Below the pieces are notes generated by a model, which searched no databases, was not told the DNA's origin, and worked only from the letters and a program-made list of their open reading frames with translations. This document shows positions 1-19,628 of a stretch of DNA of 19,628 bases, one piece after another. Where the stretch lies: UHGV virus genome UHGV-0278008, one strand, 5' to 3'. The stretch is from a virus. How positions within the stretch are numbered: the stretch's first letter is position 1; each line of letters opens with the position of its first letter. The position numbers and the translations under genes were made by a program.

Positions 1-171
1 ATACAGGTTCGTCAGATATGTCAGCAGCCCAAACAGCTGACTCCCCAGCACGCCTATTGCCGCCCACTGAGACGGGGAAACCCTGTCCAGCAACTGCAGG
101 AACCAGTAGCCCGTTCCCACCGCTGACGTGGTGTATGACACACCTGTTGTGATTTTTTCCATCTGGTACAT
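1..171 (-). CDS. Holin, phage 21 S / EssQ-like (class II), N-terminal 57 codons only; gene continues beyond window start
   Basis: ATG at 171..169 preceded by GGGAGG; translation [57 protein letters not shown] matches recalled S21-type holin N-terminus with TM segments; not in ORF track because no stop within window. Confidence 0.75.
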
Positions 172-206
172 ACCCCGCCTCCCGCAATCCGGAAGCTCAC
201 AACAAT

Positions 207-236
207 AAAAAAGACCACCGGCACACACCGATGGTC
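207..236 (-). terminator. Intrinsic terminator between 81-aa gene and holin
   Basis: Minus-strand hairpin gaccatcgg/ccggtggtc (9 bp, one G-U) followed by T6. Confidence 0.55.
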
Positions 237-248
237 CCTGACGCATGC

Positions 249-494
249 TTACATCATCATGTCGCTGTCAGGTGTGGGGTCACCGCTATCTGAAGCACTC
301 CCCTCACCCGCGATACCTTCCGGCTCCGGAGCTGCCGGTGCGCCCAGCAGTTCATCCAGAATGGCATCCACTTCTGCATCAAGACGCGCTTCCAGGTTAT
401 GGCGAAGTTTCTGTTTCAGTGCGCTCAGGACTTCTTCAGAGCGCAGGACTTCCTTCACTGCTTCAGCAGTGACCAGGGATGTAATTTCTGACAT
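249..494 (-). CDS. Hypothetical small acidic protein (81 aa)
   Basis: ORF-track frame trimmed to internal ATG at 494..492 ([16 protein letters not shown]...); acidic, Pro-rich C-terminus; weak SD. Confidence 0.55.
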
Positions 495-534
495 GGGATT
501 TTCTCGTCGAAAGATGTGATTAAGAAAGTTGCCG

Positions 535-714
535 CTAAATGAGCGGCTCTTCGGGTTTGCTTCCGGCTGACTGACTGGCGCTGATTTTCTCAGCGGCCCT
601 TTTGTCAATCTGTCTGCGCCAGAAGTCACGCATGGCCCGGTATCCGCCCGAAAGGAGATACAGCACACAGACCACCGTACAGAAGTACAGCATTAACTGG
701 TTCAGAAATGTCAT
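535..714 (-). CDS. Small membrane protein (59 aa), hypothetical; not in ORF track
   Basis: ATG at 714..712 with GGTGAG-like SD; MTFLNQLMLYFCTVVCVLYLLSGGYRAMRDFWRRQIDKRAAEKISASQSAGSKPEEPLI: one hydrophobic helix then basic/charged tail; TAG stop at 537..535. Confidence 0.4.
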   Translation of the reverse strand: MTFLNQLMLYFCTVVCVLYLLSGGYRAMRDFWRRQIDKRAAEKISASQSAGSKPEEPLI

Positions 715-799
715 GGTTTCTCACCGTGATAGTTGACATGATTTACTTATTTTTGTAGAAAATGTCGCAAACTTCGGTGTCATAATGGTCGTTTTACCA

Positions 800-862
800 G
801 CCGCCAGCATTCATGTAGTGAACACAGTTCATCCCTTTCCTTCATTGCTGGCGGCTTTTTTT
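800..862 (+). terminator. Plus-strand intrinsic-terminator-like hairpin with no plus-strand ORF upstream (possible sRNA 3' end)
   Basis: gccgccag (800-807) pairs with ctggcggc (848-855), then T7 (856-862). Confidence 0.4.
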
Positions 863-863
863 A

Positions 864-2801
864 TCATGCCGCGGCGTCCGCGTTATTCACTTCCACCGTA
901 ATGCTGTCTATCAGTACCGGGTAAGTCGCACCTTTGGTAATGTCTGTCACATGCAGTTTATCCGCCGCAAAGGCACTGACCGGTGACTGCGTCAGCGTGA
1001 ACGGTGTACCATCCTGACCATCAATAACCGGCGTCACCTGAAGGCTGTTATTCCCGGCAAAGCGGAAAGCCAGCGTATGCCATTCGTTATCAAATGCGCC
1101 AAAGCTTCCCAGTTTCAGGTTGTTTGTCGCCACTTTCGCATTGTGGTACATCACATTCAGGTCTTTTGCATCTGTCTGGATGTAGAACGCTGCCAGCAGG
1201 TTATTCCCCCCGTCTCCGGTCAGGGCAACGCCCTGTGGCAGTGAAGATACCGGCCAGTAAAACGCCATAACATACTGGTTCGCAGCCAGCGCTCCCGAAG
1301 CCTTAAAGCGGCAGCGAATCTGCCCCCCTTTCTGTAACAGAGCCGCACCGTTGCCTGCAGCGTACTCCAGCACCCAGCTGCTTTTACCGGCTTCCTTGGT
1401 CACCTTCACAGCCTTACCTCCGGTTCCCTCCGCATCGCTGACCACTTCTGCCCTGCCGCCACTGGCTGACCATCCCTGTACTTTCAGGCTTCCCTCTGAC
1501 TCGCTGGCAAGGTAAGAGAGCAGTGTTGTGACGCCTGTGACTTCTGCACCGGAAGGCGATGACGGACGCACCTCTGATACTGTCGATGATGCCCCCGCGT
1601 TTAGCGCCACTCTTCCCGCATGGCGCAGAATCGCCGTTGCCAGACGGTCGGAAATAATCCCCCGGCGTGCCCAGGTGCTGAAATGGCTCGCCCTGTCCTG
1701 TGACGTCCAGGTGGCTGAGCTGTCACGCCATTTCGAACCGTAATACCCGATACCCGGAATGTCCGGGTCTTCTTCCGGTTTGTTCGTCGGCACATTCACC
1801 CCGTTCTCATCCGTCATGAACGGTACGAAATGGATATTCTTTTCCGTTTTGTTTTTATAGCTGCCGTACACCGTCTGGTACGTGGATTCGTTCTTCTGCT
1901 TCCAGAAATACGTCGCGTCCCCGCATATCCAGGGAACACCACCAGCAGAGCCACCGACGCACTGGCCTGCCATATCCGCCAGGTCTGCACGGAATTTATC
2001 AACCAGCGCACCAAACTGTGCTGCGTGATTTCCGGGCGTGCCGTCAAAATCAAATTCCCCCTGCATCCACACCACGGCAAACAGCACATTTTTCGGGTTC
2101 CTCTTCAGTGCTGCTTTTGTTCGACCGATAAGGTCCTTATACAGCGGCTTGTCCACACCCCAGCGCGCTGAATTCTCCGAGGCACCGCCAGCGTCACTGT
2201 ATGTGCCATCAGCTCCGGTGGTGAACGCGGAACCACCACGACAGCACGGAACCAGCAGAATACCCGCATTCGCCGGTATAAACGGCAGCAGTTTTTTGGC
2301 GATATGCAGCCCCTGCCCCACGGTTCCGTACTGCCCCTTTGACAGGTCCGCTTTCGGATGGTTAAGACGGCTCATGTCCTGCACATCATGCAGACAATGG
2401 TCCGCCGGAATGATGTCGTTATATTTACAGGCGACACCGCCCGGTGTCACCGTACTGCGGCGCGCCAACTGCTTAATACGCGGGTCCGGACGGTCATATG
2501 TCTCCGGCAGCGGAAGACCTTCACCATACGACATGCCATTTGACTGCCCTGCCAGAACCACAACAAAGTAATACTCCGGGTCGCTGGTGGCACTGACAGC
2601 CACCGCCTTACCCTCATTACCGGTCACCGCCACTGGTGTGGTGACATCACCTTCCGCCGCAATGGCCTGCATCAGGGTATAAGGCGTGATGGCCACCGGA
2701 CTGCCAAATGGCTGCCAGCCCTCCTTCAGTTTTTGTGTCAGTCGTTCAGCAAGGTCTGACGGCGATGCCGCCCTGACCACATCGTAGTGTTTAAATGTCA
2801 T
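864..2801 (-). CDS. nanS-p: Prophage sialate O-acetylesterase NanS-p type (N-terminal DUF1737-like region plus SGNH/SASA esterase), 645 aa
   Basis: ATG with GGAGG SD; N-terminus MTFKHYDVVRAASPSDLAERL... and GQSN esterase motif (VVLAGQSNGMSYGEG); size and position (downstream of the stx slot, upstream of S) as in Stx-phage nanS-p, from memory. Confidence 0.8.
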   Translation of the reverse strand: MTFKHYDVVRAASPSDLAERLTQKLKEGWQPFGSPVAITPYTLMQAIAAEGDVTTPVAVTGNEGKAVAVSATSDPEYYFVVVLAGQSNGMSYGEGLPLPETYDRPDPRIKQLARRSTVTPGGVACKYNDIIPADHCLHDVQDMSRLNHPKADLSKGQYGTVGQGLHIAKKLLPFIPANAGILLVPCCRGGSAFTTGADGTYSDAGGASENSARWGVDKPLYKDLIGRTKAALKRNPKNVLFAVVWMQGEFDFDGTPGNHAAQFGALVDKFRADLADMAGQCVGGSAGGVPWICGDATYFWKQKNESTYQTVYGSYKNKTEKNIHFVPFMTDENGVNVPTNKPEEDPDIPGIGYYGSKWRDSSATWTSQDRASHFSTWARRGIISDRLATAILRHAGRVALNAGASSTVSEVRPSSPSGAEVTGVTTLLSYLASESEGSLKVQGWSASGGRAEVVSDAEGTGGKAVKVTKEAGKSSWVLEYAAGNGAALLQKGGQIRCRFKASGALAANQYVMAFYWPVSSLPQGVALTGDGGNNLLAAFYIQTDAKDLNVMYHNAKVATNNLKLGSFGAFDNEWHTLAFRFAGNNSLQVTPVIDGQDGTPFTLTQSPVSAFAADKLHVTDITKGATYPVLIDSITVEVNNADAAA

Positions 2802-2995
2802 GAATCCTCCCGGCCGGGATAGTGTACTGAATCAGATAAAGAGCGGGCTGAAGTCCGGAAGTTACAGGACAATGGCAGAAGGGAGACTGACAGCCCGCAA
2901 TTCGAAAAAGGCCGCGCAGTTGCGCAGAGTGATTACCATGGGGTATTATTCGCCAGCTGAAATATTACTTCACGTTTTGTTGTTTATTCCTTGCC

Positions 2996-3024
2996 GCCCG
3001 CGTCTCCCAGCGCGGGCTTTTTTT
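2996..3024 (+). terminator. Intrinsic terminator, plus strand
   Basis: gcccgcg/cgcgggc stem followed by T7. Confidence 0.5.
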
Positions 3025-3030
3025 GCCCAT

Positions 3031-3055
3031 AAAAAAAGCCCCTCCGGAGAGGGGC
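3031..3055 (-). terminator. Intrinsic terminator, minus strand (end of TerB-like transcription unit)
   Basis: gcccctc/gaggggc stem with 4-nt loop; A7 on plus strand = U-run on minus. Confidence 0.5.
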
Positions 3056-3305
3056 TGACGCTGCGTATCTGTATCATCATGCGCATGGTGCCGGGTGCCT
3101 CCCGGTGAGTTCAGTCCGGTGTCCCTGAACCCGCGTATCTCGATCCAGGTTGTCGTCAGAGATGACACCTTATACACCAGTCGCCCCTCCGCACAGGGGG
3201 ATTCACCATGCGAAATTTTTTTAACAAATGCTCAGTCTGACAGGCAACTGTCAACTGACTGAATTGTGAGACATTTAAAATTTTCGGGGCATGACTGATA
3301 CCCGG

Positions 3306-3470
3306 CTAACTACCTGGCATGTCCTTTTTAACCAAAGGAAAAAGCACCACCACAATGCCGACCACCAGCACTCCATCCGCCAGCACCGACATGATCCTGC
3401 TGGTGAAATCCACCATCACCACCAGAAACAGCAGGAGTGCCACAGCGGCCAGACGCAGTTTTACCGTCAC
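3306..3470 (-). CDS. Small hydrophobic protein (about 54 aa from GTG, or 36 aa from internal ATG), hypothetical; not in ORF track
   Basis: GTG at 3470..3468 overlaps the TerB-like stop (GTGA); translation VTVKLRLAAVALLLFLVVMVDFTSRIMSVLADGVLVVGIVVVLFPLVKKDMPGS has two hydrophobic stretches. Confidence 0.3.
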   Translation of the reverse strand: MTVKLRLAAVALLLFLVVMVDFTSRIMSVLADGVLVVGIVVVLFPLVKKDMPGS

Positions 3471-3898
3471 AGGTGGTTCTCCAGTCGCAGGCCAAGAACA
3501 CCAGCAATCTCTTCCAGAACCTTACGCTCTTCCGGCTCAATTTCACCATCTGCTTCAGCAATGGCCACCGCCACATCCAGCACATCTTCCGCTTCACGCG
3601 TATCGTGTTTCACATCTTCAATTTCACGCAACGCCGATCGACGACCAATTTTAAAGTTGGTGTCAAGCTGACCTGTGATCGTGGCACTGATGGCATTAAT
3701 TTCTGACGTAAACGCGGACAACGCAGGCTGGTTACGCAAGACCTGCTCGATCTTCGCTTTCTCTGAAGCCTCACATTCACCATCTGCATAGGCTACCAGG
3801 TAGGCAGCATTAATAACCGCCTGTGCCAGATCGCGTTTCTCAAACTTTTTAATTTCCGCTGCCGCTCTGCGGGTTTTCTTTTTGAAAATACCAAACAT
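3467..3898 (-). CDS. TerB-like (tellurite-resistance TerB family) protein, 143 aa
   Basis: ATG at 3898..3896 with AAAGGAA SD; MFGIFKKKTRRAAAEIKKFEKRDLAQAVINAAYLVAYADGECEASEKAKIEQVL...EADGEIEPEERKVLEEIAGVLGL resembles TerB helical fold with ADGE repeats (recalled family features). Confidence 0.65.
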   Translation of the reverse strand: MFGIFKKKTRRAAAEIKKFEKRDLAQAVINAAYLVAYADGECEASEKAKIEQVLRNQPALSAFTSEINAISATITGQLDTNFKIGRRSALREIEDVKHDTREAEDVLDVAVAIAEADGEIEPEERKVLEEIAGVLGLRLENHL

Positions 3899-4030
3899 CG
3901 TGACGTTCCTTTGGGTGGGTGAGCCAACGCCCGGGAGCGATCTGCCCACAGAGAAAGTCACACTGACCACTCCGTAAGCTCACCCCCGAAAGGCTCTGTG
4001 GTTGATATGCGCCGGGCGTGGCGCGGATAC

Positions 4031-4054
4031 AAAAAAGGCCCGCAAAAGCGAGCC
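4031..4054 (-). terminator. Intrinsic terminator after tRNA cluster
   Basis: Minus-strand ggctcgc-tttt-gcgggcc hairpin followed by T6. Confidence 0.55.
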
Positions 4055-4068
4055 TGGTAAATAAATAT

Positions 4069-4145
4069 GGCGCGTTGTACTGGATTCGAACCAGTGACCG
4101 ATTGCTTAGAAGGCAATTGCTCTGTCCGGCTGAGCTAACAACGCA
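4069..4145 (-). tRNA. tRNA-Arg, anticodon UCU, CCA encoded
   Basis: Hand-folded cloverleaf: acceptor gcgttgt/acaacgc, D-arm gctc/gagc, anticodon loop cttCTaa, T-loop ttcgaat. Confidence 0.8.
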
Positions 4146-4158
4146 GTGTACCGATAAT

Positions 4159-4235
4159 GGACCGCCATCGAGGACTCGAACCCCGCGCAACCAGCTTCGA
4201 AGGCTGGCGCTCTGTCCCGATGAGCTAATGGCGGT
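4159..4235 (-). tRNA. tRNA-Arg, anticodon UCG, CCA encoded
   Basis: Acceptor ccgccat/atggcgg, anticodon loop ctTCGaa, T-arm cgggg-ttcgagt-cctcg. Confidence 0.75.
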
Positions 4236-4244
4236 ATGTGATAT

Positions 4245-4320
4245 GGTGGCCCTTGCTGGATTTGAACCAGCGACCTGGCGATTATGAGTCGCTCGCTCTC
4301 ACCACTGAGCTAAAGGGCCG
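4245..4320 (-). tRNA. tRNA with anticodon CAU (Ile2-type or Met), CCA encoded
   Basis: Acceptor ggccctt/aagggcc, D-arm gctc-agtggtga-gagc, anticodon loop ctCATaa, T-loop GGTTCAAATCC; same order as ileZ-argN-argO of Stx phages. Confidence 0.8.
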
Positions 4321-4359
4321 GGCGCAGGATAATAACGGTACGTAACTAATCCTGCAATA

Positions 4360-5418
4360 TCATCCGTTCTTACTGACTAAATCCTGAACTTCCCTGACCG
4401 TCTGCTCAAAACGTTCAGTCTCCAGCTCAACGCCAGTTGCACGACGTCCCAGCGCCATCGCTGCTTTGACTGTCGAACCCGACCCCATGAAAAAATCTGC
4501 AACCAGGTCACCCGGACGACTGCTCGCGCTGATTATCTGCTGCAGCATTTCTGCTGGTTTTTCGCACGGATGTTTCCCGGGATAGTACTGCACCGGTTTA
4601 TGCGTCCACACATCGGTGTACGGCACCTGCGCCGTCACGCCAAAATACCGCCGCAGATACTTATATTCACTCTGCAGTTCCGCATACTGCCGGTTCAGTT
4701 CACTGTATGTGCTGACCAGTTGGTGATGTGGCTTTTCCAGTTCTCCGCGCTGATGCTTCTCTTCTGCCACCCGGGCAAACAGCGCCTGTAATTTCAGATA
4801 ATCGCTTTCGTCCGGTAGCTGCCACTGGCTGGCACTGAACCAGTGCGACACCATGTTTTTCTTTCCTGTGGCATCAGCAATCTGTTTTGCCGTTATCCCC
4901 AGGGCAGCACGTGCATCACGAAAGTAAGAAATCAGCGGGGCCATCACATGCTGTTTCAGTGCCCTGCCCTTCGCCTCATACCCGGCATCTTTCGGGCGAT
5001 ACGGCCCCTGATAATGTTCCGCGAACAGAATGCGCTCTGTGGCGGGGAAATACGCCCGCAGGCTTTCCTTGTTGCACCCGTTCCAGCGTCCGGACGGCTT
5101 CGCCCAGATAATATGGTTCAGCACACTGAAGCGTTCACGCATCATGATTTCAATGTCAGACGCCAGGCGATGACCACAGAACAGGTAAAGACTTCCGGCA
5201 GGTTTCAGCACCCGCCAGAACTGCGCAAGACACTGGTCCAGCCATTTCAGGTAATCCTCATCCCCCGTCCACTGGTTATCCCAGCCCTCGGGCTTCACTT
5301 TAAAGTATGGCGGGTCTGTGACTATCAGATCGACAGAGTTTTCCGGTAAGGTCTGGATAAATTCCAGGCAATCAGCGTTGATTAGCTCACAACTGGATAT
5401 TTTTACAGTATTAGCCAT
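4360..5418 (-). CDS. DNA methyltransferase, beta-class (N6-adenine or N4-cytosine), orphan; 352 aa
   Basis: Motif IV DPPY near N-terminus (LIVTDPPYF) and motif I FxGxGST near C-terminus (DFFMGSGSTV); no adjacent restriction endonuclease. Confidence 0.85.
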   Translation of the reverse strand: MANTVKISSCELINADCLEFIQTLPENSVDLIVTDPPYFKVKPEGWDNQWTGDEDYLKWLDQCLAQFWRVLKPAGSLYLFCGHRLASDIEIMMRERFSVLNHIIWAKPSGRWNGCNKESLRAYFPATERILFAEHYQGPYRPKDAGYEAKGRALKQHVMAPLISYFRDARAALGITAKQIADATGKKNMVSHWFSASQWQLPDESDYLKLQALFARVAEEKHQRGELEKPHHQLVSTYSELNRQYAELQSEYKYLRRYFGVTAQVPYTDVWTHKPVQYYPGKHPCEKPAEMLQQIISASSRPGDLVADFFMGSGSTVKAAMALGRRATGVELETERFEQTVREVQDLVSKNG

Positions 5419-5558
5419 AGATCAATAAGCACTTCTCTGATAGGCTCATTCTGCTTTTGCGCAAAGCAGTGGGCCTGAGGTTTGCTTGTGATCCGGACGC
5501 ATGAGCAGATGGCTGGTGAGTGCCCCTAACACCCACCAGCCGCCCATTTACCACAAAT

Positions 5559-5582
5559 AAAAAAGCCTTCAGGACTGAAGGC
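5559..5582 (-). terminator. Intrinsic terminator overlapping 3' end of the 65-aa gene
   Basis: Minus-strand gccttca/tgaaggc hairpin followed by a U-rich run. Confidence 0.5.
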
Positions 5583-5766
5583 GTCTGTAACAACCGAACT
5601 GATAGTCTGCCAGACCCGCCATAACAAGCTGGGTCAGTATTAACTGACAGCGTTCGCGTGAAAGGTAAGTATTCTGTGCAATCTCCCCGACTGTCGCCGG
5701 TTCGGTGACGCTTAATTCATTAAACACCACTCTGGCGGTTTCTGTCATATCCTGCTGTTTCAGCAT
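5569..5766 (-). CDS. Small winged-helix-like protein (65 aa), hypothetical
   Basis: ATG at 5766..5764 with AAAGGGGAAAAG SD; the longer 106-aa ORF-track version would start with GTG directly after the tR' U-run and lacks an SD. Confidence 0.5.
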   Translation of the reverse strand: MLKQQDMTETARVVFNELSVTEPATVGEIAQNTYLSRERCQLILTQLVMAGLADYQFGCYRRLQS

Positions 5767-5889
5767 GTCTTTTCCCCTTTTCCGGTTAACGTGACACACC
5801 AATAACTCTTGTCGAAAAAGCCAGCAAGCTGAAAGAACGGTATTAATAACCACCAGCGAATTTATTGCGCTGCTGTATATTACGGACAC

Positions 5890-5910
5890 AAAAAAACCAC
5901 CTTCCGGTGG
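5890..5910 (-). terminator. tR'-like intrinsic terminator immediately downstream of the Q-like gene
   Basis: Minus-strand ccacc-ggaa-ggtgg hairpin followed by U7 (A-run 5890-5896 on plus). Confidence 0.65.
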
Positions 5911-5982
5911 CTTCCTTGTGCGAAAAAACTTGCGTTTCGCCTCGCGATACAGCCTTGCGAAGCTTATACGGATTGAAGCAGT
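5911..5982 (-). promoter_or_regulatory. Putative late promoter (pR'-like) and qut region between Q stop and tR'
   Basis: Position only; candidate TTGCAA -35 just after the Q stop; hexamers not securely assigned. Confidence 0.3.
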
Positions 5983-6555
5983 TTATTGATCAGTTTGCAA
6001 CATTTTTTTCTCTGTAACAAAAGCCATACGCATGGGGGCATGTAACATAAATTCAGATATCCCCAACCACTGATCAATTCGGCGTCTGCACGTAACCAAC
6101 GTCCACTCAGGATGATCTGCATTTAACCTTTCGGCCATTTTCAGTTTGCTCATTCCCCGTCCTTCGTACCTTTGCCGGAGAATATTGATTAGTCCGGGAT
6201 ATTCCCCAAGCACCTCACTGATAACGCGATCAATAATCAACGCCTCTGTGTCTGTACAATGTGACAACCAGCTCTTCTGCTTCCCTCTGGTCATATCCCG
6301 AAAAAATGCCTCAAGTTCCGGTTTATCCAGCCCGGATTTCTTCATTCTGCGTAAAACTTCATTAACTGCTGTTTTCGTCAGCTTTTTCGAAACCAGTAAC
6401 CGGTTAAACATATTTCCGGATTTACCCCCACCTATATACGACCACCGCCCCCACATCCGTAATTTCCCCTGGATCCAGACTGCTTCCAGCGTGTTCAGGC
6501 GTAAATGTTCGCCGCTTTTGCCTGTAATTTCCGGATATATCATATTTACGCTCAC
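5983..6555 (-). CDS. Putative late-gene antiterminator Q-like protein (190 aa)
   Basis: Immediately downstream of rusA with ATGA overlap and followed by promoter/terminator then late genes; W-G-R-W motif; family assignment from position and recall. Confidence 0.5.
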   Translation of the reverse strand: MSVNMIYPEITGKSGEHLRLNTLEAVWIQGKLRMWGRWSYIGGGKSGNMFNRLLVSKKLTKTAVNEVLRRMKKSGLDKPELEAFFRDMTRGKQKSWLSHCTDTEALIIDRVISEVLGEYPGLINILRQRYEGRGMSKLKMAERLNADHPEWTLVTCRRRIDQWLGISEFMLHAPMRMAFVTEKKMLQTDQ

Positions 6556-6911
6556 TCACTCTCAATTTTGTAAATCTTCACACCCAGCCGACCACCAGGA
6601 ACAAGCTGACCACGTACAATATTGATTTCATCAAACTGCTCGTCATCAATAAGCACTCCCGCATGCGTCAGCGCATCCAGCGGCGCTTTCAGAATATTGT
6701 CCAGGTCACGGCGGCGCTTATCCGGTGGTTCTGCAATAATTTTTATTGCCAGCCGTCCGGACAGGCTTAATTTCAGCCGCTGCTGGCGAACAATAAGCGC
6801 CACTGCCCGGCGATAACGCTCCCCGGCTTTTGAGACAAAATATGTGCTGCCACGACGACGCCAGTAAGTGTTCACCGTCGGCGGGTAAGGTAAAACCAAA
6901 TCTATGAGCAT
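6552..6911 (-). CDS. rusA: Holliday junction resolvase RusA
   Basis: 119 aa; MLIDLVLPYPPTVNTYW...PPDKRRRDLDNILKAPLDALTHAGVLIDDEQ matches RusA catalytic region (PD..RRRDLDN, DDxQ). Confidence 0.85.
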   Translation of the reverse strand: MLIDLVLPYPPTVNTYWRRRGSTYFVSKAGERYRRAVALIVRQQRLKLSLSGRLAIKIIAEPPDKRRRDLDNILKAPLDALTHAGVLIDDEQFDEINIVRGQLVPGGRLGVKIYKIESE

Positions 6912-6923
6912 CAGTCACCTCTT

Positions 6924-7973
6924 TTACCCGAGCACGCCAGTCGCAAAGGCGTGATCAAGAAAACGAAAAATTAACTCAATCTGAGAGCCGTACTTTTTCT
7001 CAAACTTCAGCGGGTCTGCATGAAGTTCGTTGTGGTGCTCCCGGCACAACGGTAGCGTGAAAATATCGTGGGCCTTTGTTCCCATTCCCCCCTGACCATG
7101 ACCAATCAGGTGATGCGGATCGTCAGCTGGCTTACCACAACACGCACACGGCTGTGTCTTTACCCAGCGCGTGTATTTCTCATTAACCCAACGGCGACGT
7201 TTAGGCCGCCTCATGAACGATTCAGGAGACTCCGGATCAACAGCGATACTGACAACCGTTTTTTTCTGTGGTGGATTTTGTTGCTGGTGGACGTGAAGTG
7301 GCAGCGCAATATTTTTTGTGCGCTGCTTCAGTATGCTGATGGCTGTCTGTTCTCCCGGTACGATGTCACTCTCACGGTATACGGAGCGGATTTTTTCCGC
7401 TGGTAATCCCAGCGAACGACGCGCTACTGCCTCAGGTAGTGCATCCACCACCTGATTGCAGGCCGCCCACCAGGATAATTCGGCCAGCGATAACTCCCTC
7501 TCCTGCGTACCGCTTATTGCGTGACGGATGACATCAATCATCCAGGCAACCAGATTCTGCTGAGCAAGTTGATCGAGTGATTCTGATGTCTGGTCGCGCA
7601 GCTGGTTGTCACAGTGCCAGCACAACACCATCGCGCCGGTACCGTAACGGTGAATGACTGTTTCGCTGTGATGATAATCGCCGTGTGGCCACTGGCAGGA
7701 TTTCACGTGACGTAATAACCAGTCAGACAGTGCACCTGCACCACCTGCTGCACGAATAACCCGCTCATCGCTGAAAAATGGCAGTAATGTTTTATCCTCT
7801 GCCAGCGGCTGGCGAACGGCAGGAACGACTCCGGACGGCAGACCGCGCATGTTTTTCGGTTCCGGCTCCACCAATATTCTGCCGTTATGGAATACTGACA
7901 TTGATTCACGGCCTGGCTTAACGATAACCAGACCGAGTTCCGGTACCAGAACAGGTCGAAGTAATACCCGCAC
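6924..7973 (-). CDS. DUF968-family prophage protein (YdfU-like) with C-terminal Cys/His zinc-binding HNH-like motif, 349 aa
   Basis: GTG start at 7973 with GGAGG SD; C-terminus CACCGKPADDPHHLIGHG...CREHHNELH; same size and position as YdfU of Qin. Confidence 0.7.
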   Translation of the reverse strand: MRVLLRPVLVPELGLVIVKPGRESMSVFHNGRILVEPEPKNMRGLPSGVVPAVRQPLAEDKTLLPFFSDERVIRAAGGAGALSDWLLRHVKSCQWPHGDYHHSETVIHRYGTGAMVLCWHCDNQLRDQTSESLDQLAQQNLVAWMIDVIRHAISGTQERELSLAELSWWAACNQVVDALPEAVARRSLGLPAEKIRSVYRESDIVPGEQTAISILKQRTKNIALPLHVHQQQNPPQKKTVVSIAVDPESPESFMRRPKRRRWVNEKYTRWVKTQPCACCGKPADDPHHLIGHGQGGMGTKAHDIFTLPLCREHHNELHADPLKFEKKYGSQIELIFRFLDHAFATGVLG

Positions 7974-7974
7974 G

Positions 7975-8247
7975 TTACCTCCAGATGCGCTGCTGGAATG
8001 TGCGGGACGGACGCGGTGGGCGTTCGGAATAAGGGAGCCTGGCGGAGATTATCCAGTGACGACGATCGAAGCTGAGGGCTTTCTCAAACTCATATCCGCG
8101 CCTGCGGTAACACTGGATCAGCCATTCGGCCTGTTCTTCAGTGCATAGGTCATGCTGGAACCAGTCGGTTTTAAATACGTGTGAACGCCGCCCCTGCTTA
8201 ATGGTCGGATCGACTTCAGAATTGTGGGATTTTATATGTTGCGCCAT
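7975..8247 (-). CDS. Hypothetical protein (Rem-like by position), 90 aa
   Basis: ATG with GGAGAA SD; located between DUF968 gene and hok, as rem is in Qin. Confidence 0.45.
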   Translation of the reverse strand: MAQHIKSHNSEVDPTIKQGRRSHVFKTDWFQHDLCTEEQAEWLIQCYRRRGYEFEKALSFDRRHWIISARLPYSERPPRPSRTFQQRIWR

Positions 8248-8415
8248 CGGGTTCTCCGGTGACGCAGCAGGTGCCAGTTGTTCAGGCTGACGCGCGAATT
8301 GTAAACCAGAATGCCAGGAAAAAACAAAGTCTGCCGAAACGGGGTAAGTGCGGGTGCGTTGAGGATGCCTGACACATCAGAGGTGGCGAGGGATTTCTCC
8401 CTCGCCTGGTCACTC

Positions 8416-8571
8416 TTACTTCTCAGATTCGTAGTCTACGAAGACAGCAACCTCCGTCTGGCCGGTTCGGATTCGTACCTCGCAGAGGTCTTTCCTCGTT
8501 ACCAGTGCCGTCACTATGACGGTTAAACAGATGACGATCAGGGCGATTAACATCGCCTTTTGCTGCTTCAT
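8416..8571 (-). CDS. hok: Hok/Gef-family type I toxin (51 aa)
   Basis: MKQQKAMLIALIVICLTVIVTALVTRKDLCEVRIRTGQTEVAVF... is near-identical in pattern to HokD/HokC. Confidence 0.85.
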   Translation of the reverse strand: MKQQKAMLIALIVICLTVIVTALVTRKDLCEVRIRTGQTEVAVFVDYESEK

Positions 8572-8628
8572 AGTCTGCTTCTCCTTGACCTTTCGGTCCG
8601 TAAGAGGCAATCTATATGTGACGAGCAT
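8416..8628 (-). CDS. Mok-like in-frame N-terminally extended reading frame over hok (70 aa)
   Basis: ATG at 8628..8626 with GTGAGG SD; MLVTYRLPLTDRKVKEKQTM- extension resembles recalled MokC N-terminus. Confidence 0.45.
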   Translation of the reverse strand: MLVTYRLPLTDRKVKEKQTMKQQKAMLIALIVICLTVIVTALVTRKDLCEVRIRTGQTEVAVFVDYESEK

Positions 8629-8671
8629 ATAGGGGCCTCACTTCGATTTATAGTCGGGTGGGGCTTTTATC
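8600..8671 (+). ncRNA. Candidate Sok-like antisense RNA; 5' end not determined
   Basis: Plus-strand hairpin gcctcac (8634-8640) / gtggggc (8660-8666) plus U-run 8667-8670, antisense to the mok SD/start; TTGACC at 8585-8590 is a possible -35. Confidence 0.35.
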
Positions 8672-8816
8672 TATCTGCCGTTGGTGTTCATGCCCGAGGC
8701 AGATAGCCTCAAGCACCCGCAGCAATTTTACAAAAACAAACTATTATTTTCTATGTCCTTTCACTTGTCTCATTTCTGACTATACTGATCGCTCACACAA
8801 CACAAAAGGTATAAAA

Positions 8817-8990
8817 ATGACCGTTCATGGTATATCGGAAAACAGTACTGTTCACTTACGTGAAAAAAATGGAGAATGGCTTGTAATGCAAATTATTAGA
8901 AACGAAGATATTACATATCAACTCCGAAATACAGATACAGACGAAGAAGTAATCGCCACGCTTCAGGACATTATCTCCCCAAATAAATAA
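8817..8990 (+). CDS. Hypothetical small protein (57 aa), AT-rich, opposite strand to neighbours
   Basis: ATG at 8817 with AAAGG SD and TATACT -10-like hexamer upstream; MTVHGISENSTVHLREKNGEWLVMQIIRNEDITYQLRNTDTDEEVIATLQDIISPNK. Confidence 0.5.
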   Translation: MTVHGISENSTVHLREKNGEWLVMQIIRNEDITYQLRNTDTDEEVIATLQDIISPNK

Positions 8991-9112
8991 TCAAATCAGC
9001 GGGGCGCACAATACCCCGCACTATTCCACTTATCATCCCCAGCGGCAAATCGAATACACCACCAGCGCCACCGCCATTGCAATTCCTACCGTTATGAACG
9101 CTTCAGGCCAGG

Positions 9113-9457
9113 TCATCGTAAAATATCCTCCTCGCTTATCAGTCCGTTTCGCTTCAGGTAGTCCATCGCTTTATCCGGTAATTTACAGTCCGGCTTCGCT
9201 TTCCTCAGTTGCCAGGTTAACTGCTTTACCAGCATGCTTAACTCGTCGACCAGACGCTGATATCCCACTGGTTTGTATTCATGCAATTTACCGACTGGCT
9301 CTGCTGCCAGCAATGCCAGTGCGATTTCCAGAACAGCAATATCCATCTTATATGTGCGGATGATATCATGGTCGATTGTGCCCGGTATGCACAGTCTCTG
9401 TGCTTCAATAGTCTCCTCTGCGTGAGCTATTAACTGCTCTCTGGTAAAAGTGGTCAT
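9113..9457 (-). CDS. Hypothetical nin-region protein (114 aa)
   Basis: ATG overlapping upstream stop (ATGA); N-terminus shares pattern with the 9971..10396 product. Confidence 0.6.
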
Positions 9458-9969
9458 GCCGCGCTTCCTTCTTGCTTATTAACGATTACACCGTCATATA
9501 TTTCATTAAGGTGTCCCCTCAACTCCATGCGCCTTAATGCAGACAACATGTAATCGCATTCAACCTGCTTATTTCCAGTAAATGGCTTATCGTCAGGCTC
9601 ACCCCAACAGCAATTACCCTTGGGCCACCCATGTACTTTCCGTACTCTTCCGTTAACAACGTGAAGTAATCCCCAGCCAGGTGGTAAATCCTCAATTGAA
9701 ATAATTCCCGGCTCACTGATAAAGAATCTCCAGTCGCCCATGCCAAGAGAGGGATTTTTACGGAAACGCTTTTTTCTATCTGCCAACAAGTCAGCACGAG
9801 AACACTTCGCCTCTATCAGGCATGATGCTGAATTTCTGAATCCCATAGCATCTGGTTGTTCTCCAGTACTGGTTACAGCAACAAAGCGGTCATGAAAGCA
9901 AACCTTGAACCCGTTGCGCTTAAGGAACCTGTACGCAATCTGACAGAGTTCGCGGTGCGTTAACGCCAT
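9454..9969 (-). CDS. Putative PD-(D/E)XK-fold nuclease-like protein (171 aa)
   Basis: ATG with AAGGAG SD; motif PDAMGF-x13-EAK fits PD...(D/E)xK signature. Confidence 0.5.
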
Positions 9970-9970
9970 C

Positions 9971-10396
9971 TCATTCTCCTTTGATGCGAATGTTTACAAC
10001 CTGACAAGCCTCTTTGAGTACCCGGTCAACCGCATCTTTCCATGCCCCAGTTTCAACTGGCGGATTCTCACGCTTTACCTGTTCATAAAAGCGCACTGCT
10101 TTAACCAGTCCTTCAGGCACTACAGGCACTGGCGGCATGCGATACAATGGAGTAACACAACGCGAAGCCTCATATTTATCTGACGGACGCTGAAATATCT
10201 CACCGAACCCATATTTTTCAATATCGCGCAGTTCCTCGTCGTCAGTCCATGCCGCCGGTTCTGCTTCCAGCGATGTCAGTGCAATTTTGAATAACTCACC
10301 CTCTACTCGTGCCACGCCTGAATTGGGATGGCATTTCGCAATCGCTATTTTTAATTTAGCTTCTTCGATTAATTGCTCTTTTGTTAATTCAGTCAT
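9971..10396 (-). CDS. Hypothetical nin-region protein (141 aa)
   Basis: ATG at 10396; upstream GC hairpin with GAAA loop between AGGAGG and start. Confidence 0.6.
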   Translation of the reverse strand: MTELTKEQLIEEAKLKIAIAKCHPNSGVARVEGELFKIALTSLEAEPAAWTDDEELRDIEKYGFGEIFQRPSDKYEASRCVTPLYRMPPVPVVPEGLVKAVRFYEQVKRENPPVETGAWKDAVDRVLKEACQVVNIRIKGE

Positions 10397-10545
10397 TTTT
10401 CATTACCGCCCTTTCGGGCGGCCTCCTGATGTTCTGAGGGTGCAGGAATCCCTCCGGTTAAGGATTAAATTTTATTTACAGTGCTGATTTTAATTATTCA
10501 GTTCTGGATTATGCTTTCTCTTTCACTTGCTGTAGTTCCTGGTAA

Positions 10546-10851
10546 TTAATTTCGCTCACTGGTTGCCTCCTGGAAAATAACTGCATGTCCCAGCTTCACT
10601 GCCAGTGCCAGCTCTGCCTTAGCGCCCGCTGACCGCTGCCAGCCTTTCAGCATGTAAATCGCATCCACGCAGCGTATCATCGCCATGCAGATATCCATGT
10701 ACTGCGGCTGTGTCAGCCCGTCCGGAAGTACTGCCGGATTTAAGACTGTGTGCCCTTCCCGTTTCAGTTCCTCTTCCGCCTTGTGGAAGGCCTCACGGTT
10801 GAAATTTTTATACCCGGTCATTGGACCGGCAATATAGACTCTCACCCTCAC
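10546..10851 (-). CDS. DUF4406 / nucleoside 2-deoxyribosyltransferase-like fold protein (101 aa)
   Basis: GTG start overlapping upstream stop (GTGA); MRVRVYIAGPMTGY... Rossmann-like N-terminus typical of this fold. Confidence 0.65.
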   Translation of the reverse strand: MRVRVYIAGPMTGYKNFNREAFHKAEEELKREGHTVLNPAVLPDGLTQPQYMDICMAMIRCVDAIYMLKGWQRSAGAKAELALAVKLGHAVIFQEATSERN

Positions 10852-11243
10852 GCCACCACCTTCTGAAAATTACCCTGACAGAACGCCAGTACACGCTGCA
10901 TAACTTCGCTATTTCGGCACTCACTGCAAATTATGTTCTGATGCCTGTCATAGCGGCGTATTTCTCCGTCTGGTAACTTTCGAATCAATGTCTGGTCGGT
11001 TGTTTTCTCCGCTGTCTTACGCCATACGCGATACACCTGTTCAGATGCAAAAACACCGTATTTACCGGACATGTATAAATCGCCACAAGCCAGTACATCC
11101 ACAAGGCAACGTCTGACGGAATGCCAGCCTGCTCCCGTCGCTCTCTCCAGTTGTGATATCGTCATGCGTCCATTTTTGCGTACCAACCCGATAATTCGGG
11201 CCTTCAGTTCTTCACGCTGTTCGTGTGTAAAAGGTTTCGCCAT
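10848..11243 (-). CDS. Hypothetical winged-helix-like protein (131 aa)
   Basis: ATG at 11243 with GGAGG SD 5 nt upstream (ORF-track TTG start at 11258 rejected). Confidence 0.6.
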   Translation of the reverse strand: MAKPFTHEQREELKARIIGLVRKNGRMTISQLERATGAGWHSVRRCLVDVLACGDLYMSGKYGVFASEQVYRVWRKTAEKTTDQTLIRKLPDGEIRRYDRHQNIICSECRNSEVMQRVLAFCQGNFQKVVA

Positions 11244-11258
11244 AAGCGCCTCCGGCAA

Positions 11259-11984
11259 TCACTTTTCCGACACAATACGACCGGATGAATCGACAATCTG
11301 TCGAACAATATCCTGGTGTTTGTTCAGCTCCCGCAGCGCGGCGCAGACTCGCTCCCACTTCTGCACATCACTTTTCGCCCGGCGCAGCTCGCGGTTAGCC
11401 ACATGCAGCGATGGTAGAATCAGGTCATCTGCTTTCGTTTCGGTGACCGATGGCAACGATTGCACAATATCAGCCACAGTTTCTGTTTTAATATCTTCCT
11501 GTGTTGCAGCTTCCTGTACTGGTAACGCAACACCTGCTGGCTGAGGAAAGGCTTTACCATCGGTTTCCGCTACGGATGCAGCTTCCGGCTCTGCCGGTAA
11601 ATCAGCGCCCGGTATGCAGTAACGAAATTTACCGCCCTGATTCACGCGAATCAGACGACCTTTGTTGAGTGCATATGCCAGTGTTGAAACCACTTTGCGT
11701 GATGTGGTACTGAACGACATGGCCATATCATCAGCCGTTTGTGGGCCATGTTGTTCAATCGCCTTAATCAGCATTTGCGCTGTCACTTTCGGTACCGGTG
11801 ACACCGGTTCACTTTCACCAGCCTGAATCAGCCACCACATCGAACCCTTGTTATCCGCTTCACCGCGGCGCTTCAGTTTCCACAGTTCGTTGACCGCATC
11901 TTCACGGCTGATTCCAAGGCGGGCCGCCACTACCTGTGAAGAGGCTCTTTTCAGTGCTTTCAGTGCGTCAAATACGGTTTCCAT
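11259..11984 (-). CDS. Hypothetical prophage protein, DUF1627-like (241 aa)
   Basis: ATG with GGAGG SD; N-terminal HTH-like segment ([18 protein letters not shown]), acidic/Pro-rich linker. Confidence 0.55.
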
Positions 11985-12013
11985 TAAAATTTCCTCCGGA
12001 TAAAAATTACTTC

Positions 12014-12754
12014 TCAGTTCCTGTGCTGGCTGACGTTCGGACGCCAGCTCTCCCAGTTAAACGTCACCCAGCGACCACCGTTCATGGACATGCGGTCCAT
12101 TACCCGCTCGCCGAGAAGTGTATTCATCGCTGCATGATTAAGATTTGTCAGCATCCCCACACTGAGTAACGATGCCGTTCTGCGGTCAACAATCTGATTC
12201 AGCGTGACCTGCTCATTACGCGTATCCCGTTGCATGCCAATTTCATCCAGTACCAGCAGGTCAACGCCACACAATCCCTGCAAAAATTTTTCGCCCGAGT
12301 TTTTGTTGTCGTAGCTGCCATGTAACGCCAGCATCACATCCGCCACTGTTATCACAATCACACTGTGACCTTTCGCCAGAAGGTGGTTGCCAATAGCCGC
12401 CGCCAGGTGGTTTTTTCCTGTGCCAGGCCTGCCACTGAAAACAAAATTCGTACAGCCGCCTTCCAGCTCTGCCGCAATGGATTTCGCCTGACTCAGGGCA
12501 TGGCGCTGACCATCGTTCTGCACCCGGTAGTTACCGAACGTACACTTCCGGTGAAGCGGCTGGATACCGGAGCGGTTAATGATTTTTTCAACCCGCGTCT
12601 GATGATTCAGACGATTAACCTCCTCGCTTCGCTTACGCCCTTCAGCAAGCTGCCATTCCCGCCACTCCGCCACCGTACGGTACGGAGGGATTACATCCTG
12701 CGGCACAAATCTGCTGACTCTTGCCAGAACACCACCTGACGTAATGTTTTTCAT
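12014..12754 (-). CDS. DnaC/IstB-like replicative helicase loader ATPase (246 aa)
   Basis: Walker [12 protein letters not shown], Walker B LLVLDEIG; position after O-like gene. Confidence 0.85.
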
Positions 12755-12760
12755 GATGCG

Positions 12761-13714
12761 CTACCCCCTGAAACCCGGCGGAATTTCGGTATCCGGTTCA
12801 GAAATATGATTCACGCAACGCTGCGCGGGCGAACGCCCCAGGCGAATAACCAGTTCATCCCATTTTTCCCGGAGTTTTGCCGGGCTCATGATGTTTTTTA
12901 CCCAGAACGAATCCCGTTGAACACGCCCAAACATTTCACAAATCTGTCGGTGACTACGTCCATCCAGCATACGCATCATGCGCACATCATTCGCCCAGGT
13001 CGTCCAGTTAGGCTCTCTGGGGCGTGATACCTCCCCATCATCACTGGCGGCCTGTTCATACAACGCAACAACCCGTCCCCAGATCCACTGTGCACACGTC
13101 AAATCCTCCCGGGTTCCCCACTGTCGCTTCGGTACATTCCAGGTATGCGCATCCGGGTGTTTCTCCAGAAATCGCTCAACTGGTGATGATTGTTTTTCGT
13201 CCGGCAGTGAAACGTCCGGACAAGAAGATCTTTTATCTGACGGATCAGGTTTTAATACTGACGGATCGGGGTCAATCATCGCCCCCCTAATCCGCAGTTT
13301 TTTATCAACAGTTGATCCATCAACATTTGACGGGCCAACCGTTGAGGGGGCAATATTTGACGGGTCATTTTTTGCCGGGCTAATTTTTCTTTTTGGTTTA
13401 TATGCCTCACTCGCCGCCGCTGCAGCTGCTTCAAGTTTTTCCACATTAAGCCGATAGATATTGCTTACATTACGCCCACCGACCTTACGCTCTTCCTTCG
13501 TCAGCCAGCCCTCTTTCGCCAGTTCTGCAATAGCAGATTTAACGGTGGATTCACTTCTTGCACCGATCTGACGCCGGATAGTTTCAATGGCAGGCCATGA
13601 CACGCCCTCGTCATTGCTGTAGTCTGCAAGACGGGCCATAACTGCCACCCTGGATAAGATCATGCCGGTAAAGGCGCACCCTTCCCAGACAAGACCATGA
13701 AGCTTGCTGCTCAT
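12761..13714 (-). CDS. Replication initiator, O-like / YdaU-like (N-terminal wHTH, repeat linker, C-terminal domain), about 318 aa
   Basis: ATG at 13714 preferred over GTG at 13729; N-terminal HTH (VSWPAIETIRRQIGARSESTVKSAIAELAKEGWL); internal iterons. Confidence 0.7.
   Translation of the reverse strand: MSSKLHGLVWEGCAFTGMILSRVAVMARLADYSNDEGVSWPAIETIRRQIGARSESTVKSAIAELAKEGWLTKEERKVGGRNVSNIYRLNVEKLEAAAAAASEAYKPKRKISPAKNDPSNIAPSTVGPSNVDGSTVDKKLRIRGAMIDPDPSVLKPDPSDKRSSCPDVSLPDEKQSSPVERFLEKHPDAHTWNVPKRQWGTREDLTCAQWIWGRVVALYEQAASDDGEVSRPREPNWTTWANDVRMMRMLDGRSHRQICEMFGRVQRDSFWVKNIMSPAKLREKWDELVIRLGRSPAQRCVNHISEPDTEIPPGFRG
13304..13406. repeat. Putative replication origin: four tandem 15-16 bp iterons followed by AT-rich tract, inside O-like gene
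   Basis: atcaacagttgatcc / atcaacatttgacggg / ccaaccgttgaggggg / caatatttgacggg at 13304-13364, then tcattttttgccgggctaatttttctttttggtttatatg. Confidence 0.55.
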
Positions 13715-13736
13715 AACCCCCCCGAACACCGTGCTT

Positions 13737-14162
13737 TTAGTGCATCACCACAGCATTCCCTGCCGGGCCGCCGCGATTTATCTGGTCATACAAAACGACC
13801 GCTGACGCAACAAAATCGTCGACATCCTTCACCAGCCGATCCCGCCGTTCGACAATCTCCCGGTAATACTCAGAACTGTGACTGCGCATACGGGCCACCA
13901 GCAAAGGCGGCATCGCCTTTTCGATCGCCGGTAACAGCGCCTGAATTTTTTCAACAGCATCAGGCGTATCCTTCTCCACCCAGCGGAAAATTTTCTGGGT
14001 ATTACGGGCCAGGGCTTCCGGATGGCTGTCGTCATACAGTTCCGGGAACGTCATTCCCAGCTCGAAATACGCTTTGGTAATTTTCGCAGCCGGTACTTTT
14101 TCGCCGTCCGGATGCGCCCAGGCATTCATCGCCATGCGGATGTGTTCATGCTTGATTTTCAT
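13737..14162 (-). CDS. YdaT-like (CII-like) protein, 141 aa
   Basis: MKIKHEHI... N-terminus and length as recalled for Rac YdaT; ATGA overlap with upstream Cro-like gene. Confidence 0.65.
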   Translation of the reverse strand: MKIKHEHIRMAMNAWAHPDGEKVPAAKITKAYFELGMTFPELYDDSHPEALARNTQKIFRWVEKDTPDAVEKIQALLPAIEKAMPPLLVARMRSHSSEYYREIVERRDRLVKDVDDFVASAVVLYDQINRGGPAGNAVVMH

Positions 14163-14413
14163 GAATCAACTCCCATCAGCTTTTTCGTAGTAGTTTTATT
14201 CCTGCCAATAGTTAAAATTGCATCGGCAGAAAATAATCCGTTTGATGCAAGAGCGATTTTTTCAGCGTAATTTGTTTCGCCGGTATATTCTGTGCGAGGC
14301 AATTTTCCGTTATCCATCCATTTATAGATTGCTCTTTGGCTGACACCACAAACGTCGGCCACAACAGCAACGCGAACAGTTTTGATTACATCTTCAAGTG
14401 TTTTCTGGTTCAT
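14159..14413 (-). CDS. Cro-like HTH regulator (YdaS/DicC-like), 84 aa
   Basis: ATG at 14413 with GAGGGTGA SD; HTH VADVCGVSQRAIYKW; divergent from repressor gene. Confidence 0.7.
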   Translation of the reverse strand: MNQKTLEDVIKTVRVAVVADVCGVSQRAIYKWMDNGKLPRTEYTGETNYAEKIALASNGLFSADAILTIGRNKTTTKKLMGVDS

Positions 14414-14492
14414 ATCACCCTCACAATGTGAACTTTGAGTACATGCTATAACAGAACTGACAGTACATTCAAGAGCGAATATCATTGAACTT
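14414..14492. promoter_or_regulatory. Divergent promoter/operator region (OR-like)
   Basis: Two AGTACAT direct repeats (14438-14444, 14462-14468) flanking overlapping -10-like hexamers TATAAC (plus) / TATAGC (minus). Confidence 0.5.
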
Positions 14493-14912
14493 ATGGTTCA
14501 TGAAGATAAAGCGCGTAAAGAGTTCGCCAGTAGGCTTGCGCTAGCCTGTGAAAACGCTGGTTATGAACAACATGGAAGGCAGGCAGAAATTGCCCGTCGA
14601 ATGAAATTAACACCAAAAGCGGTTAGCAAATGGTTTAATGGCGAAACAATTCCTCGCCGGGAGAAATTAAGGGAATTAGCAACACTAATAGGAACAACAC
14701 CAACCTATCTTTTGGGAGAGGATACAGAAGAAAGTGGACAGGTACGTTTCTATCAGGAGTTAAATCCAAGACAAAAAATCATCATTGACCTTCTGGACGA
14801 ACTCCCTGACAGTGAGACAGATGAACTTTTAAAAACTCTTGAAGAGAAAAAACAGAAGTACAATGCAATTTACGAAGAGTTAGCACGAAAGAAAAAACAA
14901 AAAGCCTCTTAA
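14493..14912 (+). CDS. DicA/RacR-like HTH (XRE) prophage repressor, 139 aa
   Basis: HTH RQAEIARRMKLTPKAVSKWFNGE; C-terminal LLDELPDSE...EEL region resembles DicA; weak SD. Confidence 0.75.
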   Translation: MVHEDKARKEFASRLALACENAGYEQHGRQAEIARRMKLTPKAVSKWFNGETIPRREKLRELATLIGTTPTYLLGEDTEESGQVRFYQELNPRQKIIIDLLDELPDSETDELLKTLEEKKQKYNAIYEELARKKKQKAS

Positions 14913-14984
14913 ACCAGCATAAATCCGGTAGCGCCTTCCTCCGGGTTTGTGCTTCACTTTATCCCATCTCATTTTTTTTACACA

Positions 14985-15035
14985 CAAAATGTACTAAAAG
15001 TACTTTACAGCAATGAACAAAAAGTACATTATATA
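14985..15035. promoter_or_regulatory. OL-like operator/promoter region upstream of early-left operon
   Basis: Three further copies of the AGTACAT/ATGTACT half-site (14989-14995, 14999-15005, 15023-15029) around TTTACA and -10-like hexamers. Confidence 0.45.
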
Positions 15036-15204
15036 CCTACCACCCGCCCCACAGAATGCAGGGCAATACTTCGAGTTACCCGGCAGTGGTCAGGGGTTAA
15101 GTAGCCAGCCCGAGGCGTATGAACATGACGGCGGGAACACTTTGTATAACAGCGCAGCAGGTTTTTAGTTCCGCGACCCGGCGTTAAGGGTAAATGAGGT
15201 CAAC

Positions 15205-15357
15205 ATGGATACGCTCAATCTTGGCAACAACGAATCTCTGGTATGCGGTGTGTTCCCTAACCAGGACGGCACGTTTACCGCGATGACGTATACCAAAAGT
15301 AAAAAGTTTAAAACCGAAGCTGGCGCGCGTCGCTGGTTAGCCAGAAACACTAACTGA
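15205..15357 (+). CDS. Small protein, YdfA/YdaF-like (50 aa); not in ORF track
   Basis: ATG at 15205 with GAGG SD 5 nt upstream; MDTLNLGNNESLVCGVFPNQDGTFTAMTYTKSKKFKTEAGARRWLARNTN; TGA at 15355. Confidence 0.6.
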   Translation: MDTLNLGNNESLVCGVFPNQDGTFTAMTYTKSKKFKTEAGARRWLARNTN

Positions 15358-15608
15358 TTAGCACCAGTAAAAACAGGTTGCCACTGGTTAATTTACCCTG
15401 AAAAGTCAGGGTATAACACGAAAGCGCACGGCGAAGCTCTTTCCCTTAGAAGGCTTGTCGTTAGATTTCTTCGAGCGTGCGCTTCCGGTTGTGGCAATCC
15501 GCGAAATGGCGCGGCGGTAAGTATGGCTGGGGTTTCCTCCATTGCTCCAGAAAATGCACCGGGTTGTCAGGTTGACCATACGATTAAGTGACAGCCCCGC
15601 CACAATAC

Positions 15609-15666
15609 CCATGTGTAGTCTTTGGTGGCATCAGTTCTACTCCGTGACTGCTCTGCCACCCTTTTT
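15609..15666 (+). ncRNA. dicF: DicF-like sRNA (3' two-thirds conserved, including terminator)
   Basis: GGTGGCATCAGTTCTACTCCGTGACTGCTCTGCCACCC+TTTTT closely matches recalled DicF 3' region GGCGGUAUCAGUUUUACUCCGUGACUGCUCUGCCGCCCUUUUU; 5' boundary uncertain. Confidence 0.6.
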
Positions 15667-16149
15667 AAAGTGAATTTTGTGATGCGGTGAATGCGGCTAA
15701 GCGCACGCGGAACAGTTAAAACAAGCGGTCTTTTACTGGCGTAACAGACATCAACTAACAATCCGGCGTTAATTGTTAACTGGTTAACGTCACCTGGAGG
15801 CACCAGGCACTGCATCAACAAAGTTCACTTCGGTGATGAAGGGTAAGAGAAAATGTTGAATGTAGCTATTGAAAACCAGAATGGGTGGAATTATAGTGCA
15901 CCTGCACCTCATAAAGCGGGTGCCGGGCGTGGAAACCCGATGATGACTACTGCGCATAACCGCGCTCAGGCGGTTTTTTTATGCGTAATGCACAGCCACA
16001 TTCAGATTATGGTGGGGCGTGCAGGGCAGCCGAAAGGCTGGCCGGTTTCGGTAGTCACCGGTATTTCCACCCCTGTACGTCTCACCACCCTTATGGTCGT
16101 GGAAAGCCTTGGTGGTGAGTTATTTAAACTGACTATCGAGGCTGCCATC

Positions 16150-16707
16150 ATGGCTACTATCCCTGCCCTTTCTCACCCTGACGTAACCATCGAAAATGGA
16201 CGCGCTGTCACTACGTCTATTGCGATCGCTGAGTTCTTTGGTAAACGCCACGAACGAGTGTTGGATAAAATTCGCAATCTGGACTGTTCAGCAAAATTCA
16301 CTGAGCACAATTTTGTGTCGAGCGAATATACCGACTCAACCAGTCGCAAACTCCCAATGTACCAAATCACCAAAAACGGCTTCGTTTTCCTGGTGATGGG
16401 CTTCACCGGCAAAAAAGCCGCTGCATTTAAAGAAGCCTACATCGCTGAGTTCGATCGCATGGAGAAAGAACTGCGCCAGAATAACGCCCCGTCTCCCGAC
16501 AAAATGATTCACGGGGACGGACGTACCATGGTTATCCGTCTCGACGAACACGGCAATATCAAATTCACTGAAACCGTTCCGGACGGCGCAATGGTCTGCA
16601 CCCTGGATACCTTCCAGTTTTACCTGGAGAAACAAGGCTGGACTCTTGTAAACCGGAGCGCAATTAAAAATATGACTGTGGAGCAATTACTAAAAATTCA
16701 TTGTTGA
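16150..16707 (+). CDS. Rha / ORF6N-domain phage regulatory protein (185 aa from ATG 16150; ORF open from 15853)
   Basis: GAGG SD before ATG 16150; ORF6N/Rha-like motif VTTSIAIAEFFGKRHERVLDKIRNL; upstream in-frame region contains a terminator-like hairpin. Confidence 0.6.
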   Translation: MATIPALSHPDVTIENGRAVTTSIAIAEFFGKRHERVLDKIRNLDCSAKFTEHNFVSSEYTDSTSRKLPMYQITKNGFVFLVMGFTGKKAAAFKEAYIAEFDRMEKELRQNNAPSPDKMIHGDGRTMVIRLDEHGNIKFTETVPDGAMVCTLDTFQFYLEKQGWTLVNRSAIKNMTVEQLLKIHC

Positions 16708-16717
16708 GGACGCGATA

Positions 16718-16906
16718 ATGGAAACGTTATTACCAAACGTTAATACGTCTGAAGGGTGTTTTGATATTGGTGTTCTGCTCAGTAACCGGGAGTTTACTGA
16801 AGATGCCATTAAGATGAGAAAATATGAGCCTTATCTTCTCAATGATAATTCCATACTCTCCAGAATTGCCCTTCTTGAACTTGGTATTTTCGGAGAACAT
16901 CAATGA
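16718..16906 (+). CDS. dicB: DicB-like cell-division inhibitor (62 aa)
   Basis: METLLPNVNTSEGCFDIGVLLSNREFTEDAIKMRK... matches recalled DicB N-terminus (MKTLLPNVNTSEGCFEIGV...); GAGGA SD. Confidence 0.8.
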   Translation: METLLPNVNTSEGCFDIGVLLSNREFTEDAIKMRKYEPYLLNDNSILSRIALLELGIFGEHQ

Positions 16907-17091
16907 CTTCAGCATTTGCACTGGTGATGACGGTTTTTCTTATAACGGGTGAATCACAGAATGTGATTACCGGAATTTATGCCAGTAAAGAATCCTGCCT
17001 CCAGGCAAGAGACGAGCAAAAAATTTCTGGTGAATGCCTCCCGTTAAAAAAAGTATCGCTGTACCTGAATAACGAAACACCGGCTGGATAA
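16903..17091 (+). CDS. YdfD-like small protein with N-terminal hydrophobic segment (62 aa)
   Basis: ATGA overlap with dicB-like stop; MTSAFALVMTVFLITGE...; position as ydfD in Qin. Confidence 0.55.
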   Translation: MTSAFALVMTVFLITGESQNVITGIYASKESCLQARDEQKISGECLPLKKVSLYLNNETPAG

Positions 17092-17183
17092 CCCAGCAGC
17101 CGTATTAACGCCATACCCGTTGATTAAGCATGCCAGCAATGGCAGGGGTTCGTACAACCTTAAAATAGTTATGAGGTTTATCC

Positions 17184-19628
17184 ATGAGCACTGATAAAGA
17201 AGAATTTTCGCTATATTGCGAAGCAAAAAATGACAAGGTCAGAAAACGCCTTGGGATTAAAGGGGGTTTTTACTGGACTACAGCAAAAAAATTATCTGTT
17301 GCCATCTCACGGTGCGTTGTTGCAATGGACGATGCTGGATTTGACGAAGAGGATTTCAAAAAAACTGTTCGCGTGAATTTGCCCATTGTTAATGACCTGC
17401 CGCCTGAAGGTGTGTTTGATACCGAATTCTGCAACCGCTATGAAAAAGGCGGGGAAGATGGCATCACAATGATATTTATAGCGCCTTCCCCCTTAGTTCA
17501 GGACAAACCAGCCAGCACTGACAATACCAACGTCAATGGCGAAGACATGGCTGAGATTGAGGATAATATGCTCCTGCCGATTTCCGGTCAGGAACTGCCC
17601 ATTCGCTGGCTTGCGCAACATGGCAGCGAAAAACCGGTAACGCACGTTTCACGGGAAGAACTTCAGGCATTACATATCGCACGAGCTGAAGAACTGCCTG
17701 CTGTTACTGCCCTGGCTATTTCCCACAACACAAAGCTGCTCGACCCGCTGGAGATTCGCGACCTTCACAAACTGGTACGCGACACAGACAAAGTTTTCCC
17801 TAATCCCGTTAATTCCAGTCTGGGGTTAATGACTGCTTTTTTCGAAGCATACCTGGACGCTGACTATACCGATCGAGGTCTGCTGACAAAAGAGTGGATG
17901 AAAGGAAATCGTGTTTTACGCATCAGCCGCACGCCATCCGGCGCTAATGCTGGCGGAGGAATTCTTACCGATCGCGGTGAAGGTTTTGTCCACGATGATG
18001 CGTCAGTGGAACGTGACGTTGCCGCTGGCGTTCTGGCCCGTTCAATGGACATCGATATTTACAATCCACATCCGGCACACGCCAAACGCATTGAAGAAAT
18101 CGTTTCAGAGAATAAGCCGCCCTTTTCTGTTTTTCGTGACAAATTCATCGCCATGCCTGGTCACCTGGATTATTCCCGCGCGATAGTGGTTGCGTCCGTG
18201 AAAGAAGCACCAATTGGTATCGAGGCTACTCCCCACCGTGTTACCGAATATCTGAACAAAGTACTGACCGAAACCGACCATGCCAACCCTGATCCAGAAA
18301 TCGTGGATATTGCCTGCGGTCGCTCCTCTGCTCCAATGCCGCAGCGTGTAACAAAAGAAGGAAAACAGGATGATGAAGAAAAACCGCAGCCATCTGGCGC
18401 AATGGCAGATGAACAGGCAACGACTGAAGCAGTGGAACCGGATACAACTGAACATAATCAGGACACGCAGTCGATGGATGCTCAGCCACAGATAAATTCT
18501 GTTGATGCGAAATATCAGAAACTGCGTGCAGAACTCTATGAAGCCAGGAAAAACATTCCACCCAAAAATCCTGTCGATGCAGATAAATTACTGGCTGCTT
18601 CTCACGGAGAATTTGTTGAAGGGATTAGCGACCCGAATGATCCAAAATGGGTGAAGGGGATTGAAACCCGCGATTCTGTGAACCATAACCAGCAAGAAAC
18701 GGAACAGAAAGGCCATAAAGCGGAACAACACAGTCCAAATGCGCAACAAAACGAGCCAGAAACGAAACAGCCTGAACCAGTAGCGCAACAGGAACCGGAA
18801 AAAGTCTGCACAGCCTGCGGTCAGACCGGCGGCGGCAACTGTCCTGACTGTGGCGCGGTGATGGGCGACGCAACATACCAGGAGACATTCAACGAAGAAA
18901 GCCAGGATGAAGCCCGGGAAAAAGATCCGGAGGAAATGGAAAGTGCCGGACTCCCGAACAAGGAGTGCACCGAAGGCGATCAACATGCCAATGGCAATAA
19001 TGAAACAGGCGAGACAGCAAATCCCTTAATTAAGGTGAACGGTCATCGTGAAATCACATCCACCAGCAGGTTGTGGCACCATCTGATGATTGACCTTGAA
19101 ACAATGGGCAAAAATCCTGATGCGCCAATAGCCTCAATAGGCGCTGTATTTTTCGATCCACAAACCGGAGAGCAGGGGCCTGAATTCAGCAAAATAATTG
19201 ATATGGGTACATGTGGCGGCACTGTAGACATAAGCACCATCGAATGGTGGCTTCAACGCTCTGGCGAAGCCCGTGCCGCCATTTTAGCTGATCGAATACC
19301 GCTTGATGATGCGCTTTTACAATTACGGGAATTTATAGACGAAAACTCCGGTGAGTTTTTTGTTCAGGTCTGGGGAAATGGAGCCAACTTCGACAACGTG
19401 ATTTTACGCCGTTCATATGAACGGCAGGAGATCCCCTGCCCGTGGCGTTACACCAATGATCGCGATGTAAGAACGATGGTCGCTCTGGGGTTGGTGATGG
19501 ATTTCGATGCCCGCAACGTCACCACATTTGAGGGTGAACGCCATAATGCCCTGCACGATGCGCGTTACCAGGCAAAATACGTTTCAGCTATCTGGCAAAA
19601 ACTGTTCCCAAATCAGGCTGATTTTTAA
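17184..19628 (+). CDS. RecE-like protein (exodeoxyribonuclease VIII-like N-terminal region) with C-terminal DEDDh/DnaQ-type 3'-5' exonuclease domain, 814 aa
   Basis: GAGG SD; C-terminal motifs MIDLET (DxE), [15 protein letters not shown] typical of DnaQ-like exonucleases; CxxC...CxxC (CTACGQ...CPDCG); stop is last codon of window. Confidence 0.75.

Follow-up and report, generated by a model that had tools for sequence, protein, structure and literature searches.

The cassette of two overlapping genes in the late region of the window, that is, of the whole stretch of 19,628 nucleotides of the virus genome UHGV-0278008, is identified by sequence comparison as an accessory pair tciA-tciB of the phage P1 type, which belongs to the late operon of a lambdoid prophage of E. 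coli (Table 1). The fullest explanation that can be offered for it, which we favour tentatively and regard as somewhat short of an even chance, is that this P1-type cassette would be expressed in a Q-dependent manner during lytic growth, that a structured leader would gate its translation, and that the two proteins would act as a guard of the membrane.

Table 1. Features of the late region, with positions counted over the whole window
Feature	Position	Strand	Basis
Q-like late antiterminator	5983..6555	-	Pfam DUF1133 (E=7e-104) and Phage_antitermQ (E=4.6e-8)
tR'-like hairpin with T-run	near 5912-5890	-	
N6/N4 DNA methyltransferase	4360..5418	-	Pfam PF01555 (E=1.1e-43)
tRNA trio CAU, Arg-UCG, Arg-UCU	4068..4319	-	ARAGORN; RefSeq annotation of match
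Intrinsic terminator, immediately 5' of the tciA leader	4036..4055	-	terminator scan
Structured 5' leader of tciA, 133 nt	3895..4027	-	alignments and RNAalifold
Cargo segment	3274..4019		blastn and junction alignments with Stx2a phage (stx2A/stx2B there)
tciA, 143-aa TerB-domain protein	3467..3898 (ATG 3898, stop 3467)	-	Pfam, PHROG and PDB matches
tciB, 54-aa two-helix inner-membrane protein (predicted), DUF3927	3306..3470 (GTG 3470, stop 3306)	-	Pfam, PHROG
STnc100-type sRNA gene	3025..3240	-	Rfam RF02076 (161.5 bits, E=7.9e-37, full length)
nanS-p-type sialate O-acetylesterase	864..2801	-	Pfam DUF1737, SASA, DUF6645
Holin, first 57 codons	171-1	-	

The minus strand has the gene order of Stx-converting phages that the first-pass annotation had described, running from the Q-like gene and tR' through the methylase, the tRNA trio (the CAU tRNA being Met according to ARAGORN and Ile according to RefSeq) and the cargo to nanS-p and the holin. 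In a blastn comparison with the Stx2a phage Stx2_14040, both flanks aligned, window positions 1-3273 at 89% and 4020-5867 at 96.5% identity, and the sole stretch that did not align was 3274-4019, in place of which Stx2_14040 has stx2A and stx2B. Since this segment replaces the two toxin genes, the earlier placement of the pair in the stxAB slot is right, but the exchanged segment extends over 3274-4019 and not, as had been proposed, over 3306-4054. Judged by these alignments, a single slot with precise boundaries holds either tciAB or stx2AB as its cargo. Both are inserted between the terminator of tRNA-Arg(UCU) and the STnc100-type sRNA gene with nanS-p, and both have the same terminator upstream, the sequence of which is identical in the Stx2a phage. 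Upstream of stx2A, as of tciA, the P0 hairpin of the leader (see below) is kept together with a AAAGGAAC ribosome-binding site, whereas helices a and b, which form the leader's core, are lacking there. The encoded proteins are unrelated, and the two cargos were found together in no phage record searched.

Terminators are indeed present on both sides of the pair (4055-4036 and 3056-3037), but neither belongs to the cargo, and the view that the cargo carries its own had to be given up: the upstream terminator is common to Stx2 phages, and the downstream hairpin, on the minus strand, is that of the STnc100-type sRNA. The gene for this sRNA, to which PasD is related (PMC13192938), lies inside a stretch common to Stx2a phages and thus belongs to the backbone.

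The pair was absent from every Stx-named phage record searched, and of the phage records in which a TciA homologue was found, 131 in all, none is Stx-named. It is no previously unnoticed module but is already known as a named gene pair of P1, as PHROG families and from RefSeq annotation. It is routine in non-Stx lambdoid prophages. Of 5426 complete genomes of E. coli, 803 have the pair, at up to eight sites in a genome, and in O157:H7 it occurs in non-Stx prophages in several copies per genome. The impression of an unusual cargo is therefore removed. The literature on tciA, tciB and DUF3927 yielded no experimentally established function, only annotations, a call of non-essentiality in P1 and transcript levels: both genes were dispensable for plaque formation in a CRISPRi study of P1, and tciABC was transcribed in P1vir infection.

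The assignment of TciA to the TerB-like proteins, which had been predicted from the translation, is confirmed at several levels. The protein matched the Pfam family TerB (PF05099) over residues 26-138 with an E-value of 1.1e-16 (61.7 bits, cut-off 24.4), aligned with phrog_632 over all of its positions (1-143 of 143, E=1.6e-69), is 42% identical to P1 TciA over the full length, and matched the sequence of Klebsiella TerB, the NMR structure of which is available (PDB 2jxu, E=7.9e-8). The AlphaFold2 model consists of seven helices (pLDDT 87.4), and the top three PDB matches in a Foldseek search were chains of 2h5n (probability 1.00, TM 0.54-0.63), which we take to be a member of the TerB-like superfamily. 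A weak match to the NCBIfam model of DjlA was also obtained (E=7.5e-7). Like TerB of the terZABCDEF cluster, TciA has the helical fold and duplicated acidic D-G...E motifs, two in number, which are predicted to form a ligand or metal site. D39, G40, E46 and E124 were invariant in nine distant phage homologues, and D117 and G118 were nearly invariant in 30 closer ones. The N-terminus is basic and amphipathic (MFGIFKKK...). A longer version of TciA beginning at GTG 3970 (167 aa) was considered and rejected because the ATG is where homologues begin and the sequence 5' of it behaves as an RNA structure. Neither terC, terD, terZ, terA nor terE was found near tciA, the neighbours of which are the tRNA genes, the DUF3927 gene, the sRNA gene and nanS-p; TciA is thus a standalone TerB and not part of a ter operon.

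The first-pass annotation had paired TciA with a small hydrophobic protein of two helices, translationally coupled to it, and this also held. The stop codon of tciA and the start codon of tciB overlap as GTGA, and TciB has two Kyte-Doolittle peaks of hydrophobicity (about residues 3-23 and 26-47) and matched DUF3927 (PF13064, E=3.2e-16, 59.5 bits, cut-off 25) as well as phrog_1470, 'TciB-like' (positions 1-51 of 54, E=1.4e-24). Its motifs VDFT(S/G) and ADG are conserved. DUF3927 is a narrow family (51 clusters at 50% identity among 1.84 billion representatives), and the identical TciB protein was present on 998 contigs. The offset between the two genes is only -4 to +3 nt in P1, JLK-2012, PPyecE, Klebsiella phage 5 LV-2017, SP-076 and Asesino, and a TciB-like ORF follows TciA in 106 of 122 loci. 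All close TciAs have an overlapping small membrane partner, the partners stemming from two unrelated families.

The dN/dS ratios were 0.01-0.07 for tciA, with dS up to 0.66, and 0.12-0.38 for tciB, so that conservation of the small ORF could be affirmed; comparative sequence analysis shows both genes to be under purifying selection and to move as one unit among phages of the Enterobacterales. A functionless hitch-hiker, which persists only via recombination among lambdoid prophages, could have the mosaic, many-copy distribution of the pair and its non-essentiality in P1. It would not be expected to have so low a dN/dS in tciA at such dS values, to be conserved all the way from prophages of E. 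coli to jumbo phages of Erwinia, or to retain a leader with compensatory changes, and this reading is very unlikely, to the point of being negligible.

P1 offers the closest comparison. There, too, a 54-aa DUF3927 TciB begins at the stop of tciA, tRNA genes are adjacent, and expression is tied to lytic development, as it would be for the present cassette. P1 differs in having tciC (no tciC-like ORF was found 3' of tciB in the window), the C1-controlled promoter Pban and no structured leader, while the cassette of the window resides in a Q-dependent late operon. The pair also occurs in virulent phages, namely the Erwinia jumbo phage Asesino and the N4-like Salmonella phage SP-076, and this points to a role in the lytic cycle; in the virulent Pseudomonas phages Lana and AF, TerB is accompanied by a different small membrane partner.

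The stretch of 137 nt that separates the tciA start codon from the upstream terminator is not a spacer but contains a conserved structured leader. It is composed of the P0 hairpin, helix a (CCACAGAG/CUCUGUGG) and a long helix b, the 5' strand of which pairs with its CCUUU to the Shine-Dalgarno (SD) motif AAAGG. Pairing was found in 96-99% of cells, compared with 37-49% in slid controls, 9-17 pairs had compensatory changes, and further copies were matched by a covariance model. For four of five leader sequences, the predicted minimum-free-energy fold was the state with the sequestered SD motif. About 23% of the complete genomes of E. coli have the leader, without annotation, and it is also located 5' of unrelated genes, including those for ANT/KilAC and P22_AR_N antirepressors. 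Nearly all of the copies examined are preceded by a hairpin with a T-run, the sequence of which varies. It should be noted that P1 and SP-076 tciA have no such leader, and thus it is unnecessary for the function of the proteins.

Identity with a known Rfam family, including the TerC-linked Mn riboswitches, was rejected: the covariance models of Rfam 15 gave nothing at gathering score for positions 3895-4035, with matches at chance level only at E up to 10, and the antirepressor copy of the leader likewise had no Rfam match. Pairing with the sRNAs encoded in the window (STnc100-type, IsrK, DicF, C4 and sok) was rejected because the duplex energies were no better than those of shuffled sRNAs (z -1.6 to +0.4). 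Helices a and b cannot plausibly form simultaneously as an H-type pseudoknot for steric reasons, because helix a abuts the base of the helix b of about 35 bp and the apical loop contains its partner a'. We infer from the modelled folds that the two helices are alternative states.

Mutually exclusive folds, one of which hides the SD motif, are also formed by the lambda cIII mRNA (Rfam Lambda_thermo), and in other phage leaders, such as that of lambda N and the T7 R-sites, RNase III processes the RNA. The modelled tciA leader resembles the former in its exclusive folds with an occluded SD motif, and its long imperfect duplex could, as in the latter, be a substrate of RNase III. Nevertheless, it has neither sequence nor covariance-model similarity to these RNAs and, unlike both groups, is a mobile element found 5' of several accessory genes that are unrelated to one another. 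On a more far-reaching reading, the leader would represent a class of mobile cis-regulatory phage RNA not described before, a two-state switch that sequesters the SD motif, nearly always follows directly on an intrinsic terminator and gates how accessory genes of late operons are translated, and TciA-TciB would be a minimal TerB-based device for membrane guarding or superinfection exclusion in lytic growth. This combination is possible, but we would sooner doubt than accept it.

A scan with a simple sigma-70 consensus, to which the following count is confined, found no site in the region 2700-6200, compared with 3.1 expected from shuffled sequences. The sole weak -35/-10-like stretch, read by eye, lies in the P0 hairpin. 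A weak promoter, one for an alternative sigma factor, or a low level of read-through may exist in lysogens. Given that no promoter was found and that a terminator lies directly upstream, transcription would depend solely on read-through by Q-modified RNA polymerase, which would enter tciAB from pR' as it does stx2, and expression would be placed in lytic development rather than in the quiescent lysogen. The leader would gate translation of tciA further, with a stable, long, imperfect hairpin burying the SD motif; helix a, which is supported by covariation and incompatible with the long hairpin, would free the ribosome-binding site in a hypothetical ON state. Candidate triggers of the switch are co-transcriptional folding, cleavage of the long duplex by RNase III, temperature or a protein.

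This arrangement bears on the suggestion that the pair is a lysogenic-conversion module, which would be expressed from the prophage and provide the lysogen with stress tolerance (against tellurite, oxidative stress or colicins) or with phage exclusion. In its favour, conversion genes, stx among them, are known to lie in the interval between Q and the lysis genes; the ter cluster, which includes TerB, confers resistance to tellurite, colicins and phages; and the pair is multi-copy in pathogenic E. coli. Against this stand the missing promoter-like site and the terminator immediately upstream, the predicted sequestration of the SD motif in the stable fold of the leader, the location of P1 tciABC in the C1-repressed ban operon (according to the P1 GenBank record), and the presence of the same pair in strictly virulent phages, which form no lysogens. 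Moreover, TerB without other ter genes is not expected to confer tellurite resistance (PMC8421299), the smallest resistant construct listed being terBCDEF. Conversion, which the first-pass annotation had entertained, is thus disfavoured, and we regard it as unlikely.

A role of tciAB at the inner membrane in the lytic phase is the inference that we prefer. TerB has been reported to be membrane-associated, with TerC as a partner, in place of which TciA has the 54-aa hairpin protein. TciB would serve as the anchor that holds TciA to the inner membrane on its cytoplasmic side, assisted by the basic amphipathic N-terminus of TciA. The pair would then be a two-polypeptide version of a recurrent arrangement of a TerB domain plus a membrane anchor. 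Such a location would be shared with DjlA, which is built from a transmembrane segment, a TerB-like domain and a J domain, and with BnzA of Bunzi and DinB of Dionysus with their membrane partners. In TciA/TciB, by contrast, the anchor is a separate polypeptide, and an effector such as a J domain, a helicase or a pore-forming toxin is absent.

The defence systems Bunzi, Shango and Dionysus, which have been proposed to survey the membrane, contain TerB domains. Membership of the pair in a known defence system was ruled out with the PADLOC models (Shango, Bunzi, TerY-P and others), among which TciA matched only PDC-S48 (E=0.0024 over 35 residues) and TciB none. The phage protein might instead be an anti-defence decoy that mimics or titrates the TerB sensors of Shango, Bunzi or Dionysus, which would agree with expression in the lytic cycle and with carriers that are both virulent and temperate. 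However, neither TciA nor TciB resembles the PADLOC models of these systems in sequence, and the obligatory membrane partner would be left unexplained; a decoy is quite improbable.

It is also conceivable that TciB, with TciA as its cytoplasmic partner, modulates the triggering of the holin in the manner of an antiholin, since in lambdoid prophages the pair is part of the late operon, with the holin gene a short way downstream, and TciB is holin-like in size and hairpin topology. Nevertheless, in P1 and in jumbo, N4-like and Pseudomonas phages the pair is located among early or replication genes, far from the lysis genes, nanS-p lies downstream in only 19 of 72 loci, and neither protein matched a holin or antiholin family in Pfam or PHROG. 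We consider such a regulator of lysis timing decidedly unlikely.

According to the membrane-guard reading, which we prefer, the pair would, by stabilising the membrane or the proton motive force, shield the infected cell from secondary insults, for example, the entry of DNA from superinfecting phages, pore-forming colicins, or abortive-infection systems that depolarise the membrane. This would protect the phage factory and avert premature triggering of the holin. Phage inhibition and resistance to pore-forming colicins are ascribed to the ter cluster in the literature, with reference to Whelan (1995), and Iyer et al. (2021) have proposed that the standalone TerB of Erwinia jumbo phages acts against superinfecting phages. 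The suggestion in the first-pass annotation that the pair excludes phages is reasonable as a hypothesis; the idea had already been put forward for phage TerB genes.

As a very common annotated phage cassette, the gene pair itself changes little; yet tciA and tciB are among the commonest phage genes in pathogenic E. coli without a tested function. The terminator, P0 hairpin and ribosome-binding site that are shared by the two cargos help to explain how cargo is exchanged between Stx phages and their non-toxigenic relatives, and the leader provides a new handle on the post-transcriptional control of late-operon accessory genes, including those for antirepressors.

It is near certain that the two cargo proteins are TciA, which carries a TerB domain (Pfam PF05099, E=1.1e-16), and TciB, a DUF3927 protein (PF13064, E=3.2e-16); both also match PHROG families over their full length (phrog_632, 'tellurite resistance', and phrog_1470, 'TciB-like ...', respectively). 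The AlphaFold2 model of TciA consists of helices only (pLDDT 87.4), the sequence matches the TerB NMR structure 2jxu (E=8e-8), and a PDB structure search with the model ranks chains of 2h5n, which we take to be a TerB-like superfamily member, at the top. The N-terminus of TciA (MFGIFKKK...) is basic and amphipathic and is modelled with lower confidence, and two acidic D-G...E motifs are kept among homologues. In TciB, a short VDFTSR turn lies between two hydrophobic segments. The first-pass annotation had described a TerB-like gene with a small hydrophobic ORF in a minus-strand order running from a Q-like gene to the holin, and had placed them correctly.

Features of the tciAB region in the window, and further copies of the tciA leader
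Feature	Position	Strand	Basis or remark
Q-like antiterminator	5983-6555	-	Pfam
Hairpin with T-run	near 5912-5890	-	
N6/N4 methylase	4360-5418	-	Pfam
tRNA genes CAU, UCG, UCU	4319-4068	-	
Terminator-like hairpins	4055-4036 and 3056-3037	-	terminator scan
tciA leader	3895-4027	-	
tciA ORF	ATG 3898 to end 3467	-	143 codons
tciB ORF	GTG 3470 to end 3306	-	54 codons; start overlaps tciA stop as GTGA
STnc100-type sRNA gene	3240-3025	-	Rfam RF02076, 161.5 bits, full length
nanS-p-type esterase	864-2801	-	Pfam
Holin, first 57 codons	171-1	-	
Leader copy, locus L011	2122-2262	-	
Leader copy, locus L002	1229-1366	-	
Leader copy, locus L028	5480-5597	+	

The pair had been suggested to be perhaps an uncharacterised module, but it is a named, very common phage pair that is already known. 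In GenBank, the genes of phage JLK-2012 are labelled tciA/tciB and those of prophage PPyecE_EH1910 'TciA/TerB-like'; the RefSeq labels are 'tellurite resistance TerB family protein' and 'DUF3927 family protein'. Phage P1 is the origin of the names tciA and tciB: its GenBank record places tciA, tciB and tciC beside three tRNA genes in the ban operon, which C1 represses, and annotates their function 'by homology'; P1 TciA and window TciA share 42% identity. At a coverage of at least 80%, the 601-bp core of the pair is present in 803 of the 5426 complete E. coli genomes, at up to eight places per genome (three to five in the O157:H7 strains among those listed), and one O157:H7 strain has the order Q-like, tRNA-Ile/Arg, TerB, DUF3927, esterase, holin. 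An identical TciB sequence occurs on 998 contigs. In a preprint of 2026 that deals with Pas sRNAs, TerB is named as one of the conserved genes neighbouring the esterase-holin region. A tRNA gene lies within 400 nt upstream of tciAB in 32 of 111 loci. The identity of the adjoining tRNAs varies across unrelated phages: Cys in Asesino (L005 1007-1830), Asn/Thr/Gly in JLK-2012 (L001 5126-6120), Asn/Thr/Ile in P1 (L004 2116-3776) and Ile/Arg/Arg in the window.

The pair occupies the site of stx2AB, as had been proposed. The Stx2a-converting phage Stx2_14040 has the matching order Q, methylase, tRNA Met/Arg/Arg, stx2A, stx2B, yjhS (nanS-p), holin, and blastn aligned window 1-3273 to it at 89% and 4020-5867 at 96.5%; the intervening 746 bp (3274-4019) have no counterpart there and replace a 1324-bp segment with stx2A and stx2B. 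The right junction lies immediately past the upstream terminator and the left one about 30 nt upstream of the STnc100-type sRNA gene. Because both junctions lie between the two terminators, these are shared backbone and not, as had been claimed, the cargo's own, and the downstream one is the terminator of the sRNA. The sRNA gene, immediately downstream of tciB, also belongs to the shared backbone, and therefore this sRNA gene follows stx2B in the Stx2a phage as well; the window sRNA is probably a member of the PasD/STnc100 group of PMC13192938. The region upstream of stx2A (7750-7840 in L003, the Stx2_14040 locus) retains the upstream terminator, a hairpin (GCGCC...GGUGC) resembling P0, the 5' hairpin of the tciA leader, and a tciA-like ribosome-binding site, AAAGGAAC; helices a and b, the alternative folds of the leader, are missing between the hairpin and this site. 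Judged from these alignments, tciAB and stx2AB look like alternative cargos swapped at the same pair of boundaries, and it looks as if either stx2AB took the place of a leader-bearing cassette or recombination happens at both points. No Stx-named phage is found among 131 records encoding a TciA homologue or among 36 with DNA-level similarity, and the two cargos appear mutually exclusive in one phage.

The two genes are linked. Among the 122 TciA-encoding loci with sufficient downstream sequence, a TciB-like ORF begins within 60 nt of the tciA stop in 106, and the unpaired ones are mainly fragments or non-enterobacterial homologues. In four E. coli/phage copies, dN/dS is 0.01-0.07 for tciA (dS up to 0.66) and 0.12-0.38 for tciB, and the small ORF is thus conserved, as the first-pass annotation required of it; that tciAB is a functionless passenger is contradicted by these selection data and is barely credible. 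DUF3927 is narrow (51 clusters at 50% identity among 1.84 billion representatives). In the Pseudomonas phages Lana (L010) and AF (L006), TerB overlaps by 4 nt with a non-DUF3927 protein of 71-73 aa that has just one hydrophobic segment, at its N-terminus, and carries the conserved motif C(E/Q)WYGYQT...VGCMV...GW.P, and a small membrane partner therefore recurs across families. DUF3927 TciB-like ORFs also occur without a neighbouring tciA, in phage 434 (H174, 43008-43126), phage 2B8 (H173) and locus L085 (4168-4327); in such lambdoid phages TciB may at times act or persist alone. Two database proteins, P0004 (197 aa, E. coli PA11) and P0066, join TerB and DUF3927 in a single chain. The junction in P0004 is an out-of-frame stretch (...ENTCDGKTAP...), and this fusion is therefore probably not natural but due to a frameshift or a sequencing artefact where the two genes overlap as GTGA.

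The tciA leader, 133 nt long, is a structured RNA. The stretch of about 135 nt from terminator to ATG is 99% identical between the window and the JLK-2012 or O157:H7 copy (tciA coding sequence 90%), and leader identity still amounts to 82-87% for copies with TciA just 46-47% identical; the leader is located 5' of tciA in 18 genome or phage loci, including Asesino. RNAalifold predicts a long-range helix of CCUUU and GGUGAGC with GCUCACC and AAAGG, the latter being the Shine-Dalgarno sequence. Interleaved with it is a second helix (CCACAGAG/CUCUGUGG), in which compensatory changes are seen for Asesino (CCGUAGAG/CUCUACGG), the Enterobacterales genome CwR94 and the antirepressor copies. In alignments A5, A6 and A7, 96.7%, 96.1% and 99.2% of cells were paired, versus 39-48%, 37-48% and 37-49% in slid controls, and both sides had changed in 10, 17 and 9 of 33 pairs, versus 0-3, 0-5 and 0-4; none of 500 shuffles matched the observed paired cells, both-side changes or covariation score in any of the three. 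The Shine-Dalgarno sequence is sequestered in the minimum-free-energy fold of four of the five sequences folded, and imposing the alternative helix on these four costs 7-11 kcal/mol. A covariance model found full-length copies directly 5' of unrelated genes, namely an ANT/KilAC antirepressor in the lysis cassette of O157:H7 prophages, a P22_AR_N antirepressor and two other, unrelated proteins. A hairpin with a T-run, variable in sequence, just precedes nearly every copy examined. Of the 5426 complete E. coli genomes, 1242 carry the leader, unannotated, and no family of Rfam 15 matches it; follow-up would be most valuable for this element.

Several observations favour expression of tciAB in lytic growth over expression in the quiescent lysogen: a promoter scan of window 2700-6200 revealed no sigma-70-like promoter, the leader is separated by 8 nt from a terminator on its upstream side, C1 controls the tci genes of P1, which are transcribed in cells infected with P1vir, and virulent phages carry the pair (after tRNA genes in the Erwinia jumbo phage Asesino, amid the replication genes of the N4-like Salmonella phage SP-076). 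Together with the predicted sequestration of the Shine-Dalgarno sequence, they weaken the earlier proposal of lysogenic conversion by tciAB, which we now consider unlikely. Slightly less likely still is a role in lysis timing, which would be consistent with the lambdoid context but does not fit the P1, jumbo and N4-like contexts, or the presence of nanS-p downstream in only 19 of 72 loci.

Two other loci of the window were observed. At 8416-8718 (minus strand) lies a toxin-antitoxin locus of the hok/sok type: its sok antisense RNA (Rfam, 104.6 bits) overlaps an ORF of 70 codons, within which a Hok-like hydrophobic peptide is encoded. A cluster of DicF (61 bits), IsrK (63.5 bits) and C4 antisense RNA (79 bits) at 15610-16092 (plus strand), upstream of or overlapping a 284-aa ORF (15853-16707), looks like a P1/P7-style C4-ant immunity arrangement in a lambdoid prophage; the tciABC-carrying ban operon of P1 likewise has a dicF-like region at its start.

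In the literature, the non-essentiality of tciAB in P1 is the only experiment on the pair that we found. Published work describes TerB as membrane-associated with TerC as a partner, credits the ter cluster with phage inhibition and colicin resistance, and places TerB domains in the defence systems Bunzi, Shango and Dionysus; Iyer et al. proposed that the standalone TerB of Erwinia jumbo phages helps them compete with superinfecting phages. An anti-defence decoy, a further role that tciAB might have, is without sequence support and quite improbable. The mechanism that we propose, tentatively and at somewhat less than an even chance as a whole, begins with Q-dependent read-through, which would transcribe tciAB like stx2, and a two-state leader that would gate tciA translation. 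TciB would tether TciA to the inner membrane, and, on the basis of the reported findings on TerB, the pair might shield the infected cell, in its membrane or its proton motive force, against superinfecting phages, pore-forming colicins or depolarising abortive-infection systems. Such insults would otherwise trigger the holin early, which protection by TciA-TciB would avert.

What the first reader, a model, noticed from the sequence alone, without database searches (positions are those of the whole stretch)
8416..8671. Apparently intact hok/mok locus with candidate Sok antisense terminator
Unlike K-12 hokD, which is the third gene of relBEF, this Hok has an in-frame Mok-like extension with SD, and a plus-strand hairpin plus U-run directly antisense to that SD, which is the expected geometry of a Sok RNA. 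A functional type I toxin-antitoxin inside a prophage could stabilise the prophage or contribute to abortive infection.
Basis: partly seen in the sequence, partly recalled or inferred. Interest (0 to 1): 0.45.

Follow-up and report, generated by a model that had tools for sequence, protein, structure and literature searches.

The report
Prophage hok/mok/sok toxin-antitoxin locus

Summary
On the minus strand lies a 51-aa Hok (8416-8571) that is 100% identical to HokW of phage 933W. An in-frame 19-codon Mok extension starts at 8628 behind a GAGG ribosome-binding site (SD) at 8636-8639. On the plus strand, 8620-8669 folds into a 10-nt tail, a long hairpin and a U-run, exactly like the annotated SokC (K-12) and SokW (933W). 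Its stem lies antisense to the mok SD.

The locus is larger than the finding. It runs from the hok promoter (8753-8725) and 5' tac element (8718-8707) to the fbi element (8364-8352) in the 3' UTR. Rfam RF01794 scores 104.6 bits and Pfam HOK_GEF gives 1e-22. The predicted tac-fbi closure and the refolding after 3' trimming follow the plasmid R1 model, and 21 homologs support the fold through compensatory changes.

Two blemishes:
- The intrinsic terminator after fbi has decayed, in a rare allele.
- The Sok -10 hexamer is weak (CAATCT).

The functional hokW also lacks a terminator, and SokC has an equally weak -10. K-12 hokD is the same gene with its leader replaced by relBE.

Verdict: a known system and an ordinary member, so low interest. 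Activity is inferred, not shown.

The parts
8725..8753 (-). hok promoter: -35 TAGAAA (8753-8748), 17-nt spacer, -10 TAAAAT (8730-8725)
   Evidence: Consensus scan. The -10 ends 7 nt before the predicted 5' end at 8718. The -10 sits at the same position in 933W (TAGAAT), hokC (TATAAT) and the R1-type copy (TATGAT). Function is inferred.
8318..8718 (-). predicted full-length hok mRNA (about 400 nt). The 5' end is inferred from the start of the Rfam model and from homology. The 3' end is uncertain because the terminator is degenerate.
   Evidence: Rfam RF01794 model position 1 aligns to 8718. MFE folds. The structure is kept in 21 homologs, with 84.8% of cells paired against 39-46% in slid controls.
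8707..8718 (-). tac element (GGGUGCUUGAGG), the 5' end of the hok mRNA
   Evidence: Pairs with fbi in the MFE of the full-length RNA and with nt 53-59 after 3' truncation. The tac-fbi helix is 90.6% paired with 4 covarying pairs, for example U-A in 13 and C-G in 8 sequences. It also forms a local 5' hairpin of -19 kcal/mol.
8660..8666 (-). upstream partner of tac in the truncated (active) fold (AAGCCCC; likely the 'ucb' of the R1 nomenclature)
   Evidence: MFE of the mRNA truncated at nt 330-351. The helix is 98.5% paired but invariant in 21 homologs.
8620..8669 (+). Sok antisense RNA candidate (about 49-50 nt): 10-nt 5' tail, terminator hairpin 8630-8664, U-run 8665-8668
   Evidence: Positional homolog of annotated sokC (K-12 b4413) and sokW (933W). 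Both start 9 nt inside mok. Fold of -20.1 kcal/mol, z = -4.25. The hairpin is 95.1% paired with 4 of 9 pairs covarying in 21 homologs. No expression data.
8585..8613 (+). Sok promoter: -35 TTGACC (8585-8590), 17-nt spacer, -10 CAATCT (8608-8613)
   Evidence: Aligns with sokW TTGCCT/TAACCT and sokC TTGACC/CACTCT. The sokW -10 at this position was the target of the promoter-less mutant in PMC8621323 (primers YO-421/422). TTG of the -35, and the -11A and -7T of the -10, are invariant in 21 loci. It falls below the threshold of the consensus scan.
8636..8639 (-). mok Shine-Dalgarno (GAGG)
   Evidence: Read from the sequence. Invariant in 21 homologs. Covered by Sok.
8416..8628 (-). mok reading frame (70 codons), in frame with and fully overlapping hok
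   Evidence: ORF list and translation. Same 57-nt offset as mokC, mokW and the R1-type copy.
8604..8640 (-). Sok target hairpin of the processed mRNA: stem GAGGC/GCCUC plus CUAUAUG/CAUAUAG, with 7-nt loop CUCGUCA (8625-8619) complementary to the Sok 5' tail
   Evidence: Local fold of -12.7 kcal/mol, z = -3.33. It appears in the MFE only after fbi is removed. The outer stem is invariant and the inner stem shows 4 pairs with double-sided changes. The loop is hypervariable among loci.
8581..8585 (-). hok Shine-Dalgarno (AGGAG). Paired to CCUCU (8606-8602) in the full-length fold and free in the truncated fold.
   Evidence: helix 8, 99% paired.
8416..8571 (-). hok toxin gene, 51 aa, identical to HokW of phage 933W
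   Evidence: PGAP calls the identical CDS 'Hok/Gef family protein' WP_000813258.1.
8428..8434 (-). 7-nt loop CUACGAA holding Tyr47 codon UAC (8433-8431), a mimic of the tRNA-Arg(ACG) anticodon loop. Probable TadA A-to-I (Tyr to Cys) editing site.
   Evidence: Fold. UACGAA is invariant and the flanking stem covaries in 21 homologs (helix 18). Editing of hokC, hokD and hokE at this position is reported in PMC12214031. Not tested for this locus.
8385..8406 (-). stable hairpin just after the hok stop codon (GGCGAGGGA-GAAA-UCCCUCGCC)
   Evidence: 85% paired in homologs (helix 19).
8352..8364 (-). fbi element (CCUCAACGCACCC), complementary to tac
   Evidence: MFE pairing with nt 1-12. Covariation with tac. 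Retained as an orphan in K-12 hokD.
8319..8342 (-). degenerate intrinsic terminator: the U-tract is kept but the stem is destroyed by about 5 substitutions
   Evidence: -5.3 kcal/mol, z = +1.06 here, against a clean CCCGC-UUCG-GCGGG stem (-14.8 kcal/mol) in the relative L003. No terminator found by the scan. Only 22 records reach >=99% identity in their best match to the 3' UTR query that contains this stem.

Best explanation
The region 8318-8753 is a complete hok/mok/sok type I toxin-antitoxin cassette of the hokW/hokD lineage. It sits in the nin region of an E. coli lambdoid (Qin-like) prophage.

Inferred mechanism, following the plasmid R1 model:
1. A promoter at 8753-8725 makes a stable mRNA of about 400 nt. 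Its 5' tac (8718-8707) pairs with the 3' fbi (8364-8352).
2. In this closed form the hok SD is paired, the mok start is buried, and neither ribosomes nor Sok can act.
3. Slow 3' trimming removes fbi. tac then re-pairs with 8666-8660.
4. A hairpin (8640-8604) forms and presents the mok start region in a 7-nt loop. The hok SD is released.
5. While the prophage is transcribed normally, the short-lived Sok RNA (8620-8669, plus strand) binds that loop through its 5' tail. The duplex covers the mok SD and AUG, blocks the mok translation on which hok translation depends, and is cleaved by RNase III.
6. If Sok synthesis stops, processed mRNA is translated. This could follow prophage induction, loss of the element, or a transcription shut-off. 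The membrane toxin Hok, possibly after TadA editing of Tyr47 to Cys, then depolarises and lyses the cell.

Shown here: sequence, homology, all motifs, predicted folds and covariation.
Inferred: transcripts, processing, toxicity of this copy and its biological role. By analogy with hokW-sokW, the most likely role is helping lysis and phage release on induction.
For: - Family hits: Rfam RF01794 104.6 bits, Pfam HOK_GEF 1e-22, PHROG 251 9.8e-33.
- Hok is 100% identical to HokW, and Mok is in frame as in mokW, mokC and the R1-type copy.
- The Sok candidate matches annotated sokC and sokW in position, start (9 nt inside mok) and fold.
- tac-fbi pairing is predicted in the window, 933W and the R1-type copy.
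- Truncation-dependent refolding frees the hok SD and forms the target hairpin.
- 21 homologs from Escherichia, Kluyvera, Citrobacter, Pantoea and Photorhabdus keep the fold. 84.8% of cells are paired against 39-46% in slid controls, 36 pairs have double-sided changes, and 0 of 500 shuffles reach the observed value.
- hokW-sokW has been shown experimentally to be a type I TA (PMC8621323).
- The mechanism is reviewed in PMC4147584.
- The leader allele is present in 608 of 5426 complete E. coli genomes (>=80% of the query), so it is maintained.
Against: - There are no expression or toxicity data for this copy.
- The Sok -10 (CAATCT) matches only 2 of 6 consensus positions, and the consensus scan does not call it.
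- The intrinsic terminator after fbi has decayed in this allele. Only 22 records reach >=99% identity to the 3' UTR query that contains it. The 3' end, and therefore the timing of processing, is uncertain.
- The structure tested for covariation was derived from the window's own MFE.
Confidence: 0.85

Rival explanations
1. The cassette is a silent or decaying relic. The sequence looks complete, but the weak Sok promoter, the lost terminator and the chromosomal context mean it no longer works as a toxin-antitoxin. It would be either never translated or harmlessly repressed.
For: The terminator stem is destroyed. The 3' UTR variant that contains it is rare, with 22 records at >=99% identity. The Sok -10 is weak. 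Chromosomal hokA, hokB and hokC loci were reported inactive for killing. K-12 hokD shows that this very locus can lose its leader and persist.
Against: The hok and mok ORFs are intact. tac, fbi, both SDs, the target hairpin and the Sok hairpin are all intact. The functional hokW also has no intrinsic terminator after fbi. K-12 sokC has an equally weak -10 (CACTCT). The leader allele is >=99% conserved in hundreds of genomes.
Confidence: 0.25
2. The module mainly acts as a defence or addiction device. It would kill cells that lose the prophage, or abort infection by other phages when host transcription is shut off.
For: R1 hok/sok mediates post-segregational killing and reduced T4 plating when on a high-copy plasmid (cited in PMC8621323). 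hok genes are about 4-fold enriched in prophages.
Against: The only near-identical system tested, hokW-sokW, promoted lysis and doubled phage release on induction. hok is not enriched near defence systems, according to a section title of the preprint. Nothing in the sequence separates these roles.
Confidence: 0.3
3. The plus-strand hairpin with its U-run is only the mirror image of a structured hok leader and is not transcribed as a separate RNA.
For: Any stable hairpin in the leader also folds on the opposite strand. The Rfam 'sok' model matches the hok-sense strand, since its last three positions are the hok AUG. It therefore does not prove an antisense RNA by itself.
Against: The U-run follows the hairpin on the plus strand only. 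On the mRNA strand it reads AAAAG. A -35/-10 pair with invariant key bases lies at the right distance upstream. Homologous SokC and SokW are annotated RNAs, and SokW was detected by Northern blot.
Confidence: 0.07

Closest known systems
hokW-mokW-sokW of Stx2 phages 933W / Sakai prophage 5 (Plunkett et al. 1999 annotation AF125520; Takada et al. 2021, PMC8621323)
   Same: The Hok toxin is identical over all 51 aa. mok is in frame with a 19-codon extension. tac, fbi, the hok SD region and the 3' UTR hairpin are the same. Sok starts 9 nt inside mok. Both sit in lambdoid prophages. DNA identity is about 86% over 8346-8731.
   Different: The Sok/target module is a different allele. The hairpin is 19 nt shorter, the 5' tail is GACGAGC rather than GUUCAGC, and the target loop is CUCGUCA rather than CUGAACA. 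The Mok N-terminus differs (LPLTDRKVKEKQT against LASYVPKGKEKQA). The position in the phage genome also differs: the nin region co-oriented with early genes here, and the right end beyond the tail genes in 933W.
hokD (relF) of the E. coli K-12 Qin prophage
   Same: Same prophage neighbourhood, upstream of rem/DUF968 ydfU, Rus and Q. Hok is 46 of 51 aa identical, differing only in the last seven residues. fbi, the 3' hairpin and the terminator region are homologous.
   Different: In K-12, everything upstream of the hok SD (promoter, tac, mok start, Sok gene) is replaced by relB-relE. K-12 hokD is therefore a leaderless third gene with an orphan fbi, whereas the window has the full leader.
hokC (gef)-mokC-sokC of the E. 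coli chromosome
   Same: Same architecture, with annotated in-frame mokC and a sokC RNA overlapping mokC by 9 nt. The Mok extension is nearly the same (MLNTCRVPLTDRKVKEKRA). The -35 is the same (TTGACC) and the -10 is similarly weak.
   Different: Hok is about 80% identical. The Sok hairpin and tail differ. In K-12 the 3' UTR is cut by IS186, so fbi is missing.
hok/sok (parB) of plasmid R1, the reference system
   Same: All elements are aligned and predicted to pair in the same way: tac-fbi, the Sok promoter inside mok, in-frame mok, and a terminal hairpin.
   Different: Hok similarity is low. PMC8621323 reports 44% identity between HokW and R1 Hok. The leader is longer and a strong intrinsic terminator is present. 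R1 hok/sok is plasmid-borne with a demonstrated post-segregational killing role.

Membership tests
[quoted passage not shown] | Small hydrophobic Hok/Gef toxin (about 50 aa) with a conserved TRKxLCE motif | tested here: met
   Pfam PF01848 at 79.8 bits against a cutoff of 22. PHROG 251. 100% identical to HokW.
[quoted passage not shown] | mok reading frame that starts upstream, overlaps hok and has its own SD | tested here: met
   ATG at 8628 and GAGG at 8639-8636, 57 nt upstream of the hok ATG and in frame. The offset is the same in 15 of 21 homologs.
[quoted passage not shown] | cis-encoded antisense Sok RNA covering the mok SD and start, with its own promoter, a single-stranded 5' tail and a terminator hairpin | tested here: inconclusive
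   The sequence features and the homology to annotated sokC and sokW are met. Transcription cannot be tested with these tools, and the -10 is weak.
[quoted passage not shown] | Long-range 5' tac to 3' fbi pairing that closes the full-length mRNA | tested here: met
   Present in the MFE. 90.6% paired with 4 covarying pairs in 21 homologs.
[quoted passage not shown] | Alternative fold after 3' processing that exposes the Sok target and the translation signals | tested here: met
   Prediction only. Truncation to nt 330-351 switches tac to nt 53-59, forms hairpin 80-115 and frees the hok SD.
[quoted passage not shown] | Structured leader matching the Rfam RF01794 covariance model | tested here: met
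   104.6 bits against a gathering score of 59, with full-length match 1-157.
[quoted passage not shown] | Defined 3' end (intrinsic terminator) after fbi | tested here: not met
   No stable stem (-5.3 kcal/mol, z = +1.06). The functional hokW lacks one as well, so this is not a strict family requirement.
[quoted passage not shown] | Toxicity of Hok and its neutralisation by Sok | not testable with these tools
   Shown for the identical HokW protein with its own SokW (PMC8621323), but not for this Sok allele.
NCBIfam Hok subfamily / HokA equivalog | Score above the curated cutoff | tested here: not met
   NF007279 scores 53.6 against a cutoff of 73. NF007290 scores 38.8 against 89. This fits PGAP's generic name 'Hok/Gef family protein'.

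The most novel reading that the evidence does not exclude
The Sok/target module may be a separately exchangeable specificity cassette. The same HokW toxin is controlled here by a Sok whose tail, target loop and hairpin differ from SokW and SokC. The same short hairpin allele turns up next to hok genes only 66-70% identical in Photorhabdus and Citrobacter. Recombination may therefore shuffle antitoxin specificity, so that several hok prophages in one cell are not cross-protected. In addition, loss of the terminator in this rare allele could tie hok mRNA 3' processing to read-through into the downstream nin genes.
Probability: 0.3. Interest if true: 0.3.

Novelty: already known. Interest (0 to 1): 0.12.

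Why it matters
It matters little beyond annotation. RefSeq annotates only the Hok CDS in the identical record. The report therefore adds the mok frame, the Sok RNA, the promoters, tac, fbi and the probable TadA editing loop for this allele. It also shows that K-12 hokD is a leader-deleted derivative of this prophage cassette. If the copy is active, it could affect lysis timing or phage yield after induction, as hokW-sokW does. The diversity of Sok alleles on an identical toxin is a modest lead on antitoxin orthogonality among co-resident prophages.

Tried and rejected
1. The consensus promoter and terminator scan did not call the Sok promoter or any terminator.
2. A search for a LexA-type box (CTG-N10-CAG) across 8201-8900, covering the locus and its flanks, to explain RecA-dependent induction found nothing.
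3. I first took the missing hok terminator as a sign of decay. I dropped that as decisive because the functional hokW also lacks one.
4. NCBIfam equivalogs did not reach their cutoffs.
5. The neighbouring ORFs (90 aa, 57 aa, 114 aa, 171 aa) gave no functional family.
6. From memory I expected R1 mok to be out of frame with hok. Translation of an R1-type plasmid copy shows it is in frame.
7. The second hok-like place in the same host genome was not located, so cross-talk within that genome was not assessed.

Full report
**Context**

The window is part of an E. coli lambdoid prophage. Bases 8250-8800 are 100% identical to E. coli CP55_Sichuan (NZ_CP053731.1). In that record the region lies between replication/nin genes and a DUF968-RusA-DUF1133 block, a DNA methyltransferase, three tRNAs and lysis genes. 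This is the position occupied by relB-relE-hokD in the Qin prophage of K-12.

**Checking the observation**

- The minus strand carries a 51-codon hok ORF (8571-8416).
- An in-frame ATG lies 57 nt upstream at 8628 and gives a 70-codon mok. It is preceded by GAGG at 8639-8636.
- The Hok/Gef Pfam domain is hit at E = 1e-22, and PHROG 251 'MokW-like host killing' at 9.8e-33.
- Rfam RF01794 ('sok') matches 8718-8569 on the minus strand over its full length, at 104.6 bits and E = 3.4e-23.
- That Rfam model is written in the sense of the hok leader. Its first bases are the mRNA 5' end and its last three are the hok AUG. It therefore confirms the leader rather than the antisense strand as such.
- The plus-strand stretch 8620-8669 folds into a free 10-nt tail and a long hairpin followed by UUUU. 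Energy is -20.1 kcal/mol, z = -4.25, and no shuffle of 200 does as well.

The unit is longer than the finding on both sides.

**Anatomy**

The hok side:
- A promoter-like site, TAGAAA-17-TAAAAT (8753-8725, minus strand), ends 7 nt before 8718. 933W, hokC and an R1-type plasmid copy have -10 boxes at the same place.
- The predicted mRNA begins GGGUGCUUGAGG (tac, 8718-8707).
- In the minimum-energy fold of the full-length RNA, these 12 nt pair with CCUCAACGCACCC (fbi, 8364-8352) in the 3' UTR. The hok SD AGGAG (8585-8581) is paired to CCUCU, and the mok AUG is paired to the 3' UTR.
- When the 3' end is shortened so that fbi is lost, the predicted fold switches. tac pairs with AAGCCCC (8666-8660), a hairpin forms at 8640-8604 with the 7-nt loop CUCGUCA, and the hok SD becomes free. 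That hairpin alone has -12.7 kcal/mol and z = -3.33.
- The loop is complementary to the 5' tail of the Sok candidate. By my reading it holds a YUNR (CUCG) motif of the type described for the R1 target loop. That comparison rests on my own knowledge of Franch et al. 1999.

The Sok side:
- K-12 annotates sokC at 16952-17010, and 933W annotates sokW at 58664-58734. Both start 9 nt inside their mok.
- The homologous start here is G8620.
- Upstream lie TTGACC (8585-8590), 17 nt of spacer, and CAATCT (8608-8613). These align with TTGCCT/TAACCT of sokW and TTGACC/CACTCT of sokC.
- The sokW hexamer at that position is the one changed in the 'promoter-less' construct of Takada et al., judging from primers YO-421/422.
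- In 21 aligned loci, the TTG of the -35 and the -11A and -7T of the -10 never vary. These bases also lie under other constraints.

**Comparative support**

I collected 47 loci from other genomes. I aligned 21 leader-bearing ones from Escherichia, Kluyvera, Citrobacter, Pantoea and Photorhabdus, plus 933W and an R1-type plasmid.

| Measure | Observed | Control |
|---|---|---|
| Cells forming standard pairs, window's full-length fold | 84.8% | 39-46% (partners slid 1-3 columns) |
| Pairs with changes on both sides | 36 | 0 of 500 shuffles reach this |
| tac-fbi helix paired | 90.6% | n/a |
| Sok-terminator hairpin paired | 95.1% | n/a |

- In the tac-fbi helix, one pair is U-A in 13 sequences and C-G in 8.
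- In the Sok-terminator hairpin, 4 of 9 pairs covary.
- The helices specific to the truncated form are kept but mostly invariant, so they neither add nor subtract evidence.
- The structure was derived from the window itself. That favours only 1 row of 21.

**mok register**

- mok is in frame, with a 57-nt offset, in the window, mokW, mokC, the R1-type copy and 15 of 21 loci overall.
- Four loci have a 58-nt offset with a long +1 ORF.
- Two loci have a 19-codon mok that ends near the hok start.
- Two 1-nt indels compensate each other in the in-frame loci.

The recollection stands. The variation fits the accepted view that it is translation of mok, not its product, that matters (PMC4147584).

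**Relation to known systems**

- Hok is identical to HokW of 933W/Sp5. hokW-sokW has been shown to be a type I TA. It is partly dependent on RNase III and Hfq, SokW disappears after mitomycin C in a RecA-dependent way, and the system gives a two-fold gain in phage release (PMC8621323).
- The regulatory module differs from hokW. The Sok hairpin is 19 nt shorter, the tail is GACGAGC against GUUCAGC, and the loop is CUCGUCA against CUGAACA. The Mok extension resembles MokC rather than MokW.
- K-12 hokD aligns from the hok SD through fbi and the terminator. Upstream of the SD it is relE sequence, so K-12 hokD is a leader-deleted form of this cassette and keeps an orphan fbi.
- Such loci are common. 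4739 of 5426 complete E. coli genomes match the 551-nt query. 1257 cover at least 80% of it, with up to 11 places per genome.
- This leader allele is present in 608 genomes at 80% coverage or more.
- 108 phage records match, several of them annotated mokW/hokW/sokW.
- A 2026 preprint catalogues 44,248 Hok homologs and reports enrichment in prophages.

**Blemishes**

1. The intrinsic terminator after fbi is a clean CCCGC-UUCG-GCGGG stem plus U-tract in most relatives. Here about 5 substitutions disrupt it: -5.3 kcal/mol, z = +1.06, against -14.8 kcal/mol in L003.
   - Only 22 records reach 99% or more in their best match to the 3' UTR query that includes this stem.
   - hokW has no terminator after fbi either and is followed directly by another gene. 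I therefore do not count this as loss of function. It does leave the 3' end undefined.
2. The Sok -10 is weak. It is shared by hundreds of genomes and is as weak as that of sokC.

Neither transcripts nor toxicity can be tested here. Earlier work found chromosomal hokA, hokB and hokC loci inactive for post-segregational killing. Activity therefore remains an inference.

**Side observations within the locus**

- Tyr47 (UAC, 8433-8431) sits in a 7-nt loop, CUACGAA. By my recollection this is the sequence of the tRNA-Arg(ACG) anticodon loop, the natural TadA substrate.
- UACGAA is invariant, and the closing stem covaries in the 21 loci (helix 18). The local fold alone is not exceptional (z = -0.59).
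- TadA-dependent Tyr-to-Cys editing at this position is reported for hokC, hokD and hokE at 6-40% (PMC12214031).
- A good intrinsic terminator on the minus strand (9019-8999) lies just upstream of the hok promoter. It should insulate hok from early-operon transcription unless that transcription is antiterminated.

**Verdict**

The object is a textbook hok/mok/sok cassette in a prophage and is already known as a kind. Its toxin is identical to a characterised one.

The only mildly new points are the distinct Sok allele on an identical toxin, the decayed terminator, and the clear derivation of K-12 hokD. Interest is low.

Noticed in passing
window 8428-8434 (-), codon 8433-8431: hok Tyr47 codon UAC lies in a 7-nt loop CUACGAA that mimics the tRNA-Arg(ACG) anticodon loop. 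UACGAA is invariant and the closing stem covaries across 21 homologs. It is probably the TadA A-to-I (Tyr to Cys) editing site reported for hokC, hokD and hokE.
   Followed up: partly
window 8319-8342 (-): The intrinsic terminator downstream of fbi is disrupted by about 5 substitutions relative to most relatives. Only 22 E. coli records reach >=99% identity to the 120-nt 3' UTR query that contains it.
   Followed up: partly
window 8999-9019 (-): A strong intrinsic terminator (GCGGGG-7 nt-CCCCGC plus a U-rich tail) lies just upstream of the hok promoter. It would insulate hok from upstream early-operon transcription.
   Followed up: no
window 8817-8990 (+): A 57-aa ORF is divergent from hok and annotated as a hypothetical protein in the identical RefSeq record. 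It has no Pfam or PHROG family. A leaky Sok terminator would read towards it.
   Followed up: no
L037 (Photorhabdus kayaii) and L048 (Citrobacter youngae), leader region about 60-90 nt upstream of the mok ATG: These loci carry the same short Sok-hairpin allele as the window (CCCCAYYCGACT.TAAATCGAA.TGAGG, with compensatory changes), although their hok CDS is only 66-70% identical. Sister Photorhabdus loci carry a different hairpin. This suggests modular exchange of the Sok hairpin.
   Followed up: partly
L002 (K-12) 3950-4400 against window 8250-8760: K-12 hokD keeps fbi and the terminator but has relE sequence immediately upstream of the hok SD. It is an orphan fbi with no tac partner.
   Followed up: yes
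window 3025-3240 (-): Full-length match to the sRNA STnc100 (RF02076, 161.5 bits) in the late region of the prophage.
   Followed up: no
window 4068-4319 (-): Three prophage tRNA genes: Arg(tct), Arg(tcg) and a cat-anticodon tRNA. ARAGORN calls the last one Met, and PGAP calls it Ile in the identical record.
   Followed up: no
window 15610-16092 (+): A cluster of three known regulatory RNAs in the immunity and early-left region: DicF (15610-15661), isrK (15904-15980) and a C4-type antisense RNA (16005-16092).
   Followed up: no
L017, L018, L029, L030 (58-nt offset); L021, L025 (19-codon mok): In 6 of 21 homologs mok is not in frame with hok. The mok register is therefore not strictly conserved in the family.
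   Followed up: yes

Follow-up and report, generated by a model that had tools for sequence, protein, structure and literature searches.

We found that a 57-codon open reading frame (ORF57) in the virus genome UHGV-0278008 is very probably a genuine protein-coding gene. Comparison of its alleles points to a new, unannotated protein family, an orphan restricted to Escherichia, within a well-known kind of element: the ORF lies on a short AT-rich cassette whose sequence supports its assignment as a phage moron and fits the known pattern. The window, by which we mean the whole 19,628-nucleotide stretch analysed here, matches a Rac/Qin-type lambdoid prophage of E. coli CP55_Sichuan (NZ_CP053731) with 99.98% identity across 18 kb. 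Its early-right operon is on the minus strand and runs leftward through genes for a cro-like HTH protein, a YdaT-like protein and replication, then DUF1627, DUF977 and DUF4406 genes, small nin-type genes, hok, DUF968, RusA, DUF1133, tRNAs and lysis genes. An earlier note on this DNA had described ORF57 as a plus-strand gene in minus-strand surroundings, and its neighbours are indeed on the minus strand (Table 1).

Relative to NZ_CP053731, the window contains one extra C at position 1592; the gene in which it falls is listed in that record as a DUF6645 pseudogene with a frameshift, and may therefore be intact in the source of the window. Rfam matches at gathering score in the window comprise the STnc100 sRNA, three tRNAs, DicF, isrK and a C4 antisense RNA (coordinates listed for these matches: 3025–3240 (–), 4071–4319 (–), 15610–15661 (+), 15904–15980 (+) and 16005–16092 (+)).

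Table 1. Features of the hok–ORF57 region, in window coordinates
Feature	Position	Strand	Details
hok/sok type I toxin-antitoxin locus	8416..8718	–	hok CDS 8416–8571; in-frame upstream ATG 8628; outside the cassette
Putative Sok promoter TTAACA-16-CATAGT	8547..8574	+	promoter scan
hok promoter	8725..8753	–	-10 TAAAAT (8730..8725) from the backbone; -35 TAGAAA (8753..8748) from the cassette; promoter scan
Putative moron cassette	8732..9029	+	AT-rich 5' region with -10, 57-aa ORF, GC hairpin
Putative ORF57 -10 hexamer TATACT	8781..8786	+	CTATACT invariant in all alleles; presumed promoter function
Shine-Dalgarno AAGG	8806..8809	+	7 nt upstream of the ATG; read directly from the sequence
ORF57 CDS	8817..8990	+	57 aa, 6.6 kDa, pI 4.67, net charge ~–5; stop TAA 8988–8990
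GC hairpin GCGGGG-N9-CCCCGC	8999..9019		between ORF57 and the convergent 27-aa ORF; –11.9 kcal/mol
27-aa hydrophobic ORF	9033..9116	–	convergent with ORF57; right-hand backbone neighbour in both genomic contexts

Insertion site and control elements of the cassette

We defined the cassette boundaries by alignment with a cassette-less prophage (L006) and with the copies in perC context (L017 and L150). The left boundary falls after AATT[C/T]TAC and the right boundary before TTATCATCCCCAGCGG. In the L006 alignment, homology ends right after the hok -10 hexamer and restarts at TTATCATCCCCAGCGG, just before the stop codon of the 27-aa ORF; the same slot measures ~30 nt in L006 versus 298 nt in the window. 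GC content of the cassette segment (8732–9030) is 0.368, versus 0.512 in the left flank, 0.481 in the right flank and 0.502 in the whole window, and the segment is the most AT-rich 300 bp of the sequence (lowest 0.3% of all 300-nt windows). This windowed calculation confirmed the marked AT-richness claimed earlier for positions 8690–8990, an interval that also includes the 5' end of the hok mRNA and the hok promoter. A second markedly AT-rich patch (GC 0.36–0.38) occurs at ~14720–15040 and covers the 3' end of a cI-like HTH gene and the spacer beyond it.

Of 5426 complete E. coli genomes, 10 contain the full 391-nt region, and 19 gave some version of the ORF in a sensitive search. The first 92 nt of this region, which represent the hok leader, occur in 2999 complete E. 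coli genomes, 10 of which carry the full insert. Among 115 IMG/VR loci with the hok leader, only one has the cassette; in most of them, as in L006, a small hydrophobic ORF lies within ~30 nt of the hok -10.

L017 and L150 carry the same cassette, with the same left boundary, in a second context, the distal end of their PL operon, where the gene order is cIII, kil, Rad52-like, SSB, Abc2, DUF5405, DUF2737, small hydrophobic ORF, ORF56 (+) and PerC (–). This copy of the ORF is divergent from the accessory gene PerC, as ORF57 is from hok in the window. In loci of the L018 type (L018–L021 and L147, from E. coli C5 and 8 further complete genomes), the ORF adjoins a decayed hok: the leader, mok/sok region and promoter are deleted, the start codon has become ATA and the third codon is TAG. 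In these loci, both the ORF and its -10 remain intact. PGAP annotates a 45-aa Hok/Gef protein in the L018 type despite the dead hok and leaves the intact ORF56 cassette beside it unannotated. From these alignments, we interpret the cassette as a presence/absence (insertion) polymorphism of deviant composition that moves between genomic contexts independently of hok.

In lambdoid prophages, cargo is recurrently inserted 5' of hok, as far as the promoter spacer. Some IMG/VR loci (L129, L045, L057 and L106) carry other low-GC cargo 5' of the hok -10, namely a 208–265-aa Peptidase_C13/caspase-like protein, a 153-aa multi-pass membrane protein and a 108-aa membrane protein, all of which may act in defence. 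L005 (E. coli strain 48), itself a carrier of the cassette, has a further accessory module next to hok: a RelE/ParE toxin and HTH antitoxin pair lies at 1952–2633 (+), 3' of hok and in convergent orientation. The 27-aa hydrophobic ORF that borders the cassette on the right is unannotated, and its ATG overlaps the stop of a 114-aa gene (9113–9457). Many prophages that lack the cassette conserve this ORF next to the hok promoter, and in the PL operon of L017 and L150 it is the right-hand neighbour of the cassette. The family matches of the ORF are weak (phrog_4612 at 0.009, KdpF at 0.03), and it is possibly a real small membrane protein.

On the left, the cassette reaches into the control region of hok. 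The toxin gene is identified by Pfam HOK_GEF (1e–22), and the Rfam hok leader/sok model (RF01794) matches 8569–8718 (–) with 104.6 bits, which puts the 5' end of the hok mRNA at 8718. The hok -10 lies 7 nt upstream of this end, and the cassette junction is inside the promoter spacer. Cassette-less phages have TTTGCG at the hok -35 position (read off the sequences) versus TAGAAA in the window; since the cassette TAGAAA replaces TTTGCG as the -35, hok expression may differ between the two states. Because of the position of the junction, the promoters of ORF57 and hok are back to back, and the two transcripts should not overlap, given their predicted starts at ~8793 (ORF57) and 8718 (hok).

The Shine-Dalgarno sequence and TATACT element that the earlier note had placed before a 57-aa ORF were both recovered. 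A purine-rich SD-like motif stands at constant spacing from the ATG in all ORF57 alleles. The invariance of the -10 extends to alleles that are 56–65% identical in protein, and even to L018 and L149, which are otherwise diverged upstream. The candidate -35 (CTTTCA, 8758–8763) matches the consensus at 3 of 6 positions and is not conserved in L018. A consensus sigma-70 scan called no plus-strand promoter in the cassette, because the best -35 reaches only ~3/6. In the L018 and perC contexts, the cassette is the only possible source of a promoter for the ORF. An internal minus-strand promoter-like site (8921..8892, 10/12 matches) was rejected as unconserved in the alignment of the other alleles. 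An Rfam scan of the cassette yielded no RNA family, only a weak echo of the sok model on the plus strand (16.7 bits).

ORF57 and the 27-aa ORF do converge across a GC hairpin, previously placed at 9001–9023. The hairpin is located 9 nt past the ORF57 stop (z –3.1 on the plus strand), and prophages that lack the cassette lack the hairpin as well. Read on the minus strand, the hairpin continues into TGATTTGATTATTTATTT (UGAUUUGAUUAUUUAUUU tail) and was called terminator-like, whereas the U-tract of the window allele on the plus strand is poor. Hairpins after the ORF stop are found in three lineages and have three unrelated sequences; the one in L149 is followed by TTATTGTT, a good T-run. As judged from these tails, the hairpin of the window looks like a better intrinsic terminator for the minus strand than for the plus strand. 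It is a probable bidirectional terminator, and it would probably also shield hok from early-operon read-through.

Coding evidence and predicted product of ORF57

The length of ORF57 (translation MTVHGISENSTVHLREKNGEWLVMQIIRNEDITYQLRNTDTDEEVIATLQDIISPNK, MTVHGISENS...SPNK) is within chance: a complete ATG-initiated ORF of at least 57 aa arises in 7.8% of dinucleotide shuffles of the cassette. The reality of the gene therefore rests on comparative evidence, for which we drew DNA copies of the family from complete genomes, IMG/VR contigs, metagenomes and Logan assemblies. The frame is kept, down to 56% protein identity, in all sequenced alleles except one (P0062), which has a frameshift in an A-run. 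Across eight representative alleles spanning the same range of identity, the ATG, the SD-like motif and the stop position are conserved, and indels inside the ORF are of –3, +6 and –3 nt. The sole 2-nt deletion in the ORF falls four codons from its end and runs into an overlapping TAA. Unlike the ORF interior, the 85-nt region upstream has 1- and 2-nt indels. A 110-aa upstream-extended frame (8658–8990; 98-aa proteins in some databases) was rejected because the extension is unconserved, being broken by 1–2-nt indels and absent in L018.

The gene is conserved in its substitution pattern as well. For deep allele pairs, dN/dS is 0.18–0.45 (P-value down to 1.7e–5), with an omega of 0.26 for the window versus L149 (dS 1.09, dN 0.28, Fisher P-value 2e–4) and of 0.18 for L018 versus L149 (P-value 1.7e–5), which indicates purifying selection on ORF57. 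Omega is ~1 between the window clade and the L004/L005 clade, which may reflect either relaxed or diversifying evolution. A stop-codon survival simulation (0.28–0.57 per lineage) is not our main evidence, since it is weakly discriminating. Codons 12–22 (window 8850–8882; GTT CAC TTA CGT GAA AAA AAT GGA GAA TGG CTT) are near-invariant in nucleotide sequence, synonymous sites included, across alleles that otherwise differ by 15–30%, in a sample of few sequences. Clustered at 90% identity, the proteins of the family fall into 15 groups, every one of them from Escherichia, and a metagenome scan added no further lineage. PGAP leaves the ORF unannotated in 13 of the 19 complete genomes that carry it.

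The predicted protein is acidic and hydrophilic, with no signal or membrane segment and no DNA-binding motif. Profile searches of Pfam, PHROG and NCBIfam gave no credible family; matches to BcsE (E 0.097) and, for L018 only, to phrog_37909 (E 0.009) were discarded as noise. No match at E ≤ 1 was obtained with tblastn in 50,697 INPHARED phage records or 72,556 PLSDB plasmids. An exhaustive phmmer search of 1.84e9 representative proteins returned the family itself and otherwise no true relative. Its matches to polyubiquitin, fibronectin and cadherin repeat proteins were attributed to repeat-summed chance by inspection and a shuffle test, and the single match in a genome-contig scan (an Acidobacteriota MAG, L007; 52% identity over 23 residues) was treated as spurious. 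Identity to a characterised small protein, which the earlier note had considered, did not emerge from Pfam, PHROGs, NCBIfam or the 1.8e9 proteins, and a literature search for the ORF57 peptide, its accessions and PDC-M49 found nothing. Five of the ten family members match positions 8–57 of the 135-position profile (PDLC04683) of PDC-M49B, a candidate defence protein in PADLOC, with sub-threshold and partial scores (best E 0.003, 13–15 bits), and we treat this match as a weak lead only.

AlphaFold2 runs on two alignments gave the same small barrel of 4–5 strands (pLDDT 73.4 and 76.7), a model of moderate confidence built on a shallow alignment. We predict an SH3/Tudor-like small beta-barrel. 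Stand-alone barrels of this kind (SMN Tudor, the UvrD/PcrA C-terminal Tudor, NusG/Spt5 KOW and R67 DHFR) are 6–17% identical to ORF57, with no family-level sequence match; the likeness is one of predicted fold and implies no shared ligand. Because none of the family, protein, phage and plasmid collections searched yielded a homologue of known function, the functional reading draws only on fold, charge and context. A generic binding-module fold combined with acidic charge would favour protein binding over nucleic-acid binding or catalysis, and we infer that ORF57 neither catalyses a reaction nor binds DNA nor serves as an antitoxin.

The moron reading and a possible role

Morons are defined as extra DNA of deviant GC content with its own promoter and terminator (PMC3594210). 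A promoter of its own and an orientation antisense to the lytic genes are typical of an accessory locus (PMC7067206), and orientation against the early operons together with an own promoter is typical of prophage-expressed genes (PMC7067206, PMC3594210). The earlier suggestion of a laterally acquired moron holds for the extra DNA, which separates genes that are adjacent in related phages (L006 and most of the 115 IMG/VR loci) and is absent from most hok-bearing relatives, for the deviant composition and for the second context beside perC. It may also hold for the control elements, which are predicted and conserved: the -10 is invariant and a lineage-specific hairpin follows the stop in three lineages, but the -35 is weak, the scan made no call, and the window allele has a good U-tract on the minus strand only.

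The cassette shares extra DNA, deviant GC, promoter-like and terminator-like elements, and orientation independent of the phage operon with the lambdoid morons HK97 gene 15 and lambda bor, lom and rexAB (Juhala/Hendrix, PMC3594210). However, the ORF57 protein is unrelated to any characterised moron product, and the cassette promoter is weak by consensus. Expression of STMMW_20121 in the Salmonella prophage ST64B is supported by RNA-seq (PMC7067206), whereas that of ORF57 is a prediction from sequence.

We regard a cassette-and-gene model as the best explanation of these observations, with somewhat better than even confidence. A self-contained accessory cassette (8732–~9029) would have been inserted in the hok promoter spacer of a Rac/Qin-type lambdoid prophage. 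Transcription would run rightward, against the phage early operon, probably from a weak sigma-70 promoter with the conserved TATACT -10; the GC hairpin would terminate this transcript and probably also keeps leftward transcription from running on into hok. The product would be a 57-residue acidic cytoplasmic protein, selectively maintained and predicted to form a stand-alone SH3/Tudor-like barrel. It may be expressed from the repressed prophage and may act as a small module that binds a protein of the host or of an incoming phage, with lysogenic conversion, exclusion or counter-defence as the resulting role, as for other small morons. At a guess, ORF57 would be an accessory factor that is expressed in the lysogen and binds a protein.

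Small genes that prophages transcribe from a dedicated promoter have time and again proved to function in exclusion, defence, anti-defence or modulation of the host, and annotation overlooks most of them. A role of ORF57 in phage conflict is a tentative proposal, and one we lean against. A bolder reading is unlikely: ORF57 would be the founder of an undescribed family of stand-alone SH3/Tudor-like mini-proteins confined to Escherichia. Its mobile cassette of promoter, ORF and terminator would target the accessory-gene hot spots of lambdoid prophages (the promoter of hok, or the PL operon at its perC end), and the protein would bind and block a specific protein in phage-phage or phage-host conflict. 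It would act in superinfection exclusion or counter-defence, possibly as a functional partner of the neighbouring hok/sok abortive-infection module.

Explanations other than a lysogen-expressed moron

We think it distinctly improbable that ORF57 is a counter-defence or host-takeover protein whose acidic barrel inhibits a host defence or enzyme during infection or induction. Profile searches detected no similarity to any known anti-defence protein, and in both contexts the ORF runs opposite to the early operons behind a -10 of its own, the pattern of prophage-expressed genes (PMC7067206, PMC3594210). What speaks for such a protein is that ORF57 is a small, acidic and narrowly distributed orphan with an omega of ~1 between two clades, that the slot at hok accepts variable cargo, and that the L017/L150 copy lies at the end of the PL operon near the host-takeover genes Abc2 (Anti-RecBCD_p2), Kil and CIII.

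Less probable again is an incidental ORF, with the insert serving as a terminator that insulates hok from early-operon read-through and as AT-rich promoter/UP sequence for hok. An ORF length within chance, a hairpin that is the better terminator for the minus strand, a hok -35 supplied by the cassette and the frequent disregard of the ORF by PGAP would agree with this explanation. However, it leaves out the significant purifying selection on the frame, the restriction of indels within the ORF to in-frame ones, the conserved ATG and SD, and a predicted fold that is reproducible across two alignments. The cassette is also retained where hok is absent or dead, and cassette-less prophages need no such insulator.

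The earlier note had also compared the position of ORF57 with that of relBE beside hokD in Qin and had raised an antitoxin-like factor. In K-12 Qin, ydfU, rem, hokD, relE and relB lie in this order on one strand, followed by ydfV and flxA on the opposite strand, and relBE is integrated into the hok leader (PMC6379469). Qin and the window share the backbone of DUF968/ydfU, a rem-like gene and hok, with accessory genes 5' of hok; some of those in Qin are on the opposite strand, as is ORF57 (PMC6379469). The comparison with RelBE is positional only: relB-relE-hokD are co-directional, whereas ORF57 is divergent from a hok that retains its leader and Sok region, and ydfV and flxA are the better positional analogues of ORF57. 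ORF57 has no sequence relation to RelB, RelE, YdfV or FlxA. Insertion in Qin cost hokD its leader; in the window, the leader and Sok region of hok are intact and the junction lies in the promoter spacer.

A Hok-linked regulator or antitoxin-like factor consequently finds little room, and we give it a very low probability, even though most copies adjoin hok divergently with promoters back to back and relBE in Qin integrated on the 5' side of hok (PMC6379469). The hok of the window retains a complete RNA-antitoxin architecture, and the RF01794 leader/sok model ends at 8718, outside the cassette. The same hok leader occurs in ~3000 genomes without the ORF, and the ORF persists without hok beside perC (L017/L150) or next to an inactivated hok (L018–L021). 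ORF57 is monocistronic and matches no antitoxin family in Pfam or NCBIfam; its predicted fold is an SH3-like barrel rather than RHH, HTH or AbrB, and the protein is acidic and lacks a DNA-binding motif. Since hok/sok is complete without the ORF in ~3000 genomes and ORF57 survives without hok, ORF57 appears, on these comparisons, to be neither a hok antitoxin nor a hok component.

Polyubiquitins are the top non-family matches of ORF57 (phmmer, 1.84e9 proteins). Residues 4–51 (window 8826–8969) align at 31% identity to ubiquitin 59–76 and the next ubiquitin 1–32, across a unit junction. A single junction scores 23 bits (E 3e–4 for di-ubiquitin in a PDB-only profile search), and the pairwise Gumbel P-value is ~5e–6. 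The very low E-values arise because identical repeats are summed, and by our own rescaling of the PDB E-value to a 1.8e9-protein library the score of a single junction would have an E of ~3. We judged the similarity to be most probably chance. Capture of a eukaryotic polyubiquitin gene fragment spanning a unit junction is scarcely credible despite this alignment, as the similarity spans two units and weakens in divergent family members, Pfam gives no ubiquitin match (PF00240), the predicted fold is SH3-like rather than beta-grasp, and a junction fragment would be unable to form the ubiquitin fold.

Overall, we favour a lysogen-expressed accessory gene on a moron cassette, and the analysis removes the antitoxin speculation for ORF57. 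The cassette offers a clean, testable example of ~300 bp with mapped junctions and natural plus/minus prophages, and alleles are available beside live, dead and absent hok. ORF57 is in this sense a useful experimental handle rather than a surprising gene. If it blocked a phage or a defence system, it would bring a new minimal fold into that repertoire; otherwise it would be an ordinary orphan moron.

Follow-up and report, generated by a model that had tools for sequence, protein, structure and literature searches.

Three coupled genes in a lambdoid accessory region

The DNA analysed, here called the window, is a stretch of 19,628 nt from virus genome UHGV-0278008, in which three genes on the minus strand follow closely on each other. 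In the ORF list of the window g3 (10396..9971) encodes 141 amino acids, g2 (9969..9454) is a 516-nt ORF without interruption that encodes 171 amino acids, and g1 (9457..9113) encodes 114 amino acids. The first-pass annotation had placed the ORFs at the same positions and described them as translationally coupled, in agreement with the gene anatomy observed here: the g3/g2 junction, GGAGAATGAgATG, consists of a stop codon, a single base and a start codon, and g2 and g1 share an ATGA overlap. A putative terminator, a GC-rich hairpin with a T-rich tail picked up by consensus scan alone, lies 3′ of g1 (8999..9019, minus strand).

Positions 9000-10500 are 100% identical to the genome of E. coli CP55_Sichuan, in which the gene order annotated by PGAP is cro-like HTH regulator, YdaT, replication genes, DUF1627, DUF977, DUF4406, g3-g2-g1, Hok, DUF968, RusA and DUF1133. 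The locus is part of the accessory (nin-equivalent) region in the early-right operon of a lambdoid prophage of E. coli, flanked by the replication genes on one side and by Hok, DUF968, RusA and a Q-like gene on the other. The exact three-gene layout is rare and was found in 22 of 5426 complete E. coli genomes at a coverage of at least 80% of positions 9000-10500.

The middle gene and its nuclease fold

ORF, AF2 fold and conservation together identify g2 (9454..9969, minus strand) as an MmcB-like protein with a PD-(D/E)XK nuclease fold. A nuclease-like product with a PD-x13-ExK motif had been proposed previously, and the AF2 model, Foldseek and the conservation of the motif uphold a PD-(D/E)XK-fold protein in which the catalytic motif is intact. 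Reading of the sequence and alignments A1 and A2 place the motif at P39-D40 and E53-A54-K55 (codons at 9805..9855, minus strand); the spacer had been miscounted and comprises 12 residues, not 13, on the translation. D40 is invariant in both alignments (34 close and 44 distant homologues); E37, E53 and K55 do not vary within the close set and reach a conservation of 90% or more in the distant one. The AF2 model (pLDDT 82) is a complete domain with the restriction-endonuclease-like α-β-β-β-α-β core of the PD-(D/E)XK superfamily, and the catalytic D ... (D/E)-x-K residues, conserved family-wide, fall on consecutive β strands, where D40 opens strand 41-45 and E53 and K55 close strand 48-54.

The closest structural neighbour of g2 belongs to the MmcB-like family (PF06319/DUF1052; 3dnx, SPO1766; Caulobacter MmcB), with which it has in common the extended motif D...E-x-K-x-S-R-x-D-F-x-x-D, and phage proteins labelled as MmcB-like are its next structural neighbours. 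Several "MmcB-like DNA repair protein" entries were returned by Foldseek against viral models, and a profile search of PDB sequences aligned the D...ExK-x-SRxDFxxD residues with those of 3dnx, similarity to archaeal Hjc and to the type II catalytic domains of SdaI, PaqCI, NgoMIV and FokI being far below that to 3dnx. Single-sequence phmmer of g2 against PDB sequences yielded noise only, the match to phrog_5429 ("DNA repair protein") reached only 2.8e-3, and g2 lies below the gathering threshold of PF06319, with no Pfam match even at E ≤ 1. Among the 44 distant relatives, six touch PF06319 (best E 2.9e-4) and seven touch Hjc. Scans of all three proteins against Pfam, NCBIfam and PADLOC (the latter at E ≤ 0.1) gave no matches.

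We conclude that g2 is a member of a large family of phages and mobile elements that is sister to the MmcB-like DNA-repair nucleases. The nuclease had been described as being of unassigned function, which is accurate as far as Pfam and NCBIfam models are concerned and no longer so in view of its clear structural relationship to the MmcB-like DNA-repair nucleases. We infer both nuclease activity and substrate, with g2 as a putative Mg2+-dependent DNA endonuclease. MmcB itself, characterised only by genetics (in Caulobacter), is described in a review (PMC9578287) as a PD-(D/E)XK endonuclease conferring resistance to mitomycin C and cisplatin. In contrast to MmcB, an SOS-regulated chromosomal gene, g2 resides on phages, prophages, plasmids and conjugative regions and carries a conserved C-terminal segment of its own (GWGLL ... 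NKQxE ... ALRR).

Two other identities were considered and rejected. Unlike type II restriction endonucleases, g2 has neither a recognition domain nor an adjoining cognate methyltransferase in the window, where its immediate neighbours are g3 and g1 and the closest methyltransferase (4360-5418) is some 4 kb away; of about 33 homologous loci, only two show a methylase adjoining g2. A known anti-phage defence system made up of the three genes finds no PADLOC model at the threshold given above.

The gene is present in 928 of the 5426 complete E. coli genomes (17%), where it occupies 1296 places, up to six per genome and 248 of them plasmid-borne, and in 642 phage records that include Salmonella, Dickeya and Klebsiella phage genomes of ~150-160 kb as well as Vibrio phages. 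At E ≤ 1e-3 it is matched by 3257 cluster representatives. Full-length homologues (~171 aa) extend across the Enterobacterales and beyond, and there are also many shortened copies, in clusters of 111, 121 and 144 aa. Against the Enterobacter and Citrobacter homologues pN was 0.07 and pS 0.76-0.80, with a similar relation for codons 1-60 and for codons 61-171 (0.08 and 0.80 in the latter); these are raw values, reported because synonymous sites are saturated and distance-corrected dN/dS is not computable. By this comparison of sequences, strong purifying selection acts on g2 across genera.

PGAP labels g2 a 179-nt "hypothetical protein, frameshifted" in each of the five RefSeq records of E. coli that were inspected, and the gene is for that reason likely to have been overlooked in functional surveys that rely on annotation. 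Taken at face value, a label that covers just the first 179 nt would make g2 a decayed, frameshifted pseudogene and its PD-ExK motif a relic. Such decay is scarcely credible for an ORF that is open throughout, is modelled as a whole domain and has full-length homologues well outside E. coli, and of which the very codons left unannotated (61-171) display the low pN. A conserved nuclease-fold gene that lacks a Pfam or NCBIfam model is carried by about one sixth of complete E. coli genomes, with Shiga-toxin phages among its carriers. The exo-xis and nin accessory regions in which g2 is at home influence the lysis-lysogeny decision and the induction of Stx phages, and the MmcB-like identity provides a concrete biochemical hypothesis for one "dark" accessory gene.

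Modular construction of the flanking genes

Alignment A3 divides the g3 product (9971..10396, minus strand) into an N-module, consisting of a helical hairpin and the hinge IALTSLEAEP, then an M-module in the middle and, at the junction, the tail NIRIKGE*. The g1 product (9113..9457, minus strand) consists of an N′-module, a short linker and a C-module, as delimited by PHROG matches. By the N-module HMM, the modules span codons 1-49 in g3 (10250..10396) and codons 1-56 in g1 (9290..9457). The g3 product matches phrog_660 (1.8e-49), phrog_5117 and phrog_60, and the C-module of g1 corresponds to positions 145-193 of phrog_660, its N-module matching phrog_5117, phrog_60 and phrog_3323.

The first-pass annotation had pointed to the likeness of the two N-termini, which is weak when the pair is compared directly and firm when profiles are used. 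BLASTP of one sequence against the other aligned 56 aa at 32% identity (E = 5e-4, the search comprising just these two), and single-sequence phmmer with either N-module as query did not recover the other among 3135 ORFs. Because of this failure the homology was established by profiles: in phrog_5117 (2.4e-9 and 5.2e-17), phrog_60 (7e-9 and 2.4e-13) and phrog_3323 the two proteins align to identical columns at the N-terminal end, and when five N-modules taken from other proteins were made into an HMM, a search of the 3135 ORFs brought up g3 (6.9e-10) as well as g1 (6.4e-7). At the nucleotide level, direct comparison revealed an imperfect direct repeat of 28 nt on the minus strand that codes for the hinge, as (K)IALTSLEAE in the upstream copy (10260..10287) and as (E)IALALLAAE in the downstream copy (9300..9327). 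The copies are equal in 24 of 28 bases, with a longest exact run of 6 nt, and the best of 200 shuffles reached 20 of 28. One may suppose that two short helical peptides of low complexity resemble each other by chance, for which the modest pairwise E value and the failed phmmer search would speak. This is very improbable given the agreement of three independent PHROG profiles on identical columns, the recovery of both proteins by a model built without either of them, the repeat that outscored each of the 200 shuffles, and natural chimeras that exchange precisely at the N-module.

These chimeras also bear on the C-termini, which had been described as unrelated. By BLASTP they are indeed unrelated to each other, but both are modules of one family, since they are fused in P0336 (187 aa), which consists of the g3 body followed by the C-module of g1. 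Furthermore, P0420 (107 aa) joins a g3-type N-module to the g1 C-module, in P0313 the M-module of g3 follows an Ead_Ea22 N-terminus, and in P0451 DUF551 follows the g1 N′-module. In the structure model of P0336, helices are predicted at residues 6-22 and 27-44, equivalent to the N-module of g3, with pLDDT ~77-84; the N-M-C model as a whole is of low confidence (pLDDT 65, pTM 0.33). The products of g1 and g3 thus belong to a family of small modular proteins (phrog_660/5117/60/3323) in which an N-terminal helical hairpin ending in an IAL(A)SLEAEP hinge is combined with exchangeable C-terminal modules.

In several respects the family resembles the Ead/Ea22-like proteins (PF13935; lambda Ea22, PMC10834534, PMC7093339), which are likewise small and early, vary at the N-terminus, contain helical or coiled stretches and can exchange their C-terminal domains. 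They are found in the same arrays and adjoin g2 in E. coli strains that include O157:H7; as the chimeras P0313 and P0093 show, they trade modules with g3 and with the nuclease, respectively. An assignment of g1 and g3 to PF13935 was nevertheless rejected, there being no match at E ≤ 1 and a profile-profile (hhalign) probability of 6% over 15 columns, and the pro-lysogenic function of Ea22 is not transferable to either of them. An adaptor role with oligomerisation is conceivable for g1 and g3 solely by analogy to Ea22, a separate family. In their source records, some relatives of g3 from Salmonella bear the name "Eaa".

Cassette junctions, alternative alleles and origin of the layout

Blastn against three otherwise unrelated E. 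coli contexts (L046, L047 and L048) delimits a nuclease cassette of ~550 bp with 95-96% identity (9438..9992, minus strand; matches run from 9992 to 9438-9443). Its left edge is formed by the final seven codons (IRIKGE*) of any gene that lies upstream, and these codons also hold the ribosome-binding site of g2. The common junction DNA (9967..9992, minus strand) comprises the (N)IRIKGE codons with the upstream stop, the Shine-Dalgarno sequence AAGGAG and the g2 ATG. The IRIKGE tail ends different upstream genes, and in L004 the same junction precedes another gene than g2. The g1 cassette, also delimited by blastn (9035..9474, minus strand), starts 17 nt 5′ of the g1 ATG, within the 3′ end of whichever gene precedes, and ends ~78 nt beyond the g1 stop; it is 93-94% identical to L003, where it follows an HNH gene, and to L004, where it follows a chimeric stub. 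The g1 gene itself is 93-94% identical in phages ArgO145 and vB_EcoS-689R5.

Three alleles occupy the same slot, from the DUF977 side to Hok/DUF968/RusA, in related prophages: a single N-C gene in L040, an N-M-C gene in L044, and N-M / nuclease / N′-C in the window. The 932 nt between the hinge repeats (10259..9328) are missing by blastn from the N-C gene of L040, relative to which the upstream hinge copy (10260..10287) is the crossover zone. The domain shuffling suggested by the first-pass annotation is thus seen directly, as alternative alleles and as chimeras. It is not organised around the nuclease, as had been thought, since g2 is a self-contained cassette in a tandem array of small, modular genes.

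The company kept by g2 differs between taxa. Every E. coli context examined has a gene of the N-module type directly 3′ of g2, with the ATGA overlap, and the neighbours otherwise vary (ead/Ea22-like, DUF551 and others). In other Enterobacterales, 7 of 19 downstream genes encode a helical N-terminal part that closes with the hinge pattern (A/S/E)(E/D/K)P(V/I)A. A narrow N-module HMM found a neighbour only in Enterobacter wuhouensis among 34 homologous loci of other species; on inspection, several enteric loci proved to hold genes of greater divergence that combine a helical N-terminus with a hinge, and a missing HMM match is therefore not taken as absence. Outside the Enterobacterales g2 is present in the absence of an N-module gene, and it also adjoins RusA, NinB, DNA methylases, Lar and TraC/TraV, in part in conjugative-transfer regions. 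One may speculate that the three genes form a functional unit in which the N-modules of g1 and/or g3 bind g2 as adaptor, targeting subunit or immunity-like inhibitor. The tight coupling, the N-module that always opens the gene after g2 in four E. coli contexts, the enteric downstream genes mentioned above and the Salmonella proteins in which the nuclease domain is naturally fused behind an Ead_Ea22 N-terminus (P0093, P0094 and P0103) are consistent with such a partnership. We regard it as rather unlikely, as g1 occurs without g2, after an HNH endonuclease gene in phage ArgO145 and after a chimeric stub elsewhere, and g2 occurs beside the genes listed without an N-module gene. Moreover, the N-modules that follow g2 in E. 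coli vary in subtype and in C-terminal module, PADLOC returned no match, and residence of g2 inside arrays of such genes fully explains the adjacency.

Free-standing homing endonuclease genes such as HNH, Seg and Mob are known from T-even phages, and g2 is similar to them in being a small, tightly bounded nuclease ORF between genes that some alleles have and others lack at one conserved site. As a selfish endonuclease of the homing type, g2 would cut cassette-less alleles near the junction or hinge and be copied in by repair, with a reshuffling of the adjoining N-module genes as side effect. The sharp cassette, nearly identical in exo-xis region, nin region and plasmids, the many places per genome and on plasmids, the presence/absence alleles at one slot and the shortened copies would all fit, as would the HNH gene of ArgO145, which occupies the equivalent slot upstream of g1 with the same overlap. 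In contrast to phage homing endonucleases, the g2 family is conserved widely and has been kept by strong purifying selection in genera between which synonymous sites are saturated, it extends to the ~150-160 kb phages and to conjugative-transfer regions, and its closest relatives are cellular proteins of the repair type and not known homing families; shortened copies are equally expected from ordinary prophage decay. Homing is therefore an unlikely explanation. The wider proposition, that the ~550-bp cassette recognises the junction or hinge of N-module (Ea-like) arrays, spreads selfishly among prophages, phages and phage-plasmids and generates the shuffling of the exo-xis and nin regions, appears quite unlikely.

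The layout probably reflects normal lambdoid mosaicism, that is, the swapping of cassettes at short junction sequences around an uncharacterised MmcB-like phage nuclease. Array genes are joined by conserved junctions of ~20-35 nt, which hold the end codons of one gene, a ribosome-binding site, the overlap of stop and start and the opening codons of the gene that follows, and the hinge-coding 28-mer within the N-modules would play the same joining role. Homologous or homeologous recombination at junctions and hinge could then exchange cassettes, and the bracketed layout would be a product of recombination and no dedicated three-gene system. The nuclease gene is intact and selectively maintained, and its product would be a stand-alone PD-(D/E)XK enzyme, made early in lytic growth, that may process damaged or branched phage DNA in replication and recombination. 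Allelic series and cassette boundaries are observed and the mechanism is inferred; the events may have been insertions or deletions, either direction being compatible with the three alleles. Lambda Red, which recombines even sequences with a divergence of 22%, has been suggested to give rise to the mosaicism of lambdoid phages (PMC2327257). In Stx phages, the genes 3′ of ea22 are a variable set, and full or partial gene duplications occur in the exo-xis region (PMC8614690).

The locus reveals no new principle and serves as a worked example of how dual-coded junctions and an in-frame hinge may enable swaps of genes and modules in lambdoid phages. Mosaic exchange of modules at conserved gene-boundary sequences in these phages was reportedly described by Juhala and co-workers in 2000 and by Clark and co-workers in 2001. 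The present cassettes are alike in having their edges at gene junctions, short junctions common to unrelated neighbours and alternative alleles per slot. They differ from classic boundary exchange in that the junctions are dual-coded, the C-terminal tail of one gene doubling as the ribosome-binding site of the next, and in that an extra crossover site lies within coding sequence, at the hinge of the N-module.

The middle gene and its annotation

In the window, a well-known kind of lambdoid mosaicism surrounds a mis-annotated and uncharacterised gene of a known nuclease superfamily. Three minus-strand ORFs are involved, g3 (10396..9971, 141 aa), g2 (9969..9454, 171 aa) and g1 (9457..9113, 114 aa). 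The features picked out by the first-pass annotation, a nuclease-like gene bracketed by two genes with paralogous N-termini, are real, and both the nuclease and the shuffling were read correctly. The g3/g2 junction reads ...AAAGGAGAATGAgATG... and g2 and g1 meet in an ATGA overlap, so the tight coupling proposed for the three genes is confirmed. Their layout is rare (22 of 5426 complete E. coli genomes). Upstream of g3 (10397-10428, minus strand) lies a strong AGGAGG, 24 nt from the ATG and separated from it by a stable hairpin, GCCGCCC-GAAA-GGGCGGT, which could draw the Shine-Dalgarno sequence near the start codon; no good Shine-Dalgarno sequence stands immediately before the g3 ATG. This segment is 91.7% conserved in L040, a locus with a single-gene allele.

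The g2 product carries the motif P39-D40-x12-E53-x-K55; the PD-x13-ExK motif reported earlier is present, with a spacer of 12 and not 13. No match to g2 was found in Pfam, NCBIfam or PADLOC. It matches PHROG families 9263 and 631, both without known function, and weakly phrog_5429, a 'DNA repair protein'. A search of 5.8 billion proteins gave 328 relatives across Enterobacterales, mostly of 160-175 aa, and 1.84 billion cluster representatives yielded 3257 matches to the g2 profile at E <= 1e-3. D40, E37, E53 and K55 are invariant in 34/34 close homologues; among 44 distant ones D40 remains invariant and E37, E53 and K55 are at least 90% conserved. Searching PDB sequences by profile aligned the D...ExK-SRxDFxxD segment with 3dnx (E 0.17), and the Pfam MmcB-like and Hjc models are touched by 6 and 7 of the 44 distant members, respectively. 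The g2 product is thus a PD-(D/E)XK-fold protein whose active-site signature is intact. Its family is sister to the MmcB-like proteins, although g2 falls outside them by Pfam's own model. MmcB has been described as a PD-(D/E)XK endonuclease protecting Caulobacter from mitomycin C and cisplatin (review, PMC9578287).

Five RefSeq E. coli records were inspected, and in every one PGAP labels no more than the first 179 nt of g2, as 'hypothetical protein, frameshifted', leaving some 337 nt blank. Intact g2 genes so labelled lie at 9454-9969 in the window and, in three other E. coli contexts, at L046 2001-2516, L047 2001-2516 and L048 2501-3016. A pseudogene is rejected, since the ORF runs without interruption and non-synonymous differences from Enterobacter and Citrobacter homologues are 0.07 per site against 0.76-0.80 (saturated) for synonymous ones, with similar values in codons 1-60 and 61-171. 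The label 'frameshifted' is an artefact of annotation. An unbroken 645-aa ORF at 864-2801 (minus strand), DUF6645 according to PGAP, is also marked 'frameshifted' in the identical RefSeq record and may be another questionable call.

A shared N-module with exchangeable partners

BLASTP aligns g3 and g1 at 32% identity over 56 N-terminal residues (E 5e-4), while single-sequence phmmer found no link between them. In phrog_5117, phrog_60 and phrog_3323 both match identical N-terminal profile columns, and an HMM trained on five N-modules that come from other proteins picks out g3 (6.9e-10) and g1 (6.4e-7) in a set of 3135 ORFs, the only other scoring sequences being N-module proteins from the fetched loci. 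The N-modules are therefore homologous, as the first-pass annotation had held, and chance similarity is rejected. The predicted structure of P0336, a related protein, shows the module as a helical hairpin, with helices at residues 6-22 and 27-44 (pLDDT ~77-84), in a model that is poor as a whole (pLDDT 65).

An alignment of the g1/g3 family shows an N-module closing in a hinge, IAL(A)SLEAEP, after which variable modules follow. Here g3 is N plus M, g1 is a variant N' with a short linker and C, P0336 and its relatives (183-193 aa) are N, M and C in a single chain, and P0420 (107 aa) joins a g3-type N to the C-module of g1. Natural chimeras extend the series: P0313 has an Ead_Ea22 N-terminus before the M-module of g3, P0451 has the N'-module of g1 before DUF551, and in Salmonella enterica, outside the window, P0093, P0094 and P0103 (240-252 aa) fuse an Ead_Ea22 N-terminal domain to a g2-type nuclease domain. 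The last three end in an acidic (ELELELE) tail. No Pfam or NCBIfam model matches g1 or g3, which are not demonstrable members of Ead_Ea22 (hhalign probability 6%); some Salmonella relatives of g3 bear the source name 'protein Eaa'.

Alleles and cassette boundaries

The P0420 gene (L040-L043) and the P0336 gene (L044-L045) sit where the prophage in the window has its three genes, beyond the replication-gene block in the direction of Hok/DUF968(/RusA); that block includes DUF977 in L040-L043 and DUF1627 in L044-L045. Window 10513..10260 corresponds to L040 2886-3137 (91.7%) and window 9327..9037 to L040 3110-3400 (94.5%). These segments overlap by 28 nt in L040, so that a 932-nt block (10259..9328) is additional in the window; in it lie the g3 M-module, g2 and the g1 N'-module. 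The block is flanked by an imperfect 28-nt direct repeat encoding the hinge, in which 24/28 bases match (best among 200 shuffles, 20/28). The N, M and C segments are collinear with those of L044, and 760 nt of the window stand in place of 57 nt in L044. With three alleles and the natural chimeras, the domain shuffling read earlier holds.

The g2 block is similar to three other E. coli contexts over 9992..9438-9443 only, at 95-96%; one lies in an O157:H7 exo-xis region behind an ead/Ea22-like gene, one in a different prophage and one on a 96-kb plasmid. Its left edge, 23 nt 5′ of the g2 ATG, codes the final seven codons and stop of any upstream gene, and as a result very different upstream proteins end in (A)GIRIKGE, and g3 in VNIRIKGE. 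The KGE codons (AAAGGAGAA) double as the g2 ribosome-binding site. Phage vB_EcoS-689R5 has this left-edge junction too, there with another gene downstream of it. The right edge is formed by the ATGA overlap together with the opening codons (MTTFT or MTTIT) of the gene that follows. The g1 block (9474..9035), held at 93-94%, follows an HNH endonuclease gene in phage ArgO145 and, in vB_EcoS-689R5, a 55-aa stub in which the N-module is joined at the hinge to an HNH protein tail. In this stub, an 'EaA' ORF (L004 2337-2504), the join falls exactly at the EAEP hinge, and what follows is the C-terminal 14 residues (VVFWFEKYQEGATA) of the HNH endonuclease from ArgO145. In ArgO145 the endonuclease gene itself (L003 2139-2504) fills the slot upstream of the g1 homologue.

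We interpret the short common junctions and the in-frame hinge as the sites of cassette exchange, and the bracketing of g2 by g3 and g1 would have arisen by recombination at these sequences. Lambdoid mosaicism at gene boundaries was reportedly described by Juhala in 2000 and Clark in 2001, and the exchange in the window fits this established picture. It is also consistent with the efficient recombination of 22%-diverged DNA by lambda Red (PMC2327257).

Proposed workings, distribution and setting

With gene anatomy, fold, selection, allelic series and cassette boundaries established, g2 would be an early-expressed, metal-dependent endonuclease acting on damaged or branched phage DNA, because of its MmcB/Hjc-like relatives and its occurrence alongside NinB, RusA, Erf and Exo-type functions. 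By analogy with Ea22, which is tetrameric and pro-lysogenic (PMC10834534, PMC7093339), g1 and g3 may be small helical adaptor-like proteins, although membership of the Ea22 family is not demonstrable. The g2 gene occurs in 928/5426 complete E. coli genomes, at up to six places per genome and with 248 places on plasmids, and in 642 phage records, including Stx1- and Stx2-converting, Klebsiella and Vibrio phages; large (~150-160 kb) Salmonella, Dickeya and Klebsiella phage genomes also carry it. That g2 is a homing-type selfish nuclease seems to us improbable.

It is likewise unlikely that g2 and its flanking proteins form a true nuclease-adaptor complex. Among 34 g2 loci surveyed from other species, in the enteric ones g2 is part of arrays whose genes are of the Ead_Ea22, DUF551 or helical-N-plus-hinge types, and ATGA overlaps are frequent, whereas non-enteric neighbours are NinB, RusA, DNA methylases, Lar, dATP/dGTP pyrophosphohydrolase and TraC/TraV conjugation genes. 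Proximity to N-module genes thus characterises the enteric arrays, not the nuclease family.

E. coli CP55_Sichuan carries window 9000-10500 on its chromosome at 100% identity, and there PGAP places the three genes within a lambdoid prophage. On the minus strand g3 is preceded by a cro-like HTH regulator, YdaT, an HTH replication protein, a DnaC-like ATPase, DUF1627, DUF977 and DUF4406; after g1 come Hok/Gef, a 90-aa gene, DUF968, RusA and DUF1133, and beyond these a DNA methyltransferase, three tRNA genes and lysis genes. This order therefore puts g3-g2-g1 in the accessory, nin-equivalent stretch of the early-right operon.

The Hok/Gef-family toxin ORF (MKQQKAMLIALIVICLTVIVTALVTRKDLCEVRIRTGQTEVAVFVDYESEK; 8416-8628, minus strand) adjoins the three genes, and a small plus-strand ORF annotated as hypothetical (8817-8990) lies between it and g1. 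Just past the conserved g1 block, a GC-rich hairpin with a T-rich tail (8999-9019, minus strand) is, on a consensus match, a candidate terminator separating g1 from the Hok locus. The 90-aa ORF (7975-8247, minus strand), 'hypothetical' in the identical record and 'GIY-YIG nuclease family protein' in the 99.8%-identical L002, would be a second small nuclease-like gene of the same accessory region. The three prophage tRNA genes (4068-4319, minus strand) are Arg(tct), Arg(tcg) and Met(cat) according to ARAGORN; PGAP calls the CAT-anticodon gene tRNA-Ile, presumably assuming lysidine modification.

Follow-up and report, generated by a model that had tools for sequence, protein, structure and literature searches.

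Enzymes of the nucleoside 2-deoxyribosyltransferase (NDT) / DNPH1 / MilB superfamily have a catalytic triad of Tyr, Asp (or Asn) and Glu (PMC12884076). The members that hydrolyse NMPs and dNMPs lack the Asp/Asn that holds the 5'-OH in the nucleoside transferases (PMC12884076). DmtZ of the Z-genome actinophages, a stand-alone or Dut-fused protein of the NDT superfamily, is known as a dAMP hydrolase and deoxyribose-5-phosphate transferase (PMC12884076). In phage lambda the genes cro, cII, O, P and ren are transcribed as a single pR transcript (PMC3640518).

In the current analysis we describe two small overlapping genes of the virus genome UHGV-0278008; the window, which is the whole stretch of DNA analysed, comprises 19,628 nucleotides. 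The downstream gene encodes a protein of DUF4406, a known and uncharacterised family, and is a typical member of this family in a typical place.

Organisation of the locus

The DUF4406 gene (10546..10851, minus strand) encodes a protein of 101 residues from a GTG start. The gene upstream of it (10848..11243, minus strand) encodes a Ren-like protein of the DUF977 family, 131 residues long from its ATG, in which an N-terminal winged helix precedes a C-terminal tail; as mechanically called, this ORF reaches a TTG at 11258. The GTG of the DUF4406 gene lies over the TGA stop of the DUF977 gene in a GTGA overlap (10848..10851, minus strand), and the letters of the junction in the sequence are ...CAG AAG GTG GTG GCG TGA. 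A Shine-Dalgarno-like AAGGTGG (10856..10863, minus strand) is found in the sequence within the final DUF977 codons, a few bases 5' of the DUF4406 GTG. Relatives have CAGGAGG at this position, and the element is kept in both of the upstream-gene contexts in which the DUF4406 gene occurs. The overlapping GTG is invariant among the 124 related junctions listed. A second in-frame GTG, two codons on, is replaced by GTC or GTA in 28 of these 124, and the overlapping GTG is therefore the conserved start.

Upstream of the pair and in the same direction are genes for a Cro-like protein, a YdaT/CII-like protein, an O-like initiator (12761-13729, minus strand), a DnaC-like loader (12014-12754, minus strand) and a homologue of DUF1627/YdaW (11259-11984, minus strand), the last three being part of the early operon of this prophage. 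No promoter-like or terminator-like site above shuffle expectation is located between these upstream genes (11259..13729) and the pair. Searches of the locus against Rfam, the promoter and terminator scan and the folding of the 149-nt downstream spacer all gave background values. Both ORFs are real genes and not chance ORFs. The first-pass annotation had placed them at these positions on the minus strand with the GTGA overlap, as is seen in the sequence, and its assignment of the pair to a phage early region agrees with the genes that lie upstream.

Family and fold of the DUF4406 protein

The 101-residue protein matches Pfam family PF14359 (DUF4406) end to end, with residues 4-93 aligned to positions 2-91 of the 91 in the profile (E 2e-37; 127.9 bits against a cut-off of 22). 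It also matches PHROG 355, which carries the label 'nucleoside 2-deoxyribosyltransferase', and an identical protein in RefSeq is likewise named DUF4406; NCBIfam gave nothing relevant. The N-terminal YIAGPMTG, previously read as a signature of the NDT-like fold, is present, as are all the motifs of the family: YIAGPM(T/S)G, NR..F, LNPA.LP.GL, YM.I..M and GW..S.GA..E, in a single domain of about 95-100 residues. In the present protein these correspond to Y6-IAGPMTG, N18-R19, F22, LNPAxLPxGL, Y51-M52 and W71-x-x-S74-x-G76-A77-x-x-E80.

The AF2 model (pLDDT 91.6, pTM 0.84) has a predicted core of four strands and three helices in the order b1-a1-b2-a2-b3-a3-b4. The top 35 Foldseek matches of this model are NDT, MilB and DNPH1 proteins (TMq 0.66-0.78); DUF1937 is also matched, and the structural scores against TIR and SLOG are lower than those against NDT and MilB. 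The model has the Rossmann-like alpha/beta fold of the NDT / DNPH1 / MilB superfamily. Matches to PF05014 are sub-threshold yet collinear in the 101-residue protein and three relatives (residues 5-93 on profile positions 1-95), the score of the 101-residue protein being 16.7 bits against a gathering threshold of 28.8. When the PDB was searched by sequence, with the single protein and with a profile, no relative was found and only chance matches, such as a Mediator subunit and a sulfhydrylase, were returned.

Strand 4 is the last ordered element of the model, the chain being ordered up to about residue 93-96, and the C-terminal helix and strand of the superfamily are absent. The Foldseek targets have 130-165 residues and the TM score normalised to the target is about 0.5; the present protein is without the C-terminal third of the characterised enzymes. 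As judged from the profile matches and the predicted structure, the gene product is a minimal superfamily member that stands alone.

Conserved residues and putative active site

Among 121 representatives that are 40-64% identical to the present protein, G9, F22, S74 and E80 are conserved in all. G76 and A77 are conserved in 99%, Y51 in 98%, N18 in 93% and W71 in 92%. The Tyr at the end of strand 1, which orients the Glu in the superfamily, is Y6 here; at this position the 122 sequences of the family have Tyr in 105, Phe in 16 (13%) and Met in one. The stretch S74-A-G76-A-K-A-E80 has the Glu six residues after the Ser of the Ser-x-Gly, a spacing identical to that of S98 and E104 in DNPH1. Global hhalign of the 122-sequence profile with DNPH1 sets Y6 on Y24, S74 on S98 and E80 on E104; the alignment is weak (E 0.011, 1.8% probability) and is used as a register check only. 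The same profile in global mode gave no sensible register with L. leichmannii NDT. Local hhalign with a shallower profile of 46 sequences gave nonsense alignments with both DNPH1 and L. leichmannii NDT and was discarded.

The third residue of the triad, an Asp (rarely Asn) which in the superfamily lies in the helix before that of the Glu, is not conserved across the DUF4406 family. The 101-residue protein has D53, a residue shared by just 43% of the family; an acidic residue at 53 or 55 is found in 69 of the 122 sequences (57%). The weak alignment with DNPH1 (E 0.011) sets D80 of that enzyme on C55.

The upstream Ren-like protein

The 131-residue protein is aligned end to end with Pfam family PF06163 (DUF977; 227 bits, E 6.7e-68). 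It matches PHROG 142, 'Ren-like exclusion protein' (E 2.1e-43), and PHROG 2391, 'DNA binding protein' (E 4.9e-9), and hhalign relates DUF977 to lambda Ren with 95% probability (E 3e-8). The AF2 model has a winged helix of the order H-strand-H-H-strand-strand at residues 7-65, with matches to wHTH folds, in keeping with the winged-helix character proposed for this protein at first reading. The C-terminal tail, LPDGEIRRYD...NIIC.ECR.S..MQRVLAF, is invariant in the alignment. DUF977 is a longer homologue of lambda Ren, and as a by-product of this analysis the family can now be read as a long form of that protein. The first-pass annotation did not recognise the homology with lambda Ren. The papers searched are silent on the function of DUF977. 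An identity of DUF977 with YdaW, the reported blocker of the NDT-like retron toxin RcaT, was considered and ruled out; YdaW of K-12 corresponds to the neighbouring DUF1627 gene.

Distribution of DUF4406

DUF4406 proteins are encoded in 1,280 of 5,426 complete E. coli genomes (24%) and in 623 records of temperate and lytic phages, lytic actinophages and N4-like phages among them. The isolated phages with DUF4406 are those of Proteobacteria and Actinobacteria, and the family is also represented in prophage-like loci of Bacillota genomes. It comprises 18,225 clusters at 50% identity. In this large and uncharacterised family the nucleophile of the nucleotide N-glycosidases is conserved within a reduced architecture, and identification of its substrate would reveal either a new phage activity that edits nucleotide pools or a new anti-defence activity.

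Proposed function of the DUF4406 protein

The DUF4406 protein is probably an enzyme of 5'-phosphorylated nucleotides, either an N-glycosidase or a transferase, which functions on its own and is expressed with the replication genes. It is suggested to cut the N-glycosidic bond of a 5'-phosphorylated ribonucleotide or deoxyribonucleotide through a covalent (deoxy)ribosyl-Glu80 intermediate, and the sugar phosphate may then be handed to water, as in a hydrolase, or to another base, as in a transferase. In this scheme Glu80 would be positioned by Tyr6 at the end of strand 1 and the phosphate would be held by Ser74, the G9-P-M-T-G13 loop and N18/R19. Translation would start at the GTG overlapping the stop of the preceding gene. 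From the gene order we infer that, upon induction or infection, the gene is transcribed along with the replication genes as part of a pR-type early operon. The most likely role would be in remodelling or sanitising the pool of nucleotides from which phage DNA is made. The neighbours of DUF4406 in distant taxa include helicases, a replication initiator, an exonuclease, an endonuclease, an HNH protein and a Q-like protein. Taken as a whole, the explanation that the protein is a minimal enzyme of the NDT/DNPH1/MilB type with a nucleotide-pool role, and that the Ren-like neighbour is no dedicated partner, is considered moderately probable.

In the searchable literature, where DUF4406 is incidental to three papers, no biochemical or genetic data on any DUF4406 protein were found. 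Neither domain fusions nor conserved metabolic neighbours that could inform on the substrate have been identified. None of 20 longer DUF4406 representatives (203-358 residues) has a second Pfam domain, and the few odd fusions, with a ClpX zinc finger, an RNA polymerase alpha CTD or an anticodon-binding domain, look chimeric or over-extended. The labels 'MazG-like pyrophosphatase' and 'deoxycytidylate deaminase' on phage homologues are mislabels, as the proteins concerned are single-domain DUF4406 proteins of 122-139 residues.

Genomic association and alternative explanations

The first-pass annotation had implied that the two genes are functionally coupled. Such a dedicated module might pair a regulator or antitoxin with an enzyme or toxin in the manner of type II toxin-antitoxin systems, or form an enzyme complex targeted to DNA. 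The order of the genes, with an HTH gene upstream, a small enzyme downstream and a 4-nt overlap, is of the expected kind, and NDT-like domains are described as toxic effectors in retrons. Of 40 E. coli records sampled, 24 have the two genes side by side, and among the best 80 viral DUF4406 loci 55 adjoin DUF977. In the remaining 25 of these, however, near-identical DUF4406 genes follow an unrelated HTH protein of about 105 residues and keep the overlapping GTG start with the same 4-nt overlap. A search within 4 kb upstream of 80 species-level DUF4406 loci yielded a DUF977-like ORF in only four, one of them alone a strong match. Conversely, DUF4406 is next to DUF977 in 48 of 79 informative DUF977 loci, and something other than DUF4406 follows in the other 31. 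The neighbours of DUF4406 are diverse on both sides (56 clusters among 72 upstream, 62 among 71 downstream), and in distant loci the 4-nt overlap is formed with whatever gene is upstream in 28 of 72. Further, DUF977 occurs in Escherichia and Salmonella only, whereas the range of DUF4406 extends over several phyla, and the blocker of the retron toxin is the DUF1627 neighbour and not DUF977. The co-conservation expected of coupled genes is thus largely missing, which largely refutes a two-gene module, the least probable of the readings considered here. The GTGA overlap is ordinary operon packing, and the DUF4406 gene is linked to its neighbour only incidentally. The slots on either side of DUF977 behave as cassette sites; DUF4406 optionally fills the one that follows the Ren-like gene, and DUF977 is not its dedicated partner.

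The remaining alternatives concern the activity of the DUF4406 protein itself. The first-pass annotation had speculated on a link with nucleotide-signal or NAD-based defence or counter-defence. The same fold might destroy or sequester an immune signal derived from nucleotides, or the precursor of such a signal, for which NAD+, cyclic ADP-ribose isomers and cyclic or base-modified nucleotides are candidates, so that the phage escapes abortive-infection systems; the chemistry could then be that proposed above and the role a different one. Such a role is suggested by the predicted early expression beside a homologue of Ren, by the presence of the family in the early regions of N4-like phages, which are lytic, and by its patchy, cassette-like occurrence (24% of E. 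coli genomes, other genes being able to take its slot). Lambda Ren is reportedly the determinant of resistance to Rex exclusion, as ascribed to work of Toothman and Herskowitz in 1980. Against this, PADLOC gave no match, Pfam gave no TIR or SLOG match at E <= 0.1, and the literature searched ties neither DUF4406 nor phage NDT-like proteins to anti-defence. A part in defence or counter-defence is considered possible though unlikely. The broader proposition that DUF4406 is a widespread phage counter-defence family, an early-made minimal NDT/TIR-like enzyme or sponge whose gene shares an accessory slot with the Ren-type anti-exclusion gene of lambdoid phages, appears doubtful. The label of PHROG 355, product names in GenBank and the NDTs as best Foldseek matches would favour a true nucleoside 2-deoxyribosyltransferase, which swaps bases among free deoxynucleosides for salvage. 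However, the Asp that stands six residues before the nucleophile in nucleoside transferases is replaced here by the invariant Ser, as in phosphate-specific hydrolases (PMC12884076), the C-terminal segment of the NDTs is missing and the PF05014 score is under threshold. Database names in the DUF4406 family are moreover unreliable, because 'MazG-like' and 'dCMP deaminase' labels sit on homologues with a single DUF4406 domain, and a true transferase of this kind is improbable. It is very improbable that the protein is a non-catalytic remnant of the fold, whether ligand-binding or structural, and does not act as an enzyme. The truncated architecture, the lack of a conserved triad Asp and the Phe in place of Y6 in 13% of the family are consistent with such a remnant, but Glu80, Ser74 and Gly9 are conserved in all and Gly76 in 99% of sequences that are 40-64% identical, and the conserved positions cluster in motifs which in the relatives make up the active site.

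Comparison with known systems

The preferred reading, an enzyme acting on phosphorylated nucleotides, can be set against the characterised members of the superfamily. DNPH1/Rcl, a 2'-deoxynucleoside 5'-phosphate N-hydrolase, and MilB/BcmB, the N-glycosidases of CMP and hmCMP, have the N-terminal Y-x-x-G loop in common with DUF4406. The phosphate-binding Ser and the nucleophile Glu of DNPH1 have putative counterparts in the Ser-x-Gly-x-x-x-Glu of DUF4406, where the spacing is identical. DNPH1 and MilB are however proteins of 130-175 residues, whereas DUF4406, with about 100, is without the last helix/strand pair that completes the active site and the dimer. The triad Asp of these enzymes is not conserved in DUF4406, and HMMER finds no sequence homology with them.

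The NDTs (PF05014) of Lactobacillus, Trypanosoma and Chroococcidiopsis are the best Foldseek matches (E 4e-5 to 1e-3). They share with DUF4406 the collinear sub-threshold Pfam match and the catalytic Glu in an equivalent helix, which for DUF4406 is a prediction. NDTs have an Asp six residues before the Glu, a C-terminal Asn and a terminal Tyr/carboxylate segment; DUF4406 has Ser at the former position and lacks both C-terminal features. The C-terminal elements of NDT and DNPH1 give substrate-binding residues, partly from the neighbouring subunit, and these elements are absent from DUF4406. DUF1937 (PF09152; P. aeruginosa PA1492, PDB 1t1j) is also small and shows a weak Pfam cross-match (E 3e-4, 16% identity); its own function being uncharacterised, it has no mechanism to lend to DUF4406.

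DmtZ provides a precedent for the use of the NDT fold by phages in the control of nucleotide pools (PMC12884076). It differs from DUF4406 in having about 145 residues, the residues Tyr6/Asn77/Glu103 and a lid Trp that the second subunit contributes (PMC12884076). It is not a DUF4406 protein, as no Pfam model fits it and its authors built an HMM by hand (PMC12884076). It is tied to PurZ0 genomes (PMC12884076), while the present prophage is without such genes. The TIR and SLOG domains of Thoeris and SARM1 and the NDT-like effectors of retrons have no sequence-family match with DUF4406; they are effectors or sensors of host defence, usually fused or paired, whereas DUF4406 is a solitary phage gene.

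The upstream protein shares with lambda Ren the ECR.S..M.RVLA tail and the PHROG, and its gene, like ren, comes last in the replication block of the pR operon. DUF977, at 131 residues, is longer than lambda Ren (96) and has in addition a linker and the LPDGEIRRYD segment, and unlike in lambda a DUF1627 gene is situated between the DUF977 gene and the loader gene.

Family and fold of the DUF4406 protein

The 101-residue protein encoded at 10546-10851 (minus strand) matches the Pfam family DUF4406 over the full model (E-value 2.1e-37), as well as PHROG 355, which is labelled 'nucleoside 2-deoxyribosyltransferase' (NDT). Weak collinear matches to the Pfam families DUF1937 and Nuc_deoxyrib_tr have also been observed; the Nuc_deoxyrib_tr score of 16.7 bits lies below the family threshold of 28.8. 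Searches of NCBIfam and PADLOC with this protein gave nothing, and no relative was found among the PDB sequences using HMMER. The AlphaFold model, generated from 46 homologues, is confident (pLDDT 91.6, pTM 0.84) and has the topology b1-a1-b2-a2-b3-a3-b4, with order stopping near residue 95. Its Foldseek matches in the PDB are the NDTs of T. brucei, Chroococcidiopsis, Leishmania and Bacillus, and also MilB/BcmB and DNPH1/Rcl, which bears out the NDT-like fold proposed in the first-pass annotation. The TM-scores are 0.66-0.78 on the query but drop to about 0.5 when taken on the targets, whose chains comprise 130-165 residues. Compared with the characterised NDT, DNPH1 and MilB enzymes, the protein is shortened and lacks the final helix/strand segment.

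Conservation of active-site residues has been analysed in an alignment of 122 sequences, including 121 representatives sharing 40-64% identity with the window protein. G9, F22, S74 and E80 are conserved in 100% of the sequences, G76 and A77 in 99%, Y51, M58 and P39 in 98%, N18 in 93%, W71 in 92% and R19 in 88%; position 6 is Tyr in 105 sequences and Phe in 16. The motif S74-x-G-A-x-x-E80 is situated in the loop and helix following strand 3, and its spacing is that of Ser98...Glu104 in DNPH1 and Asp92...Glu98 in NDT. A weak global profile alignment with the DNPH1 sequence places Y6 on Y24, S74 on S98 and E80 on E104, and the triad Asp of DNPH1 on C55. The catalytic triad of the superfamily is Tyr/Asp(Asn)/Glu, and the NMP/dNMP hydrolases are devoid of the Asp/Asn that grips the 5'-hydroxyl in nucleoside transferases (PMC12884076). 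Read by this rule, the invariant Ser74 speaks for a 5'-phosphorylated substrate. The family does not conserve a third triad residue: D53 occurs in the window protein but in 43% of the family, and an acid at position 53 or 55 occurs in only 57% of the DUF4406 sequences aligned. For this reason DUF4406 is considered a distinct, reduced branch of the superfamily that is orthologous to no characterised enzyme. The family comprises 18,225 representative clusters at E-values up to 1e-3 and 6,610 at up to 1e-10.

A Ren-like protein encoded upstream

The 131-residue protein encoded directly upstream (10848-11243, minus strand, ATG start) matches Pfam DUF977 from end to end (E-value 6.7e-68) and PHROG 142, 'Ren-like exclusion protein' (E-value 2e-43), and residues 1-68 also match a PHROG of DNA-binding proteins. 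Lambda Ren aligns with residues 15-123 (hhalign probability 95%, E-value 3e-8) and shares the tail ECR.S..M.RVLA. This relationship is new beyond the earlier description of the protein as winged-helix-like, which is itself right: AlphaFold gives a winged helix with pLDDT of about 90 at residues 10-75 and 54-76 beyond, and all Foldseek matches, at weak E-values, are winged-helix regulators (GntR, IclR, MntR, MarR). Across the family alignment, sequence varies in the recognition part of the winged helix but hardly at all in the C-terminal 45 residues. DUF977 is confined to Escherichia, Shigella and Salmonella.

Re-reading of the two ORFs agrees with the coordinates and GTGA overlap noted previously. 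At the junction, CAG AAG GTG GTG GCG TGA, the GTG start of the DUF4406 ORF begins at the final G of GCG and is completed by the TG of the upstream stop, and a Shine-Dalgarno-like AAGGTGG lies inside the final codons of the DUF977 gene. Among the 124 related viral-contig junctions listed, the overlapping GTG is invariant and a second in-frame GTG, two codons on, is replaced by GTC or GTA in 28, so the sequences identify the overlapping GTG as the conserved start. Relatives have, 7 bases upstream, CAGGAGG, which is stronger than AAGGTGG of the window.

Prophage setting

Over a 1-kb stretch the sequence matches, at 100% identity, a Rac/Qin-like lambdoid prophage that E. coli CP55_Sichuan carries next to tRNA-Ser and mtfA. 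The order of transcription is Cro-like, YdaT/CII-like, O-like initiator, DnaC-like loader, DUF1627, DUF977 and DUF4406, followed after a 149-nt gap by Ea22-like genes, hok/sok, DUF968, RusA, a Q-like protein, a methyltransferase, tRNAs and lysis genes. Genes of the block overlap by 4 nt or are separated by up to 29 nt, and a scan between the replication genes and the pair revealed no promoter-like or terminator-like sites above shuffle expectation. In lambda, cro-cII-O-P-ren form a single pR transcript (PMC3640518). By analogy in gene order, the pair is most simply placed in the early rightward operon, in keeping with the early-region context suggested earlier.

The DUF1627 gene (11259-11984, minus strand) encodes a full-length homologue of YdaW from E. 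coli K-12, with which its first 150 residues share 56% identity; the K-12 Rac prophage is truncated directly after ydaW. A preprint names ydaW among the prophage genes blocking RcaT, the toxin of retron-Sen2. Between the DUF4406 and Ea22-like genes, most of the 149-nt spacer (10400-10513) is 91-95% identical in phages without DUF977 and DUF4406, and could represent a mosaic boundary or a conserved leader. At its end is a GC hairpin, GGCCGCCC-GAAA-GGGCGG, without a U-run and with a fold z-score of only -1.07. Rfam gathering-level matches include DicF, IsrK and C4 antisense RNA in the immunity-side region (15610-16092, plus strand), sok beside a Hok-like ORF (8569-8718, minus) and STnc100 near the lysis genes (3025-3240, minus), a set typical of Qin/Rac-like prophages. 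Three tRNAs (Arg-TCT, Arg-TCG and one with a CAT anticodon, Met according to ARAGORN and Ile according to RefSeq) are encoded downstream of the methyltransferase gene (4068-4319, minus). An intact 171-residue ORF (9454-9969, minus) matches PHROG 9263/631, of unknown function; its CP55_Sichuan counterpart is annotated by RefSeq as only a frameshifted fragment.

Association of the two genes

The functional coupling implied by the first-pass annotation is not supported. In a survey of 80 loci with a DUF4406 relative, one genome per species, a DUF977-like ORF occurs within 4 kb upstream in only 4, of which a single one, on an E. coli-type contig binned with a Collinsella MAG, is a strong match. 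The immediate neighbours in these loci fall into 56 sequence clusters among 72 upstream and 62 among 71 downstream, and in 28 of 72 the DUF4406 ORF has a 4-nt overlap with the preceding sequence, whichever that is. Neighbours sampled from Vibrio, Edwardsiella, Sodalis and Bacillota/Clostridia include phage helicases, a replication initiator, an exonuclease, an endonuclease, an HNH protein and a Q-like protein. Family-wide, DUF4406 has no partner.

Both slots of the pair accept other genes. Among the 80 viral DUF4406 genes closest to that of the window (at least 89% identity), 55 lie directly behind DUF977 and the remaining 25 behind an unrelated protein of about 105 residues (L217, a comparison locus, 3687-4004) with sub-threshold similarity to HTH_23 and sigma-70 region 4; here too the junction is GTGA, with CAGGAGG as the Shine-Dalgarno sequence. 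The Rac-like prophage of E. coli O157:H7 PA20 (3783-4100 of its locus) likewise has a 105-residue hypothetical protein, known by length and position, overlapping DUF4406 by 4 nt. The DUF4406 gene is present in 1,280 of 5,426 complete E. coli genomes, at 1-4 copies per genome; in 40 E. coli records sampled evenly, the gene that overlaps it from upstream is DUF977 in 24, a 'DNA-binding protein' in 4 and a 'hypothetical protein' in 10. The pair is thus a frequent, non-obligatory arrangement of E. coli lambdoid prophages, and DUF4406 a travelling cassette with its own overlapping start.

The slot following DUF977 is a cassette site. In the best 80 DUF977 loci of IMG/VR it holds DUF4406 in 48 and other genes in a few, and in 26 of 79 an unrelated 137-residue protein (L083, 3397-3810, and 25 similar) with a weak match to a TFIIB-type zinc ribbon. 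A 162-residue ORF, also overlapping DUF977 by 4 nt, has been observed in this slot in another locus (L115, 3393-3881).

Distribution in phages and possible role

Relatives of DUF4406 have been identified by tblastn in 623 of 50,697 phage records, with hosts including Arthrobacter (133), Vibrio (124), Gordonia (110), Mycobacterium (92) and Pseudomonas (34). They include lytic actinophages and N4-like roseophages, where the gene is among the first genes. Only 10 Escherichia phage records match, and classical model coliphages were not found in the sampled rows of matches, a scarcity that fits the lack of functional data on DUF4406. The GenBank names 'MazG-like pyrophosphatase' and 'deoxycytidylate deaminase' carried by relatives in the phages Optimus, Polka, Floof and vB_DshP-R7L (L243-L246) are rejected, as these are single-domain DUF4406 proteins of 122-139 residues; such label-transfer errors could mislead annotation of the family.

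The best-supported reading is that DUF4406 would be a solitary enzyme cleaving the N-glycosidic bond of a 5'-phosphorylated nucleotide, with Glu80 as the nucleophile, made together with the replication proteins. It could serve in sanitation or remodelling of the nucleotide pool, or remove a nucleotide that host immunity uses. The patchy, cassette-like occurrence beside a Ren homologue lends a counter-defence role a modest probability; NDT-type and TIR/SLOG-type functions are inseparable by fold alone. As a typical member of a catalogued, uncharacterised family, the gene is unsurprising in itself and a reasonable candidate for biochemistry. The closest functional precedent among phages is DmtZ of the Z-genome actinophages, an NDT-superfamily dAMP hydrolase/transferase (PMC12884076), which is longer than DUF4406 and belongs to a separate branch.

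Follow-up and report, generated by a model that had tools for sequence, protein, structure and literature searches.

HK022-type operators predicted on both sides of a short repressor gene in an Escherichia coli lambdoid prophage

Introduction

In phage lambda, the divergent promoters PR and PRM are combined with three operators, and PL lies downstream of the repressor gene and is co-directional with it; the operators are 17 bp long, three of them stand at OL, OR1 and OR2 are spaced by 24 bp, and OR2 abuts the −35 hexamer of PRM. Phage HK022 (GenBank X16093) is annotated with 15-bp oR sites at 430, 454 and 487 (TGAACTTATGGTTCA, GGAACTGATAGTACA and TGAACTTATGGTTCA; cI ATG at 494, i.e., offsets of −64, −40 and −7), with oL sites at 1262 and 1286 (TGTACTATTGGTACT and TGAACTTTAAGTACA, 24 bp apart), with a pR promoter TTGACT / CATAAT and with a pL promoter, the −35 hexamer of which (TTTACA) begins at 1276 on the last base of the first oL site and the −10 hexamer at 1299, overlapping the end of the second; the set is completed by two accessory sites, a weak OL3 (1209) and OFR (position 163), the latter 267 bp beyond OR1. 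HK022 CI (235 aa, with an S24-type C-terminal domain) reportedly binds adjacent OR and OL operators cooperatively and loops OL to OR; OL3 and a site ca. 300 bp beyond OR are described in the same source (PMC8053113). Binding by HK022 CI is taken here from the GenBank annotation and from the secondary citation in PMC8053113. A 933W-like phage record displays OR1–OR3 and only two OL sites in the same geometry, with OR3 over the cI start (PMC3202840); the 933W repressor is of full length, its N-terminal domain belongs to the HK022 family, and a cargo of 2.3 kb (stk) is placed between cI and OL.

Short repressors form a second group of described systems. DicA of the Qin prophage (DicA/DicC) and the Gifsy-type proteins GfoR, GfhR and GtgR are helix-turn-helix repressors of ca. 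135–140 aa without a cleavage domain; neither DicA nor the Gifsy repressors undergo cleavage upon SOS induction, and it is antirepressors that inactivate them (PMC10448788, PMC3121763). In Qin, a cro-like gene is divergent from dicA, and a downstream co-directional promoter drives ydfA (DUF1391)-dicF-dicB. CP-933P encodes the short repressor PaaR2 on a leaderless message; its OR and PL-type operators, bound by the repressor and the Cro analogue, are 18-bp repeats (PaaR2/YdaS consensus GTTTAGTAA), and a toxin–antitoxin pair follows the repressor gene. The DNase-footprinted high-affinity site of CP-933P YdaT is TTGATT-N6-AATCAA (PMC9986795).

The DNA analysed here, called the window throughout (UHGV virus genome UHGV-0278008; 19,628 nucleotides, one strand, 5' to 3'), is an E. 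coli lambdoid prophage. In a first-pass annotation the heptamer AGTACAT (complement ATGTACT) had been listed twice between the repressor and Cro-like genes and three times downstream of the repressor gene, each time beside promoter-like hexamers, and the two groups had been proposed as OR and OL of a single repressor.

Results and Discussion

The immunity region

The 1.3-kb immunity segment of the window was found 100% identical in strain CP55_Sichuan and 96% identical in phage Tritos; among 5,426 complete E. coli genomes, 1,033 (ca. 19%) contain at least 80% of it. The module occurs also in Shigella, and a related form in Gifsy-like prophages of Salmonella. Features are collected in Table 1. 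The genes follow Qin in the Cro-like gene divergent from the repressor gene and in the downstream co-directional promoter of a DUF1391-DicF-DicB operon. Two differences from HK022 were noted outside the operators: downstream of Cro the window has YdaT and HK022 a lambda-type cII, and the PL operon is of the dicF/dicB type in the window and carries nun in HK022. The toxin–antitoxin pair that follows the CP-933P repressor has no counterpart after the window repressor.

Table 1: Features of the window; promoters are predicted, and bits are scores of the position weight matrix described in the text.
Feature	Position	Strand	Sequence	Remarks
STnc100 sRNA, three tRNA genes and sok antitoxin RNA, together	3025–3240, 4071–4319, 8569–8718	−		late region
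Sixth pattern match	9632–9646		TGTACTTTCCGTACT	one mismatch; 10.7 bits; inside ORF 9454–9969
DnaC-like gene and O-like replication gene		−		
YdaT gene (cII analogue)	13737–14162	−		Pfam YdaT_toxin match
Palindrome	14152–14169		TTGATTttcatgAATCAA	perfect; spans Cro-like stop and ydaT start codons
Cro-like gene	14159–14413	−		84 aa
OR1	14429–14443		TGAACTTTGAGTACA	exact match; 18.8 bits; covers predicted PR start region
Predicted PR	−35, 14472–14467; −10, 14450–14445	−	TTGAAT-16-TATAGC	Cro-like/YdaT/replication operon
OR2	14453–14467		AGAACTGACAGTACA	one mismatch; 18.7 bits; in PR spacer; central CTGACA = PRM −35
Predicted PRM	14457–14485	+	CTGACA-17-TATCAT	promoter scan, 10/12 matches
OR3	14486–14500		TGAACTTATGGTTCA	exact, perfect dyad; 21.0 bits; contains repressor ATG
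Repressor gene	14493–14912	+		139 aa; ATG at 14493; Pfam HTH_3
OL2	14990–15004		TGTACTAAAAGTACT	one mismatch; 24.3 bits; last base = first base of PL −35
Predicted PL	15004–15032	+	TTTACA-17-CATTAT	promoter scan; −10 at 15027; DUF1391-DicF-Rha/AnrP-like-DicB-exonuclease-integrase operon
51-aa ORF	15013–15168			starts inside OL1, upstream of predicted PL transcription start
OL1	15014–15028		TGAACAAAAAGTACA	exact match; 21.7 bits; overlaps PL −10
DUF1391, DicF, Rha/Ash (AnrP-like), DicB, exonuclease, integrase		+		downstream of repressor; RefSeq annotation and Rfam
DicF	15610–15661	+		Rfam; predicted PL operon
Rha/Ash ORF	15853–16707			284 aa; overlaps isrK and C4
isrK	15904–15980	+		Rfam; predicted PL operon
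C4 antisense RNA	16005–16092	+		Rfam; predicted PL operon

Five dyads and their match to HK022

Dyads of 15 bp with the consensus TGWAC-N5-GTWCA (extended form, A-TGWAC...GTWCA-T) were located at five places, three upstream of the repressor gene and two downstream of it; with at most one mismatch allowed, the pattern matches six times in the window, five of these at OR and OL. Offsets from the repressor ATG are −64 (OR1), −40 (OR2) and −7 (OR3); centre-to-centre spacing is 24 bp for OR1–OR2 as well as for OL2–OL1; OL2 begins 78 bp after the repressor stop. A symmetrised position weight matrix, made of sites from other loci alone with the twin of the window excluded, gave 18.7–24.3 bits for the five sites and 10.7 for the next match in the window; maxima in shuffled sequence averaged 8.5 (top, 16.6). 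The score is partly circular, since the same pattern had served to gather the sites of the matrix; this circularity does not extend to the conserved positions. The next match, at 9632–9646, falls within the shuffle range and inside an ORF, and is probably due to chance. Accessory sites of the OFR and OL3 type, both present in HK022, were sought with the matrix, and none above the shuffle range was found in the window; window 14937–51, aligned to HK022 OL3 by MAFFT, was discarded as an OL3 candidate, being without support from the matrix score.

The three offsets are those of the annotated HK022 oR sites; the site sequences are nearly the same in both, window OR3 having exactly the sequence of the HK022 site placed across the cI ATG, and the OL pair has the HK022 spacing. 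The PL hexamers hold the same positions in both, with TTTACA as −35 and its first base on the last base of the first OL site, and PR of the window is positionally homologous to HK022 pR. The proteins agree: BLASTP of the repressor against HK022 cI gave 47% identity (E 6e-32, residues 4–102) and of the Cro-like protein against HK022 Cro 60% identity (E 1e-33); tblastn with the first 80 residues of the repressor gave 58% for HK022 cI and 51% for 933W-type cI. With sites and promoters coinciding with the HK022 annotation, and repressor and Cro both homologous, the earlier proposal of OR and OL operators of the adjacent repressor, arranged by lambdoid logic, is borne out at the level of sequence, and the AGTACAT repeats are in all likelihood arms of five HK022-type operators, to each of which a repressor dimer would bind. 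The system falls within the HK022/933W operator family, which is already known, and brings no new mechanism; new is that an HK022-type specificity module is paired with a C-terminal part of the DicA/Gifsy type and with a cII analogue of the YdaT type.

Other systems agree in part. Divergent PR/PRM with three operators and a PL downstream of, and co-directional with, the repressor gene are common to lambda and the window; the operator sequences are unrelated, the sites are 17 bp long in lambda and 15 bp in the window, three OL sites stand against two, and OR2, which abuts the PRM −35 in lambda, overlaps it in the window. In the 933W-like record most operator arms begin with CG (CGTAC/CGAAC) and those of the window with TG; the recognition helices read SSKGVSKW and TPKAVSKW, respectively. 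Operators of the PaaR2 type gave no match in 14400–15050, the consensus word being absent from the immunity region of the window; two matches with one mismatch elsewhere are at chance level. Identity with RacR or DicA operators was judged from the proteins and is unlikely because the DNA-binding domain of DicA is distantly related to that of the window repressor (29% identity overall) and DicC is unrelated to the window Cro.

Promoters

The hexamers said to lie beside the repeats were recovered at all three predicted promoters (Table 1); by sequence, divergent PR and PRM share one operator set and a second set is placed at PL, which runs in the direction of the repressor gene as lambda PL does. 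PRM and PL were obtained from a consensus promoter scan. PR was read by eye and confirmed via alignment to the annotated HK022 pR; it was left unflagged by the scan because its −10 hexamer is without the final T. This hexamer, TATAGC, is a poor match; it is common to the window, a Shigella locus and phage Tritos, and HK022 and most relatives have CATAAT at the place. The lytic promoter PR may be weaker in the window lineage.

The −10 hexamer of PRM ends 7 nt before the repressor ATG and a Shine–Dalgarno sequence is lacking; the repressor mRNA is therefore probably leaderless, with a start site placed from the sequence. Leaderless messages have precedents in paaR2 and lambda cI (PMC8630535). 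As OR2 overlaps the PRM −35, it is doubtful that PRM is activated by its own product in the lambda style, and the parts played by OR1, OR2 and OR3 may differ.

The ORF of 51 aa that starts inside OL1 is without a Pfam match and absent from the RefSeq annotation; it is probably not a gene.

The repressor protein

The repressor is a chimera: its residues 1–80 form an HK022-cI-like helix-turn-helix domain and are followed by ca. 55 residues alignable to the C-terminal part of DicA (residues 88–137 to DicA residues 83–134). The AF2 model (mean pLDDT 83) comprises the helix-turn-helix domain (1–75), a disordered linker (78–87) and a helical hairpin (92–138). The 139-aa protein is without a Pfam match to Peptidase_S24 and without an Ala-Gly cleavage site; its length and the lack of a cleavage domain are those of DicA and the Gifsy-type repressors. 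The same N-terminal domain is found in proteins of 220–250 aa that carry the S24 peptidase domain (PF00717), as does HK022 cI, where the window protein has the DicA-like helical tail. Foldseek with the AF2 model gave matches at the level of the helix-turn-helix; full-length similarity (SinR, an arbitrium-phage repressor and SPC32H Rep, E ca. 0.02–0.03) was too weak for assignment of the C-terminal fold. Sequence search of the PDB with the repressor returned the helix-turn-helix domain of P22 c2 alone.

The protein might, tentatively, be regarded as a natural domain swap, in which a domain of HK022 specificity, kept together with its operators, was joined to a non-cleavable, antirepressor-responsive module of the DicA/Gifsy type; the odds are somewhat against so specific a history. 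Short repressors of a Pseudooceanicola MAG (122 aa) and of Salinicola (149 aa) were found with the same N-terminal domain and OR sites; their C-terminal tails resemble neither the S24 domain nor the DicA-like tail, which suggests that the C-terminal module has been replaced repeatedly.

With the C-terminal domain replaced, PR −10 weak and the accessory sites OFR and OL3 missing, it might be supposed that the HK022-type operators were merely inherited and are no longer effectively used by the short repressor, in a cryptic prophage where Cro or the cI of a co-resident HK022-type phage would mainly occupy them. Against this stand an intact repressor gene and the wide distribution of the immunity segment in E. 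coli (1,033 of 5,426 genomes, at least 80% covered), the same module in the deposited genome of phage Tritos, an unchanged recognition helix, functional short repressors of the DicA type (PMC10448788) and Gifsy-like prophages of Salmonella, in which the same short repressor type has kept all five sites. Abandoned operators are thus improbable, and use of the sites by the 139-aa repressor is preferred. The Salmonella repressors are 62–65% identical over the full length, and their loci have the same OR1–OR3 and OL pair, the latter after a higBA insertion; an upstream in-frame AUG suggests that one of them (P0015) may be GfhR.

Heptamers as operator arms

Both intergenic copies of AGTACAT were confirmed as exact, at 14438–44 (+) and 14462–68 (+). 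Among the three copies claimed downstream, two are exact (14989–95, − strand; 15023–29, + strand); the third is AGTACTT at 14999–15005, with one mismatch, within the palindrome AAAGTACTTT. A count over the window, as had been suggested, gave 7 exact AGTACAT/ATGTACT against 1.68 expected, a number reached in 0 of 200 shuffles; 4 exact heptamers lie within 622 bp against 0.053 expected (Poisson P ca. 3e-7). Chance origin is ruled out by the shuffles, the Poisson probability, the dyad pattern, the matrix scores and the conservation of columns.

AGTACAT represents positions 10–16 of the extended operator site, and its partner arm (TGAAC or TGTAC) sits 10 bp away. This arm had been overlooked on first reading, as had the third intergenic site over the repressor start codon, and the two left-most downstream copies had been counted separately, being both arms of a single operator (OL2). 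The assignment to OR and OL is thereby kept and the unit is changed: a dyad of 15 bp, present three times at OR and twice at OL, in place of two and three heptamers.

Were AGTACAT alone the recognition unit, OR would hold two and OL three half-sites or direct repeats, all five independent of one another and in no need of a partner arm. The heptamer is over-represented, exact four times and of the same orientation in OR1, OR2 and OL1, which such an arrangement would explain. It would leave unexplained the conserved partner arm at exactly 10 bp from each copy, the equal conservation of both arms in ca. 30 loci and the fact that two of the three downstream copies are arms of one dyad; moreover, OR3 (TGAACTTATGGTTCA) is without AGTACAT and yet the best-conserved site. 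Recognition of the single heptamer is accordingly given a still smaller chance than abandoned operators, and the dyad is retained as the unit.

Conservation in related loci

Species-representative genomes were scanned, and 35 loci encoding relatives of the repressor were obtained. Some 30 of them have the same dyads before the repressor start, with unchanged offsets, and ca. 20 have a dyad pair, 24–25 bp apart, 61 bp to 2.4 kb downstream of the repressor. These loci are from Kluyvera, Klebsiella, Enterobacter, Brenneria, Pantoea, Providencia, Vibrio, Photobacterium, Haemophilus and further Pasteurellaceae, Pseudomonas and Salinicola; the arrangement is thus shared by several gammaproteobacterial orders (Enterobacterales, Vibrionaceae, Pasteurellaceae and others). 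The OR1 offset of −64 is common to ca. 24 related loci, and the OR3 offset of −7 is conserved in those of Enterobacterales and Vibrio. Positions of the PL hexamers are conserved across loci, PRM geometry is alike in HK022 and relatives, and 26 of 29 related loci encode a Cro homologue upstream of the repressor, in divergent orientation.

Column information was calculated for 19 distinct sequences of identical geometry: half-sites, 1.82 bits; non-operator columns, 0.89 bits; spacers, 0.87 (OR1), 1.78 (OR2) and 1.47 (OR3) bits per column. The OR2 spacer is conserved because it doubles as PRM −35 (CTGAYA); the OR3 spacer holds the ATG. Between Tritos and the window, differences inside OR1 and OL1 are confined to spacer positions. 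The recognition helix TPKAVSKW is kept wherever the sites end in TG..CA.

That the conserved words are promoter elements of PR, PRM and PL, and the dyads a by-product of tight promoter packing, is the least probable reading of all: each site does overlap or abut a promoter hexamer and the OR2 spacer is indeed conserved as PRM −35, but conservation is highest in the columns of the dyad arms rather than in those of the hexamers, the same dyad recurs at five places that differ in their relation to the hexamers, and in the 933W-like phage a changed recognition helix goes with changed outer operator bases.

In the loci of Enterobacterales and Vibrio the start codon is part of OR3 (TGAACnnATGGTWCA), and the operator therefore fixes the first repressor residues as M-V-(H/Q); in Pasteurellaceae the ATG is leadered and has the site upstream of it, and the first residues are MIT or MNE. 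The gap from the repressor stop to OL2 varies from 61 bp (HK022-like) to 2.4 kb; it holds cargo such as higBA in Salmonella or the stk kinase gene in 933W-like phage, and has the look of a hotspot for moron insertion within the immunity region.

Proposed regulation

A dimer of the 139-aa helix-turn-helix repressor would bind each of the five dyads. At OR1 and OR2 it would occlude PR at its start region and spacer and shut off the Cro-like/YdaT/replication operon; at OL2 and OL1 it would cover the −35 and −10 hexamers of PL and shut off the DicF/DicB/exonuclease/integrase operon. At high repressor concentration OR3, which spans the point where the repressor mRNA (probably leaderless) begins, would serve for negative autoregulation. 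The HK022-like Cro (84 aa) would be expected on the same operators during lytic growth. Cooperativity of HK022 CI depends on its S24-type C-terminal domain, so that pairwise cooperativity and looping may not carry over to the 139-aa repressor. For this protein we infer binding, cooperativity, order of occupancy, the leaderless start and the route of induction.

Induction would proceed via an antirepressor rather than by RecA-stimulated self-cleavage, as judged from the missing S24 domain and the DicA/Gifsy-type C-terminal part. In the window neither a homologue of the Rem antirepressor nor a perfect LexA box (CTGT-N8-ACAG) was found. The Rha/Ash ORF of the predicted PL operon, with the isrK and C4 RNAs that it overlaps, resembles the isrK-orf45-anrP module known from Gifsy-1, whose AnrP is predicted to act as an antirepressor; a fused form of 287 aa was reported in S. 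dysenteriae (PMC4825925). The isrK/C4 and Rha/Ash (AnrP-like) module is a candidate antirepressor for the short repressor.

Should the specificity of the repressor be that of HK022-family cI, the prophage module would confer an immunity to HK022-type phages that does not respond to SOS; co-resident prophages would be cross-regulated through shared operators and respond to different induction signals, and immunity specificity and induction pathway would be exchanged independently at the linker. The map of five dyads and three promoters applies to a module present in about one fifth of complete E. coli genomes, and PL under these operators drives dicF and dicB, inhibitors of host cell division. 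While the operator architecture persists, the C-terminal domain varies (S24 or short helical), as does the cargo that separates the repressor gene from OL, and the HK022-type operator family is therefore suited to the study of modular evolution of phage switches and of cross-immunity.

Further features

The palindrome at the junction of the Cro-like gene and ydaT matches the footprinted YdaT site of CP-933P and is therefore probably a PRE-type control site of the window prophage. HK022 OFR sits at an equivalent distance from OR1.

In the late region, STnc100 sRNA, three tRNA genes (Arg, Arg and Ile in RefSeq) and the sok antitoxin RNA, the last adjoining hok/gef, were located on the − strand.

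Follow-up and report, generated by a model that had tools for sequence, protein, structure and literature searches.

DicF, a prophage small RNA (sRNA) that stops cells from dividing by silencing ftsZ, is among the oldest known bacterial sRNAs and serves as a model of how prophages govern the division and metabolism of their host and, in EHEC, its virulence. In the literature and in annotations it figures as a single sequence, whereas the sequences analysed here fall into three discrete E. coli classes. The locus described below raises the question of what such a regulator becomes when its 3' half is kept and its 5' segment is replaced. It lies in a 19,628-nt stretch of viral DNA (UHGV-0278008), referred to as the window and analysed over its full length. 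The classes are defined in the present analysis: class 1 is the K-12 type, class 2 the window-type allele, and class 3 a Rac-type lineage.

The reading put forward here, to which a probability of about 75% is given, is that of a natural mosaic DicF allele. By its sequence, the allele belongs to the DicF family and occupies its operon slot, conserves the parts used for pairing with ftsZ, pykA, and manX, and carries a different 5' arm; the ftsZ function would be kept, the control of xylR lost, and the processing of the 5' end altered. The features on which this reading draws are collected in Table 1.

Table 1. Features of the DicF locus, in window coordinates.
Feature	Position	Strand	Evidence
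DicA-like HTH repressor gene	14493-14912	+	Pfam HTH_3; annotation of the identical STEC1590 locus; layout as K-12 dicA
Candidate operon promoter TTTACA-17-CATTAT, between repressor gene and ydfA-like gene	15004-15032	+	Consensus scan, 9/12 match
ydfA-like DUF1391 gene, heading the operon	15205-15357	+	Pfam DUF1391, E = 1.5e-29
Conserved structured precursor directly upstream of DicF	15487-15607	+	Alignment of 87 precursors; folds
5' arm of bracketing stem, CCGCCACAA, can pair with 15677-15687	15597-15605	+	Folds
Predicted single-stranded 5' arm, CCAUGUGUAGUCUUU	15609-15623	+	Alignment to K-12; MFE fold with 15 unpaired 5' nt
DicF	15610-15661	+	Rfam RF00039
Replaced segment AUGUGUAGUC, standing for 24 nt of K-12	15611-15620	+	Alignment to K-12
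Block common with class 3 DicF, UGUGUAGUC	from 15612	+	Pooled class 2+3 conservation
Bipartite hairpin, outer stem GGUGGCA/UGCCACC, inner stem CAGU/ACUG	15624-15660	+	Rfam structure line; fold
Published ftsZ/pykA/manX-pairing sequences, UACUCCGUGACUGCUCUGCC	~15638-15657	+	Identical in K-12
Terminal C and U5 run, 3' terminus of the 53-nt form, set by Rho-independent termination	15661-15666	+	Sequence; identical in K-12
3' arm of predicted long-range stem bracketing DicF, UUGUGAUGCGG	15677-15687	+	RNAalifold pairs, columns 139-149/236-246
Inserted module between dicF and dicB: isrK-like RNA, C4 antisense RNA, Rha-domain regulator	15853-16707	+	Rfam; Pfam Phage_pRha, aa 120-205
isrK-like RNA	15904-15980	+	Rfam isrK, 63.5 bits
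C4 antisense RNA	16005-16092	+	Rfam C4, 79.3 bits
dicB, protein inhibitor of cell division	16718-16906	+	Pfam DicB full length, E = 4.8e-37
ydfD-like DUF1482 gene	16903-17091	+	Pfam DUF1482
Exonuclease gene	from 17184 onward	+	Local gene order

Identity, alignment, and operon setting

The Rfam DicF model (RF00039) matches the element over all of its positions (1-52 of 52) with 61.1 bits, the gathering score being 48 bits, and with E = 1.8e-11 over the whole window. The other class 2 loci score 58.9-62 bits, class 2 as a whole (59-62 bits) lying about 15 bits below the K-12 type (72-77 bits). The predicted fold has a minimum free energy (MFE) of -15.8 kcal/mol, against -15.9 kcal/mol for K-12 DicF, and shows the same dot-bracket layout of an unpaired 5' arm, a bipartite hairpin, and a U-run. 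The hairpin also serves as the stem of an intrinsic terminator, and the U5 tail is, by analogy with K-12, the expected Hfq-binding tail. Across 87 unique sequences, the stem pairs of the hairpin are 99.7-99.8% pairable, and one pair is altered on both sides (CG in 79, UA in 7). No measure of covariation rises above the column-shuffle control in these 87 sequences, either for the hairpin or for the bracketing stem described below, because they are too similar to each other. The loop and 3' stem retain the anti-ftsZ sequence, which is the published pairing region, and the element sits in a dicBF-type early-left operon under a DicA-type repressor (repressor, DUF1391, DicF, dicB, DUF1482). Because Rfam score, fold, and operon context agree, the element is assigned to the DicF family, as the original prediction had proposed.

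The reference for alignment was the annotated K-12 dicF ncRNA of the Qin prophage (b1574; L001:2383-2435). From TTTGG to CCC (15621-15661, 41 nt), the window is identical to it at 37 positions; the differences fall on DicF nt 18, 21, 29, and 50, nt 18 and 50 forming a compensatory stem change from C-G in K-12 to U-A in the window. Only 2 of the 12 nt that precede this part (15609-15620) are identical. Between a conserved CCC and the TTTGG, K-12 has 24 nt, TCTGTTATCAATTTTCTGGTGACG, and the window 10 unrelated nt, ATGTGTAGTC. The flanks are again ~90-95% identical over ~130 nt upstream and more than 60 nt downstream, the T-run and at least 55 nt beyond being nearly identical, and the divergence of the arm is therefore a sharply bounded patch. 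The contrast drawn originally between a conserved 3' stem-terminator and a diverged 5' segment is borne out by these counts (37/41 against 2/12), and it survives correct alignment, the realigned 5' segment not being identical to that of K-12. The lengths attached to it were slightly off: the "38 nt" and "about 15 nt" are in fact 41 and 12, to which a length difference of 14 nt is to be added. The interval then proposed, 15609-15666, corresponds to the equivalent of the 53-nt K-12 RNA followed by the T-run 15662-15666.

By its sequence, the window is DNA of a lambdoid E. coli prophage. Over 501 nt around the element, it matches the chromosomes of STEC1590, STEC1589, and CP55_Sichuan with 100% identity, and the counterpart region of STEC1590 is a lambdoid prophage adjoining a tRNA-Ser gene and mtfA. 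The gene order is that of the K-12 Qin dicBF operon, except that dicF and dicB are separated by an additional module of antirepressor type, which other class 2 loci such as HS13-1 lack. The DicA-like gene encodes the immunity repressor of the prophage, which is presumed to repress the dicBF-type operon as well. Promoter-like sites in the region are not more numerous than in shuffled sequences in a consensus scan, so that the operon promoter at 15004-15032 is a tentative assignment.

Distribution of the classes and the mosaic pattern of class 2

A 45-nt query across the class 2 junction (15596-15640) hits 180 of 5,426 complete E. coli genomes, 160 of these 180 with an identical match. The K-12-type junction occurs in 3,848 of the 5,426 genomes, at 6,113 places. 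The class 2 arrangement recurs in 43 independent class 2 loci and, judged from these occurrences, the window allele is a recurrent allele rather than a one-off mutation. Among 50,697 deposited phage genomes, the class 2 junction was not found and class 1 was present in 21; none of 30 sampled class 2 genomes was O157:H7. In a pattern scan of species-representative genomes, DicF appeared only in Escherichia and Shigella and in three metagenome bins, the pattern being strict in the 3' half, so that it missed class 3 and that further classes with a different core could exist. The three bins (L006, L007, and L008, labelled Veillonella parvula, "Proteobacteria bacterium", and Collinsella sp.) hold a canonical E. 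coli-type DicF, and their contigs are probably mis-binned E. coli prophage contigs.

Classes 1 and 2 are discrete, with no intermediates at the indel among 128 DicF loci from viral contigs and genomes, and the alignment of 87 unique precursors also gives two discrete classes. In class 2, the short arm always goes together with the compensatory stem pair and with C instead of U in the loop. Its core occurs on both haplotypes of a variable patch ~60 nt upstream, and in at least three prophage backgrounds that differ in their genes for immunity and replication and in whether they have the isrK/C4/Rha module and ydfC. Classes may also coexist in one genome: at least two IMG genomes carry classes 1 and 2, at least four carry classes 1 and 3, and at least one carries two class 2 copies.

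Class 3 came to light in a scan excluding the class 1 arm, which returned 73 viral loci, ~43 of class 2 and 32 of class 3. It reads GGUUGUAAAUAACGACAUUGCU-[A/U/G]UGUGUAGUC-UUUGGCGGCAUCAGUUCUACUCCGUGGCUGCCCUGCCGCCCC-UUUUU, scores 54.6-63.5 bits with the Rfam DicF model (cut-off 48), and is present in 93 of the 5,426 complete E. coli genomes. About 5% of these genomes (180 + 93 of 5,426) carry a DicF with a different, conserved 5' seed. The class 3 loci are in Rac-type prophages with the order repressor, DUF1391, DicF, kil, ydaE, recE, recT, as exemplified by L136, L138, L166, and L204 (E. coli 2013C-4974, 4001-4074), and RalA is often nearby. Here, the sRNA is paired with kil, another FtsZ inhibitor, in the same operon slot as dicF/dicB and with a different protein.

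A three-way alignment shows how class 2 is composed. With class 3, it shares the arm UGUGUAGUC-UUUGG, a C at nt 21 (GGC before AUCAG), and a C in the loop at nt 29 (UUCU), and the downstream leader is the same. In its upstream precursor, at nt 38 and 43, and at its 3' end, it agrees with class 1. The U-A pair at nt 18/50 is specific to class 2. Class 3 differs from the window allele by an unrelated and shorter upstream precursor, by a diverged 3' half (GUGGCUGCCCUGCCGCCCC), and by having kil/recET, not dicB, downstream. Since arm and loop are common with class 3 and the remainder is as in class 1, class 2 looks like a recombinant, or mosaic, in which the arm and loop of class 3 are set on the precursor and 3' half of class 1. 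Class 2 would in this way illustrate the exchange of a seed by recombination between phage lineages.

When classes 2 and 3 are pooled, conservation per position is ~50% upstream and rises to 80-99% from TGTGTAGTC (block UGUGUAGUC) onward, with a sharp boundary, and the upstream flanks of the two classes are unrelated. The polymorphisms seen within the arm are AUGCGUAGUC, AUGUGUAGUA, and GUGUCUAGUC. No fourth arm type was found within the core TTTGGNGGNATCAGNTNTACTCC in the viral loci scanned. From this alignment, the class 2 arm is best described as an established alternative DicF arm and not as random divergence, and its conservation between the two classes strengthens the idea that its function is different.

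Pairing capacity of the arms and of the hairpin

The premise that distinct regions of DicF serve different mRNAs is documented in the literature. In published mutational analyses, ftsZ and pykA are paired by the 3' region and xylR by the 5' end, at a site within its first ten codons (PMC5069750); for manX, the pairing part is the 3' end (PMC5861419). In duplex predictions, nt 4-18 of K-12 DicF pair with xylR +7..+21 (codons 3-7) through 13 contiguous bp at -20.3 kcal/mol. At the same site, the duplex reaches -9.5 kcal/mol with class 2 and -9.7 kcal/mol with class 3. A set of 1,000 shuffled arms gives -10.5 ± 2.1 kcal/mol, none of them reaching -20.3 kcal/mol, and the class 2 arm stands at their 66th percentile. 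The cofold ΔΔG for xylR follows the same order, with -15.3 kcal/mol for K-12, -3.7 for class 2, and -3.2 for class 3. For this one target, computation thus supports the altered repertoire that had been proposed for the diverged 5' segment. Since 5,386 of the 5,426 genomes keep the xylR site at 99% identity or more, the predicted loss of pairing extends to the whole species. Going by these energies, class 2 DicF probably no longer pairs with xylR or regulates it.

Pairing through the 3' region to ftsZ, pykA, and manX is predicted to be kept in class 2. For ftsZ, the cofold ΔΔG is -13.9 kcal/mol with K-12, somewhat weaker (-10.2) with class 2, and -12.2 with class 3. The corresponding values are -9.7, -12.5, and -12.8 kcal/mol for pykA, and -13.0, -13.4, and -9.7 kcal/mol for manX. 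Hybrid-only energies computed with DicF nt 16-53 are -29.2 (K-12) and -27.7 kcal/mol (class 2) for the RBS region of ftsZ, and -27.8 and -29.6 kcal/mol for pykA; for manX, class 2 is the weaker of the two (-28.1 against -33.9 kcal/mol).

A broader proposal can be built on these two sets of results, and is advanced tentatively, at odds short of even. DicF would be a two-module regulator, in which a constant ftsZ-silencing hairpin is combined with an exchangeable 5' seed cassette. At least two arms would circulate, one being the xylR-pairing arm of K-12 and the other, UGUGUAGUC, that of classes 2 and 3; the latter would address other host mRNAs. If so, strains with both kinds of arm would have a wider DicF regulon, and class 2 would be a natural separation-of-function allele in which ftsZ is kept and xylR lost. 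If the new arm does have targets of its own, DicF regulons would differ between strains, a difference hidden by annotation as "DicF" at the Rfam level. Classes 2 and 3 provide, in any case, ready-made separation-of-function variants for asking which seed serves toxicity, xylose, filamentation, or virulence; the arm sequence of both classes to be used as input for target prediction is UGUGUAGUCUUUGG.

The arm could instead be a neutral by-product of prophage recombination, without targets of its own, with class 2 DicF working through its conserved 3' region only. Several observations go in this direction. Neither the window nor 1.9 Mb of prophage loci contain sites complementary to the new arm beyond chance expectation. 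The arm (CCAUGUGU) is perfectly complementary over 8 nt to manX +26..+33, beside the known DicF site, but at a level expected by chance, 416 of 5,000 shuffles (8.3%) giving as much over four windows. A few arm positions are polymorphic. Finally, lambdoid prophages are mosaic, and the class 2 core has clearly recombined among backgrounds. A neutral arm would, however, hardly be expected to stay 80-99% conserved over two lineages whose upstream flanks are unrelated, with conservation setting in sharply at UGUGUAGUC. Nor would the 45-nt junction be expected to be 100% identical in 160 of 180 genomes, and the equivalent arm of K-12 is a proven seed. A purely neutral arm is therefore considered unlikely, albeit an explanation of some weight.

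Formation of the 5' end and proposed course of events

The RNase E consensus, reportedly described by Chao et al. in 2017, is RN|WUU. The 5' end of K-12 DicF, AAU|UUUCUGG, fits this consensus. Its context AAU|UUUC sits inside the 24 nt that are replaced, and is gone from class 2. A motif scan found no full RN|WUU match in the class 2 linker, in which partial motifs are present. As the replacement removes the AU-rich RNase E site, class 2 is predicted to form its 5' end in another way than K-12, where the 53-nt DicF results from termination at the hairpin and 5' processing by RNase E (PMC5069750, PMC9438474). K-12 also yields a 72-nt form, produced by RNase III from a read-through transcript (PMC5069750).

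DicF is bracketed by a predicted long-range stem, the 3' arm of which falls where, in the published work, RNase III generates the 3' end of the 72-nt species (53 + 19 nt). This stem is 98-100% pairable (99.3%), against 21-57% in slid registers, with no significant covariation. Three of the four class 2 substitutions within it keep the pairing. It is found in the MFE structures of all three classes, with three different 5' arms, the fold z-scores of the short precursors not being significant. The distance from the bracketing stem to the arm is ~5 nt in class 2 and ~19 nt in K-12. With the arm so close to the stem, an RNase III cut within it could define the 5' end of the class 2 RNA, and the arm of the mature RNA may be longer or shorter than drawn here, or absent.

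These features also bear on a different explanation, in which the class 2 allele is not matured to a stable sRNA. It would then act mainly as an intra-operon terminator or attenuator ahead of the Rha module and dicB, or would give rise to longer, possibly inactive precursors. The position of AAU|UUUC within the replaced 24 nt, the lack of a full RN|WUU in the class 2 linker, and the hairpin with its U5, which is an intrinsic-terminator structure, are in line with it. A terminator would not, however, need anti-ftsZ sequences conserved to such an extent, the loop and 3' stem differing at 2 positions only. Alternative routes to a mature RNA are possible, through the RNase III cut in the bracketing stem or through the partial RNase E motifs, and the allele persists in 180 genomes without decay. 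Failure to mature is, on balance, improbable. As to a resemblance to DicF by chance or artefact, or a 5' difference created by alignment, it is refuted with near certainty by the full-length Rfam match (E = 1.8e-11), by the alignment to K-12, in which the flanks align at ~90-95% and the arm does not, by the alignment of 87 precursors, by synteny with the K-12 dicBF operon, and by the repetition of the arrangement in 43 independent class 2 loci.

Under the preferred reading of a mosaic allele, the course of events would be as follows. Upon relief of repression, the operon transcript would end at the DicF hairpin and U-run or, alternatively, a read-through transcript would be cut by RNase III in the bracketing stem, both by analogy with K-12. 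Again by analogy, the class 2 RNA would bind Hfq and repress the translation of ftsZ via its loop and 3' stem, adding to the action of the protein division inhibitor DicB encoded downstream. Control of xylR, being dependent on the 5' arm of K-12, would be lost; the new arm is predicted to address other mRNAs, and the 5' end to be formed in another way than in K-12.

The closest known system is DicF of the K-12 Qin prophage, which occupies the same operon slot (repressor, ydfA, dicF, dicB, ydfD). Both RNAs combine a single-stranded arm of ~15 nt, a bipartite hairpin, and a U-run, with a conserved precursor before them and a conserved leader after them. The window allele differs by its replaced arm, by a linker 14 nt shorter, by having neither the RNase E context nor the complementarity to xylR, by the stem change C-G to U-A, and by the loop change U to C. 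In EHEC O157:H7, multi-copy DicF (Melson and Kendall 2019, as summarised in PMC7873438) activates pchA and represses stx2, the copies being treated as one regulator in that summary. The present loci resemble it in being prophage-borne and in the presence of several copies per genome; here, the copies may also be of mixed classes. The 2016 survey of DicF took in only copies more than 99% identical. In the searchable literature, whose coverage is incomplete so that an earlier description is possible, natural variants of the DicF arm were not found, the full texts containing laboratory mutants only.

A parallel outside the family is offered by 3'UTR-derived or intra-operonic sRNAs with an evolving seed, such as SdhX, whose targetomes diverge between lineages (PMC9438474). 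Like DicF, they are carved from an operon transcript by termination and RNase processing, and their sequence varies outside a constant part. Class 2 DicF differs from them in that its arm was swapped between phage lineages as a discrete cassette, as it were, instead of drifting gradually, and in that the constant part is itself a second seed, for ftsZ.

Other elements of the prophage deserve mention. RefSeq homologues of the Rha region (15853-16707, plus strand) annotate a single "Rha family" CDS of 284 aa, in which the Rha domain covers aa 120-205 only. The first ~100 codons overlie the isrK and C4 RNA genes and match Pfam Phage_ASH (aa 14-109), and in-frame ATGs are found just past C4, at 16093 and 16150. 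Either this stretch has a dual coding role, or the CDS extends too far and the Pfam family lies on RNA genes. In E. coli strain 7/2 (L134), the Rha gene is preceded by a 5' fragment of dicB (3636-3719), annotated as a pseudogene, and followed by an intact dicB (4615-4803), which suggests that the isrK/C4/Rha module came in by insertion into the leader or start of dicB, with duplication.

The ~190-nt leader directly 3' of DicF (window 15673-15822, plus strand) resembles Rfam STnc100, with 31 bits for a cut-off of 47. The leaders of class 3 loci (e.g., L136:6046-6235, minus strand) reach 39-46 bits, also below that cut-off. A full STnc100 copy (161.5 bits) is found at 3025-3240 on the minus strand, in the late region of the prophage and downstream of three tRNA genes. 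An STnc100-like element in both the early-left leader and the late region may be a cis-acting leader or antitermination element. The minus strand also carries a sok antitoxin RNA of the hok/sok type (8569-8718, 104.6 bits), and the three tRNA genes (4071-4319) are placed downstream of the region of the Q antiterminator, as they are in lambdoid phages of the Stx type.

Follow-up and report, generated by a model that had tools for sequence, protein, structure and literature searches.

A probable P4-type RNA immunity cassette with a Rha-family gene between dicF and dicB of a Qin-like prophage

What lies between dicF and dicB in this prophage, and is the frame that stays open ahead of the Rha-type gene found there coding sequence, RNA or both? 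The window, by which we mean the whole stretch of 19,628 nucleotides analysed from the virus genome UHGV-0278008, resembles the dicBF operon of the Qin prophage of E. coli K-12 (gene order ydfA-ydfB-ydfC-dicF-dicB-ydfD), in which 174 nt separate dicF from dicB. The sequence-only reading of this DNA had placed about 1 kb and a Rha-type gene between the two, and alignment with K-12 bears this out. The insert is probably a P4-type, or IsrK-C4-type, RNA immunity cassette with a gene for a Rha-family, AnrP-like antirepressor, inserted in dicBF, the early-left operon of a lambdoid prophage resembling Qin. The features on which this explanation draws are as follows.

15610 to 15661, + strand: DicF sRNA (RF00039, full length, 61.1 bits against a gathering score of 48), which aligns to K-12 Qin dicF.
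15662 to 15817, + strand: dicF-dicB spacer common with K-12 Qin, with a GTTAA-repeat hairpin (about 15765 to 15791) and a CCTGG hairpin; outside the inserted module.
15818 to 16692, + strand: putatively RNA-gated Rha cassette, an 875-bp insertion relative to Qin, with both junctions taken from the K-12 alignments.
15853 to 16707, + strand: eta-like long ORF of 284 aa (ORF list; PGAP; RefSeq Rha family protein WP_000935583.1).
15869 to 15897, + strand: predicted sigma-70-type promoter of IsrK (TTGAAA, 17-nt spacer, TATAGT), the equivalent of P4 PLE and Gifsy-1 PisrK.
15904 to 15980, + strand: IsrK/seqA-type sRNA of 77 nt (RF01394, model positions 1 to 77, 63.5 bits against a gathering score of 50).
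16005 to 16092, + strand: C4/CI-type antisense RNA (RF01695, full length, model positions 1 to 87, 79.3 bits against a gathering score of 45).
16099 to 16144, + strand: downstream C4 target a2/b2, the equivalent of P4 seqC, from complementarity to the C4 core (RNAduplex).
16150 to 16707, + strand: rha cargo gene, 185 aa (PF09669, TIGR02681), with a Shine-Dalgarno (SD) sequence and ATG kept in P4 kil and Gifsy-1 anrP.
16718 to 16906, + strand: dicB (Pfam DicB, E 4.8e-37), the next gene 3′ of rha.

Around the insertion, the locus is that of Qin. DicF (whose terminator extends to about 15667), the GTTAA-hairpin spacer, the dicB initiation region, dicB and the DUF1482 gene are collinear with K-12 and about 90–100% identical, and the translation-initiation region of dicB is the same as in Qin. 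Unlike K-12 Qin, the window has no ydfB- or ydfC-sized ORFs 5′ of dicF, and it carries the cassette 35 nt 5′ of the would-be dicB start region. The GTTAAC repeats at 15768–15790, earlier counted as part of a regulatory leader of the Rha gene, are present and are predicted to fold into a hairpin, but they do not belong to the module: the segment 15765–15817 matches K-12 Qin at 100%, and Qin has no Rha gene, so that the repeats are part of the ordinary dicF-dicB spacer. A similarity to STnc100 at 15673–15822 stays below threshold (31.2 bits against an Rfam gathering score of 47). The dicF-rha-dicB arrangement is recurrent, as at least 80% of a 1311-bp stretch is found in 378 of 5426 complete E. 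coli genomes (about 7%), and homologous cassettes lie between cII and O in Stx phages.

The start of the cargo gene is well defined. The SD sequence GAGG (16138–16141) sits 8 nt before the ATG at 16150, the sequence GAGGCTGCCATCATGGCTAC is identical at P4 kil, and the position is kept in Gifsy-1 anrP, all in agreement with the start first proposed from the letters. That proposal had also seen an ORF6N/Rha motif in the protein. The Rha part stands, with a winged-helix domain at aa 21–106 (nt 16210–16467) and strong matches to Pfam Phage_pRha (PF09669; E 1.3e-30, 106.2 bits against a cut-off of 29.9) and NCBIfam TIGR02681 (E 1.9e-31, 108.3 bits against a cut-off of 45.95); the ORF6N part does not, this domain being carried by the Gifsy-1 counterpart. 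The C-terminal domain (aa 100–172, nt 16447–16665) is related to AnrP: it matches phrog_2379 with an E value of 1e-8, and AnrP matches the same family at 3e-98, although the direct likeness of the two is weak (21% identity, BLASTP E 0.01). The 185-aa protein had no match among PDB sequences. By analogy with AnrP, the product would be an antirepressor-like regulator.

The same domain had led to the suggestion of an anti-phage exclusion or abortive-infection module. KilA-N/ORF6N/Rha-type domains are found in some defence-associated proteins, the DicB protein encoded next door protects against some phages, and a C4-type RNA could, if it behaves as in P1 and P4, give immunity to superinfection by phages that share its specificity. 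However, PADLOC matched zero families with either the 284-aa or the 185-aa version, all homologous cassettes belong to temperate phages or satellites, where they lie in the immunity or early region, and AnrP, the sole characterised close relative, induces its own prophage and does not abort infection (PMC4825925). We therefore consider a defence function highly improbable, and an RNA-controlled regulatory gene remains the preferred explanation.

The control elements are predicted within the open stretch upstream of rha, which was rightly suspected of being regulatory, as it holds putative IsrK and C4 RNA genes. The IsrK promoter agrees with the consensus at 10 of 12 positions, and its −35 and −10 boxes are kept in homologues. 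Only two promoter-like sites occur in 15300–17200, and this is the sole one near the RNA genes; it ends 7 nt 5′ of the start of the Rfam isrK match. At the other end, the hairpin and T7 already noticed at 15958–15980 were recovered by a terminator scan as the intrinsic terminator of IsrK (stem 15958–15975 followed by T7), and promoter and terminator thus fall exactly at the ends of the RNA. RNAalifold, applied to an 85-nt IsrK alignment of 45 sequences in which MAFFT set the terminator stems in differing registers, recovered only the 4-bp a1 hairpin; the IsrK call therefore rests on the Rfam covariance-model match and on compensatory stems recognised on inspection of the alignment, without a formal pair count.

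The C4-type RNA has the expected architecture: a long stem closes the structure around two hairpins, and the junction is single-stranded. Its minimum free energy (MFE) is −49.3 kcal/mol (z = −6.6), and the MFE structure equals the consensus. Among 41 related sequences, 8 of the 27 predicted pairs show compensatory changes and essentially none is broken. The b′ loop (16046–16057, TTTCGGTAGTCA) and the a′ junction (16063–16070, ATTTCCAC) are predicted to pair with two targets. Within IsrK, box a1 (GTGGAAA, 15929–15935) is complementary to TTTCCAC at 16064–16070 of C4, and box b1 (TGACTACTG, 15944–15952) to CGGTAGTCA in the C4 loop. Downstream, a2 (GTGGAAAGCC, 16099–16108) is followed by b2 (about 16130–16144), which spans the SD sequence of rha. 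The c4-a1b1 model RF03163 itself scores 24.6 bits in the window, against a gathering score of 46.7.

The predicted strength of these pairings depends on the partner. Between the C4 core and the IsrK of the same module, the duplex calculated for the window (−39.1 kcal/mol) is the best of 108 modules, and that between the core and its own a2/b2 site reaches −33.7 kcal/mol (RNAduplex). Across the 108 modules, the C4 core pairs with the cis IsrK at a mean of −38.3 kcal/mol versus −28.5 for foreign ones, and with the cis downstream site at −32.9 versus −24.5; the median rank of the cis target among 107 is 0 for IsrK and 2 for the downstream site. The C4 boxes, a1/b1 and a2/b2 covary from module to module, giving many specificity types, with at least 32 a′/b′ combinations.

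The long ORF begins 5′ of the internal promoter and runs through both RNA genes into rha. It could be read as a plain two-domain Ash-Rha regulatory protein, with the RNA matches as mere coincidence. The long ORF is the one called by PGAP, Pfam Phage_ASH (PF10554) matches aa 14–109 (E 4e-20 to 1.6e-17, 64–73 bits against a cut-off of 26), the PHROG 995/821 profiles match its N-terminal part as well, and homologous ORFs of 340–383 aa are annotated in Stx phages; the open frame of related modules, described below, also fits. Against this, the full-length Rfam matches lie inside the ORF and the RNA ends fall exactly at promoter and terminator, an intrinsic terminator sits within the supposed domain, and the three-site complementarity is cis-specific. 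Compensatory base-pair changes, moreover, bring drastic amino-acid replacements, such as QPKGW to PTSVG. In the same 21 sequences, the 99 codons ahead of ATG 16150 have entropies of 0.63/0.67/0.71 at the three codon positions, without periodicity, versus 0.49/0.39/0.98 in the Rha domain, where periodicity is strong; a nucleotide identity of 0.73 in the upstream stretch falls to an amino-acid identity of 0.55, whereas in Rha 0.72 becomes 0.68. In P4, PF10554 itself picks out the obsolete “cI protein” ORF lying over the CI RNA; it does not pick out the epsilon/Ash protein, whose family is PF25738.

Protein-level conservation of the 99 codons had been named in advance as the finding that would speak against a regulatory leader. 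Despite the Phage_ASH match, the conservation seen in the alignments is at the nucleotide or RNA level, and the Phage_ASH domain seems to be what an RNA module encodes when its frame happens to stay open. A weak amino-acid constraint might be masked by the RNA constraints. A plain Ash-Rha protein is, in our judgement, very unlikely.

The opposite simplification takes the 99 codons as a purely non-coding leader, with the 185-aa protein as the only product and the open frame as a chance by-product of conserved RNA. The lack of amino-acid-level constraint agrees with it, as do the weak SD sequence at ATG 15853 (AAGAG or GAAGGG) and the fact that transcripts from the internal promoter do not contain this ATG. 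In addition, modules of the Salmonella/Gifsy type and of the P1 type work without a long ORF, their frames closing 21–33 nt upstream. The frame, however, does not behave as a by-product. It is open for exactly 99 codons 5′ of ATG 16150, as had been noted, and among the 66 related modules of class A, which were delimited by a signature independent of the ORF, it is without stops in 65, whereas the other two frames average 3.4 and 4.7 stops; these are not independent events, because the modules are kin by descent and were gathered with one exact pattern. Within the same set, one column with a polymorphic stop is found in the long-ORF frame versus 53 in the other two, and highly variable segments such as 15981–16004 never gain a stop. 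The same frame averages 3.4 stops in the remaining module classes. Length differences come in multiples of 3, with an AUG-to-AUG spacing of 138 or 141 nt in 59 of the 66 modules. An in-frame ATG 294–300 nt 5′ of the cargo ATG recurs in several differing upstream contexts, in one of them with GGGAGG 7 nt before it; in others, the long ORF is fused to an upstream ORF that overlaps the cII stop. Finally, P4 eta is reported, in the summary given in PMC10111431, to be translated, and its translation to prevent termination.

A by-product of conserved RNA thus seems unlikely, though less so than the two-domain protein. The earlier description of the stretch as regulatory “rather than coding” has to be given up in its second half, since the frame is kept open and matches P4 eta. 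On the sequence evidence, the 99 codons are at once regulatory RNA and an ORF that is held open, and the open frame likely serves ribosome transit, as for P4 eta.

Internal starts were also considered. By alignment in Gifsy-1 coordinates (numbering of PMC4825925), the ATG at 16009–16011 (+ strand) is the equivalent of the first AUG of Gifsy-1 orf45 (A107); it is in frame with rha over 47 codons without a stop, and the AUG-to-AUG spacing given above is the distance from its equivalents to the cargo start. A 45-aa ORF at 15981–16118 was rejected as the orf45 homologue, as it lies in another frame. The in-frame ATG at 16093 was discarded as a C4-controlled start because it is absent from the homologues.

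The RNA immunity cassette that we favour would operate as follows. The constitutive-looking internal promoter is predicted to start the short IsrK-type RNA, which would end at the hairpin and T7. Read-through past this terminator would include the C4-type RNA, and RNA processing may then release it. In the lysogen, if the module behaves as those of P1, P4 and Gifsy-1, the C4 RNA would pair with a2/b2 and block translation at 16150 and at the orf45-equivalent AUG 16009. The untranslated RNA would then be prone to termination, possibly at a Rho-dependent terminator, and both Rha and the toxic dicB would stay silent despite the internal promoter. By the same analogy, a surplus of short IsrK would titrate or remodel the C4 pairing and turn on translation of Rha, which may work as an antirepressor-like regulator in the manner of AnrP. 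Once the upstream operon promoter is derepressed, ribosomes could initiate at ATG 15853 and cross the IsrK terminator and the C4 region, as the open frame and P4 eta suggest. Their transit would suppress termination and RNA gating, so that transcription extends into rha, dicB, exo, xis and int; this transit, and not the amino-acid sequence, would therefore be the reason why the stretch ahead of rha stays open.

The cassette type itself is already known. The notion of an undescribed regulatory or exclusion module gives way to homology with published systems, and the detection of such RNAs by the Rfam C4 and isrK models within genes of the Bro network (Rha/Ash) was noted in 2023 (PMC10111431). 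What is new is the context, between dicF and dicB in an E. coli prophage like Qin: our understanding of these modules stays as it was, and a known mechanism is carried into a new setting. Through the cassette, the gene for a toxic division inhibitor comes to lie directly 3′ of an antirepressor-like gene, an RNA switch and a promoter predicted to be constitutive, and understanding this gate could bear on prophage induction and on cross-talk between prophages. There are consequences for annotation as well. RefSeq names the entire 284-aa ORF Rha, and none of the three sRNAs is annotated; the Pfam “Ash” domain apparently corresponds to a translated seqA-CI/IsrK-C4 RNA module, and PF10554 is in use as a marker of P4 epsilon even though epsilon is PF25738.

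A broader proposal can be made tentatively, and we hold it to be possible more than probable: that in a large class of cassettes from lambdoid phages, Stx phages included, and Qin-like prophages, the stretch of about 100 “Ash” codons is an ORF kept purely so that ribosomes of the early operon override an embedded sRNA terminator and antisense gate, which would extend the P4 eta mechanism beyond satellites. If so, the cassette described here would decide whether early-left transcription gets to dicB, exo, xis and int, and C4 RNAs of cryptic prophages with a matching a′/b′ type could silence in trans the antirepressors of Stx phages, whether these reside in the same cell or are just entering it.

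Judged by sequence, the module is homologous to three published systems, P4 seqA-CI-seqC with eta/kil, Gifsy-1 isrK-orf45-anrP and P1 c4-icd-ant. The P4 immunity region (PLE, seqA, CI RNA, seqC, nested eta/kil) is matched in the order of its elements and by the same Rfam models, which in P4 find an isrK-like RNA at 8615–8692 and a C4 RNA at 8420–8507. There too, the long ORF starts 5′ of the internal promoter, spans both RNAs and holds a nested start 3′ of CI. The long P4 ORF at 8168–8812 encodes 214 aa, with MMM at residues 16–18 giving 197–199 aa, and the P4 sequence fits the published genes for a 65-aa Kil and an Eta of 197–199 aa. At the nested start, the SD and ATG are identical to those of the window, with one further G upstream in P4, and Kil begins MATTLTPSHPE where the window has MATIPALSHPD. 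The logic by which eta translation prevents termination suits the conserved open frame seen here; the primary paper on eta and kil is that of Forti et al. (1999), which reportedly describes this mechanism. Unlike P4, the window has as cargo a 185-aa Rha/AnrP-like protein and not the 65-aa Kil, its host element is a lambdoid Qin-like prophage and not a satellite, and its seqA-CI spacer is shorter.

Gifsy-1, for which the isrK-orf45-anrP-isrJ mechanism has been described (Hershko-Shalev et al. 2016, PMC4825925), shares with the window an IsrK sRNA with its own promoter (the Gifsy-1 terminator being leaky), a C4-like RNA 3′ of IsrK (the stable STnc1160 in Gifsy-1), the orf45 AUG at the C4 5′ end, the SD and ATG of the cargo, and a cargo C-terminal domain in the PHROG family of AnrP. 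In contrast, the orf45 equivalent is fused in frame to rha, without the AUGA stop-start overlap and with the start sequence CATCATGGCT; the N-terminal domain of the cargo is Rha, whereas that of AnrP is ORF6N; and the Rfam search found no isrJ match downstream of rha. Details of the Gifsy-1 switch may not transfer because of these three differences. The window also has a long upstream ORF, whereas the Gifsy-1 frame closes 27 nt upstream, and its cassette lies between dicF and dicB in an early-left operon, the Gifsy-1 locus being 3′ of antQ.

Finally, the immI operons of P1 and P7 (c4, icd, ant1/ant2) differ from the window in having an icd-like ORF and a cargo of the P1 Ant family. They share with it a C4 RNA whose a′/b′ boxes have one target on the 5′ side (a1/b1) and one on the 3′ side (a2/b2), b2 lying over a ribosome-binding site. 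Specificity types defined by the sequence of the boxes are common to both as well, as Citron and Schuster reportedly described for P1 and P7 in 1990. Long and short isoforms of the cargo, possibly made from in-frame starts in the window, would recall Ant1 and Ant2 of P1.

The dicF-to-dicB gap measures 174 nt in Qin, the dicBF prophage of E. coli K-12. Alignment with Qin revealed an 875-bp insertion at 15818-16692 of the window, carrying a long ORF in which residues 120-205 form a Phage_pRha domain (E 2.5e-30; TIGR02681 E 6.8e-31). The sequence-only reading of a Rha-type gene between DicF and dicB is thereby confirmed, and its count of 99 open codons in the rha frame before a Shine-Dalgarno-supported ATG at 16150 is exact, with GAGG 8 nt upstream.

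Features of the dicF-rha-dicB region
15610-15661, DicF (Rfam, 61.1 bits)
15853-16707, ORF of 284 aa, carried by the insertion
TTGAAA 15869-74, 17-nt spacer, TATAGT 15892-97, predicted sigma-70 promoter (10/12 match), 7 nt before the isrK start
15904-15980, isrK (Rfam full length, 63.5 bits; gathering score 50)
16005-16092, C4 antisense RNA (Rfam full length, 79.3 bits; gathering score 45)
16718-16906, dicB (Pfam E 4.8e-37)

Of 5426 complete E. coli genomes, 378 carry the whole arrangement (at least 80% coverage), the best match being 99.9% identical and lying in a prophage that adjoins tRNA-Ser/mtfA. There, the long ORF bears the PGAP label Rha family protein, and ncRNA annotation is absent. 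Positions 15818-15852, just 5' of the long-ORF ATG at 15853, weakly resemble the dicB translation-initiation region at the right junction (16690-16717), which suggests that recombination close to a start region brought the cassette in, although the likeness is very short. GTTAAC repeats at 15768-15790 had been counted as part of the leader; GTTAA repeats are present and fold into a hairpin, but their stretch is identical in Qin, and they therefore belong to the ordinary dicF-dicB spacer, outside the insert.

The spacer including this hairpin (15673-15822) also gives a sub-threshold STnc100 match (31.2 bits, gathering score 47, E 1.5e-4), and 3025-3240 on the minus strand holds a full copy of STnc100 at 161.5 bits. 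Only about 250 nt (15357-15610) separate a ydfA-like gene (DUF1391, 15205-15357) from DicF; in K-12 Qin, ydfB and ydfC occupy this interval. Also in this prophage are three clustered tRNA genes (4071-4319, minus strand) and a hok/sok-type locus (8569-8718, minus strand; Rfam sok 104.6 bits), for which the corresponding RefSeq record shows a Hok/Gef gene.

Two RNA genes lie within the 99 codons. The hairpin plus T7 seen at 15958-15980 from sequence alone was recovered by a terminator scan and is the isrK terminator, and the C4 fold equals the family consensus (-49.3 kcal/mol, z = -6.6). Only two promoter-like sites were found in all of 15300-17200, the second (9/12, 17139-17166) being distant from the RNA genes. 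Where other phages show homology, it begins where isrK does rather than at ATG 15853.

The C4 junction box (a') TTTCCAC at 16064-70 is complementary to GTGGAAA both in IsrK (a1, 15929-35) and downstream (a2, 16099-16105). Similarly, the C4 loop box (b') CGGTAGTCA is complementary to TGACTACTG in IsrK (b1, 15944-52) and to TGACTATCGAGGC (b2, 16130-16142), which takes in the rha Shine-Dalgarno. In a four-way alignment of the window, two Stx phages and Gifsy-1, three boxes covary (GTGGAAA/TTTCCAC/GTGGAAA; TCGCAG/CTGCGA/CGCAG; TTGGCGT/ACGCCAA/TTGGCGT), stems show compensatory changes, and the Shine-Dalgarno and ATG at 16150 are kept despite a differing downstream gene (ORF6N in Gifsy-1). An exact-pattern scan of IMG/VR yielded about 108 unique modules, in which the C4 core binds its own IsrK at a mean of -38.3 kcal/mol (-28.5 with foreign IsrKs) and its own downstream site at -32.9 (-24.5 foreign); the cis partner ranks at the top (median rank 0 for IsrK and 2 for the downstream site, of 107). 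At least 32 a'/b' combinations occur among 63 E. coli-type modules, and C4 in 41 of these has 27 pairs, with compensatory changes in 8 and practically none broken.

In Stx1/Stx2 phages, the homologous cassette (L003 2144-3295, L004 2141-3292, L006 2273-3295) lies in the PR operon, between cII and O. It is annotated as a single 'antirepressor/Rha' ORF of 340-383 aa that overlaps the cII stop at its start, its internal RNAs being left without annotation. Some viral contigs (L041 9710-11212, also L025, L026, L088, L107 and L114) carry two or three tandem IsrK-C4 cassettes at about 656-nt spacing, with a'/b' specificity differing per cassette and a 120-aa Rha-like cargo; every long ORF begins directly after the preceding cargo's stop.

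Across one set of 21 sequences, entropies by codon position are 0.63/0.67/0.71 in the 99 codons versus 0.49/0.39/0.98 in the Rha domain. Nucleotide identity of 73% in the upstream stretch gives amino-acid identity of 55%, versus 72% and 68% for Rha; these figures argue against an amino-acid-constrained domain. The frame itself is nevertheless kept. A class set by an isrK signature that takes no account of the ORF comprises 66 unique E. coli-type modules; in 65 of them no stop interrupts the rha frame across 306 nt, whereas the other two frames average 3.4 and 4.7 stops; polymorphic stop columns number 1 and 53, respectively. The remaining 49 modules (Gifsy-type, P1-type) have 3.4 stops in this frame. 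The C4 AUG lies 138 or 141 nt from the cargo AUG in 59 of the 66, and an in-frame ATG 294-300 nt 5' of the cargo ATG recurs across several different upstream contexts; in others the long ORF extends until it overlaps the cII stop. Taken together, the identity, entropy and open-frame figures point to an RNA-constrained sequence in which selection appears to favour translation itself. The earlier idea of a regulatory leader was thus half right: the stretch holds RNA genes, yet an ORF is maintained as well.

That idea had been set against strong protein-level conservation of the stretch. The 99 codons do match PF10554 'Phage_ASH' (E 1.6e-17), which could be taken as such conservation, and a published survey of P4 satellites took PF10554 as an epsilon marker. 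However, what PF10554 matches in P4 is an obsolete 'cI protein' ORF that lies over CI RNA, while the real P4 epsilon/Ash (helper derepression) protein matches PF25738, and no amino-acid-level constraint was seen in the PF10554 stretch of E. coli-type modules. The match over CI RNA and this lack of constraint indicate that PF10554 probably models the translation of the seqA/IsrK-CI/C4 RNA module.

Loci in the PF10554 and PF25738 comparison
window, 15853-16149
P4 (L127), 8168-8584
P4 (L127), 7888-8175

What is established comprises the parts of the cassette, how they complement one another and covary, and the conservation of both the nested start and the open frame. By analogy with P1, P4 and Gifsy-1, the internal promoter in a lysogen would give IsrK and then, by read-through, C4, which would mask a2/b2 including the rha Shine-Dalgarno, so that rha would stay untranslated; transcription would then probably not reach dicB. 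High IsrK would lift the masking, and Rha may act like an antirepressor. The open frame and P4 eta suggest that operon transcripts could be translated from 15853 across the terminator and C4 region, overriding the gate and letting transcription go on to rha, dicB, exo, xis and int. The proposal of an undescribed or exclusion module finds no support, as this kind is already published (P4, Gifsy-1), and a PADLOC search gave no match. The cassette is a published kind of system in a new context, of relevance chiefly to annotation and prophage-regulation specialists.

In P4, the same two Rfam models match at 8615-8692 (isrK) and 8420-8507 (C4), both within an ORF at 8168-8812. This ORF (197-199 aa counted from MMM) and its 65-aa terminal part, beginning MATTLTPSHPE, are presumably eta and kil, whose sizes they fit as reportedly given by Forti et al. 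1999. The kil Shine-Dalgarno and ATG read GGAGGCTGCCATCATGGCTAC, and the window at 16150 is identical save the first base. CI and seqA of P4 lie in the Bro-network gene eta and are detected by Rfam C4 and isrK; the immunity RNA comes from a constitutive internal promoter, read-through leads to Kil translation, and termination is prevented when eta is translated from an upstream promoter (PMC10111431).

In Gifsy-1, experiments showed that the isrK-orf45-anrP mRNA arising from IsrK terminator read-through is inactive, that short IsrK opens the orf45 ribosome-binding site in trans, that anrP is coupled to orf45 translation, and that AnrP sets off both the expression of antQ and induction of the prophage; the SeqA/CI analogy was also remarked for that locus (PMC4825925). 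Unlike Gifsy-1, the window has no isrJ 3' of the cargo, and its orf45-equivalent AUG (16009) gives an in-frame fusion with the cargo. The cargo N-domain is Rha instead of ORF6N. The C-terminal 75 residues of the cargo match the AnrP PHROG family phrog_2379 (E 1e-8; AnrP itself 3e-98), and the cassette, unlike that of Gifsy-1, sits in a dicBF operon.
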